Shown: one piece after another, positions 1 to 8,182 of the stretch
How the letters are laid out: every line of letters begins with the position of its first letter
Position numbering within the stretch: the first letter of the stretch is position 1
Virus record (IMG/VR): IMGVR_UViG_2695420732_000017
Length of the DNA: 8,182 nt
Source of the DNA: a virus
Lineage: Duplodnaviria > Heunggongvirae > Uroviricota > Caudoviricetes
Reading direction: 5' to 3' (one strand)
Translations under genes and position numbers: made by a program
The notes under the pieces: generated by a model
What the model saw: only the letters and a program-made list of their open reading frames with translations
Databases searched by the model: none
Told to the model about the DNA's origin: nothing

Positions 1-363
1 GCACTGGAGCAGGCGTTGTGGGCCCGTCGGCCGTCCGGCACAATCCATCACAGTGATAAAGGTTCTCAGTATGTATCGCTGGCCTACACGCAGCGGCTTA
101 AGGAAGCCGGATTACTGGCATCAACAGGGAGTACTGGCGACTCGTATGACAACGCGATGGCTGAGAGCATCAATGGTCTTTACAAAGCGGAGGTAATACA
201 CCGTAAGAGCTGGAAAAACCGGACAGAAGTGGAACTGGCCACACTAACGTGGGTGGACTGGTATAACAATCGACGATTGCTGGAAAGGCTGGGCCATATT
301 CCTCCGGCAGAAGCAGAAAAAGCTTATTATGCTTCCATCGGAAATAATGATCTGGCAGCCTGA
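1..363 (+). CDS. IS3-family transposase OrfB (DDE integrase core), C-terminal part; 5' end lies outside the window
   Basis: The reading frame is open from base 1 to the TGA at 361-363. The translation contains HSDKGSQY (second catalytic Asp) and YDNAMAESINGLYK (catalytic Glu followed by Lys seven residues later), the signature of the IS3-family DDE transposase C-terminus. G+C is about half, unlike the adjacent AT-rich island. Confidence 0.85.
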   Translation, partial: ALEQALWARRPSGTIHHSDKGSQYVSLAYTQRLKEAGLLASTGSTGDSYDNAMAESINGLYKAEVIHRKSWKNRTEVELATLTWVDWYNNRRLLERLGHIPPAEAEKAYYASIGNNDLAA

Positions 364-430
364 GTTCACAGATAAAATACTCTCCAGGAAACCCGGGGCG
401 GTTCAGTTTGCCAATTTTTGCGATATAAAT
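1..430 (+). mobile_element. Right-hand portion of an IS3-family insertion sequence; exact terminal inverted repeat not determinable from one end
   Basis: The transposase gene ends at 363 and an IS3-type terminal repeat normally follows within a few tens of bp. The composition switches to AT-rich by about 410-430. The boundary is approximate because the other IS end is not available to pair with. Confidence 0.45.
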
Positions 431-483
431 TTCAATGTCCGAAGAACCATTAATTGTTAATTGATTCTGTATAAGGTATTAAC

Positions 484-1581
484 ATGACAATTTCATATAT
501 TCCTATTCTGAAAGCGAAACGTTCTGAGTTATCAGCTTTATCGCAGCTATCCATTGAAAAGAAATCAAAAATTTTGCCATTACTCGAAATTGAACCAGTG
601 CCAATTGACCCTGATTCAGGTATTGCCTTAAAGAGTTATAACGAGACTCTTATAGAGTTCGGAAAGAAAGTCTCAAAATCTTGCTCAGATATGCAAGGTG
701 TTTATATTGATGGATTATTAATTGAAGAGCATTTTATTTCTCCTGAAGATCATTACCCTATAATAAATGCGGTTAATCAAGTTAGAGATATGGGGATAAG
801 AGTTATTCCTGTCAGTTCACCAACTCGCCCATCTAACTATAAAAGAGCGATTGATGAATTAATGCAGAATGAAATATGCTTGAGATTAACCACGTTAGAT
901 CTGGTTAACCCACAATTAATAACGCATTACATTAATCATCTGGGAATTCCTTTATCAAATATTGATATAATTATTGACTTAAGAGATGAGTTAACCGAGG
1001 ATAAAATTAATTCCGGCGAACTATATACTTTGGCAATGGGATTGATAAACAATCTGGCGCACCTCAATGAATACAGAAAAGTGATTCTTTCTGGGGGTTC
1101 ATTTCCTACAGATCTCAGTGATATTTCTGTTGGTCTATATTCTCAACCTCGAATCGAGTGGATTTTATGGCAGAGTTTAATGAATAGAAAAGAACTTGCC
1201 AGAAATGTGATTTATAGTGATTATGGAGTACAGCACCCCGACTTTAATAGGCTTTCGACGCGATTCCCTAGCGTATCTGCCAGCGTCAGATACTCTGGAG
1301 ATAATGACTTTTGGGTATTTCGAGGAAGAGTAGCTAATCGCTTTGGTTATGAACAATATGGTAAACATAGTGAGGATATTCTTGCTCATCGAGAATATTC
1401 AGGGCCTACATTCTGTGCGGGAGATAGAGACATAGAATATTATGCAAACGAGTATCAAGCCTACAAAGCCAATCCCTCTGGTAACTATAAATTTGGTAGC
1501 CCAGAGGTATGGCGTAGGATTGGGCAAAACCATCACATAACTAAGGTTGTTGAGCAACTCGCCACTCTTTACGGGCTTTAA
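484..1581 (+). CDS. Beta-protein-like (Pfam Beta_protein / NCBI sce7725-family-like) protein of unknown function, 365 aa
   Basis: ATG at 484 is the first start after an in-frame TAA (472-474), with an AAGG Shine-Dalgarno 7 nt upstream. Clean 365-codon ORF, strongly AT-rich (roughly one-third G+C by eye). The N-terminus TISYIPILKAKRSELSAL matches, from memory, the hallmark start of the Beta-protein / sce7725 family. The family call is unverified. Confidence 0.75.
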   Translation: MTISYIPILKAKRSELSALSQLSIEKKSKILPLLEIEPVPIDPDSGIALKSYNETLIEFGKKVSKSCSDMQGVYIDGLLIEEHFISPEDHYPIINAVNQVRDMGIRVIPVSSPTRPSNYKRAIDELMQNEICLRLTTLDLVNPQLITHYINHLGIPLSNIDIIIDLRDELTEDKINSGELYTLAMGLINNLAHLNEYRKVILSGGSFPTDLSDISVGLYSQPRIEWILWQSLMNRKELARNVIYSDYGVQHPDFNRLSTRFPSVSASVRYSGDNDFWVFRGRVANRFGYEQYGKHSEDILAHREYSGPTFCAGDRDIEYYANEYQAYKANPSGNYKFGSPEVWRRIGQNHHITKVVEQLATLYGL

Positions 1582-2119
1582 GTTTAACTCGAACAGCTTC
1601 ACGAAGCTCGCCAACATCCATACTATTGGCGAGTTTTGACCATAAGACGCGTTTAGGTTTATTTTTCAAATTCTGTAGCTCCCCTACATCACTTAATAGG
1701 GAAAGCAATTCATCTTTCCAAAGAAGCATTGTTAAGGAAAGTTTGTCCACTTGTGGATTCAACTTGCTAGTTCGAATTGTTTTTAAATGGATACCTTGCC
1801 GTGCACCTTGCGTAACTTGCTTTATCCCCCACCATGATGGAACTATGCTTAAAGCATCATAAAGATGGCAATCAGAGACAACCAAAGTTACTTTATCCAT
1901 CACTGATGAGTAATGTTGCACCTGCGCTGGTAATCTGAGCAAGTTATCACTCTTGCTCTTCAACTCATAACCATGTATAAGCCCATTGATCACTGCTATA
2001 TCAGCTCTGCTAGCCCCTAGATTCATCGTAAACTCATCAATGATTAGGGTGTCAGGATCTTTATGATGATCTCTCAGAATCTTGGCATGCACAGCCTTTC
2101 TTACATCAATGTCTCTCAT
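1541..2119 (-). CDS. PD-(D/E)xK nuclease-fold protein (sce7726-family-like), 192 aa
   Basis: Open frame on the minus strand with ATG at 2119-2117 and an in-frame stop six codons upstream; stop codon at 1543-1541. N-terminal motifs IIDEF (E29), RADIAV (D40) and GYELKS (E52-x-K54) have the spacing of a restriction-endonuclease-like PD-(D/E)xK core. AT-rich like its neighbour. Shine-Dalgarno is weak. Confidence 0.75.
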   Translation of the reverse strand: MRDIDVRKAVHAKILRDHHKDPDTLIIDEFTMNLGASRADIAVINGLIHGYELKSKSDNLLRLPAQVQHYSSVMDKVTLVVSDCHLYDALSIVPSWWGIKQVTQGARQGIHLKTIRTSKLNPQVDKLSLTMLLWKDELLSLLSDVGELQNLKNKPKRVLWSKLANSMDVGELREAVRVKLKARKEWRVAQQP

Positions 2120-2158
2120 ACCATAGTTGCGCTTTCATCGACTCTCTCAAGCCATGAT

Positions 2159-2167
2159 TCTATATCA
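2159..2167 (-). promoter_or_regulatory. Possible extended -10 element (TGaTATAGA) for an independent promoter of the nuclease-like gene
   Basis: On the minus strand the sequence TGATATAGAAT lies about 40 nt upstream of the ATG at 2119, inside a 305-bp ORF-free gap. No convincing -35 was found, so this is tentative. Confidence 0.3.
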
Positions 2168-2424
2168 TGGTTCGCATGAATGCCATTTGATATGACCAGT
2201 GGTTAAACATTGCACAGAAAAGTGGATGTGTATTTTAACAAAAGCAATGACGGCTAACCATGTTGGTATGTCGATAAAATGTTTCAACGTAAGCATTATC
2301 TGTTCCGCCCTTTCAGACGGCCTCCTGATGTTCTGAGGGTGCAGAATCCCTCCGGTTAAGGATTTAATAAAAATCGTTTCTGATTTAAATCTTCAGTATT
2401 TAGTTGTTAGTCGGTTTATAGCCT

Positions 2425-2736
2425 TTATGCTTCGGCCTTATTTCTCAGCCATACACAAACCGGGCCATCTTCGGTGTCATGTATTGAACCAATAAACCAT
2501 CCATTGCCCTCTGGTCGTTCCGGTTCCCATGCAGAAATATCAGCATCACACGCATCAAGGTCAGCACATCCTTCATCTCTGAAGCAGAGGACGTATTGAA
2601 GATTATTTTCCTCCATCCAGGCGTTAAACTCTTCCGTTGAAATATATTCCCGACCGTCACAGAATTTTTCATATTCAGGATGCGTCCAGCAGCCATATTC
2701 ATCACGTACTACTGGTATTTCTTTAATTTCATTCAT
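2425..2736 (-). CDS. Hypothetical acidic, Cys-containing prophage protein, 103 aa
   Basis: ATG at 2736 sits inside the sequence ATGAATGA, overlapping the stop of the upstream gene by 8 nt (translational coupling). G+C near half, like the prophage backbone. No recognisable domain. Confidence 0.7.
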   Translation of the reverse strand: MNEIKEIPVVRDEYGCWTHPEYEKFCDGREYISTEEFNAWMEENNLQYVLCFRDEGCADLDACDADISAWEPERPEGNGWFIGSIHDTEDGPVCVWLRNKAEA

Positions 2737-2983
2737 TTCTGTTCTCCCACGTTTTCAGACTTTCACCACAGAACGGACAAAATGAAACCCGAACTGGTAA
2801 TTTAGAAAATTCACCGGAACGCAACATCACAAAATCAGGACCGCGAGTTAAACTCTCATTCCAGATTTTGTATATCAGCAGACCTTTTCGCATCGTGTAT
2901 TCAGCATCATGCTCAAGGGACTTTGCCAGTGCTGCACATGGTTCTATCTTGTTGCCATTAACCTGGCATTTTGATTCACTCAC
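2729..2983 (-). CDS. Hypothetical small protein with a C-terminal CPFCG zinc-ribbon-like motif, 84 aa
   Basis: GTG start at 2983 overlaps the TGA of the upstream gene (GTGA) and is preceded by a strong GAGGAGG Shine-Dalgarno 7 nt upstream. Cys residues at positions 6, 16, 69 and 72. Confidence 0.65.
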   Translation of the reverse strand: MSESKCQVNGNKIEPCAALAKSLEHDAEYTMRKGLLIYKIWNESLTRGPDFVMLRSGEFSKLPVRVSFCPFCGESLKTWENRNE

Positions 2984-3402
2984 CGCACCACCTCCTCAAA
3001 ATTCCCCTGATAAAACGCCAGTACGCGCTGCATAACTTCGCTCTTCCGGCACTCGAGACAGATTATGTTCAGACGCCTGTCGTAGCGGCGTATTTCGCCA
3101 TCTGGTAATGACCAGATAAGGTCCGGATCAACCGCAGATGGTTTCTTCAGCTTTGCCCTTGAGAGTTTTTTGCGGGCATTTTGCCAGTCTTTACGAGCCT
3201 GTTCAGACGGGAATAACCCGTAGCCAGAATTGTATACATCGCCACTGGCAACCAGCTCTCTGGCCAGAACGCTCATCAGATATCTTGTTGCCCCAGTTTT
3301 AGTTTCCAGTTGTCGTAACGTCTCGCGCCCACTCTGGCGTACGAGTTCAACAACCTGCCCTTTAATTTTTTCCCGCTCTTCTTGTGTAAAAACTTTTGCC
3401 AC
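2980..3402 (-). CDS. Hypothetical prophage protein, 140 aa, basic
   Basis: GTG start at 3402 is preceded by AGGAGG with a 4-nt spacer. The gene lies directly downstream of the replication initiator in the same operon orientation. Confidence 0.7.
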   Translation of the reverse strand: MAKVFTQEEREKIKGQVVELVRQSGRETLRQLETKTGATRYLMSVLARELVASGDVYNSGYGLFPSEQARKDWQNARKKLSRAKLKKPSAVDPDLIWSLPDGEIRRYDRRLNIICLECRKSEVMQRVLAFYQGNFEEVVR

Positions 3403-3442
3403 AAGCCCTCCTGAAAGTTACCTCATGACCAGAAATTAACAC

Positions 3443-4405
3443 TTACCCCCTGAAGCCCGGCGGAATTTCAGTGTCCGGTTCAGAAATGTGATTCACGCAA
3501 CGCTGCGCAGGCGAACGCCCCAGGCGGATAACCAGTTCATCCCATTTTTCCCGGAGTTTTGCCGGACTCATGATGTTTTTTACCCAGAACGAATCCCGCT
3601 GGAGACGCCCAAACATTTCACAAATTTGTCTGTGAGTTCTGCCATCCAGCATCCGCATTGTGCGAACGTCATTGGCCCATGCTGTCCAGTTGGGTTCTTT
3701 CGGTCTAGTGATCTCGCCATCATAGCTGGCCGCCTGCTCGTAAAGACTCACGATTCGTCCCCAGATCCACTGTGCGCACACCAAATCTTCCTGACTTCCC
3801 CACTGGCGTTTTTTCGCACTGAACACAACCGCGTCAGGGTGTCGGGTTAAAAAATCCTGTTCAGCCGTCTGCGGGTCCGGTTGCGAAGCGTCCGGACAAG
3901 AAGATCTTTTATCTGACGGATCAGGTTTTAATACTGACGGATCGGGGTCAATCATCGCCCCCCTAATCGGCAGTTTTTTATCAACAGTTGATCCATCAAA
4001 ATTTGACGGGTCAACCGTTGAGGGGGCAATATTTGACGGGTCAACTGTTAACTGGTCATTTTTTGCCGGGCTAATTTTTCTTTTCGGTTTATATGACTCA
4101 CGCGCCGCCGCAGCTGCTGCTTCGAGTTTTTCCACATTAAGCCGATAGATATTGCTTACATTACGCCCACCGACCTTACGCTCTTCCTTCGTCAGCCAGC
4201 CCTCTTTCGCCAGTTCTGCAATAGCCGATTTCACTGTGGATTCACTTCTTGCACCGATCTGACGCCGGATAGTTTCAATGGCAGGCCATGACACACCCTC
4301 GTCATTGCTGTAGTCTGCAAGACGGGCCATAACCGCCACCCTGGATAAGATCATGCCGGTGAAGGCGCACCCTTCCCAGACAAGACCATGAAGCTTGCTG
4401 CTCAT
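3443..4405 (-). CDS. Phage replication initiator, lambda O-like architecture (N-terminal winged-helix/HTH, repeat-containing linker, C-terminal domain)
   Basis: 320-codon ORF from the ATG at 4405 (a GTG at 4420 is an alternative start), with a GGGGG Shine-Dalgarno just upstream. The N-terminal segment WPAIETIRRQIGARSESTVKSAIAELAKEGWL is HTH-like. The central region encodes repeated TVDPSN / DPDPS units from DNA direct repeats, as seen in lambda O where the origin lies inside the gene. Confidence 0.8.
   Translation of the reverse strand: MSSKLHGLVWEGCAFTGMILSRVAVMARLADYSNDEGVSWPAIETIRRQIGARSESTVKSAIAELAKEGWLTKEERKVGGRNVSNIYRLNVEKLEAAAAAARESYKPKRKISPAKNDQLTVDPSNIAPSTVDPSNFDGSTVDKKLPIRGAMIDPDPSVLKPDPSDKRSSCPDASQPDPQTAEQDFLTRHPDAVVFSAKKRQWGSQEDLVCAQWIWGRIVSLYEQAASYDGEITRPKEPNWTAWANDVRTMRMLDGRTHRQICEMFGRLQRDSFWVKNIMSPAKLREKWDELVIRLGRSPAQRCVNHISEPDTEIPPGFRG
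3912..4095. repeat. Putative replication origin: four direct iterons (core TGACGG(A/G)TC) plus an adjacent AT-rich stretch, inside the initiator gene
   Basis: TGACGGATC occurs at about 3914 and 3935; the longer TTTGACGGGTCAAC(C/T)GTT occurs at about 4001 and 4031. An AT-rich tract (about 4055-4095: cattttttgccgggctaatttttcttttcggtttatatga) lies beside them. Confidence 0.55.
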
Positions 4406-4427
4406 AAAACCCCCGAACACCGTGCTT

Positions 4428-4853
4428 TTAGTGCATCACCACAGCATTCCCTGCCGGGCCGCCGCGATTCATCTGGTCATACAAAACAACCGCTGACGCA
4501 ACAAAATCGTCGACATCCTTCACCAGCCGATCCCGCCGTTCGACAATCTCCCGGTAATACTCAGAGCTGTGACTGCGCATACGGGCCACCAGCAGAGGCG
4601 GCATTGCCTTTTCGATCGCCGGTAACAGAGCCTGAATTTTTTCAACAGCATCAGGGGTGTCTTTATCCAGCCAACGGAAAATTTTCTGTGTATTACGGGC
4701 CAGGGCTTCCGGATGGCTGTCGTCGTACAGTTCAGGGAACGTCATCCCCAGTTCGAAATAAGTCCGGGCTATTTCAGCTGCAGGAACTTTCTCACCATCA
4801 GGGTATGCCCAGGCATTCATCGCCATGCGGATGTGCTCATGTTTGATTTTCAT
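4428..4853 (-). CDS. ydaT: YdaT-like prophage protein (recalled as DUF1019 / Toxin_YdaT family), 141 aa
   Basis: The N-terminus MKIKHEHI and C-terminus ...VVMH match my recollection of Rac prophage YdaT. The gene overlaps the upstream ydaS-like gene by 17 nt. Confidence 0.7.
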   Translation of the reverse strand: MKIKHEHIRMAMNAWAYPDGEKVPAAEIARTYFELGMTFPELYDDSHPEALARNTQKIFRWLDKDTPDAVEKIQALLPAIEKAMPPLLVARMRSHSSEYYREIVERRDRLVKDVDDFVASAVVLYDQMNRGGPAGNAVVMH

Positions 4854-5160
4854 GAATCATTTGCCTCTTGATGCTTCGGGTATGATCGTTTTCGTCATTT
4901 GGTTGCTTCATCGACATATTCTGCGAATAACATGACGAGCGTCGTAAGTATGTCCAATCAACATCAGGACGAAGTTCTTCACACAGGACACCACCTTTTG
5001 TTGCTCGTTCAATCGCAGGACATCTCTCAGCAGGCAACTGACGTACACCTTTGATCCATTGATTTACGCTTGGAGGAGATACACCTAAAAGCCTAGCCAT
5101 TGCTGATTGCCCACCGACAACAGCACAAGCTCGTTTGAATGAATAGTTATCTTTTTTCAT
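4837..5160 (-). CDS. ydaS: YdaS-like Cro/CI-type HTH protein (Cro analogue), 107 aa
   Basis: ATG at 5160 is preceded by GGAG with an 8-nt spacer; the ORF track's longer version begins at a GTG at 5181 with no ribosome-binding site. The HTH segment QSAMARLLGVSPPSVNQWIKG is typical of YdaS-like proteins. The gene is divergent from the repressor gene. Confidence 0.75.
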   Translation of the reverse strand: MKKDNYSFKRACAVVGGQSAMARLLGVSPPSVNQWIKGVRQLPAERCPAIERATKGGVLCEELRPDVDWTYLRRSSCYSQNMSMKQPNDENDHTRSIKRQMIHENQT

Positions 5161-5187
5161 CGAATGAACTCCAAAAAACACGCAACA

Positions 5188-5231
5188 ATATTAGGCTTAG
5201 CCTAATACAATTGTCAATAGGCTATGCCTAA
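5188..5231 (-). promoter_or_regulatory. Leftward sigma70-type promoter with operator half-sites (TTAGGC...GCCTAA) for the ydaS-ydaT-replication operon
   Basis: Read on the minus strand: TTAGGCATAGCCTA, then TTGACA (-35, plus-strand 5212-5217), an 18-nt spacer containing TTAGGCTAAGCC, then TAATAT (-10, plus-strand 5188-5193). A third operator-like site (attgcctaa) sits at about 5248-5256, near the repressor gene start. Confidence 0.55.
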
Positions 5232-5284
5232 CACATCGAGAGTAGGGATTGCCTAACGCGATGCGCATAGGAGACTATTAAGCA

Positions 5285-5761
5285 ATGCTTAGTGGTAAAG
5301 ACTTAGGCCGAGCGATAGAGCAGGCCATTAACAAAAAAATTGCATCAGGAGCCGTCAAATCAAAGGCGGAAATCGCACGTCATTTCAAAGTCCAACCACC
5401 ATCAATCCATGACTGGATTAAGAAAGGTTCGATAAGTAAAGACAAACTTCCAGAACTATGGCGTTTCTTTTCTGATGTGGTTGGTCCAGAGCATTGGGGG
5501 CTTAACGAATACCCCATACCAACCCCATCCACTTCAGATACAAAAAGTGAACTTTTAGACATAAACAGCCTTTATCAAGCCGCCTCTGATGAAAAAAGAG
5601 CAATTGTGGCTTTCCTCTTATCTGGAAATGCTACGGAGCCTAGTTGGGTTGATCATGACGTTCGCGCCTACATTGCCGCAATGGAAATGAAGGTAGCTAA
5701 CTATCTGAAAAATCAAGAATCAAAACGGAAAAGCCAGAACATCACCAAGACAGGAACTTAA
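5285..5761 (+). CDS. Prophage repressor, HTH DNA-binding protein (RacR/DicA-type functional analogue), 158 aa
   Basis: ATG at 5285 with AGGAG 11 nt upstream. HTH segment KSKAEIARHFKVQPPSIHDWIKKGSIS. Divergent from the Cro-like gene and flanked by operator-bearing promoters. The length (158 aa) fits my recollection of RacR, but the assignment is not verified. Confidence 0.8.
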   Translation: MLSGKDLGRAIEQAINKKIASGAVKSKAEIARHFKVQPPSIHDWIKKGSISKDKLPELWRFFSDVVGPEHWGLNEYPIPTPSTSDTKSELLDINSLYQAASDEKRAIVAFLLSGNATEPSWVDHDVRAYIAAMEMKVANYLKNQESKRKSQNITKTGT

Positions 5762-5775
5762 ACTTATATGGTCCG

Positions 5776-5797
5776 ACGGGAAATTCCTAGTTCCCGT
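5776..5797 (+). terminator. Hairpin immediately after the repressor stop codon (7-bp perfect stem ACGGGAA/TTCCCGT, 8-nt loop); possible terminator or processing site
   Basis: A perfect inverted repeat lies 15 nt after the TAA at 5759-5761. There is no clear U-tract, so intrinsic-terminator function is uncertain. Confidence 0.3.
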
Positions 5798-5855
5798 TAG
5801 TTAACTCCTACTACCTCTCCCACAAACCATCACCTATTAGGTCGCGCCCAAATTA

Positions 5856-5898
5856 TTAGGCATAGCCTATTGACAAGTAATTAGGCATTTCCTATAGT
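5856..5898 (+). promoter_or_regulatory. Rightward near-consensus sigma70 promoter with two operator sites, driving the dicB-type operon
   Basis: TTAGGCATAGCCTA (5856-5869) abuts TTGACA (5870-5875); a 17-nt spacer contains TTAGGCATTTCC; then TATAGT (5893-5898). The 20-mer ttaggcatagcctattgaca is an exact inverted copy of 5212-5231. Confidence 0.6.
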
Positions 5899-6079
5899 TT
5901 TCCCATACCAACCCATCCCGTCCCACACAATACAGGGCAATACCTCGAGTTACCAGGCAGTGGTCAGGGGTTAAGTAGCCAGCCCGAGGCGTAAGAACAT
6001 GACGGCAGGGTTCAACTTTAATAACTATGCAGCAGGTTTTTGTTCCGCTACCCCGGCGTTAAGGGGAAATGAGGTCAGC

Positions 6080-6235
6080 ATGGATACTATCGATCTTGGC
6101 AACAGCGAATCTCTGGTATGTGGCGTGTTCCCCAACCAGGACGGTACGTTCACCGCGATGACGTATACCAAAAGCAAAACGTTTAAAACCGAATCTGGAG
6201 CGCGTCGCTGGCTGGAAAGAAATTCAGGTGGGTGA
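6080..6235 (+). CDS. ydfA: YdfA-like small prophage protein, 51 aa
   Basis: ATG at 6080 with GAGG 5 nt upstream. The ORF track's N-terminal extension back to 5999 lacks a ribosome-binding site. Size and position (first gene after the repressor-controlled promoter) match the Qin dicB operon order as I recall it: ydfA 51 aa, ydfB 42 aa, ydfC 72 aa. Confidence 0.6.
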   Translation: MDTIDLGNSESLVCGVFPNQDGTFTAMTYTKSKTFKTESGARRWLERNSGG

Positions 6236-6236
6236 T

Positions 6237-6365
6237 ATGGATTTCGACACAATCATGGAAAAGGCTTACGAAGAATACTTCGAAGGCCTTGCCGAAGGCG
6301 AAGAAGCTCTCAGCTTCAGCGAATTTAAACAGGCGCTTTCCAGCTCGGCAAAATCTAACGGCTGA
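6237..6365 (+). CDS. ydfB: YdfB-like small acidic protein, 42 aa
   Basis: ATG at 6237 is 1 nt after the ydfA-like stop (tightly coupled). The ORF was missed by the six-frame track because of its size. Translation: MDFDTIMEKAYEEYFEGLAEGEEALSFSEFKQALSSSAKSNG. Confidence 0.5.
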   Translation: MDFDTIMEKAYEEYFEGLAEGEEALSFSEFKQALSSSAKSNG

Positions 6366-6395
6366 TAAGCGAAAACAGCACCGCGAGGAATCAGT

Positions 6396-6614
6396 ATGCA
6401 GAAACGAGAACCCGTCATCATCGCGCCAGACTATACCGATGATGAACTTTATGAGTGGATGCACCAGAAAATTAATGCAGCGCAGGATCTGAAATGGGCC
6501 AATGAAGCCAGGGCTAAGCAGGCTGAAAATCTGTCCGCTCTGGAGCAGGATATCACCAATCTGGAAAAAGCAGCGGCATTAAGCATTGCCAGCATGATTA
6601 CATACCCGCGTTAA
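6396..6614 (+). CDS. ydfC: YdfC-like protein, 72 aa
   Basis: ATG at 6396 with GAGG 6-7 nt upstream. Its 72-aa size and position before the DicF locus match the Qin dicB operon. Confidence 0.6.
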   Translation: MQKREPVIIAPDYTDDELYEWMHQKINAAQDLKWANEARAKQAENLSALEQDITNLEKAAALSIASMITYPR

Positions 6615-6953
6615 TAGCTAACCAACGAAGCTAAGGTTGGTAATTAAGGAGTTCTCCACGGGTAAAGTGGAGTGCGTGCGCCGGACACGGGTGAACATCC
6701 GGCACTGACAGTTTACTGAAAGGATATTTCTCTGAAAAGTCAGAGCATAACGCGAAAGCGCACGGCGAGGTTGCTGGTTCATAGATAGCCTGTCGTTAAA
6801 TTTTCGTCGACCGTGCGCTTCCGGTTGTGGCACTCCGCGAAATGGCGCGGCGGTAAGTATGGCGGGGTTATTTCTTCCCCGTTGAGGACACCGGGTTGTC
6901 AGGTTGACCATACGCTTAAGTGACAACCCCGCTGCAACGCCCTCTGTTATCAA

Positions 6954-7012
6954 TTTTCTGGTGACGTTTGGCGGTATCAGTTTTACTCCGTGGCTGCTCT
7001 GCCGCCCTTTTT
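6954..7012 (+). ncRNA. dicF: DicF small regulatory RNA (Hfq-dependent antisense sRNA of the dicB operon) with its rho-independent terminator
   Basis: The sequence tttctggtgacgtttggcggtatcagttttactccgtggctgctctgccgcccttttt matches my recollection of E. coli DicF almost base for base. The 3' end has a GC stem (GGCGG...CCGCC) followed by TTTTT. It sits between the ydfC-like gene and dicB, as in Qin. Confidence 0.75.
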
Positions 7013-7181
7013 AAAGTGAATTTTGTGATGCGGTGAATGCGGCTATGCGCACGCGGAACAGTTAAAACCAAAAACAGTGTTATGGGTGGATTCTCTGTAT
7101 CCGGCGTTAATTGTTAACTGGTTAACGTCACCTGGAGGCACCAGGCACTGCATCACAAAATTCATTGTTGAGGACGCGATA

Positions 7182-7370
7182 ATGGAAACGTTATTACCAA
7201 ACGTTAATACGTCTGAAGGTTGTTTTGATATTGGTGTTCTGCTCAGTAACCGGGAGTTTACTGAAGATGCCATTAAGATGAGAAAATATGAACCTTATCT
7301 TCTCAATGATAATTCCATACTTTCCAGAATTGCCCTTCTTGAACTTGGTATTATCGGAGAACAGCAGTGA
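7182..7370 (+). CDS. dicB: DicB-like cell-division inhibitor (MinC-dependent), 62 aa
   Basis: ATG at 7182 with AGGA 7 nt upstream. The N-terminus METLLPNVNTSEGCF matches my recollection of DicB. The 62-aa size and position directly after DicF agree. Confidence 0.7.
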   Translation: METLLPNVNTSEGCFDIGVLLSNREFTEDAIKMRKYEPYLLNDNSILSRIALLELGIIGEQQ

Positions 7371-7555
7371 CTTCAGCGTTTGCACTGGTGATGACCGTTT
7401 TTCTTATAACGGGTGAGCCACAAAATGTGATTACCGGAATTTATGACAGTAAGTCATCCTGCATTCAGGTAAGGGACGAACAAAAAATCCCCGGTGAATG
7501 CCTCCCGTTAAAAAAAGTATTGCTGTACCTGAATAACGAAACGCCGGCTGGATAA
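7367..7555 (+). CDS. ydfD: YdfD-like small membrane protein (lysis-associated in Qin), about 62 aa
   Basis: GTG at 7367 overlaps the dicB TGA (GTGA coupling); an alternative ATG lies at 7391. Hydrophobic N-terminal segment AFALVMTVFLITG. Position after dicB matches Qin ydfD. Confidence 0.55.
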   Translation: MTSAFALVMTVFLITGEPQNVITGIYDSKSSCIQVRDEQKIPGECLPLKKVLLYLNNETPAG

Positions 7556-7650
7556 ACCTCCAGCCATATTAACGCCATACCAACGGATTAAAAATGCCAG
7601 CAATGGCAGGGATTTATTCATCCTTAAATCTGTCATGAGGTTAAAACAAA

Positions 7651-8182
7651 ATGAGTAAAGTCTTTATTTGCGCCGCTATTCCTGACGAACTGGCAACAAG
7701 GGAAGAAGGCGCTGTGGCTGTAGCCACAGCCATTGAAGCTGGCGACGAACGCCGTGCTCGAGCAAAATTTCACTGGCAGTTCCTGGAACATTATCCGGCT
7801 GCTCAGGACTGCGCTTATAAATTTATTGTCTGCGAGGATAAACCTGGCATACCCCGCCCTGCCCTCGATTCATGGGATGCTGAATATATGCAGGAAAACC
7901 GCTGGGATGAGGAGTCTGCTTCTTTTGTCCCGGTTGAGACTGAATCCGATCCGATGAACGTCACTTTTGACAAGCTGGCCCCTGAAGTACAGAACGCTGT
8001 CATGGTTAAGTTCGACACATGTGAAAACATCACCGTTGATATGGTGATTAGCGCACAGGAATTGTTGCAGGAAGACATGGCAACATTCGACGGACATATC
8101 GTTGAAGCGTTGATGAAAATGCCAGAAGTTAACGCCATGTATCCGGAGCTTAAGCTGCATGCCATCGGGTGGGTTAAGCATA
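7651..8182 (+). CDS. Hypothetical acidic prophage protein, 3' end beyond the window (at least 177 aa); possibly YdfE-like
   Basis: ATG at 7651 with GAGG 10 nt upstream. Hand translation (MSKVFICAAIPDELATREEG...) runs without a stop to the window end. The six-frame track omits it because it has no stop inside the window. Confidence 0.6.
   Translation, partial: MSKVFICAAIPDELATREEGAVAVATAIEAGDERRARAKFHWQFLEHYPAAQDCAYKFIVCEDKPGIPRPALDSWDAEYMQENRWDEESASFVPVETESDPMNVTFDKLAPEVQNAVMVKFDTCENITVDMVISAQELLQEDMATFDGHIVEALMKMPEVNAMYPELKLHAIGWVKH

Follow-up and report, generated by a model that had tools for sequence, protein, structure and literature searches.

The segment 405–2424 of the analysed DNA encodes two proteins, Beta and a cII-like nuclease, and with a probability of about 50% it is the bare core of the family that includes the gop-beta-cII locus of satellite phage P4 and the PD-lambda-2 system, carried as cargo by a Rac/Qin-type lambdoid prophage of E. 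coli. Most likely, the two genes form a prophage-borne defence or exclusion module, in which a nuclease effector would work together with a TIM-barrel partner. The window, i.e., the whole stretch of 8182 nt taken from the IMG/VR record IMGVR_UViG_2695420732_000017, contains neither the third gene of the P4 locus nor the toxin genes of PD-lambda-2. The original prediction described the pair as uncharacterised and without established function. This description does not hold, since the genes correspond to P4 beta and cII, Pfam contains a Phage_P4_cII family, and the GenBank record of the Rac-SA53 phage names them "beta" and "CII phage-like". The gene pair is already known; what is new is its bare form, without gop and without the HigB and Xre-peptidase genes.

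Composition and Genomic Surroundings of the Segment

The segment 405–2424 is an AT-rich cargo located between the end of an IS3-family element and a Rac/Qin-type replication module. The GC content is 0.52 at positions 1–404, 0.381 at 405–2424, 0.43 at 2425–2983, and 0.48 at 2984–8182; the 200-nt windows with the lowest values (0.315–0.375) lie within 401–1000. The left step is abrupt and coincides with the end of the IS3-family element at approximately 404–410, while the right edge is gradual. Thus, the predicted drop in GC content was confirmed and is steep at its left edge, but the mean is 38% rather than one-third, and the right border is diffuse. The placement of the pair in an accessory slot between an IS3 fragment and the prophage replication module is supported.

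The right end of the IS3-family insertion sequence occupies positions 1–404 (plus strand), and the window begins within this element. The C-terminal 115 aa of its transposase are encoded at 16–363 (Pfam rve_3/rve_2/rve; NCBIfam transpos_IS3, 116.7 bits, model positions 269–369 of 369). Many E. coli records contain IS3-family copies that match positions 1–410 with 100% identity, and prophage homology begins at position 405 throughout, with none to the left of it. Only 79 nt of the native region upstream of Beta remain (405–483, plus strand), including a Shine–Dalgarno-like AAGG at 473–476. In IS-free strains, the intergenic region between hokD and beta is about 560 nt long; a comparison with positions 7523–8079 of one such locus (L001) indicates that the rest of it is cut off here by the IS. 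E. coli ML775 (NZ_CP193495) is an example of an IS-free strain, and its copy of the pair with flanks corresponds to about 7523–10020 of L001. With the IS3-family element lying 79 nt upstream of Beta, the Beta promoter may be gone.

The region upstream of the cII-like gene (2120–2304, minus strand) contains a tentative sigma-70-like site at 2186–2157 (ATGGCA-18-TAGAAT), found by a consensus scan with no excess over shuffled sequences. In general, the counts of promoter and terminator signals in the interval 300–2500 did not exceed those in shuffled sequence, and no terminator was found in this interval between or inside the ends of the two genes. The region 2120–2304 is not conserved beyond E. 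coli, and the flanks of the other pairs from enterobacteria do not resemble it. It is followed by a junction segment (2305–2424), which bounds the cargo slot on the right and is common to many lambdoid phages without the pair; it matches mEp460, ArgO145, Stx2a phages, and others at 82–94% identity. In the two of these inspected, mEp460_4F5 and ArgO145, different genes lie beyond the junction. The right flank (2980–5181) encodes YdaS, YdaT, a replication-initiator-like protein, and DUF977. An Rfam search gave no RNA families in 400–2424, the only match (DicF) being elsewhere, and a repeat scan revealed no meaningful repeats.

The Beta Protein

As predicted, two substantial genes, encoding proteins of 365 and 192 aa, are the only ORFs of at least 100 aa within 400–2424. 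They are located at 484–1581 (plus strand) and 1541–2119 (minus strand) and are convergent. The first encodes a TIM-barrel protein homologous to P4 beta and to component C of PD-lambda-2. It matches Pfam Beta_protein (PF14350) with 178.3 bits against a cutoff of 27, and residues 5–356 cover model positions 1–341 of 342. The N-terminal sequence YIPILKAKRSE is the start of this match, and its residues Y5, P7, L9, K12, and E15 are invariant in the aligned homologues. In total, Beta has about 25 invariant residues, including enzyme-like charged ones. Its fold is a (beta/alpha)8 barrel in which the strands carry conserved polar residues at their C-terminal ends.

The Pfam half of the original family call for this protein was borne out, whereas its assignment to NCBIfam sce7725_fam (NF033831) had to be rejected: the score of 12.3 bits falls short of the cutoff of 60, and the match involves residues 5–39 only. 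The sce7725_fam model likewise gave zero matches among six further Beta proteins paired with sce7726 genes, those of Sorangium and Nannocystis among them. The best PADLOC models for Beta are those of PD-Lambda-2_C (140 and 131 bits); with the PADLOC "beta" model, it reaches 18 bits. Against the Beta profile built in this work, the score of P4 beta is 38 bits. In structural comparisons, DpdA is one among hundreds of TIM barrels scoring equally against Beta, and no TGT-specific similarity was found. A sequence search of solved structures with the profiles of both proteins yielded nothing significant (best E-values of 0.58 and 0.84).

The cII-like Nuclease

The 192 aa protein consists of an N-terminal PD-(D/E)xK domain and a C-terminal helical domain. 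The suggestion that it belongs to the sce7726 family proved correct: its score on NCBIfam sce7726_fam (NF033832) is 191.1 bits (cutoff 70), and residues 1–184 cover model positions 1–183 of 184. The PADLOC cll model gives 98 bits, and the Pfam family Phage_P4_cII (PF26915) is precomputed on a 99%-identical protein and on all listed homologues. The E29, D40, and E52-x-K54 residues noticed earlier are present and invariant in alignments of 38 and of 46 homologues, which include P4 cII and a Gordonia phage protein. Together with a restriction-endonuclease-like alpha/beta core, which had been expected, they place the protein in the PD-(D/E)xK superfamily. The cII-like protein has the PD-(D/E)xK nuclease fold, with an E-D-ExK site that is intact and invariant.

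The top structural match is 3dnx, an uncharacterised protein, and one database source labels a close homologue "DNA repair protein MmcB-like". The closest known PD-(D/E)xK nucleases are MmcB-like/SPO1766 (PDB 3dnx), the nuclease domains of Can2 and NucS, and type II restriction endonucleases; at the sequence level, the cII-like protein is related to no solved structure (best E-value 0.58). Unlike these nucleases, it possesses its own C-terminal helical domain, and its partner is always a TIM-barrel protein instead of a methyltransferase, a CARF domain, or the like.

Convergent Layout and Antisense Overlap

The two genes share a dual-coding segment of 41 nt (1541–1581), which encodes residues 353–365 and the stop codon of Beta on one strand and residues 180–192 and the stop codon of the cII-like protein on the other. 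The orientation is convergent in all 79 loci compared, and the gene ends overlap in 76 of them. Each of the 92 non-redundant overlapping pairs uses one and the same antisense phase; in 83 pairs out of 94, the codons of K181 and H351 are offset by exactly 43 nt. Nucleotide identity reaches 0.72 in the overlap, compared with 0.56 and 0.63 in the non-overlapping parts. Judging by these alignments, the overlap is under dual constraint. At one locus (L145), the cII gene was missed by one gene caller, which makes the overlap a practical warning for annotation.

Distribution of the Pair and Its Stand-Alone Form

Beta and cII are a near-obligate pair across many phyla. A pattern scan of 185,579 species genomes revealed 445 stretches encoding a relative, and the loci come from many phyla. 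Beta is present in 77 of the 80 genome loci found via cII (two of the three Beta-less loci end at a contig edge), and cII in 51 of the 53 viral loci found via Beta. The pairing of the two genes across genomes, which the original prediction had proposed to check, is supported.

Of 5426 E. coli genomes, only 93 carry the pair, despite the wide distribution of this prophage type; in 92 of these 93, neither gene is disrupted and identity is 99% or higher. It occurs in two different E. coli prophage slots and adjoins hokD at its native site. In the Gordonia phage Powerball, it has the tail genes on one side and the integrase on the other, and it adjoins HicAB. The pair can also be found in non-phage islands with integrases or resolvases and, within mobile elements, has hok, HicAB, or RelE modules nearby. 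Known defence proteins are scattered among the nearest neighbours of the pair loci, a signal that has no matched baseline. Among the neighbours, no methyltransferase recurs, and precursor-synthesis genes are not linked either.

In about 46 of 78 loci, there is no closely linked same-strand ORF upstream, so the stand-alone form is common. A phmmer search with P4 Gop (E ≤ 10) gave zero matches in the window or in 85 loci (80 genome loci). IS-free E. coli copies are likewise without a partner gene; in the IS-free L001, the region upstream of Beta holds no Gop-like ORF, and the next gene on that side, at a distance of about 560 nt, is hokD. The PADLOC models of PD-Lambda-2 components A and B match neither Beta nor the cII-like protein, and Pfam detects no HigB or M78 peptidase domain in the ten largest ORFs of the window. 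In a search for a third gene, the ORFs 2165–2296 (minus strand) and 2199–2336 (plus strand) and the intergenic flanks were not conserved in other enterobacterial loci. PD-Lambda-2_B, together with HigB or DUF6932, is added in 14 of 69 non-redundant loci. HigB-ImmA/IrrE pairs without Beta also exist, as indicated by a plasmid tblastn search, and E. coli entries are absent from the best 120 of 3028 homologues of a PD-lambda-2 B protein.

Comparison with P4 gop-beta-cII and PD-lambda-2

The gop-beta-cII locus (Ghisotti 1990; Rousset 2022; Rst_gop_beta_cll in DefenseFinder and gop_beta_cll in PADLOC) is a validated anti-phage system that confers protection from lambda and P1; in the absence of beta, Gop is toxic (PMC9122126). 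Toxicity of gop-beta-cII is triggered by the phage gene orf184 (bioRxiv 10.1101/2023.04.06.535777). The P4 type is defined by a gop gene, encoding a small membrane toxin, that lies immediately upstream of beta and is transcribed with it. In the literature, gop-beta is described as toxin–antitoxin-like, the P4 genes are termed non-essential, and the system is reported only from Proteobacteria. The locus studied here resembles it in both protein families, in the order of beta followed by convergent cII, and in being the cargo of a mobile element. P4 cII shows 28% identity to the cII-like protein (tblastn), scores 151.4 bits on the sce7726_fam model, and has identical, invariant E/D/ExK residues. 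Several differences can be noted. The gop gene is absent here, in the IS-free E. coli copies, and in all 80 genome loci; Beta is only a distant relative of P4 beta; and P4 cII is a 264 aa protein with a C-terminal extension, whereas the cII-like protein has 192 aa. In P4, beta and cII are separated by a 27-nt gap with a terminator, while here and nearly everywhere else the gene ends overlap.

PD-lambda-2 (Vassallo et al. 2022) is composed of a HigB-like component A, an Xre-M78 peptidase B, and a Beta-family component C. It is a validated anti-phage system, in which component C is required for defence but dispensable for neutralisation of the toxin (PMC9519451). Natural loci of the PD-lambda-2 type also include a cII gene that converges on and overlaps the Beta gene: 14 such loci were identified starting from cII, and of those identified starting from B, five of five have it. 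Components A and B are absent here. In PD-lambda-2-type relatives, HigB/ImmA-IrrE modules sit fused upstream of Beta; they are missing from the window, also exist without Beta and cII, and are a separate module. The validated PD-lambda-2 clone reaches only 396 bp beyond the Beta stop codon, and cII consequently fell outside the definition of the system. By PADLOC-style rules, the segment 405–2424 can be called neither gop_beta_cll nor PD-Lambda-2, because gop is missing in the first case and components A and B in the second. As to whether the pair is part of a larger known element, it does occur in known systems, but their gop, HigB, and Xre-peptidase genes are absent here.

Proposed Role and Alternative Explanations

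The defence role suggested originally is strengthened by homologues in two validated systems (PADLOC scores of 140 and 98 bits); for the two-gene form, we infer it from them. The pair would be a two-component exclusion or abortive-infection module shielding the lysogen from other phages. The cII-like protein would serve as a Mg2+-dependent DNA endonuclease effector and Beta as its sensing or controlling partner; such a role of Beta fits P4 beta, which restrains Gop, and PD-lambda-2C, which is needed for defence and not for neutralisation. The overlapping convergent transcription units may couple the levels of Beta and cII through antisense or transcriptional interference. Gop in P4 and HigB with the Xre-M78 peptidase in PD-lambda-2 would be toxin modules added onto this core. 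The effector role of cII is weakened by the fact that any convergent cII gene in the PD-lambda-2 clone would lack its catalytic half, yet defence worked. A literature search on the mechanism of Beta or cII yielded nothing beyond the phenotype papers of 2022–2024.

A more far-reaching reading is possible, though doubtful: Beta and cII may on their own be an autonomous immune or conflict module of ancient origin, made of two genes, from which gop-beta-cII and PD-lambda-2 were derived by the addition of toxin modules, the fourth gene of PD-lambda-2 having been overlooked. The TIM-barrel enzyme might then act on a small molecule or nucleic acid alongside the PD-(D/E)xK nuclease, and the relative dosage of the two would be hard-wired by the C-terminal antisense overlap, whose single register is preserved all the way from Enterobacteria to Saccharimonadia and actinobacteriophages.

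The demonstrated toxic components of the validated systems are Gop and PD-lambda-2B, not Beta or cII. The window has neither, and the IS abuts the upstream region of Beta, as might be expected if Beta and cII were accessory proteins in need of a toxin partner (Gop, or HigB with the Xre-peptidase) and the pair were a useless, incomplete remnant. This is unlikely, given that the stand-alone pair is the commoner form and occupies two unrelated E. coli prophage slots as well as actinobacteriophages, that both ORFs are intact with catalytic-type residues invariant across phyla, and that the E. coli copies are almost uniformly conserved, the IS-free ones being partnerless too. We also give little credence to an addiction or stabilisation module with the nuclease as toxin, Beta as antidote, and the overlap setting their ratio, which would retain the element and affect phages only incidentally. 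The toxin–antitoxin-like description of gop-beta, the constant presence of the pair in mobile elements, with hok, HicAB, or RelE modules in the vicinity, and the obligate linkage and overlapped convergent layout, reminiscent of post-segregational killing loci, speak for it. However, PD-lambda-2C is dispensable for neutralising toxicity, a 365 aa TIM barrel with its many invariant residues is unlike typical small antitoxins, and an IS insertion close to Beta is tolerated.

It is quite improbable that the pair works like a restriction–modification system, with Beta modifying DNA or a nucleotide in the manner of DpdA/TGT-type enzymes and the cII-like protein cutting unmarked DNA. The resemblance to DpdA is shared by hundreds of other TIM barrels, Beta has no methyltransferase domain, neither methyltransferase nor precursor-synthesis genes are linked, and the phenotypes of P4 and PD-lambda-2 are reported as abortive or toxin-like. 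A function in DNA repair, recombination, or lysogeny control of the phage itself would agree with the historical name "cII", with the MmcB-like repair-nuclease resemblance, with the uncharacterised 3dnx as top structural match, and with the adjoining replication module. Such housekeeping is very unlikely for genes that are non-essential in P4, lie in a variable slot filled with other cargo in related phages, are found in so few E. coli genomes in spite of the wide spread of the prophage type, and also reside in non-phage islands.

Significance of the Beta–cII Core

The gop-beta-cII and PD-lambda-2 systems are listed among the validated defence systems and have been treated as unrelated three-gene toxin–antitoxin-like loci. 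Both share one conserved core, Beta and a cII-type nuclease, whose distribution greatly exceeds that of gop-beta-cII or of PD-lambda-2 and which usually occurs alone. The bare pair offers a minimal two-gene object with candidate catalytic residues in both proteins, and PD-lambda-2 merits re-examination with the convergent gene left complete. With its conserved register, the antisense overlap is a rare and clear-cut example of dual coding maintained over long times in bacteria.

Identity of the two genes in the AT-rich island

The G+C content is 0.52 at positions 1–404 of the window and 0.381 at 405–2424, while the mean for the remainder of the window is 0.48. The island contains only two ORFs of at least 100 aa, the Beta ORF (484–1581, plus strand, 365 aa) and the cII-like ORF (1541–2119, minus strand, 192 aa), which are located tail to tail and have 41 nt in common. 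The original prediction thus described the drop in G+C content and the two genes correctly, but its value of one-third has to be replaced by the measured 38%, and the overlap of the gene ends was not mentioned.

The Pfam and NCBIfam profile search bore out the expected Beta_protein and sce7726 assignments. Beta gives a full-length match to Pfam Beta_protein (178 bits), and the cII-like protein is a full-length member of NCBIfam sce7726 (191 bits), the family that is now Phage_P4_cII (PF26915) in Pfam. Of the PADLOC models, Beta matches PD-Lambda-2_C (140 bits) and, weakly, P4 ‘beta’ (18 bits), and the cII-like protein matches ‘cll’ (98 bits). The cII protein of satellite phage P4 reaches 151 bits with the sce7726 model, and its alignment with the window protein keeps every catalytic-type residue (E29, D40, and E52-x-K54). 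The identity of the window pair as P4-type beta/cII is close to certain. The record of the Rac-SA53 phage, 99.7% identical across the island, labels these genes ‘beta’ and ‘CII phage-like protein’. Beta_protein had also been equated with NCBI sce7725; this assignment was rejected at 12 bits versus a cutoff of 60, and the sce7725 model matched none of six other Beta partners, myxobacterial ones among them.

Both families have known relatives. In P4, the gene order is gop (247–648, plus strand), beta (651–1718, plus strand), a terminator, and cII (1746–2540, minus strand). The gop-beta-cII locus guards E. coli against lambda and P1 (Rousset et al. 2022, PMC9122126); Gop is described as toxic without beta (Ghisotti 1990, as cited in PMC9122126), and the coliphage accessory gene orf184 sets off gop-beta-cII toxicity (Silas et al., bioRxiv 10.1101/2023.04.06.535777). 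The PD-lambda-2 system consists of the HigB-like protein A, the toxic Xre-peptidase B, and the protein C ‘related to a P4 phage antitoxin’ (Vassallo et al. 2022, PMC9519451), the latter being needed for defence and dispensable for neutralising B (PMC9519451). Unlike these systems, the window pair has neither gop nor the HigB and Xre-peptidase genes. In addition, P4 is an exception in that its beta and cII ends are separated by a 27-nt gap holding the cII terminator, whereas those in the window overlap. The system was still given as being of ‘unknown function’ in a 2024 survey, and a literature search found no mechanistic paper on the pair. The view that no function had been established for such a pair does not hold, given these two relatives and the names already present in the Rac-SA53 record. 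The original interpretation was right in part: rather than a system of a new category, the window pair is a minimal, partner-less variant of a family that was already known.

Conservation of the pair

A pattern scan over a collection with a single genome for each species recovered 445 stretches coding for a cII relative, of which 80 loci were kept. They belong to Proteobacteria, Firmicutes, Actinobacteria, Acidobacteria, Chloroflexi, Myxococcota, Melainabacteria, and CPR. The gene neighbourhood proved to be conserved as predicted, with Beta located immediately downstream of cII and convergent with it in 77 of the 80 loci; in two of the three others, the sequence stops at a contig edge. The sole clear exception not at a contig edge is Xenorhabdus koppenhoeferi (L014, 6001–6718), where the cII gene lacks Beta and a 55-aa antisense ORF is left at the cII 3′ end. 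When viral contigs were searched from Beta, a convergent cII was found in 51 of 53 loci, the Beta genes of the remaining two being truncated. The pair is also present in temperate Gordonia, Mycolicibacterium, and Myxococcus phages. In the Gordonia phage Powerball (L004, 4872–6684, genes 32/33), the cII homologue is annotated as ‘exonuclease’, and the pair adjoins HicAB in the stretch that separates the tail genes from the integrase. The tail–integrase region of actinobacteriophages is often a site of lysogen-expressed defence genes.

Among 5426 complete E. coli genomes, 93 carry the pair, always in the chromosome and always with both genes; in 92 of these carriers, its identity is 99% or higher. 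The prophage modules adjoining it vary. In the IS-free copy of E. coli ML775 (100% identical), hokD is located ~560 nt upstream of Beta, and no Gop-like ORF was found in the interval between them. In other enterobacterial loci, conservation extends neither to the non-coding DNA around the pair nor to the small ORFs beside it; therefore, the conserved unit comprises exactly two genes. A second E. coli variant (L141–L143) encodes a Beta of 355 aa and a cII of 206 aa (cII 54% identical). It is carried by lambdoid prophages, where the Rz lysis gene and the Nu1 terminase gene flank it, and again has two genes only, with a 59-nt overlap.

Antisense overlap of Beta and cII

All pairs are convergent, and the 3′ ends overlap in 76 of 79 (median 53 nt, range 11–158). 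The overlap length equals 2 modulo 3 nt in all 92 non-redundant overlapping pairs, which corresponds to one antisense phase. Beta has an invariant histidine (H351) and cII an invariant lysine (K181); in 83 of 94 non-redundant pairs, the lysine codon is situated exactly 43 nt downstream of the histidine codon. The shared phase and the fixed offset indicate that the dual-coded stretch is ancestral and did not arise by chance through drift of the stop codons. The conserved LKxRxxW motif at the cII C-terminus and the conserved C-terminal helix of Beta are encoded by the two strands of one DNA segment. A comparison of ten enterobacterial pairs gave a nucleotide identity of 0.72 for the overlap versus 0.56 and 0.63 for the parts of the genes outside it, and conservation of Beta third-codon positions is 0.64 within the overlap versus 0.37 outside. 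The fixed-register overlap is seen at 1541–1581 of the window and in loci L004 and L006–L140. At L145 (6200–7100), a full-length cII (215 bits) was missed by the gene caller of the source, probably due to the overlap with Beta; genes overlapping in this way may be under-annotated.

Relation to PD-lambda-2

In 14 of 69 non-redundant loci, Beta directly follows, in the same orientation, a gene for a homologue of PD-Lambda-2_B (up to 434 bits), which itself follows a gene for HigB (PD-Lambda-2_A) or a DUF6932 protein. A search starting from the B protein found HigB-B-Beta with a convergent cII in five places out of five. The PD-lambda-2-type loci that occur in nature thus comprise four genes (L040, L044, L046, L049, L059, L060, L077, L078, L081, L083–L085, and L144–L148), and the gene of the cII-type nuclease is probably a fourth gene that was overlooked when the system was defined with three. 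The clone published from ECOR42 (genes 229385–232009, clone 228989–232396) extends only 396 bp past the Beta stop codon; a convergent cII in ECOR42, if present, would be cloned without its catalytic N-terminal half. HigB–ImmA/IrrE pairs were found without Beta or cII as well, and about 46 of 78 pairs, by mechanical ORF calls, lack a nearby ORF upstream of Beta on its strand. Most simply, these arrangements can be read as a Beta–cII core that is joined in some cases by toxin modules of different kinds.

Prophage setting

The left border of the island is abrupt because an IS3-family element ends there. The C-terminus of its transposase was identified by a profile match at 16–363, positions 1–410 are 100% identical to IS3-family copies, and all E. 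coli prophage matches to the window begin at 405. The right border is gradual (G+C content of 0.43 at 2425–2983). The genes to the right of the Beta–cII pair are, in order, two small hypothetical genes and those for DUF977, a replication-initiator-like HTH protein, YdaT, YdaS/Cro, and a RacR-type repressor; they make up the early part of a lambdoid prophage of the Rac/Qin type. The products of the gene in the Cro position and its neighbour (4428–5181, minus strand) match Pfam ‘YdaS_toxin’ (104 bits) and ‘YdaT_toxin’ (43 bits); the names suggest toxins, yet the genes occupy regulatory positions of the immunity region here. The DicF antisense sRNA (6956–7007, plus strand; Rfam RF00039, 75 bits) lies upstream of a dicB homologue that carries this annotation in the E. 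coli record matching the window, which fits a Qin/Rac-type prophage.

Within 2305–2424, just downstream of the gene at 2425–2736, a segment of 64–122 nt is 82–94% identical in many lambdoid and Stx phages lacking the pair and looks like the recombination junction of a cargo slot. The same slot is occupied by other cargo in related phages. Insertion sequences cluster near the pair (window 1–410; locus L149, 3285–4447; L002, 6376–7425; L005, 5070–5835). The IS3-family end is 79 nt upstream of Beta in the window, and a different IS3 insertion is located 553 nt upstream of Beta in O121 RM8352. FORC_028 carries an ISEsa1 fragment near the pair, and in Rac-SA53, IS1 separates cII from the next gene.

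Possible function

The comparison established what the two proteins are, how they fold, and which catalytic signatures they carry, as well as their near-obligate linkage, the conserved antisense overlap, and their carriage as mobile-element cargo, and both families are present in two systems with experimentally proven defence roles. We estimate at about one half the probability that the pair acts as a defence module carried by the prophage, through exclusion or abortive infection. In such a module, the cII-like protein would cut DNA, Beta would sense or control it, and convergent overlapping transcription would couple the levels of both. A mutation of the P4 cII terminator reportedly perturbs beta expression, which is consistent with this coupling.

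Kiwa KwaB, dGTPase, dCTPase, type III methyltransferase, MzaA, and SNF2-type helicases are scattered among the nearest neighbours of the pairs, as are integrases and primases; the presence of the defence proteins is only suggestive of a defence role. Against it stands the PD-lambda-2 clone, which apparently worked without an intact cII. The remaining weight is shared by four explanations, according to which the pair is an inactive remnant, an addiction module, a system similar to restriction–modification, or a part of phage housekeeping. The comparative results, namely the pairing in 77 of 80 loci, the register-locked overlap, and the probable fourth gene of PD-lambda-2, make the pair of moderate interest.

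Follow-up and report, generated by a model that had tools for sequence, protein, structure and literature searches.

What does it signify that two genes of a prophage, read towards one another from opposite strands, share the last 41 nt of their coding sequences? The pair in question lies in an 8,182-nt stretch of DNA ('the window', by which we mean the whole of the stretch that was analysed), and is laid out as follows:

484..1581, plus strand: Beta-family gene, an ORF of 365 amino acids with a predicted TIM-barrel-like fold.
1541..2119, minus strand: sce7726/cII-family gene, an ORF of 192 amino acids with a predicted PD-(D/E)xK nuclease fold.
1541..1581, both strands: convergent overlap of 41 nt, read from the ORF list and the sequence.

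The Beta gene ends with TAA at 1579-1581 on the plus strand and its partner with TAG, read on the minus strand at 1543-1541; to the shared positions 1541-1581 each gene contributes the last 2 nt of one sense codon, the 12 sense codons that follow, and its stop. The TAA of Beta is itself made from the L180 (CTT) and K181 (AAA) codons of sce7726. A convergent overlap of 41 nt had been called in the first-pass annotation of this DNA, and it is borne out by the ORFs, by their stop codons and by RefSeq, where PGAP places both CDS and the same 41-nt overlap identically in E. coli O121 RM8352 and O103 ML775.

Both proteins belong to recognised families. Beta scores 178.3 bits against Pfam PF14350 (Beta_protein; gathering threshold 27 bits), covering profile positions 1-341 of 342, and among PADLOC models it matches PD-Lambda-2_C at 1.8e-41 and the P4 'beta' model only at 2e-4. 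A PDB sequence search with Beta gave one spurious match only (E 0.87), and, in looking for an NCBIfam 'sce7725' partner model, we obtained no NCBIfam match for the Beta proteins of the window, Sorangium, Nannocystis, Stenotrophomonas, Brevibacillus or P4. The minus-strand protein scores 191.1 bits against NCBIfam NF033832 (curated cut-off 70 bits), over profile positions 1-183 of 184; cII of phage P4 is a member of the same sce7726 family (151.4 bits). Whilst a PDB sequence search with sce7726 returned no match, its AF2 model matches 3dnx, Can2, NucS and restriction enzymes, and the residues D40, E52 and K54 (D...ExK) are invariant in 40 homologues. The nuclease-like character first proposed for this protein thus finds agreement in the model, which points to a PD-(D/E)xK nuclease fold, with catalysis as a prediction only.

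The 1.8-kb module occurs in 93 of 5426 complete E. coli genomes, 92 of them at 99% identity or above, and also in phage Rac-SA53. Its surroundings are those of a Rac/Qin-like lambdoid prophage, with YdaS, YdaT, DUF977, a RacR-like repressor, DicB and DicF; in an IS-free genome hokD flanks the pair on one side and the prophage replication genes on the other, with the two genes forming an isolated insert. Upstream of Beta, IS-free E. coli loci have a non-coding gap of 557 nt; in the window this native region has been replaced by an insertion sequence, which ends 80 nt upstream of the Beta ATG:

1..404, plus strand: right end of an IS3 element, with an rve-domain ORF at 16-363; homology to IS-free E. 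coli starts at 405.

We then considered how widely the arrangement is kept. A search with the sce7726 alignment, taking one genome per species, gave 446 matches, the best 80 of which were retained, and HMMs for both families were run on the stop-to-stop ORFs of these 80 loci. Both genes are present in 77 (two of the other three loci end at a contig edge). Among these best 80 of 446, the genes are convergent in 77 of 77 loci and overlap in 75 of the 77, by 11-158 nt and always by a length of 2 mod 3, so that their relative phase is always the same. Small gaps separate the genes in two loci (L011, +39 nt; L012, +14 nt), and in the clade L013-L016 39 nt are inserted between the two cores. An independent sample, found through Beta on viral contigs, comprises 44 loci: in 43 of them the genes converge and overlap by 20-140 nt, again in this phase, and the one exception (L114) is an inversion that splits Beta. 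Conservation of the overlap in related loci, which had been put forward as a check on it, is therefore seen whether the loci are reached through sce7726 or through Beta. The arrangement is far beyond chance: over 100 related loci, drawn from many phyla, repeat its orientation, overlap and phase.

The pair is found in Enterobacterales, Vibrionaceae, Aeromonas, Xanthomonadales, Burkholderia, Bradyrhizobium/Afipia, Azospirillum and myxobacteria, as well as in Bacillota, Acidobacteriota, Chloroflexota, Saccharimonadia, Komeilibacteria, Melainabacteria, Armatimonadota and Gemmatimonadota. By the same sequence comparisons, pairing of Beta with sce7726 is near-obligate, whichever of the two is taken as the starting point; in one locus (L010) sce7726 is intact and Beta is missing, a weak argument against sce7726 being a lethal toxin dependent on Beta. 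In most loci the pair stands alone, without Gop or the HigB/peptidase genes, and we sought and found no general third gene upstream of Beta or sce7726 in the related loci, nor, in most of them, a conserved small gene upstream of Beta. PD-lambda-2 A and B lie directly upstream of Beta in 13 of the 77 loci, where sce7726 overlaps the 3' end of Beta; other neighbours (integrase, FRG-domain protein, S24/HTH repressor, MnmE) are unrelated. The contexts of the pair include Rac-like prophage, the P4 hotspot, integrase-adjacent islands and PD-lambda-2 operons. Overlap is not obligatory, separated genes persisting in L011, in L012 and in P4.

How, then, is the register of two proteins held so closely across such distances? 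With Beta H351 and sce7726 W186 as anchors, placed by hmmalign, the two codons are spaced by exactly 28 nt, centre to centre, in 67 of 76 loci, spanning Enterobacterales, Xanthomonadales, Burkholderia, Bradyrhizobium, myxobacteria, Bacillota, Acidobacteriota, Chloroflexota, Saccharimonadia and Melainabacteria. Where the spacing differs, it does so by whole codons (31, 52 or 67 nt); in L012, whose genes are apart, it is 40 nt. Overlap length varies solely by stop placement, with the Beta stop falling 11-56 codons past H351 and the sce7726 stop 1-40 codons past W186. All 75 overlapping loci of the first sample and all 43 of the second are in 'phase 1', in which first codon positions face one another and second positions face third; the wobble position of each frame stands opposite the second position of the other, and the two proteins can therefore vary fairly independently. 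Phase 1 is also reported to be the most frequent one among natural convergent overlaps of more than 4 nt (bioRxiv 10.1101/2025.11.07.687268).

Which strand is under selection can be read nucleotide by nucleotide. Positional entropy over the 60 unique loci that share the 28-nt register, given here as means at the first/second/third positions of the Beta frame, falls into five zones:

1414-1539, Beta only: 1.38/1.35/1.77, the Beta pattern, with the third position free.
1540-1557, under the sce7726 tail: 1.26/0.87/1.79, the same Beta pattern.
1558-1563, junction: 1.14/0.06/0.24, second and third positions constrained.
1564-1581, under the Beta tail: 1.14/1.49/0.92, the sce7726 pattern.
1582-1692, sce7726 only: 1.55/1.88/1.29, the sce7726 pattern.

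In the last two zones the second position is the freest, because the second position of the Beta frame is the wobble position of sce7726. Together with the protein alignments, these values place three features in the overlap and at its edges:

1531..1560, plus strand: last conserved Beta segment, H350-H351-I-T-K-V-V-E-Q-L359, from the alignment and from Beta-frame entropy periodicity that continues to about 1557; it reaches under the sce7726 tail.
1559..1582, minus strand: last conserved sce7726 segment, L180-K-A-R-K-E-W-R187, from the alignment and from sce7726-frame periodicity beginning at about 1561; opposite it are the Beta tail and stop codon.
1558..1561, both strands: junction, at which entropy switches abruptly from constraint in the Beta frame to constraint in the sce7726 frame.

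Across homologues the first of these segments reads HHITKVVxQL and the second LKxRxxWR, with K181 and R183 invariant in the alignment. The codon for Beta L359 occupies 1558-1560 and that for sce7726 R187 occupies 1559-1561, 2 nt being common to both; the two functional cores abut with zero spacer.

Beyond the junction each protein carries what is best called 'passenger' sequence (Beta 360-365 and sce7726 188-192), because each ORF runs into its partner's conserved C-terminal codons. Beta residues 360-361, for instance, are A/S and then N/T/S/I because the opposite strand must read R187-W186, and the 'LYGL' with which enterobacterial Beta proteins end is a reflection of the conserved LKARxxWR in sce7726. 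Whether the C-terminal 13 residues are conserved had been raised as a check on the overlap, and the answer is divided: both C-terminal regions are conserved, but the extreme tails are unconstrained in their own frames. A natural E. coli variant, G1549A, makes the conservative change V356I in Beta and Q191stop in sce7726, leaving the sce7726 tail two residues shorter and the overlap at 35 nt, which fits with this tail being dispensable. The last Beta helix in the AF2 model includes residues up to 363, and the Beta tail may perhaps not be wholly irrelevant to the protein.

These data bear directly on the suggestion, made at the outset, that one of the two ORFs is extended by a sequencing error or frameshift, to which over-annotation can be added. 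The last residues of both proteins do vary between lineages, as the suggestion would have it; against this, dozens of independent complete E. coli genomes carry the identical sequence, and more than 100 loci in many phyla share the phase and register. Nor can any choice of stop remove the overlap, because the conserved cores themselves meet at 1558-1561. We reject an artefact on the strength of the identical complete genomes and of a phase and register kept across phyla, and would give it practically no credence.

The overlap is genuine, ancient and kept in a fixed register, and we propose that it is probably a local instance of an old gene layout, inherited within a mobile two-gene module, where terminators embedded in the partner gene mitigate the conflict between the two transcription units. 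With the cores abutting, each ORF runs on into the partner core until a stop fits the partner's codons. Fixed register and orientation need no regulation to maintain them, because an indel away from the junction would damage a core. That the register is in this way self-explained, and that lineages with separated genes or cores exist (L011, L012, L013-L016 and P4), are our reasons for favouring a 'frozen' compact architecture.

One might alternatively imagine that the overlap welds the two genes into a single, inseparable unit of horizontal transfer, such that a breakpoint removing one gene harms the other. The pair does travel as an isolated two-gene insert in unrelated contexts, with a pairing that is near-obligate whichever gene one starts from; however, only the few last conserved residues are shared, so that there is little linkage beyond adjacency, and in L010 sce7726 has stayed intact although Beta is lost. 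This idea would in any case explain maintenance and not mechanism, and we consider it improbable.

A compact architecture of this kind raises the question of how transcription of each gene is brought to an end. As the cores abut, no terminator fits between the genes, and to that extent the first-pass annotation was right to see no room for one; beyond the junction the statement does not hold, since terminator-like hairpins are found inside the partner ORF. A consensus terminator scan reported nothing in or beside the overlap, and also left unflagged a hairpin that we regard as a candidate. This hairpin, and a promoter-like match for the other gene, are:

1602..1638, plus strand: hairpin, a candidate embedded terminator for Beta, with a core stem of 8 bp (1606-1613/1625-1632) followed by UUUUG.
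2157..2186, minus strand: sigma-70-like promoter match, weak and by consensus only, 38 nt upstream of the sce7726 start.

The hairpin is located within the sce7726 ORF, 21-57 nt beyond the stop codon of Beta. Folding of 1575-1700 gives a z of -2.64; the core hairpin is modest, with a dG of -10.3 and only four U, and weaker than its counterparts in related loci. In total the region has no more sigma-70-like matches than shuffled sequence, and the fold of the overlap itself (1530-1600, both strands) is unremarkable, with z of -1.5 and -0.1.

Related loci were examined with a home-made scan for a hairpin plus U-tract with dG <= -12 within 200 nt downstream of the Beta stop, controlled by eight control windows and three shuffles (a stricter version, which used fixed windows and required pairing at both ends, overlooked even perfect stems of 13 bp and was set aside). 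Hairpins follow the Beta stop in 20 of 71 unique loci, against 1-8 in each of seven control windows and 4-7 per shuffle. With loci clustered into lineages at 80% identity, the figures are 14 of 55 against 39 of 550 pooled controls (about 25% versus about 7%; Fisher p 8e-5), leaving some 75% of lineages without an embedded terminator by the scan's dG <= -12 criterion. The same scan showed no enrichment of hairpins downstream of the sce7726 stop in these relatives. Most of the hairpins (18 of 24) fall at sce7726 residues ~144-174, with sequences that differ between lineages, and some are textbook terminators, as in Stenotrophomonas, where a 13-bp GC stem (dG -25.8) is followed by AUUUUU. The local U-tracts are, in part, the antisense of conserved Lys codons. 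Taken together, this is moderate evidence, of a predictive kind, that many lineages stop Beta transcription inside the sce7726 ORF.

From these elements we suggest that Beta and sce7726 are transcribed independently and convergently, in which case the two mRNAs would be antisense to one another at their 3' ends. Beta transcripts would probably end at a hairpin/U-tract inside the sce7726 ORF, at 1602-1638 in the window, and sce7726 transcripts, having no intrinsic terminator, would run antisense into Beta until halted by Rho or by collision.

Could this antisense complementarity be the reason for the overlap, as opposed to its by-product? The overlap might be a selected cis-antisense device, in which convergent transcription and a 3' duplex, sensitive to RNase III, tune the two genes reciprocally and a fall in Beta transcription releases sce7726; the first-pass annotation had suggested such a model, with a nuclease held in check by its partner. 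Convergence is invariant in the first sample and near-invariant in the second, and it is kept in P4 despite loss of the overlap; the one-sided enrichment of embedded terminators would define a discrete antisense segment; the mscL/arfA pair provides a precedent (PMC10070815); and abortive infection is the mode of action of gop-beta-cII and PD-lambda-2, the related systems (PMC9122126, PMC9519451, bioRxiv 10.1101/2023.04.06.535777). There are counterweights. Purifying selection on abutting cores, together with shared descent, fully explains register and orientation; separated-gene lineages (L011, L012, P4) persist; embedded terminators could equally well limit antisense read-through; and the RNA structure of the overlap is ordinary. 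A selected device of this sort is something that we entertain as a tentative second choice.

A bolder version can also be formulated, in which the junction is a switch selected across phyla: Beta transcription, stopping at a terminator embedded in the nuclease ORF, would continuously silence the sce7726 mRNA, through collision and the 3' duplex, and either phage-induced loss of Beta transcription or early prophage read-through in the sce7726 direction would release the nuclease, making the junction an unrecognised common core of the gop-beta-cII and PD-lambda-2 defences. We regard this as a long shot; if true, it would amount to a counterpart of type I toxin-antitoxin control in which both partners code for proteins. 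Interest in the locus rises to high only if antisense coupling proves functional.

Both families and the related defence systems are already known, and RefSeq names both genes. The searchable literature on sce7726, PF14350/Beta_protein and gop-beta-cII consists of annotation mentions and three defence papers, with the overlap undescribed; we did not find in it a tail-to-tail joining of Beta and cII/sce7726 cores that keeps one phase across phyla, the pair as a two-gene form on its own, the sce7726 gene at the 3' end of Beta in the 13 loci with PD-lambda-2 A and B, or the embedded hairpins. Beta and cII-like proteins belong to two anti-phage systems that are experimentally validated and mechanistically obscure, P4 gop-beta-cII and PD-lambda-2, and the known toxin parts of these (Gop in the one, HigB with its peptidase in the other) look like add-ons to the Beta/sce7726 pair.

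P4 gop-beta-cII and some PD-lambda-2-type loci have this module in common as their core, and it can be described as a gop-less variant of the P4 gop-beta-cII and PD-lambda-2 systems. The P4 locus (Ghisotti 1990, as cited in PMC9122126; Rousset 2022; Silas 2023 preprint) likewise has a Beta_protein (PF14350) gene followed by a convergent cII on an E. coli mobile element, and, because P4 cII belongs to the sce7726 family, our pair is a relative of its beta-cII part. P4 has gop, whereas no window ORF gave a PADLOC match to it; P4 cII is 264 amino acids long with a C-terminal extension of ~80, as compared to 192 amino acids for sce7726 of the window; and P4 beta and cII, though convergent, are separated by a 30-nt gap with an annotated putative terminator, where the window has 41 nt of overlap. 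The P4 system protects against lambda and P1, and Gop is toxic without Beta, which neutralises Gop and not cII (PMC9122126); it is triggered by a phage accessory gene (bioRxiv 10.1101/2023.04.06.535777). Anti-phage activity of gop-beta-cII is known only for P4-type loci (PMC9122126; bioRxiv 10.1101/2023.04.06.535777).

PD-lambda-2 (Vassallo 2022, PMC9519451) comprises a HigB-like A, an HTH-M78 peptidase B and a Beta-like C, the last of which is needed for defence and not for neutralising the toxin (PMC9519451). Beta of the window is of the PD-Lambda-2_C type, and A and B are absent from the window. The published three-gene definition does not include sce7726, and the ~396 nt that the published clone includes beyond gene C could not accommodate a whole sce7726 gene; sce7726 is a possible overlooked component beside PD-lambda-2-type operons.

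Convergent genes are familiar from type I toxin-antitoxin pairs such as txpA/RatA, and from restriction-modification systems. In a type II toxin-antitoxin pair one would expect a co-transcribed operon and a toxin lethal without its partner; Beta and sce7726 are convergent and not in an operon, L010 has sce7726 without Beta, and a toxin-antidote relation between the two proteins would be conjecture. Closest in geometry is mscL/arfA, a convergent and cross-regulating pair with complementary 3' ends (PMC10070815), which resembles ours in its tail-to-tail layout and unavoidable 3' antisense complementarity; there, though, the complementarity is of 3' UTR with CDS and enriched mainly in Enterobacterales, where that of Beta and sce7726 is CDS-to-CDS, in a fixed register across phyla. 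With natural convergent overlaps in general the pair shares phase 1, and it stands apart in keeping both register and phase over a very wide taxonomic distance; it offers an unusually clean natural case of a long-lived convergent CDS-CDS overlap, in which the selected strand is visible at each nucleotide.

The 3' end of Beta (the plus-strand gene, of the PD-lambda-2 gene C type) is overlapped by sce7726, the convergent nuclease-fold gene, in all 13 of the related loci in which a gene for an HTH-M78 peptidase, the B gene of the PD-lambda-2 defence system, lies upstream of Beta (L019, L040, L046, L055, L056, L071-L075, L077, L079 and L081). In the two loci scanned, the matches to the PADLOC models stood at 1e-130 or better for B and at ~1e-32 to 1e-40 for the HigB-like A gene that precedes it; an A-like gene is found in seven of the 13, as well as in L045 and L080. 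We suggest that PD-lambda-2-type systems may have in sce7726 a neighbour or component that has gone unrecognised; the clone published for PD-lambda-2 reaches only ~396 nt beyond gene C.

The pairing is near-obligate. Among the best 80 of 446 sce7726 hits, a single complete locus lacks Beta:

L010, 4001-4567: intact sce7726 gene of Xenorhabdus koppenhoeferi, with D...ExK present

No Beta homologue lies downstream of this gene, the position being taken by co-directional, unrelated ORFs. In L114, a viral contig (2992-3828 and 5499-6050), an inversion has split Beta, such that the 3' part keeps its convergent overlap with sce7726 and the 5' part sits on the opposite strand, 1.2 kb off. Seven contigs (L020-L025 and L029), placed in MAGs of Bradyrhizobium, Afipia and 'Bordetella parapertussis', carry an identical module with identical flanks; this identity suggests either that a mobile element spread very recently or that the sequence is a common contaminant.

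The overlap itself varies naturally. In otherwise near-identical E. coli prophages (L095, L096, L105), the polymorphism G1549A simultaneously produces V356I in Beta and a stop at Q191 of sce7726, leaving an overlap of 35 nt instead of 41 nt. Within sce7726, the conserved motif R-G-L-K-S-K-P-R (residues ~145-157) is encoded by self-complementary codons in several lineages (L004/L005; L047, L049, L052, L059), pairing as CGUGG/CCACG in Photorhabdus and Xenorhabdus and as GGCUUGC/GCAAGCC in Bacillota, and in those lineages it is these codons that form the embedded terminator-like RNA hairpin on the Beta-sense strand. Protein motif and hairpin may constrain one another.

Several features of the window bear on its prophage setting and on transcription of the module:

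1-404: right end of an IS3 element, with an rve-domain ORF at 16-363
6956-7007, plus strand: DicF antisense sRNA (Rfam RF00039, 75 bits)
7077-7370: DicB ORF, adjoining DicF

The Beta ATG lies 80 nt downstream of the IS3 end, which replaces the native hokD-Beta intergenic region (557 nt in O103 ML775); O121 strains also have an IS3, ~430 nt farther upstream. In the window strain, Beta may have lost its promoter to the insertion or received another in its place. DicF and DicB, together with YdaS/YdaT-like and RacR-like genes, mark a Rac/Qin-type cryptic prophage, whose early/replication operon (YdaS-like cro, YdaT, HTH replication protein and DUF977; 2120-5181, minus strand) lies upstream of sce7726 on the same strand. 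Since the 305-nt gap between them has no predicted terminator, early prophage transcription could continue through sce7726, and then antisense into Beta.

A known relative is found in phage P4:

L082 (P4 M27748), 1746-2540: cII, of the sce7726 family

P4 cII is a bona fide member (151 bits) and carries a C-terminal extension of ~80 aa; the Beta and cII cores are separated by ~320 nt in P4, as against zero in the window, and the P4 genes themselves stand 30 nt apart, with a putative terminator within that gap.

Follow-up and report, generated by a model that had tools for sequence, protein, structure and literature searches.

The beta gene and its surroundings

The window, that is, the whole 8,182-nt stretch of DNA analyzed here, opens with the right end of an IS3-family element (positions 1..404, + strand), which includes the C-terminus of a transposase at 16-363 (rve_3/rve_2/rve); thousands of E. 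coli records list this transposase under the name 'IS3 family transposase'. Downstream of the element lies a beta-family gene (484..1581, + strand), which begins with an ATG and encodes 365 aa. A second gene, of the sce7726/Phage_P4_cII family, reads toward it from the opposite strand (1541..2119, 192 aa), and, judging from the coordinates, the two convergent coding regions share 41 nt at their 3' ends (1541..1581). The GC content is 0.372 for beta and 0.409 for its partner, compared to 0.476 for the remaining prophage DNA (window 2425-8182), in keeping with the original prediction of an AT-rich-encoded protein of 365 aa.

Between the end of the IS element and the start of beta there is a native leader of 79 nt (405..483, + strand), which is homologous to IS-free genomes from position 405 onward. 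In an O121 lineage, an IS3-family element is found elsewhere within the same intergenic region. A scan of the leader for sigma-70 promoters yielded nothing convincing or above chance, and it is possible that the IS element, 79 nt from the start of beta, has switched the gene off in the genome from which the window derives. The intergenic region upstream of the nuclease gene (2120..2424, - strand) contains a candidate promoter, ATGGCA-18-TAGAAT at 2186..2157, which is a consensus match only. Overall, promoter and terminator scans around the pair did no better than chance, and a search against Rfam returned nothing within or near the two genes.

The label 'Beta-protein-like', initially attached to the 365-aa product, was borne out by the Pfam HMM PF14350 (Beta_protein), which matched at 3.8e-52 (178.3 bits vs a cut-off of 27), with residues 5-356 covering profile positions 1-341 of 342, i.e., its full length. 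The PADLOC models for PD-Lambda-2_C also matched over the full length (PDLC03983, 1.8e-41; PDLC03984, 1.7e-38), while the match to the PADLOC model for P4 'beta' was weak (2.1e-4, residues 4-40). A further match was to PHROG 9159 (5.5e-145), whose function is given as unknown. The RefSeq entry WP_000156213.1, 'beta family protein', is identical to the window protein. The gene is thus a real member of a known family, under a name that RefSeq already uses, and not a new kind of thing. Its closest homologues reached E-values down to 2e-236, and an exhaustive profile search retrieved 4,336 cluster representatives at E ≤ 1e-3 (clusters defined at 50% identity), nearly all of them single-domain proteins of 350-380 aa; the ORF at 484..1581 is therefore not a chance reading frame.

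Other resources added little to this assignment. No second Pfam family matched beta at E ≤ 10, NCBIfam contained no model that matched the Beta-family proteins tested (the one from Sorangium among them), and a PDB search with the Beta-family profile gave nothing significant, the best E-value being 0.81. Taken with the structure comparison described below, the Pfam and PDB searches revealed no homology to a housekeeping enzyme.

A predicted TIM barrel with near-invariant polar residues

AlphaFold confidently predicts that beta folds into a divergent TIM barrel (pLDDT 93), followed by a C-terminal beta-hairpin/helical subdomain, and the predicted barrel superposes on solved TIM barrels, with their alternating beta/alpha architecture. 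Proteins with this fold are almost always enzymes, whose active sites lie at the C-terminal ends of the barrel strands. In none of the papers that we found on the Beta family was a fold or a mechanism assigned.

We examined residue conservation in two alignments, one of 29 homologues (with identities as low as 25%), which contained 25 invariant columns, and one of 229 diverse homologues, P4 beta included, from which percentages were calculated. In the larger set, Y5, E15, P32, D76, P109, R134, D165, P208, R223, D246, Y270, W343 and H351 were 98-100% conserved; among these, P32, P109, R134, D165, P208, R223, D246, Y270 and H351 reached 100%. Slightly lower values (89-94%) were observed for K10, K12, D161, R198, R240, Y247 and H350. 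The N-terminal signature of the YIPILKAKRSE type, to which the original prediction had drawn attention, is encoded at 496..528 (+ strand, codons Y5-E15) and has the pattern Y5-x-P7-x-L9-K10-x-K12-R13-x-E15. It is real, ranking among the best-conserved stretches of the family: Y5, P7, L9, K12 and E15 are invariant in the 29-homologue alignment and 89-99% conserved among the 229 sequences. In the model, it corresponds to barrel strand beta1 (residues 5-10), the loop after it and the first residues of helix 1 (13-20). The signature was said to be the only recognizable feature of the protein, which proved wrong, given the predicted barrel and about 20 near-invariant polar residues across the 229 homologues.

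The location of these residues is suggestive. In the predicted structure, D76, R134, D165 and D246 are located at the C-terminal ends of barrel strands, K10, K12 and E15 come after strand 1, and H350 and H351 are in the last helix. The near-invariant polar residues look like a candidate active site or ligand pocket, and with three acids, several Arg/Lys side chains and a His-His pair, they might serve to bind metal and phosphate. Since a predicted TIM barrel is combined with an invariant set of Asp, Arg, His, Lys, Glu and Tyr residues, we consider a catalytic role of beta no less likely than a passive one. The earlier statement that beta has no catalytic motif or nucleotide-binding loop thus holds only for named motifs (there is no visible Walker-type loop and no second Pfam family).

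The DNA transglycosylase DpdA (PDB 7ui4) and TGT were matched or surpassed, as structural neighbors of beta, by dozens of unrelated TIM barrels, and both DpdA and the defense enzyme QatD (a TIM-barrel nuclease of the TatD family, PMC13434339) gave only generic matches. The HH pair of beta sits in the C-terminal helix and not in an HxH motif on strand 1. These comparisons bear on the possibility that the pair resembles a restriction-modification system, with beta being a nucleic-acid-modifying barrel (akin to DpdA or TGT) that marks self, and the nuclease cutting unmarked incoming DNA. The generic character of the structural matches speaks against such a specific affinity, as does the lack of sequence similarity between beta and solved proteins in the PDB profile search; moreover, the relatives of the pair have been described as abortive-infection or toxin-antitoxin-like systems. 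We regard this explanation as very unlikely, also in view of a natural knockout described below.

A convergent nuclease partner with a conserved 3' overlap

The product of the neighboring gene had been termed 'nuclease-like', and the analysis bore this out. The 192-aa protein matches the NCBIfam model NF033832 (sce7726 family) over its full length at 1.7e-56, the PADLOC model 'cll' at 2.4e-28 and also Pfam PF26915 (Phage_P4_cII). It combines a PD-(D/E)xK nuclease fold with a helical C-terminal domain; the alpha-beta-beta-beta-alpha-beta core and the E...D...(D/E)xK motif are both present. Alignment conservation locates the catalytic constellation at E29...D40...E52-x-K54 (then Q66), encoded at 1958..2035 (- strand). 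These residues are invariant in the partner alignment and 99% conserved among 79 partners, P4 cII included, and the fold with an intact motif was found in all the gene architectures that we examined. P4 cII itself matches NF033832 at 2.5e-44, while a PDB sequence search with the 192-aa protein by itself found nothing. The window protein is thus a full-length member of NF033832/PF26915, and NCBI labels the E. coli pair as 'beta family protein | sce7726 family protein'. The names sce7726, sce7725 and Phage_P4_cII have no function attached to them. As for sce7725, the named neighbor family of sce7726, the name could not be connected with beta, since the Beta proteins tested matched no NCBIfam model.

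Retaining one genome per species, we assembled 78 loci with relatives of beta and searched them with custom-built HMMs. These came from Enterobacterales, Aeromonas, Bacillota, Bacteroidota, Nitrospirota, Myxococcota (Sorangium), Acidobacteriota, Planctomycetota, Chloroflexota, Patescibacteria and other groups. An sce7726-type ORF was directly adjacent to beta, convergent and 3'-overlapping in all 77 testable loci; in the remaining one, the contig ended 104 nt past beta. Overlaps measured between 8 and 140 nt, with a median of 50 nt and a value of 41 nt in the window, and the relative frame of the two genes was identical in 77 of the 78 loci, implying that the overlap was inherited from a common ancestor and not re-created time and again. 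As a control, we considered other convergent neighbor pairs in the same loci, which overlapped by at least 8 nt in 10 out of 42 cases, a proportion that is only indicative, given the crude ORF calls.

The two proteins also appear to have diverged in step. Pairwise identities among beta proteins correlated with those among the nucleases (r = 0.87), a value that none of 999 Mantel permutations equaled, and the correlation persisted among distant pairs (r = 0.72). Public gene calls with Pfam tags showed the same arrangement. On plasmids, annotation places both genes together in 15 records (among them plasmids of Actinomycetota, Alphaproteobacteria and Acinetobacter), and the HMMs added one more; in a Marinibacterium plasmid, the sce7726 ORF is at the expected position but lacks annotation. 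In the Gordonia phage Powerball, gene 33 is a homologue of beta and gene 32, annotated as 'exonuclease', is a homologue of sce7726. Overall, beta almost never occurs without the nuclease gene; with no housekeeping-enzyme homology either, neither of the outcomes that the original prediction had named as refuting it came about. We encountered one exception, a Sarcina plasmid in which the PF14350 protein is encoded beside a CPBP-type protease.

What varies is the DNA upstream of beta. Clustering of the neighboring ORFs, followed by their identification, distinguished several layouts. The bare pair, consisting of beta and the convergent sce7726, occurs in the window, in other Enterobacterales, in Aeromonas, in several Bacillota and in Sorangium. 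In at least 36 loci of the PD-lambda-2 type, beta and its convergent partner are preceded by genes for a HigB_toxin and an Xre/Peptidase_M78 protein; in about 11 others, by genes for an M78-like protein and a protein of ~200 aa; in a few more, by some different gene that abuts beta. The layout tracks the clades of beta, and the invariant residues of beta are alike across clades joined to unrelated toxins. In the clade of the window, there is no abutting upstream gene (at least 200 nt are free) and no conserved small ORF upstream of beta, and a Gop homologue is absent from all 78 loci; accordingly, this clade is truly bare. Likewise, neither the window nor the IS-free reference locus contains HigB-like or Xre/M78-peptidase genes; in the reference locus, a non-coding gap of 557 nt separates beta from hokD. 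The conserved unit is the beta/nuclease pair and not the variable toxin genes.

The prophage in the window is of the Rac/Qin lambdoid type; beyond the pair, it contains racR, ydaS/ydaT-like genes, a replication initiator, DUF977, DicF and dicB. The slot occupied by the pair has the replication genes on one side and the hokD/nin-like region on the other. This position, along with the fact that some viral annotations call the partner 'DNA repair protein MmcB-like', might suggest that the pair is a housekeeping accessory of phages and mobile elements, with a function in recombination, repair or replication and not in defense. We find this quite unlikely. The slots occupied by the pair are unrelated to one another: in a second subtype from E. 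coli, the pair is flanked by the lysis genes and by the terminase gene Nu1, and other pairs are found in the P4 hotspot, next to an actinophage integrase or on plasmids, as well as in the chromosomes of many bacterial phyla, Patescibacteria included. In E. coli, only 93 out of 5,426 complete genomes carry the pair (92 of them at ≥ 99% identity), and many of the carriers named by serotype are O26, O111, O121 or O103. Furthermore, related three-gene systems protect against phage. In 16 other species, the bare pair is flanked by many phage or mobile-element genes and, in some instances, by genes for BREX (PglZ, BrxL), IetAS, DrmD (DISARM) or methyltransferases.

Relation to known defense systems and possible function

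Two published anti-phage systems contain a Beta-family protein. The first is gop-beta-cII of P4 (Rousset et al. 2022), which similarly comprises a PF14350 protein and then a convergent gene of the sce7726/cII family. [quoted passage not shown] The phage accessory gene orf184 triggers the toxicity of the system (bioRxiv 10.1101/2023.04.06.535777). Sequence identity to the window proteins is low (~20% for beta, ~27% for the nuclease), but all positions with 100% conservation in the wider Beta family are retained in P4 beta, as is the nuclease motif in cII. Like the window pair, the P4 system is non-essential cargo of a mobile element. There are also clear differences: gop has no counterpart upstream of beta in the window, cII is longer (264 vs 192 aa), and P4 beta and cII do not overlap, being separated by a 27-nt gap with the annotated cII terminator. 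A mutation of that terminator, studied by Ghisotti in 1990, reportedly caused a temperature-sensitive phenotype that was ascribed to lowered beta expression.

The second system is PD-lambda-2 (Vassallo et al. 2022), composed of a HigB-like A, an Xre/M78-peptidase B and a Beta-family C; the window lacks A and B, and its beta is ~29% identical to the PD-lambda-2-type beta clade. In this system B is toxic and is neutralized by A, while C is needed for defense and dispensable for neutralization (PMC9519451). As noted above, loci of this type also bear a convergent, overlapping sce7726 gene, which the published three-gene definition omits. Among the matches listed in a search with a profile of PD-lambda-2-type beta proteins, none was from E. 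coli. Judging from coordinates and from all the PD-lambda-2-type loci examined, an sce7726 gene would be expected beside PD-lambda-2C in ECOR42 as well. By coordinates, the published clone (PMC9519451) ends ~396 bp beyond the beta-family gene. If ECOR42 has the nuclease gene, the clone would be devoid of its promoter and of the part encoding the catalytic N-terminus; PD-lambda-2 would then have defended without an intact nuclease, in which case the nuclease may not be the effector. Based on matches to single models, the system definitions in current use would probably not call the window pair, given that it has neither gop nor A and B.

Insertion sequences provided natural variants of the pair. 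In E. coli PEC240, an IS1 element interrupts beta at about codon 197, yet the sce7726 protein is identical to that of the window and the 305-nt upstream region contains only two differences. In the sister strain CAU16175, beta is intact and IS1 is found upstream of the nuclease gene, at a distance of 162 nt. As far as a single genome sequence can tell, PEC240 is viable without beta although its nuclease gene is intact, which speaks against beta as an antitoxin that the nuclease makes indispensable. The protective-modification model mentioned earlier fares no better, as a viable knockout of beta would be unexpected under it.

This variant is relevant to the most conventional interpretation, namely a type II toxin-antitoxin system in which the nuclease is a constitutive toxin, beta its directly binding antitoxin, and the pocket of beta a binding surface instead of an active site. 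The antitoxin-like behavior of P4 beta toward Gop, the tight co-evolution of beta and the nuclease, and the residence of the pair in mobile elements would all agree with such an arrangement. The PEC240 allele would not, with its nuclease protein unchanged and the region upstream essentially the same, and further arguments point in the same direction: toxicity in PD-lambda-2 is neutralized without C, the two genes are convergent and do not form a co-transcribed operon, and the same invariant beta residues are found in clades associated with unrelated toxins. On balance, we judge a toxin-antitoxin function of this sort to be rather unlikely; it is, like the restriction-modification and non-defense alternatives, less likely than the explanation that follows.

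The explanation that we favor, and that we would be equally prepared to see confirmed or overturned, is that the bare beta/sce7726 pair represents the core of the gop-beta-cII/PD-lambda-2 defense family, with beta as the sensor or regulator and the nuclease as the effector. The pair is AT-rich accessory cargo of a Rac/Qin-type lambdoid prophage and a co-inherited two-gene module, the same module that forms the unvarying core of P4 gop-beta-cII and PD-lambda-2, both abortive-infection systems, but here without any upstream toxin gene. Sensing or regulation would fall to beta; its barrel pocket, which may bind metal or phosphate, could bind an infection-derived ligand or act on it catalytically. 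Beta would then license the partner nuclease, and the licensed enzyme would damage DNA, with the consequence that infection is aborted or a superinfecting phage excluded. Convergent transcription through the shared 3' ends might couple the expression of the two genes.

A role of beta as 'sensor or regulator' was already put forward in the original prediction, and it is compatible with the data on PD-lambda-2C (PMC9519451), with the suppression of Gop by P4 beta (PMC9122126) and with the IS1 knockout; the argument offered at that time, i.e., the larger size of beta with respect to the nuclease, carries no weight. Two counterpoints to the favored explanation should be mentioned. P4 beta counteracts Gop rather than cII, and the PF14350 member on the Sarcina plasmid exists without sce7726.

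A more ambitious version of the favored reading can be envisaged, which we deem possible although doubtful. The pair would be the ancestral, universal engine of a widespread defense family, beta being a new TIM-barrel enzyme or sensor that controls the nuclease, the overlap an antisense or transcription-interference switch, and the upstream genes (Gop, HigB/Xre-peptidase and others) interchangeable add-ons. If this were true, the three-gene definitions of gop-beta-cII and PD-lambda-2 would have mis-assigned or omitted core components, and the scope of the proposal would extend to ~4,300 protein clusters, from Enterobacterales to Patescibacteria and actinophages.

Irrespective of how far this goes, the Beta family is large and belongs to two experimentally validated anti-phage systems, and it can now be credited with a predicted fold, a putative active site and a partner that is near-obligate and arranged in an unusual way. 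Attention is also drawn to a fourth gene, unlisted in PD-lambda-2, which by the published coordinates would be truncated in the functional clone. Even if the pair turned out to be inactive, an unusually conserved convergent gene overlap would still have been documented. The two-gene minimal version found in prophages of Shiga-toxin-producing E. coli should be easy to test, and the predicted fold, the candidate pocket and the near-obligate nuclease partner shift the focus for dissecting gop-beta-cII and PD-lambda-2.

Gene content of the beta/sce7726 loci

By its published definition, the defence system PD-lambda-2 consists of three genes and does not include the sce7726/P4-cII nuclease gene. 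However, in all the PD-lambda-2-layout loci that we examined, coding for a HigB-like protein, an Xre/M78 peptidase and a Beta-family protein (comparison locus L089, local coordinates 2492-5666; also L016, L018, L020 and about 33 others), this convergent, overlapping nuclease gene was found as a fourth gene. Going by the published coordinates, it would be truncated in the functional PD-lambda-2 clone.

We could also recognize a third layout, with an M78-peptidase-like protein and a protein of ~200 aa devoid of Pfam matches, both encoded upstream of the beta/sce7726 core (L040, 4141-5977; likewise L051, L056, L058, L060, L066, L071, L074, L076, L078 and L079). The sole Beta-family gene found without an sce7726 partner was on plasmid p1 of Sarcina sp. 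JB2 (L086, 1760-3466), where it encodes a shorter protein (324 aa) and adjoins phage tail genes and a gene for a CPBP/Rce1-like intramembrane protease. As for nomenclature, the neighbour of sce7726 bears the name 'sce7725 family' at NCBI; when the NCBIfam models were run against all the Beta-family proteins tested, including that of Sorangium sp. So ce1000 (L044, 5974-7774), no match was obtained.

The pair in other phages and prophage slots

In Gordonia phage Powerball (L088, 2438-4250), gene 32, labelled 'exonuclease', encodes an sce7726-family protein and overlaps convergently with gene 33, a beta homologue, meaning that the beta/sce7726 module is present in actinophages too. Its neighbours there are the gene coding for the integrase and a toxin-antitoxin pair, HicAB. 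A second E. coli subtype of the two-gene pair, roughly 53% identical (L081, 3134-4763; GCA_023722765.1), occupies a different prophage accessory slot, flanked by the Rz lysis gene on one side and the terminase gene Nu1 on the other.

Insertion sequences around the pair

The right end of an IS3-family element occupies positions 1-404 of the window, with the transposase C-terminus at 16-363, and the start codon of beta lies 79 nt downstream of this insertion. In a set of 5,426 complete genomes of E. coli, all the top matches listed had homology from window position 405 onwards; consequently, the IS3/beta-leader junction of the window was not encountered among them.

In E. coli PEC240 (NZ_CM168014.1; L099, 1580-3451), beta is interrupted by IS1 at about codon 197 (window ~1069-1076), and the sce7726 protein is identical to that of the window; PEC240 is a viable strain with a natural beta knockout. 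Two further independent IS events were detected around the same pair. E. coli CAU16175 (L100, 3377-4071) carries IS1 at a distance of 162 nt upstream from the nuclease gene; in E. coli O121:H19 (CP022407.1; L091, 1285-2447), the inserted element belongs to the IS3 family and lies close to hok, some 513 nt upstream from the beta gene. The beta/sce7726 locus appears to be a recurrent target of IS elements.

Prophage backbone and base composition

At higher coordinates than the pair, the window encodes a DUF977 protein (2980-3402) and a replication-initiator-like HTH protein (3443-4420). The segment 4428-5761 holds the repressor gene racR and, in divergent orientation to it, a ydaS-like (Cro/HTH) and a ydaT-like gene; the families of these two carry a toxin label in Pfam. 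The antisense sRNA DicF is found on the plus strand at 6956-7007 (75 bits against Rfam RF00039). At the corresponding locus of strain ML775, DicF lies upstream of the annotated dicB, an arrangement typical of Qin/Rac-type prophages.

The GC contents of beta and the nuclease gene (window 484-2119) are 0.37 and 0.41, lower than the 0.476 observed elsewhere in the window (positions 2425-8182). This low GC is consistent with the pair being cargo gained separately from the prophage backbone.

Follow-up and report, generated by a model that had tools for sequence, protein, structure and literature searches.

A putative replication origin of 15-bp iterons within the initiator gene of a Rac-like lambdoid prophage

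In phage lambda 19-bp iterons recur ∼20–24 bp apart, a spacing similar to that of phi80, and in the replisome-organizer genes of Gram-positive phages (SPP1 gene 38 with oriL, and lactococcal phages) origin repeats also lie inside the gene for their own binding protein. Each lambda iteron is an inverted repeat, the series lies centrally in O beside AT-rich DNA, and the O protein gains residues when iterons are added (PMC7466680). Phi80 gene 15 has four annotated gp15-binding sites, taken here from the GenBank annotation, our literature search on the phi80 origin having returned nothing useful; these sites encode a repeated FPKTG peptide and are followed by an AT-rich ...AAAAGATCTTC... / ...AGTATTAAAAGATCTTC... 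stretch. The protein family considered here is that of the 'primosomal / replication protein O' of the Shigella phages SfIV, SfII and SfV (PHROG 391) and of the HTH_36 proteins of the 'Eru' units of Stx phages, whose genes are described only as replication genes, with no origin or repeats mentioned in the SfIV genome paper or the Stx-phage Eru papers (PMC3851460, PMC8951638). Nor did we find, in the literature searched, a published origin, repeats or binding, footprint or replication data for this initiator family.

We analysed a window of 8182 bases (the whole stretch of DNA under study) from a lambdoid, Rac-like prophage, and consider it probable, at roughly four chances in five, that positions 3895–4066 are the replication origin of this prophage, placed inside the gene of its own initiator. 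The initiator gene occupies 3443–4420 on the minus strand and encodes 325 residues from a GTG at 4420, or 320 residues from the ATG at 4405 that RefSeq takes as the start. Its product, annotated 'helix-turn-helix domain-containing protein' in E. coli genomes, aligns over residues 6–325 with positions 1–298 of the 298 in the PHROG 391 profile 'replication initiation O-like' (E 1.6e-114), and is 57% identical over its full length to SfIV gp41. A Pfam scan (threshold E ≤ 0.01) returned only HTH_36 (E 2.2e-6) and a weak DnaD_N match, and membership of the lambda O family (Pfam Phage_rep_O) was therefore rejected. The first-pass annotation had seen in this locus the lambda O/ori-lambda arrangement; every comparative test that we ran supports that reading, with iterons of a probable phage origin in the linker doubling as codons, but the N-terminal domain is HTH_36 and not of the lambda O family. 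The arrangement is probably the lambda O/ori design, itself textbook lambda biology, carried here by PHROG 391.

As in lambda and the Stx phages 933W and P27, the putative origin sits midway along the initiator gene and consists of tandem inverted-repeat iterons with an adjoining AT-rich tract. Here too phages differ in how many iterons they have, extra copies lengthening the protein, the DNA could form hairpins or cruciforms, and the N-terminal part of the protein is predicted to bind the sites and the C-terminal part to recruit the helicase loader (PMC7466680). Unlike lambda, the window has units 15 bp apart with 11-bp cores and no P gene following the initiator, and its protein combines an HTH_36 domain, without a match to the lambda O family model, with a DnaT-like C-terminal tail. 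Phi80 resembles the window in the C-terminal domain, which is homologous to that of gp15 (36% identity over 124 residues, E 4e-26, BLASTP), and its binding sites lie at the same position relative to this domain, with an AT-rich stretch following as in the window. However, the alignment runs through the C-terminal domain only, the N-terminal domain of gp15 being unrelated in sequence; the phi80 iterons differ in sequence and are spaced by ∼21 bp rather than 15 bp, a P-like gene 14 lies downstream, and gp15 ends in a tail of the DFNNTDW type where the window protein has IPPGFRG. The SfIV-type phages share the architecture, including an array with 15-nt periodicity at the corresponding place, but have the other N-terminal subtype and the other unit (TCAAAATCTGAC, encoding SKSDxSK). 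The Gram-positive replisome organizers differ in hosts, repeat sequences and partner proteins, and PHROG matches of the window C-terminal domain point to a distant relationship with them.

The repeats had first been read as four copies of TGACGG(A/G)TC within the reading frame. This 9-mer does occur exactly four times in the window (3914, 3935, 4004 and 4034, all on the plus strand), against a mean of 0.09 in dinucleotide-preserving shuffles, 0 of 200 of which reached four copies, and the two near-identical 20-mers that had been described are found at 3996–4015 (TCAAAATTTGACGGGTCAAC) and 4026–4045 (GCAATATTTGACGGGTCAAC), agreeing at 18 of 20 positions. While present as claimed, the 9-mer is not the repeating unit, which is 15 bp long with a palindromic core: the copies at 4004 and 4034 are unit junctions inside the 15-bp array, and those at 3914 and 3935 are part of a separate conserved, AT-rich block containing GATC. 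The array itself comprises six 15-bp units at 3977–4066 (a feature without strand, period 15/30), which read GCAAAAAATGACCAG, TTAACAGTTGACCCG, TCAAATATTGCCCCC, TCAACGGTTGACCCG, TCAAATTTTGATGGA and TCAACTGTTGATAAA on the coding (minus) strand. Five of the six have a palindromic 11-bp core YCAAnnnTTGA (4041–4051, 4026–4036, 4011–4021, 3996–4006 and 3981–3991, exactly 15 bp apart), the unit at 4052–4066 being degenerate; dyad symmetry is such that the cores at 3981, 3996 and 4011 match TCAAnnnTTGA on both strands and those at 4026 and 4041 on one strand only each. A repeat search recovered five in-register copies at 15-nt spacing across 3981–4070, TRF reported periods of 15 and 30, and in a self-comparison the identity at lags of 15 and 30 reached its maximum for the window at 3979 (0.64 and 0.70; window-wide mean 0.27, sd 0.06). 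No other stretch in the window is as periodic as the array. An isolated, degenerate extra unit (GCGATGATTGACCCC on the coding strand, 3944–3958) abuts the GATC block; at this place window-type relatives have TCAATGGTTGACCCC and SfIV-type relatives a conserved unit, TTTGACCCGTCAGAATCTGG.

The conserved GATC block at 3895–3943 (also without strand) is a candidate DNA-unwinding element. It contains GATCCGTCAG twice (3913–3922 and 3934–3943, seen as CTGACGGATC on the plus strand) and GATC sites at 3903, 3919 and 3940, and across ∼73 genes has the nucleotide-level consensus GGgGATCCGTCAGTAAatTCAA..GAtCCAtcAGatAAAAAA. An AT-rich tract next to the repeats had been noted at the outset, and in the family it is a regular feature: in 58 of 72 genes the 40 nt of the gene poorest in GC have their centre ∼29 nt into the block, immediately on the downstream side of the array, and average 32% GC. 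The tract in the window copy is short and of no more than moderate AT content, its 40-nt GC minima being 35–37.5% (dips at 3900–3939, 3970–4009 and 4040–4099) between flanks of 50–60%. Inspection of the block by eye for a DnaA box or IHF site gave nothing convincing.

The array lies within the 325-residue reading frame (3443–4420, minus strand) and, as had been proposed, the same DNA encodes repeated TVDPSN and DPDPS..DPS peptides in the linker of the protein. AlphaFold2 predicts residues 111–179 to be disordered, and the array units, the extra unit and the GATC block all fall within this segment, which links the winged helix to the C-terminal domain. It could be argued that such repeats are only a low-complexity, disordered Ser/Asp/Pro/Lys linker, grown by slippage and kept for flexibility or for short peptide motifs, with the DNA itself functionless. 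The predicted disorder and the recurrence of DPS-like peptides fit this idea, as does the variation of allele copy number in steps of five residues, which indicates that slippage or unequal exchange does occur; indeed, E. coli alleles differ by the loss of exactly one 15-nt unit. What the idea does not accommodate is the pattern of codon use across 73 homologous genes from other species (65 SfIV-type and 8 window-type). In the SfIV-type arrays, 301 units from 65 genes of different species read TCA AAA TCT GAC NNN, and TCA encodes 273 of the 301 serines at position 1 (91%, against 17% of serine codons elsewhere in the same genes), AAA 196 of 196 lysines (62% elsewhere), TCT 199 of 227 serines at position 3 (88%, against 10%) and GAC 81% of the aspartates (46% elsewhere). 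The sole free codon, the fifth (A, P, T, G, K, R or V), is the one that falls in the spacer of the DNA motif. Among identical residues, the fraction with the same codon is 0.88 in the GATC block compared with 0.43 in the N-terminal domain (47 non-redundant genes), so synonymous positions are near-fixed across genera in units and block and scrambled in the folded domain.

Moreover, drastic changes in the peptide occur without loss of the DNA motif. The 4-nt spacer of window-type arrays alternates between CCCC and GGGG, and with it the peptide between Asp-Pro and Glu-Gly, the DNA retaining one site in two orientations; in Providencia and Proteus a one-base change (GAC to GTC) turns Asp into Val; and genes of Edwardsiella, Erwinia, Mixta and Morganella also have the unit YYAAnnrTTGAsSSS, with varying amino acids. 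At the nucleotide level, units and block are conserved between genera to a far greater degree than the protein calls for, and an explanation by linker alone is highly improbable. In the 73 homologous initiator genes it is the DNA of the units that is conserved; array length and register vary among relatives. The repeated TVDPSN and DPS peptides would simply result from in-frame translation of the DNA sites, a clean and quantifiable case of dual coding in which predicted DNA-binding sites dictate peptide, and a caution that conserved motifs in disordered linkers may not be protein features. An overlapping gene was considered as a cause of the nucleotide conservation and ruled out, as the ORF list contains none of at least 40 aa besides the initiator across 3890–4100.

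Nucleotide conservation could also reflect a hairpin acting in mRNA or single-stranded DNA, for instance in interdomain translation pausing or mRNA stability. Single-strand folding is indeed strong, with z-scores of −4.9 for 3895–4070 and −5.4 for the equivalent SfIV stretch and 0 of 200 shuffles as good in either case, but these scores cannot discriminate between the readings, because any array of palindromes gives such folds; tandem palindromes fold so automatically, and the same is reported for the lambda iterons (PMC7466680). Bases left unpaired in the predicted folds are conserved as well, as is the AT-rich GATC block, array length and register vary among relatives so that no fixed long-range pairing is preserved, and RNA structure would give no reason for repeat type to go with the type of DNA-binding domain. 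We therefore give the hairpin explanation very little credence, and favour sites in double-stranded DNA that are very likely, on the comparative evidence, the binding sites of the initiator protein itself.

The correspondence of repeat type with domain type is exact in the genes compared. Two sequence types of recognition helix and wing separate precisely with two repeat types, every gene of the window type carrying mainly YCAAnnnTTGA units (8 of 8) and every gene of the SfIV type mainly TCAAAATCTGAC units (65 of 65), a link that amounts essentially to one deep split with minor variants and hence to few independent events. The domain concerned, a winged helix at residues 8–109 (4094–4399, minus strand; helices and a β-hairpin wing in the AlphaFold2 model), is presumed to be the reader of the repeats. 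A Foldseek search against the PDB gave it generic winged-helix matches only, the best being PadR/MarR-type regulators at weak E-values (5e-3 to 3e-2), and gave nothing on the C-terminal domain. The N-terminal domain, together with array and block, is combined with at least four distinct C-terminal modules, with the junction always after the block, and in the mosaics P0019 and P0071, as in many loci with other C-terminal domains, the N-terminal domain stays with its own repeats; domain and repeats are thus inherited as one across unrelated C-terminal modules.

Plasmid iterons commonly have a second role in autoregulation, and the repeats could by the same token serve another protein or purpose (the initiator might use them for autoregulation or roadblocking, or the YdaT/CII-like protein, the DUF977 protein or a host factor might bind them), with the origin elsewhere in the prophage. 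The negative outcome of the literature search for replication data, and the proximity of genes for DUF977 and YdaT-like DNA-binding proteins, lend this alternative some weight. We nevertheless regard it as unlikely, since relatives differ greatly in the genes at either side (among them PerC, Dam, MT-A70 and KilA-N, and lambda P or DnaC-like genes downstream) whereas the repeats stay tied to the N-terminal domain, and since iterons followed by an AT-rich GATC block have the layout of an origin, with phi80 alike at the same place.

The C-terminal domain (residues 183–300; 3521–3874, minus strand), homologous to that of phi80 gp15, is modelled by AlphaFold2 with a pLDDT of 85–95 and is presumed to be the helicase-recruitment side of the initiator; PHROG matches at residues 201–307 are to 'DnaD-like helicase loader' and 'replisome organizer' families. 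The protein ends in a tail (residues 305–325, AQRCVNHISEPDTEIPPGFRG; 3446–3508, minus strand) that nearly reproduces the C-terminal 21 residues of DnaT, the primosomal protein I of E. coli, aligning end to end with DnaT residues 159–179 at 15 of 21 identities (phmmer against the PDB) and matching positions 159–179 of the NCBIfam DnaT model. The tail stands at the extreme C-terminus in both proteins, which are otherwise unrelated, and DnaT is not an origin-binding initiator; a role of the DnaT tail is not described in PMC13377028.

Upstream of the initiator, and in the same rightward operon, are a YdaS/Cro-like gene (4837–5181, minus strand; Pfam YdaS_toxin/P22_Cro) and a YdaT/CII-like gene (4428–4853, minus strand; Pfam YdaT_toxin, PHROG 163 'CII-like transcriptional activator'), so that transcription passes through the putative origin, and beyond them is the divergently transcribed prophage repressor gene racR (5285–5761, plus strand), annotated as such in identical E. 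coli loci. Downstream helper genes had been supposed, but none was found in the window: the next gene, 40 nt from the initiator, is a DUF977/Ren-like gene (2980–3402, minus strand; Pfam DUF977 E 1.2e-29, PHROG 142), with no helicase-loader gene between and no lambda P or DnaC-like gene directly downstream to make an O-P type module. By comparison, a DnaC/IstB-like gene lies between initiator and DUF977 in 57 of 82 close relatives and is absent, as in the window, from the other 25 of 82. SfIV likewise has no helicase-loader gene annotated beside its initiator. True lambda P family genes follow the initiator in some more distant relatives, namely the window-type genes of Erwinia and Morganella and an SfIV-type gene of Lonsdalea, and there form a classical O-P pair. 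A connection between the IPxGFRG tail and absence of a loader gene was entertained and dropped, because the same tail occurs in close E. coli relatives that do have a DnaC-like gene.

Taken together with the lambda precedent, a putative course of initiation can be proposed. Loss of the RacR repressor would allow transcription of the ydaS-ydaT-initiator operon, dimers of the N-terminal winged helix would bind the palindromic units to form a nucleoprotein complex like the lambda O-some, and the adjacent AT-rich block would then melt, probably modulated through its conserved GATC sites by Dam methylation and SeqA. The C-terminal domain and DnaT-like tail would bring in DnaB, through a phage DnaC-like loader in most close relatives, or, in the window copy and phage SfIV, by what would need to be host DnaC. 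More speculatively, and in our view with the odds against it, the DnaT-copy tail may be a docking motif by which the origin-bound initiator captures DnaC, DnaB-DnaC or PriA, the family imitating the host replication-restart primosome and not the lambda-P-type route, and the 'DPSV..DPS' motif of the linker may be purely the shadow of a Dam- and SeqA-sensitive unwinding element common to initiators whose domains otherwise differ. Were the tail such a motif, it would point to the helicase-recruiting surface of DnaT; as it stands, it offers a handle on DnaB/DnaC recruitment.

The activity of this particular copy is uncertain, since, measured against the most frequent E. coli allele, the window allele is changed at two conserved array positions (CCG to CAG; GAC to GCC, which yields TTGCC), it lacks a DnaC-like gene, and the integrase is frameshifted in a near-identical E. 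coli prophage, that of strain ML775, which lies at ∼1.96–2.01 Mb of CP193495. A search among plasmids for a replicon dependent on the initiator gave as its best candidate a 16-kb circular record of a cI-to-lysis prophage segment, which may be an assembly product and is not counted here as evidence of replication; the frame of its initiator gene breaks inside the GATC block, probably through sequencing errors.

The units, spacing and unwinding block mapped here provide a concrete candidate origin, open to simple tests, for a widespread family of enterobacterial temperate phage and prophage initiators, including those of Shigella serotype-converting phages, so far annotated only as 'helix-turn-helix protein' or 'primosomal protein'. 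Of 5426 complete E. coli genomes, 1515 have at least 80% of the initiator gene, and the isolated phages SfIV, SfII, SKA5 and PhiR49_1 carry the gene.

A repeat search of the window finds five in-register copies at 15-nt spacing within the initiator gene, where TRF gives periods of 15 and 30, and the window-wide maximum of self-identity falls at 3979 (0.64 at lag 15 and 0.70 at lag 30, against a background across the window of mean 0.27, sd 0.06). On the coding strand the array (3977-4066) reads as six 15-nt units, GCAAAAAATGACCAG, TTAACAGTTGACCCG, TCAAATATTGCCCCC, TCAACGGTTGACCCG, TCAAATTTTGATGGA and TCAACTGTTGATAAA, five of which contain an 11-bp palindromic core, YCAAnnnTTGA, spaced exactly 15 bp apart. 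The first-pass annotation had described four copies of TGACGGRTC in the initiator ORF, two of them extended to near-identical 20-mers. All four are present (3914, 3935, 4004 and 4034; shuffles average 0.09 and 0/200 reach four) and lie within 3443-4420 (-), and the 20-mers, 3996-4015 and 4026-4045, are alike at 18/20 positions; as the repeat itself, however, the 9-mer is merely part of the larger 15-nt periodic pattern. The copies at 4004 and 4034 are unit-unit junctions of the array, and those at 3914 and 3935 form part of a separate element, paired GATCCGTCAG copies in an AT-rich stretch that also holds GATC sites at 3903, 3919 and 3940.

Comparison of 73 homologous genes from species-representative genomes, plus phage SfIV, separates the N-terminal domain into two types, each with its own repeat. 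Lack of conservation among homologues had been named as evidence against an origin; the units are in fact kept as DNA across the set, as their codons document. In 301 SfIV-type units from 65 genes, with the array (TCA AAA TCT GAC NNN)n, Ser at unit position 1 is TCA in 273/301 (91%, versus 17% elsewhere in the same genes), Lys at position 2 is AAA in 196/196 (100%, versus 62%), Ser at position 3 is TCT in 199/227 (88%, versus 10%) and Asp at position 4 is GAC in 81% (versus 46%), with position 5 free (A, P, T, G, K, R or V). The window-type unit is YYAAnnrTTGAsSSS, in which the 4-nt spacer is alternately CCCC and GGGG, so that Asp-Pro gives way to Glu-Gly and back again in the peptide, and the DNA retains one and the same site in both orientations. 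In Providencia and Proteus one base change, GAC to GTC, replaces Asp by Val. The idea that the repeats are purely a protein-level, low-complexity linker is contradicted by these codon data, since neither the codon bias, nor the Asp-Pro/Glu-Gly flip, nor the Asp to Val change is what protein-level constraint would yield.

On the 3' side of the array there is one further unit and then a block of consensus GGgGATCCGTCAGTAAatTCAA..GAtCCAtcAGatAAAAAA, whose nucleotides are conserved in nearly every gene of either type. Identical residues share the same codon at a frequency of 0.88 in the block versus 0.43 in the folded N-terminal domain (47 non-redundant genes), although the block codes for part of a linker predicted by AlphaFold2 to be disordered. 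The AT-rich tract proposed beside the repeats is borne out across the family, the lowest-GC 40-nt stretch of the gene being centred in the block in 58/72 genes (mean GC 32%), but is less marked in the window, where the dip is 35-37.5% GC. Two GATC sites of this block are kept across the family, and in many relatives a phage Dam (PF05869) or MT-A70 adenine methyltransferase gene lies directly 3' of the initiator (e.g. loci L024 3870-4724, L018 4002-4700, L073 3978-4550 and L042 4023-4595); phage methylation may be linked to origin control.

The window array (3895-4070, minus strand) and that of SfIV (L002 4285-4460) each fold as one long single-strand hairpin, far more stably than shuffled sequence does (z = -4.9 and -5.4, respectively), so that the arrays have dyad symmetry of a higher order and the potential to form cruciforms, like that reported for the lambda iterons. 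These z-scores are compatible with the conserved DNA acting instead as an RNA or single-strand structure, and folding does not separate the two; palindrome arrays, however, give such folds automatically, and a structural role would leave the link to the DNA-binding domain unexplained. That link has no exception, recognition-helix/wing type predicting repeat type in 8/8 and 65/65 genes, but it stems from one deep split with minor variants and so amounts to a small number of independent events. Several unrelated C-terminal modules occur with the N-terminal domain, array and block, and the junction invariably comes after the block. The repeats may be sites for another protein, or serve autoregulation only, although the origin-like layout and the variability of the neighbouring genes would be less readily explained on either view.

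The initiator ORF encodes 325 aa (320 aa from the RefSeq start at 4405). An N-terminal HTH_36 winged-helix domain is the only Pfam domain found, with no Pfam match to the lambda O family, and the whole protein matches PHROG 391 'replication initiation O-like' (E 1.6e-114). An AlphaFold2 model built with a 32-sequence alignment predicts a winged helix at residues 8-109, disorder at 111-179 (pLDDT <50) and a confident C-terminal domain at 183-300 followed by a disordered tail; in Foldseek the N-terminal part matches winged helices of PadR/MarR type at weak E-values. Replication protein gp15 of phi80 has a homologous C-terminal domain (36% identity, E 4e-26). In phi80, four gp15-binding sites are annotated within gene 15, ~21 bp apart and coding for a repeated FPKTG peptide, at the same place relative to the common C-terminal domain as the window's repeats, and are followed by ...AGTATTAAAAGATCTTC..., similar to ...CAGTATTAAAACCTGATCCGTCAGATAAAAGATCTTC... 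in the window. After the AT-rich block, TCGTCsCAGAATTCTGACGAATCC is almost identical in Providencia, Proteus (~60-100 nt past the GATC block in L013-L019 and L021; SSQNSDESSD) and phi80 gene 15 (L003 11770-11810; SSENSDESSD), indicating that phi80 homology begins inside the putative origin region.

An origin within the initiator gene is a textbook design; no published origin for the HTH_36/PHROG 391 family was found in the literature searched. The likeness to lambda O and ori-lambda drawn in the first-pass annotation agrees with the layout, the DNA-level constraint and the phi80 positional match. Lambda and Stx phages carry inverted-repeat iterons and an AT-rich tract mid-O, O gains residues from extra iterons, and the origin region has hairpin potential (PMC7466680).

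The initiator gene is part of a lambdoid, Rac-like E. coli prophage, where it sits in the early-right operon; racR is at 5285-5761 (+), the YdaS/Cro-like and YdaT/CII-like genes are at 4837-5181 (-) and 4428-4853 (-), respectively, and past the initiator comes the DUF977/Ren-like gene, 2980-3402 (-). What the sequences show is the anatomy, the constraint on the DNA itself, the tie to the N-terminal domain and the agreement in position with phi80. We envisage that loss of RacR repression would lead to transcription of the operon through the putative origin, that winged-helix dimers would assemble on the palindromic units into an O-some-like complex, that the GATC/AT-rich block would melt, probably modulated by Dam and SeqA, and that DnaB would be brought in by the C-terminal domain and tail via a DnaC-type loader.

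The last 21 initiator residues, AQRCVNHISEPDTEIPPGFRG (window 3446-3508, minus strand), are identical at 15/21 positions to the last 21 of E. coli DnaT (159-179), both at the extreme C-terminus, as though the initiator mimicked a primosome protein of the host. A recent structural paper, PMC13377028, which describes no role for the DnaT tail, states that the way in which DnaB/DnaC is recruited by the DnaT-containing preprimosome is not known. Tail type co-varies with the kind of downstream loader gene: WNSPEAWENTL and DFxNTDW tails accompany lambda P family genes, and IPxGF-type tails accompany DnaC/IstB-like ATPases or no loader (L005 3948-4667, L008 3990-4739, L064 3831-4565, L062 3887-4633 and L165 2644-3390). 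In several relatives a true lambda P family gene (PF06992, E 1e-50 to 1e-62) follows the initiator, making the classical O-P pair; among them are window-type genes of Erwinia and of Morganella and one SfIV-type gene, of Lonsdalea. Among 82 close E. coli relatives, 57 have a DnaC/IstB-like gene directly 3' of the initiator, usually with a DUF1627 gene, before DUF977, and the window, like 25 others, passes from initiator to DUF977 and is short of ~1.5 kb at the junction (3403-3442). Loader absence need not be fatal, since SfIV, an isolated phage, has none annotated beside its initiator.

At least 80% of the initiator gene is found in 1515/5426 complete E. coli genomes. The prophage at tRNA-Ser/mtfA of E. 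coli O103 strain ML775 is 100% identical to window bases 405-8182 and retains its terminase, portal, capsid and lysis genes, but has a frameshifted integrase. The unmatched bases 1-404 encode the C-terminus of a transposase-like ORF (16-363), so an IS has probably inserted here in the window's strain. A convergent gene pair, 484-1581 (+) and 1541-2119 (-), matches the PADLOC models PD-Lambda-2_C/'beta' (E 1.8e-41) and 'cll' and the NCBIfam sce7726 family (E 1.7e-56), and probably forms an anti-phage defence cassette that the prophage carries between its early genes and the hokD side.

Among E. coli alleles, that of the window is in the minority. Compared with the commonest allele it carries a spacer change, CCG to CAG at 4052-4054 (NDP to NDQ), and a core change, GAC to GCC at 4026-4036 (TTGAC to TTGCC, NIDPS to NIAPS), both at conserved array positions, which may represent early decay of the putative origin; in other alleles exactly one 15-nt unit, or one 21-nt GATCCGTCAG repeat, has been lost. 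Record L165 (NZ_CP148542.1), a 16-kb circular 'plasmid' with no replicon type listed, consists of the stretch from cI to lysis of a prophage of this kind, and the circle may have arisen in assembly or be a segment that was amplified or excised. Its initiator (1660-2637) has frame breaks exactly within the GATC block, possibly nanopore errors at methylated GATC sites.

Follow-up and report, generated by a model that had tools for sequence, protein, structure and literature searches.

The region studied here is very probably a Rac-type lambdoid immunity switch, in which the repressor RacR acts at TAGGC-N3-GCCTA dyads to silence two arms that are transcribed outward from either side of its gene. 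It lies in a DNA stretch of 8,182 nucleotides from a virus of the Caudoviricetes (IMG/VR record IMGVR_UViG_2695420732_000017), which is referred to as the window throughout. The layout is the ordinary lambdoid order of PL-OL, repressor and OR-PR, and is thus an expected design. Its left half is the orthologue of the RacR operator and PydaS promoter published for K-12. Its right half is a predicted RacR operator-promoter, well supported and absent from the literature found, and its link to RacR draws on conservation, on a natural swap and on published K-12 transcriptomes. For this right cassette we infer RacR binding and repression, dimer cooperativity and the position of the rightward start.

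The features of the region, on which the following sections draw, are:

3443-4420, minus strand: helix-turn-helix protein, putative replication initiator (Pfam HTH_36, E 2.2e-6; sub-threshold DnaD_N)
4428-4853, minus strand: ydaT-like gene, CII-type (Pfam YdaT_toxin, E 8.2e-11)
4837-5160, minus strand: ydaS-like gene, Cro-type, first gene of the leftward operon (Pfam YdaS_toxin, E 3.9e-30; P22_Cro, E 1e-8)
4862-5903, unstranded: immunity module (ydaS-like gene, left cassette, racR, hairpin, right cassette), bounded by a natural swap
5188-5193, minus strand: -10 TAATAT of the leftward PydaS-type (PR-like) promoter, the same as the mutationally verified -10 of K-12 PydaS (PMC9638921)
5192-5204, unstranded: RacR operator dyad TAGGCTTAGCCTA, perfect, in the leftward spacer and -10; fits the consensus of PMC9638921
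5212-5217, minus strand: -35 TTGACA of the leftward promoter, the same as the K-12 PydaS -35 (PMC9638921)
5218-5230, unstranded: RacR operator dyad TAGGCTATGCCTA, perfect, adjoining the -35; left copy of the 20/21-mer
5243-5255, unstranded: RacR operator dyad TAGGGATTGCCTA, one mismatch, upstream of the racR promoter
5271-5276, plus strand: probable -10 GAGACT of the leaderless racR promoter, placed from the K-12 sequence and PracR3 mapping (PMC9638921)
5279-5291, unstranded: degenerate dyad TAAGCAATGCTTA, two mismatches, over the racR ATG; its n3 overlaps the ATG as in the published O3 (PMC9638921)
5285-5761, plus strand: racR, 158-aa repressor with an N-terminal helix-turn-helix and no S24 peptidase domain
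5775-5798, plus strand: 8-bp hairpin directly 3' of the racR stop codon
5838-5850, unstranded: degenerate third right-hand site TAGGTCGCGCCCA, two mismatches; its left half TTAGGT alone is conserved
5857-5869, unstranded: predicted operator dyad TAGGCATAGCCTA, perfect, adjoining the rightward -35 (centre at about -42); right copy of the 20/21-mer
5870-5875, plus strand: -35 TTGACA of the rightward (PL-like) promoter, varying in 1 of 24 unique variants
5882-5894, unstranded: predicted operator dyad TAGGCATTTCCTA, one mismatch, in the spacer and overlapping the -10 (centre at about -17)
5893-5898, plus strand: -10 TATAGT of the rightward promoter; predicted start near A5905
6080-6235, plus strand: ydfA-like gene (DUF1391), first gene of the rightward operon
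6237-6614, plus strand: ydfB (6237-6365) and ydfC (6396-6614)
6956-7007, plus strand: DicF small RNA (Rfam RF00039, 75 bits against a gathering score of 48)
7182-7370, plus strand: dicB, cell-division inhibitor (61% identical to K-12 DicB; dicB annotation in locus L001)

A shared inverted repeat joins operator dyads to two outward promoters

A sequence-only reading of this DNA had described a 20-mer on one side of the repressor gene and its exact reverse complement on the other. Both copies of TTAGGCATAGCCTATTGACA were found where it had placed them, at 5856-5875 on the plus strand and at 5212-5231 on the minus strand, with no third match in the window at up to three mismatches and no match in any of 200 dinucleotide-preserving shuffles. 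In full, the perfect inverted repeat measures 21 nt (5211-5231 and 5856-5876). The dyad that it contains, TAGGC-N3-GCCTA, occurs five times at no more than one mismatch in the 8182 bases of the window, against 0.14 copies expected, and this count was reached in 0 of 200 shuffles. All five copies are confined to two modules, three on the left (5192, 5218 and 5243) and two on the right (5857 and 5882). Three are perfect, two carry a single mismatch, each is flanked by T or A, and together they match the RacR consensus derived from footprints. Dyads with two mismatches lie at 5279-5291 and 5838-5850.

A consensus scan of positions 4800-6300 returned only two promoter-like sites, one per module, and these are the two outward promoters described in the earlier reading. 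The rightward promoter on the plus strand has TTGACA (5870-5875) and TATAGT (5893-5898) separated by 17 nt, which makes 11 of 12 consensus matches, and the leftward promoter on the minus strand has TTGACA (5217-5212) and TAATAT (5193-5188) separated by 18 nt, which makes 10 of 12. Shuffles of the same stretch average 2.6 such sites, so that a count of two is no excess, and the case therefore rests on the quality of the sites and their register with the dyads, not on their number. In both modules one dyad adjoins the -35 and the other occupies the spacer ahead of a good -10, as had been proposed, and this second dyad overlaps the -10, giving the same order on each side of dyad, TTGACA, 6-7 nt, and dyad over the -10. 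About 18 of the 21 repeat positions are half-sites, flanking T or A, or part of the -35, and the 3-bp centre of the dyad alone is free. These centres differ between left and right, with ACA and ATA in K-12 and ATA and GCA in L033. The exact identity of the two copies in the window thus follows from shared constraint, and recent duplication is not needed.

RacR lies between the modules, with Rac-type and Qin-type genes in the two arms

By its sequence, the gene between the two modules is racR. The open reading frame at 5285-5761 scores 246.8 bits against the NCBIfam equivalog NF049929 (racR), which has a cut-off of 200, its product is 92% identical to K-12 RacR (b1356), and it is the only full-length gene between the two repeats. 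The full-length protein matched no Pfam family at E<=0.01 and therefore no Peptidase_S24; at E<=1 its N-terminal 82 residues gave only weak matches of the helix-turn-helix type, including YdaS_toxin (E 0.002), and a sequence comparison found no relative in the PDB. A gap of 124 bp separates racR on the plus strand from the ydaS-like gene on the minus strand, and dyads begin here at 5192, 5218, 5243 and 5279. The product of the ydaS-like gene is 85% identical to K-12 YdaS. The assignment of the left arm to ydaS, ydaT and replication and of the right arm to a dicB-type operon agrees with profile matches and identities, the replication role of the 3443-4420 product being putative and taken from its position. 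A DUF977 gene is a further member of the leftward minus-strand arm. In strain DEC9B, which has an identical locus, dicB is followed by an exonuclease gene, xis and int, adjoining potC.

The earlier reading had also placed a third half-site next to the start of the repressor gene. A site does exist there, but all 13 bp of a dyad are present, one of them mismatched (5243-5255), and beyond it a fourth, degenerate dyad lies over the racR start codon (5279-5291). The latter appears to be the published O3 and is the likely site of autorepression; at the same place other genera have a dyad with one mismatch. The counterpart of the probable racR -10 GAGACT in K-12 is GAGAAT, at PracR3.

At Rfam gathering thresholds the whole window gave DicF alone, with nothing in the rightward leader or in either module. 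A structured RNA of the put or nut type in the right-arm leader (5905-6083) was considered and discarded, as this segment folds worse than its shuffles (z +1.19). A terminator directly after racR (5775-5798) was likewise discarded, since the hairpin is no better than shuffles (z -0.7) and lacks a T-run. The hairpin is possibly a transcript end or an insulator, a weak suggestion from the sequence. A stem after racR is also found in K-12 and in L090, where its sequence differs.

Operator and promoter positions are conserved on both sides of racR

Of 5426 complete E. coli genomes, 530 cover at least 80% of the stretch from 4400 to 6300. We took 39 unique left and 24 unique right variants of the E. 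coli type from 92 loci, and compared columns in half-sites, -35 and -10 with columns in linkers and dyad centres. Among these phylogenetically related variants, 4 of 46 columns in the former class were variable on the left versus 33 of 65 elsewhere (Fisher p = 1.9e-6), and 3 of 30 versus 50 of 120 on the right (Fisher p = 1.1e-3). The leftward -10 TAATAT is invariant in all 39 unique left variants, and the dyad at 5192-5204 overlapping it keeps its half-sites while its centre varies (TTA, GAC, TGC, GGC). The dyad at 5243-5255 is kept in all E. coli-type variants and appears as TAGGAATTGCCTA in other genera. On the right, every E. coli-type variant departs from the consensus in one half-site of the promoter-proximal dyad, which reads TCCTA or ACCTA.

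Related prophages, which the sequence-only reading had suggested searching, have the cassette on both sides from Escherichia to Achromobacter, with half-sites, -35 and -10 constant and linkers and dyad centres varying. Of 97 loci, 89 have the core GCCTATTGACA-N6-TAGGC, and an outward cassette on both sides of the repressor gene was found in E. ruysiae, in Mixta, in a Pseudomonadota MAG and in two Achromobacter loci. Across genera it reads TAGGC-N3-GCCTA, TTGAC(A), 5-7 nt, TAGGC-N3-GCCTA and (A/T)ATAT, and the pattern persists where repressors are only 58-78% identical. In the two Achromobacter loci the right cassette lies 1.6-2.3 kb downstream of the repressor gene. The repressor was checked for a C-terminal S24 domain in one of them, Achromobacter sp. 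L011, where it is a protein of 366 aa with a RacR-type segment at residues 1-79 and a C-terminal Peptidase_S24 (E 2.4e-14), and where the right cassette is 2.3 kb downstream. The cassette is thus kept despite the fusion and the distance, and we take the operator sequence to follow the RacR DNA-binding domain. No right cassette was found within the 2.5-kb flank in the Klebsiella, Nitrosomonas and Aeromonas loci (L010, L012 and L014).

Conservation alone leaves the binding protein unspecified, because YdaS may share the sites. An improbable alternative is that the dyads, at least those on the right, are mainly sites for this Cro-type protein and that the right arm is under YdaS control. Several points fit such a role, including that YdaS is a helix-turn-helix protein encoded within the module that is swapped as a block (see below), that the weak YdaS_toxin match of the RacR N-terminus suggests related DNA-binding domains, that YdaS autorepresses in K-12 (PMC9638921), and that PaaR2 and YdaS both regulate PL933P in CP-933P (PMC8630535). 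Against exclusive use by YdaS, RacR footprints on these same left dyads (PMC9638921), dyad sequence and RacR N-terminal domain go together from locus to locus, the Achromobacter S24 fusion included, and depletion of RacR alone derepresses the arm. RacR and YdaS are likely to share the sites, as lambda CI and Cro do, an arrangement that would be compatible with RacR silencing both arms.

Published work on the Rac prophage of K-12 accounts for the left half and bears on the right

In K-12, DNase I footprints of RacR gave the operator consensus (T/A)TAGGC-n3-GCCTA(T/A), with the ydaS promoter protected first, at the lowest RacR concentration (PMC9638921). The same study mapped a single ydaS start by primer extension, with -35 TTGACA and -10 TAATAT; reporter assays of the K-12 left cassette are likewise published. 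The study also described the main racR promoter as leaderless and RacR as autoregulating through sites there, one operator lying over the racR ATG, in line with the autoregulation suggested for the window (PMC9638921). The names O1-O3 for the RacR operators, PydaS and PracR1-3 come from this body of work (PMC9638921, PMC5700373), and binding of RacR to the racR-ydaS intergenic region has been followed by EMSA and ChIP (PMC5700373). By our comparison, this intergenic region contains three good dyads and one degenerate dyad, and K-12 also has a right cassette, TTAGGCATAGCCTATTGACAatcaatTAGGCATTACCTATAGT, about 100 bp past the racR stop codon and ahead of ydaG-ydaF-kilR. The window and K-12 Rac thus agree in the dyad consensus, the -35 and -10 of PydaS, the spacing, the dyad over the racR ATG and the right cassette, and differ in the right arm, which is ydaG-ydaF-kilR in Rac and a Qin-type ydfABC-DicF-dicB in the window. 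The searchable literature, which covers the intergenic left operators only, makes no mention of RacR sites downstream of racR, and a search of it for a binding or reporter assay of the K-12 right cassette found none. Literature on KilS, and on sbcA with a Rac promoter, gave nothing useful.

RacR depletion switches on kilR, recET, ralR, xisR and intR and triggers excision of Rac. As racR falls in K-12, ydaF, ydaG, kilR, ydaE and racC increase 40-70-fold (PMC6765115, PMC11014345), and CRISPRi against racR relieves repression of this arm as far as xisR and intR (bioRxiv 10.64898/2026.09.06.749655). A detailed account of the RacR regulon is, according to PMC11014345, still lacking. A right arm that increases while racR decreases calls for a RacR-repressed promoter downstream of racR and cannot stem from read-through from the racR promoter. 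It is highly unlikely that the right cassette has no working promoter, with the division-inhibitor arm transcribed by read-through from racR and silenced by Rho-dependent termination. This idea has a basis in the Rho/NusG-dependent terminator trac inside racR, to which silencing of kil has been ascribed with no separate promoter invoked (PMC4150792), and in the weak hairpin after racR. It predicts the opposite of the observed induction, however, and it does not fit a promoter with 11 of 12 consensus matches whose -35 and -10 are conserved across genera, nor a cassette as far from the repressor gene as in Achromobacter. For the whole arm from kilR to intR, the right cassette stands out as the candidate for direct control by RacR, and its defined 13-bp sites can be mutated.

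The immunity module has been exchanged as a unit

The locus of strain FORC_028 (L097) and the window are 96-99% identical as far as position 4861 and again from 5904, with exactly 4862-5903, that is ydaS, both cassettes and racR together, replaced. The block found there encodes a different Cro/CI gene and a LexA-family repressor, and the dyads at both of its promoters are GTAAC-N4-GTTAC, extended to GGTAAC-N4-GTTACC at the right-hand one. Of the two limits of the swap, 4861 is the ydaT/ydaS junction and 5904 the predicted rightward transcript start; the ydaT-like gene is outside the swapped block. Since both cassettes were replaced with racR and ydaS, all of them belong to one exchangeable module. 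The imm434 and imm21 hybrids of lambda define the immunity region likewise.

That the 21-nt repeat is a structural relic, such as the ends of a mobile cassette or the outcome of recent duplication or gene conversion, can practically be dismissed: a perfect inverted repeat does surround one gene, in a block that moves between prophages as a unit, but the block encodes no transposase, identity does not go beyond operator half-sites and -35, the pattern outlasts the divergence of the repressors noted above, and the swap limits are at a gene junction and a transcription start rather than at the repeats. A mobile element with terminal inverted repeats was accordingly rejected, the repeat being operator and -35, and, as the dyad centres on the two sides vary independently in K-12 and L033, we also rejected the idea that the two copies are identical through a recent duplication or gene conversion.

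The window is of Rac type from ydaS onward until ~110-140 nt into the rightward leader and of Qin type from about 6042, where a box GTTCCGCYACCC(N)GGCGTTAAGGGGA is common to Rac, Qin and the window. The window is therefore a hybrid of Rac immunity and Qin dicBF. The induced phage vB_EcoS-683R6 has a Rac-type version.

A model for the switch

In the model that we favour, RacR silencing both outward arms, the left cassette would be the PR equivalent, driving ydaS (Cro-like), ydaT (CII-like) and the putative replication gene, and the right cassette the PL equivalent, driving ydfA-ydfB-ydfC-DicF-dicB and then exonuclease, xis and int. With a start near A5905 the right dyads would be centred at about -42 and -17, and the left cassette would differ by one extra spacer base. 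RacR dimers on both dyads of a cassette, 25-26 bp apart, would exclude RNA polymerase, and one repressor could in this way silence both early arms. Relative to the leaderless racR promoter, the dyads at 5243-5255 and 5279-5291 would be located near -36 and +1, and they may bring about autoregulation. In such a hybrid prophage, expression of DicF and DicB would follow RacR immunity rather than DicA. No new principle is required, as this is the standard lambdoid design.

More speculatively, and with less than even chances, RacR oligomers might bridge the two cassettes in a loop of about 650 bp around racR and couple repression of both arms to autoregulation, with the cassette being portable between early operons, joined to kilR-recET in Rac and to dicBF here. 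Such a loop would resemble lambda CI looping, except that the repressor here escapes SOS-induced cleavage. If true, RacR immunity would extend to DicF and DicB in about one in ten complete E. coli genomes (530/5426).

Comparison with known lambdoid switches

The immunity region of lambda runs PL/OL, rexBA-cI, PRM/OR/PR and cro. The analogy to lambda PL/PR drawn in the sequence-only reading holds in the layout, the shared operators and the exchange as a unit. As in lambda, the repressor gene has the same direction as PL, a cro-type gene diverges from it, both sides have multi-site operators spaced about 24-26 bp between centres, the repressor mRNA is leaderless and the module is exchanged as a unit between hybrid phages. 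Dyad centres 25-26 bp apart are close to the 23-24 bp of lambda operators, which is established knowledge. In contrast to lambda, RacR of the window has no S24 self-cleavage domain, a domain that marks CI-type repressors and not the layout. The dyads measure 13 bp against 17 bp in lambda, their centres fall at about -42 and -17 and not on the -35 and -10, the clear right-hand sites number two instead of three, the operator clusters are ~650 bp apart instead of ~2.4 kb, and no N gene or nutL was recognised in the window.

In Qin, dicC-dicA-dicBp likewise places a repressor between a cro-type promoter and a promoter for ydfABC-dicF-dicB, and the downstream operon is homologous to that of the window; its second promoter, dicBp, is repressed by DicA (PMC10448788). 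In contrast, RacR and DicA gave no BLASTP alignment, and promoter and operators could not be aligned with Qin at the DNA level, homology beginning only at about 6042. By these comparisons the window has neither a DicA-family repressor nor DicA operators ahead of its dicBF operon.

CP-933P has a second promoter, PL933P, with OL1-3, which is regulated by PaaR2 and YdaS (PMC8630535). It differs from the window in its repressor family, in its GTTTAGTAA-type operator repeats and in a toxin-antitoxin pair between repressor and PL. The likeness lies in a promoter beyond the repressor operon, with -35 and -10 identical to those of PR, similar operators and a leaderless repressor mRNA.

Module joints and a repressor fusion

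Two joints mark the mosaic structure of the region. The first, at 5904, is the exact point at which homology to strain FORC_028, which has a different immunity type, resumes. The second lies at ~6042-6067, where homology to the K-12 Qin prophage starts at the box GTTCCGCTACCCCGGCGTTAAGGGGA, immediately upstream of ydfA; this box is common to K-12 Rac, where it is found upstream of ydaG. Both joints are probably recombination hot spots for exchange of modules.

A locus from Achromobacter sp. (L011) has the same operator dyads and outward-facing cassettes as the racR region. Residues 1-77 of its repressor are 78% identical to the RacR type, and the protein is a case in which domains have been shuffled between repressors that are SOS-insensitive and repressors that are SOS-cleavable. 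This repressor is listed below with the coding features near the left end of the window.

Features of the Achromobacter locus and of the left end of the window
L011 2501-3601: 366-aa repressor, RacR-type N-terminal DNA-binding domain plus Peptidase_S24 self-cleavage domain
Window 16-363, within 1-404: IS3-family transposase ORF, C-terminal part
Within window 484-2119: 'beta family' protein gene (Pfam Beta_protein, E 3.8e-52; PADLOC PD-Lambda-2_C, E 1.8e-41)
Within window 484-2119: sce7726-family protein gene (NCBIfam, E 1.7e-56; PADLOC 'cll')

Strain ML775 was the best full-length genome match, and because its coverage extends over 405-8182 only, the left end of the window is an IS insertion or junction that is missing from ML775. 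The two genes in 484-2119 are convergent and overlapping. The pair looks like anti-phage defence cargo carried by the prophage at the end of its replication arm.

The rightward leader

The leader of the rightward transcript (5899-6079) is ~175 nt long, C-rich and G-poor at its start, and is kept regardless of immunity type. Its predicted folding is less stable than that of shuffled sequences (z +1.19), and a search of Rfam returned zero family matches within it. This segment is a candidate Rho-loading region or site of other leader control. An ORF opening at ATG 5999 (5999-6235) is in frame with ydfA, whose annotated start is at 6080, and would lengthen the gene by 27 codons. K-12 Rac also keeps the ATGACGGC motif found at 5999.

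The 13-nt sequence CCCATACCAACCC occurs as an exact direct repeat, with one copy inside racR (5513-5525), in codons of the Pro-rich interdomain linker, and the other (5902-5914) where the rightward transcript is predicted to begin. K-12 has a comparable pair that is also rich in C. The repeat may be due to low complexity arising by chance, or may be a relic of recombination or a Rho-loading sequence.

Operator repeats and the racR promoter

Comparison of the racR-ydaS intergenic region (window 5185-5295) with loci L007-L013 revealed four dyads in the E. coli type, at -93, -67, -42 and -6 relative to the racR ATG, whereas the loci from Mixta, Proteus, Klebsiella, Achromobacter and two metagenome-assembled genomes (L008 and L012) have three, at ~-66, -41 and -6. 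One operator repeat of ~26 bp has therefore been gained in the E. coli type.

The probable -10 of the leaderless racR promoter (5271-5276) reads GAGACT in the window and in the majority of E. coli variants. Its K-12 counterpart, which has been mapped, is GAGAAT (PMC9638921). The K-12 PracR2 -10 (AGTAAG; PMC9638921) is not kept in the window.

Follow-up and report, generated by a model that had tools for sequence, protein, structure and literature searches.

The dicBF operon and its untranslated spacer

The window, that is, the whole stretch of 8,182 nt of viral DNA that was analysed (IMG/VR record IMGVR_UViG_2695420732_000017, Caudoviricetes), carries the immunity and early-left region of an apparently intact prophage of the Qin type, including the dicBF operon (Table 1). 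Open reading frames, Pfam and PHROG matches and annotated homologues together give the operon context dicA/dicC, ydfA, ydfB, ydfC, dicF, dicB and ydfD. Over the stretch from ydfC to dicB, E. coli DEC9B is 100% identical to the window, and both the K-12-type Qin prophage and the functional phage Tritos are about 97% identical. When only the leader is compared, the identity to K-12 is about 96-97%, and positions 6812-6957 align without indels. The untranslated spacer begins at the stop codon of the ydfC-like gene. The interval under study, 6615-6953, is the ydfC-dicF spacer of the dicBF operon and thereby the known leader of the DicF precursor, and its role in processing is the known biology of DicF biogenesis. 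Its description as the leader of the DicF precursor in the earlier note is borne out by the match to the DicF family (RF00039) immediately downstream, which spans positions 6956-7007 with 75 bits compared to a gathering score of 48. The 5' end of DicF at position 6955 was obtained by mapping the annotation of Tritos (the equivalent of 6955-7007) onto the window. The named source for the ydfC-dicF leader of K-12 and for the 190-nt DicF precursor is reportedly the work of Faubladier et al. from 1990.

Table 1 Features of the window in order of position. Arms of stems are separated by a slash; a slash within a cleavage motif marks the cut.
Feature	Positions	Strand	Basis and remarks
Cro/YdaS-like gene	4840-5181	minus	
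DicA-like repressor gene	5285-5761		
ydfA, ydfB and ydfC homologues	run up to 6614		
ydfC-like gene, 72 aa	6396-6614	plus	ORF list; annotated ydfC in 100%-97% identical E. coli records; phrog_1744
Stem 1, ACCAAC/GTTGGT	6621-6641 (6621-26/6636-41)	plus	Junction hairpin; arms flank insertion/deletion site 6634/6635
Stem 2, CTCCAC/GTGGAG	6654-6672 (6654-59/6667-72)	plus	Exact; no comparative support
Stem 3, GCCGGA/TCCGGC	6680-6703 (6680-85/6698-6703)	plus	Arms invariant, loop variable, no covariation; in MFE fold
Stem 4, CTCTGA/TCAGAG	6730-6745 (6730-35/6740-45)	plus	Really 6 bp, listed earlier as 6731-35/6740-44; weak support
Long interrupted duplex, 21 predicted pairs	6746-6768/6807-6829	plus	MFE; contains the 10-bp stem 6756-65/6811-20
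Stem 6, CCGCG/CGCGG	6835-6850 (6835-39/6846-50)	plus	First hairpin of the domain; conserved, never covaries; absent in plasmid locus L180
Probable pseudoknot, 5' strand, GGU (AA bulge) GUAUGG	6852-6862	plus	Nearly invariant; predicted to pair with 6908-6916
Hairpin CGGGG/CCCCG	6863-6881 (6863-67/6877-81)	plus	Covaries
Stem 7, GGGTTGTCA/TGACAACCC	6893-6929 (6893-6901/6921-29)	plus	19-nt loop; covaries
Linker with C-ACAAC motif	6930-6954	plus	Ends at RNase E cut U6954/U6955 (A-U/U-U-U)
DicF, 53 nt (6955-7007), with intrinsic terminator and U tract	6955-7012	plus	Rfam RF00039; terminator scan
dicB, followed by ydfD	7182-7370		

The spacer was followed through its relatives in a set of about 190 loci, which came from phages and plasmids as well as from viral contigs and from species-representative and E. 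coli genomes. An additional genome-wide pattern scan mostly returned chance matches in GC-rich genomes, the true ones being confined to Escherichia, Citrobacter and Erwinia. Across the collected relatives the leader has a mosaic make-up, whose breakpoints lie close to positions 6603, 6635, 6675, 6746, 6824 and 6908.

Structural content of the spacer

The earlier note had listed seven perfect stems in the interval, and a check against the sequence found all of them to be exact (Table 1). Three features were absent from that list, namely the hairpin CGGGG/CCCCG, the extension of the long-range stem to 21 bp and a pairing between 6852-62 and 6908-16, i.e. between the loop of stem 7 and the linker in front of the hairpin CGGGG/CCCCG. 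The interval as a whole is moderately more structured than expected by chance. Its minimum free energy (MFE) is -129.8 kcal/mol compared to -109.9 +/- 4.8 kcal/mol in dinucleotide shuffles (z = -4.18; none of 100 shuffles was as good), and the z-score for folding of the minus strand is -3.27. Perfect stems with 5 bp or more and a loop of 3-15 nt number 11, compared to 4.5 +/- 2.7 in the shuffles, 12 of 500 of which reach 11; for stems of at least 9 bp, the numbers are 3 and 0.09, respectively, with 2 of 500 shuffles reaching 3. Since coding stretches of equal length next to the interval each contain 6-12 short stems, the excess of stems is mainly due to the two long ones. Two long-range helices of the MFE fold, one of 9 bp (GTGGAGTGC/GCACTCCGC, 6667-75/6830-38) and one of 11 bp (6651-62/6878-89), were discarded, as both are broken in K-12 and in other alleles; recombinant relatives combine non-matching halves of these helices.

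The leader was also scanned for other functional elements. ARAGORN detected no tRNA-like gene in it, a promoter scan no sigma-70 promoter on either strand, and a search with up to three mismatches no boxA-like sequence, window-wide matches to boxA being at chance level. Over positions 6550-7100, DicF was the only Rfam family at its gathering score, and no riboswitch or cis-regulatory family appeared even at E<10; the snoRNA and mascRNA matches seen at that cutoff, with E-values of about 5, were dismissed as chance.

Short hairpins in the first part of the leader

None of stems 1-4 shows covariation, and among 31 distinct sequences stems 2-4 do no better than shuffled controls. Stem 1 lies at a junction: in strain M6, a 640-bp insert with two genes (phrog_1363 on the plus and phrog_10348 on the minus strand) is located between positions 6634 and 6635, and in other relatives the 5' arm of the stem is swapped for unrelated sequence. 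Stem 2 is not part of the global MFE fold and is missing from some relatives due to a 29-nt deletion between CACGGGT repeats. One allele of this stem carries two substitutions, which were considered as a compensatory change and rejected, since they hit non-partner positions and result in C.A and U.G. For one pair of stem 4, the 31 sequences contain C-G in 11 cases, U-A in three cases and a mismatch in 17 cases (K-12 type), so that this stem is mismatched in the K-12 allele, which is the commonest one.

The stretch 6615-6745 can be read as a loosely constrained, G-rich spacer whose four short hairpins would not be individually conserved structures, with stem 1 as the probable scar at a site where relatives bear an inserted gene pair. 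The first 250 nt of the leader are G-rich and structured, with a C/G ratio of 0.57-0.85, and would make a poor loading site for Rho. The general structure and the bias of G over C in 6615-6745 may similarly keep this long untranslated stretch from being a good entry site for Rho or RNases.

A predicted long duplex at the probable RNase III end of the DicF precursor

The 10-bp long-range stem is predicted to form the core of a longer, interrupted duplex, whose apical part (6769-6806) is hypervariable over 35 nt, being about 75% identical or replaced altogether in relatives. In 38 distinct relatives, the arms are 98.2% paired, a level that is not above that of shuffles; ten pairs vary one-sidedly, all of them to other standard pairs, and none is changed on both sides. 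As there are no such double changes, the comparative support for the duplex consists of conservation and of a structural analogue rather than of covariation. This analogue is found in the cdtI-type and Erwinia leaders, which have unrelated sequence upstream of position 6824 and yet form a duplex of 22-24 bp adjoining the 5' edge of the domain described below, with the base CA[U/C]AAC...GUUGUG placed against the same boundary.

In K-12, DicF originates from the polycistronic dicBp transcript. The 5' end of its 190-nt species depends on RNase III, and this species accumulates upon inactivation of RNase E, whereas the 53-nt species requires RNase E; an internal promoter was not found, and the terminated ydfABC-dicF transcript is one of the main species, the longer one building up only under RNase E inactivation (Ragunathan et al. 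2023, PMC10448788). Since the 190-nt and the 53-nt species share their 3' end, the RNase III end must lie 137 nt (190 - 53) upstream of the 5' end of DicF. This corresponds to about position 6818 of the window, within CCGUGCG/CUU in the 3' arm of the 10-bp long-range stem, with a margin of +/- 3 nt, as the position derives from fragment sizes and the exact nucleotide is marked by colour alone in the figure of PMC10448788. The cut can be placed in the window because of the 97% identity to K-12 without indels; differences between the two alleles are C6763U in the long stem, C6703A in stem 3 and the mismatched stem 4 of K-12. An RNase III site calls for roughly two helical turns (~20 bp or more) of largely continuous pairing around the cut, a length that the 21 predicted pairs reach. 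We therefore propose that the duplex 6746-6829 is the RNase III substrate, with the position of cleavage transferred from K-12. The proposal in the earlier note that the stems are candidate processing structures is accordingly retained for at least one of them, the long-range stem that holds the inferred RNase III end, and is abandoned for the seven as equivalent elements.

At the other end of the 190-nt species, positions 6945-52 can pair with 6959-66 of DicF. In this predicted helix, the RNase E cut site would sit in a loop of 6 nt.

A covarying domain between the two cleavage sites

Between the long duplex and the linker that precedes DicF, comparative analysis predicts a compact domain of three hairpins, two of which covary, together with a loop-to-linker pairing (Table 1). 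In the hairpin CGGGG/CCCCG, three of five pairs are changed on both sides, from G-C to U-A, A-U or C-G, the variants occurring in the Citrobacter, Erwinia, Salmonella and P1-like copies. Five of the nine pairs of stem 7 are changed on both sides, and the plasmid locus L180 has two adjacent double changes. In the domain as a whole, nine pairs are changed on both sides, and none of 500 shuffles reaches the observed value on any measure. In the structural alignment, 96.5% of the cells pair compared to 35-53% if the partners are slid; this alignment was fitted to the structure of the model and hence leans towards it, and an independent MAFFT alignment gives the same picture. The frequent G.U pairs indicate that the structure is specific to the plus strand, i.e. 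to the operon transcript.

The comparison of homologous prophages that had been suggested as a check on the stems thus yields covariation for stem 7 only, and not for stems 1-4, stem 6 or the long stem. Of the seven, one is the proposed RNase III site, one is part of the conserved domain, one is conserved and uninformative, and four are without comparative support.

The loop of stem 7 carries the sequence CCAUACGCU (6908-6916), which is complementary to GGU-AA-GUAUGG and would form the 3' strand of an H-type pseudoknot consisting of the loop-linker pairing and stem 7. This helix is selected by RNAalifold unprompted, and none of 67 distinct sequences disrupts it: the pair 6858:6912 is U-A in 62 of them, U.G in three and C-G in two, 6852:6916 alternates between G.U and G-C, and 6854:6914 between U.G and C-G. 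We regard the pseudoknot as probable and not as proven, because only one pair truly covaries, in addition to two positions with a pyrimidine opposite G. A nested alternative fold scores about equally well, and for the 190-nt RNA, thermodynamic folding to the MFE favours other long-range pairings. Some of these alternatives can be set aside. Pairing of GGCGCGGCGG in the domain with the 3' arm of the terminator, as in the MFE fold of the 190-nt RNA, is not conserved, the P1-type terminators not being complementary. By inspection, an 8-bp helix between GCGGGGTT and AACCCCGC (6862-69/6925-32) is lost in P1, and the alleles were not seen to share an alternative helix joining the domain to the 5' arm of the terminator. 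The domain has no family in Rfam, and in the DicF papers examined we found no description of its secondary structure, covariation or pseudoknot; earlier accounts of conservation upstream of DicF may exist.

Distribution of the domain and its position relative to terminators

A covariance model built on positions 6822-6935 was used to search 80 sources and retrieved 76 copies of the domain, one per locus. Copies are retained in Escherichia, Citrobacter and Erwinia, in a Salmonella plasmid and in P1-like plasmids; additional ones occur in E. albertii and Salmonella plasmids. Homology to the cdtI/Stx2c phages (88.6%) begins at position 6824, coinciding with the domain boundary, and homology to the leader of the P1 ban operon (76%), annotated as 'dicF-like region' (NC_005856), begins at position 6835. 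The lambdoid loci with the domain share the order repressor, ydfA (DUF1391), small genes and domain. In the window the domain follows ydfABC, and in cdtI it is located about 280 nt past a PL-like promoter. A second copy was not found within 9 kb on the side of the rightward operon.

In 75 of the 76 copies, a script detected an intrinsic terminator 45-82 nt after the domain, and in the remaining one, from Erwinia, the hairpin of the terminator is longer and was recognised by eye at about 92 nt. The sequence from the domain to the terminator exists in at least eight alleles, and the domain is better conserved than the seed and the terminator that follow it. The cdtI-, Citrobacter- and P1-type copies are without the DicF seed, which in the Qin type is a 19-nt insertion.

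In phage Tritos, the annotation contains no gene for the antiterminator N over 9 kb on either side of the locus, and the genes exo, xis and int are located past the terminator. Inspection by eye of the upstream open reading frames in 17 domain-bearing lambdoid loci revealed no N-like protein. In two Stx phages that encode N, exactly positions 6830-6922 are deleted, while stems 2-4 are kept together with the long stem and a DicF-like terminator; the domain is thus dispensable for the retention of the long stem and the terminator. This correlation between N and the domain involves few related lineages.

Discussion

We consider it probable that the spacer is the 5' part of the DicF precursor and comprises three parts that behave differently, with processing by RNase III followed by RNase E. 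A transcript initiated at dicBp would fold into the 21-bp duplex and be cut by RNase III in the 3' arm of this duplex at about position 6818, leaving the 5'-monophosphate end of the 190-nt species. RNase E would then cut the 190-nt RNA at AU/UUU (6954/6955) and thereby generate the 53-nt DicF. Both cuts have been shown in K-12. Positions 6830-6954 would form the body of the 190-nt RNA and carry the three-hairpin, pseudoknotted domain. This domain may act as a scaffold for folding and stability, which would keep the precursor compact, expose the AU-rich RNase E site and provide the 190-nt form as a reservoir. The scaffold role is pure inference on our part, and it does not account for the conservation of the domain without regard to the seed, for its constant place next to a terminator or for its loss from N-encoding relatives. 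The conservation independently of the DicF seed and the constant position before a terminator suggest that the domain plays an additional role in cis at the terminator that follows.

Several other readings of the spacer have to be weighed against this one. The most far-reaching is that the domain is a hitherto undescribed cis-regulatory RNA of temperate phages showing no N gene, which governs passage through the DicF terminator into dicB, ydfD, the exonuclease gene, xis and int, either by acting on RNA polymerase like the put elements of HK022 or as an aptamer-like sensor whose expression platform is the terminator, DicF being a later add-on by insertion of the 19-nt seed. The terminators after all copies, the conservation of the domain, higher than that of the seed and terminator, in front of at least eight downstream alleles, the seedless cdtI- and P1-type copies, the location in early-operon leaders, the lack of an N gene in Tritos and of an evident one in the 17 loci inspected, the genes beyond the terminator and the precise deletion in both N-encoding Stx phages that were examined all point in this direction, as does the combination of unpaired nucleotides that are conserved with covarying stems and a pseudoknot, which is typical of RNAs that bind a ligand, a protein or polymerase. 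However, the domain has no sequence similarity to putL or putR, matches no riboswitch or cis-regulatory family of Rfam and has no counterpart within 9 kb on the rightward side, whereas HK022 has both putL and putR. The alleles inspected offer no conserved alternative pairing with the 5' arm of the terminator, the terminated transcript is among the main species in K-12 (PMC10448788), and the link to N depends on few related lineages. We therefore regard this control of read-through as rather unlikely. It is also improbable, in our view, that the 5' fragment of about 137 nt (~6818-6954) persists as a second RNA product and acts in trans, e.g. as a sponge or protein decoy. Such a product would account for a compact, covarying and strand-specific structure between two mapped cleavage sites, for the six nucleotides before the pseudoknot pairing that the fold leaves unexplained and for the loop CAGGUUGACCAUACGC, which at positions 6900-6915 is invariant (16 of 16) in L180, the only locus found without using that loop as a probe. 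On the other side, the DicF papers examined, in which the probes target DicF, report no discrete species of ~137 nt, and the domain never occurs without a downstream terminator, which fits a role in cis or as part of a long RNA better than a free-standing product.

Two further readings fare worse. The first sees in the hairpins nothing more than chance or base composition in a prophage spacer that is decaying and merely separates ydfC from dicF; it agrees well with stems 1-4, given their lack of covariation, the indels and gene-pair insertions and the counts of short stems similar to those in coding neighbours. For 6746-6929, in contrast, this reading is refuted by the long stem, which is conserved around a variable apex and contains a cut by RNase III that was demonstrated experimentally in K-12, by the covariation in the domain, which no shuffle equals, and by the retention of the domain from Escherichia to P1-like plasmids; as an account of the whole interval, it is very improbable. 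Finally, the 111-codon frame on the minus strand (6618-6953) is uninterrupted and might, like one of the small frames on the plus strand, encode a protein. The earlier note had denied the interval any credible open reading frame, and start codons, Pfam and relatives support this. All frames in the interval start with TTG or GTG, that of 111 codons with TTG, and none is preceded by a Shine-Dalgarno sequence; no Pfam match was found in the interval. Frames on either strand are broken in close relatives by common 1-nt indels at position 6877, a 3-4-nt indel and the 29-nt deletion, and the substitutions follow the pairing of the plus-strand RNA instead. A protein encoded here can practically be discounted.

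The dicBF leader of K-12 Qin represents the same type of locus with the same gene order, and the same processing scheme is expected for the window (Ragunathan et al. 2023, PMC10448788); the K-12 copy is a remnant, whereas the window derives from an apparently intact prophage. The 'dicF-like region' of P1 (NC_005856) shares with the window the domain (95.7 bits with the covariance model) and an intrinsic terminator after it, and exhibits compensatory changes in the hairpins and in the loop-linker pairing. It differs in its location about 40 nt past the start of the C1-controlled Pban promoters, in the lack of both a long upstream duplex and a DicF seed, and in its terminator, which is followed by tRNA genes. 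The put elements of HK022, which as nascent RNA bring about processive antitermination, resemble the domain as structured RNAs in early-operon leaders, upstream of terminators, of a temperate phage showing no N gene. They are, however, about 70 nt long with two stems and a triplex, compared to about 95 nt, three hairpins and a pseudoknot for the domain, and they are present in both the PL and the PR operon instead of once per locus. The covariance model detected no copy of the domain in HK022, and sequence comparison of the domain with put revealed no similarity; in the immunity region of HK022, nothing beyond 10-13-mers expected by chance came up. The sRNAs of the MicL, CpxQ and SroC type derive from 3'UTRs or operons and are released by RNase E, with flanking stem-loops assisting. 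Like them, DicF is excised from a larger RNA at an AU-rich position near a structure and receives its 3' end from an intrinsic terminator. Unlike in these sRNAs, the RNase E step is preceded by an RNase III step, and the upstream domain is conserved, covarying and common to unrelated operons, which is not reported for that type.

As a part of textbook DicF biogenesis, the spacer itself adds little. The noteworthy part is the covarying domain between the RNase III and the RNase E sites, which is better conserved than DicF and common to three otherwise unrelated groups of temperate elements (Qin-like, cdtI/Stx2c-like and P1-like). If the domain controlled read-through, this would explain how the Qin type expresses dicB, exo, xis and int without N, and the domain would join the single kind of phage RNA so far known to have this effect. 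If it is merely a scaffold, as in the processing scheme that we favour, it would still define a stable 190-nt 'long DicF'.

Possible alternative pairing and genomic context of the domain

At the conserved structured RNA domain of the DicF precursor leader (6835-6929), GCGGGGTT (6862-6869) and AACCCCGC (6925-6932) form an exact 8-bp complement, a pairing that would take one strand from the CGGGG hairpin (5' arm; 6863-6881) and the other from stem 7 (3' arm; 6893-6929). This pairing and the two hairpins exclude each other, and by inspection the complement is not preserved in P1. In three P1-like phage-plasmids (loci L178, L179 and L180), the domain and its terminator lie immediately 5' of arrays of 2-5 tRNA genes, with the dmt gene, encoding Dam methyltransferase, upstream.

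The DicF-type terminator hairpin (window 6970-7007; 504-542 in the relative locus L186) weakly resembles stem 7, with UCAG.UU.AC common to both and a model match of E = 0.42. This likeness may reflect an old hairpin duplication or chance.

Insertions and deletions at stems 1-3

A 640-bp insert occupies the stem 1 loop, at 6634/6635, in E. coli M6 as well as in several Stx2a/PPompW phages. Expression of its minus-strand phrog_10348 gene would require a promoter within the equivalent of 6640-6750. Some relatives (L006 and L122) have a 29-nt deletion at 6660-6688, bounded by CACGGGT direct repeats (6657-63 and 6686-92); stems 2 and 3 each lose one half to it.

Flanking regions

The two convergent ORFs at the left of the window overlap by about 40 nt; they look like cargo inserted in the prophage and are possibly a defence-type gene pair.

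Features of the left region and of the stem 1 insert
Feature	Location	Strand	Size	Remarks
IS3-type integrase-core fragment	16-363			adjoins the ORF pair
Beta_protein family ORF	within 484-2119		365 aa	PF14350, E = 3.8e-52
Second ORF, convergent	within 484-2119		192 aa	without Pfam match
Stem 1 insert	542-1160 of relative locus L177		640 bp	two small genes in opposite orientations, function unknown
phrog_1363 gene	in stem 1 insert	+	135 aa	
phrog_10348 gene	in stem 1 insert	-	77 aa	

The DicF-dicB spacer matches Rfam STnc100 at 7005-7214 with 35.3 bits (E = 4e-6), which falls below the gathering score of 47; the likeness is beyond random, though sub-threshold. Hairpin UCACCUGGAGGCACCAGGCAC falls inside the matching part. 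Shigella phage 75/02 Stx has the same match, and phages D6 and P7 show similarity to part of the spacer.
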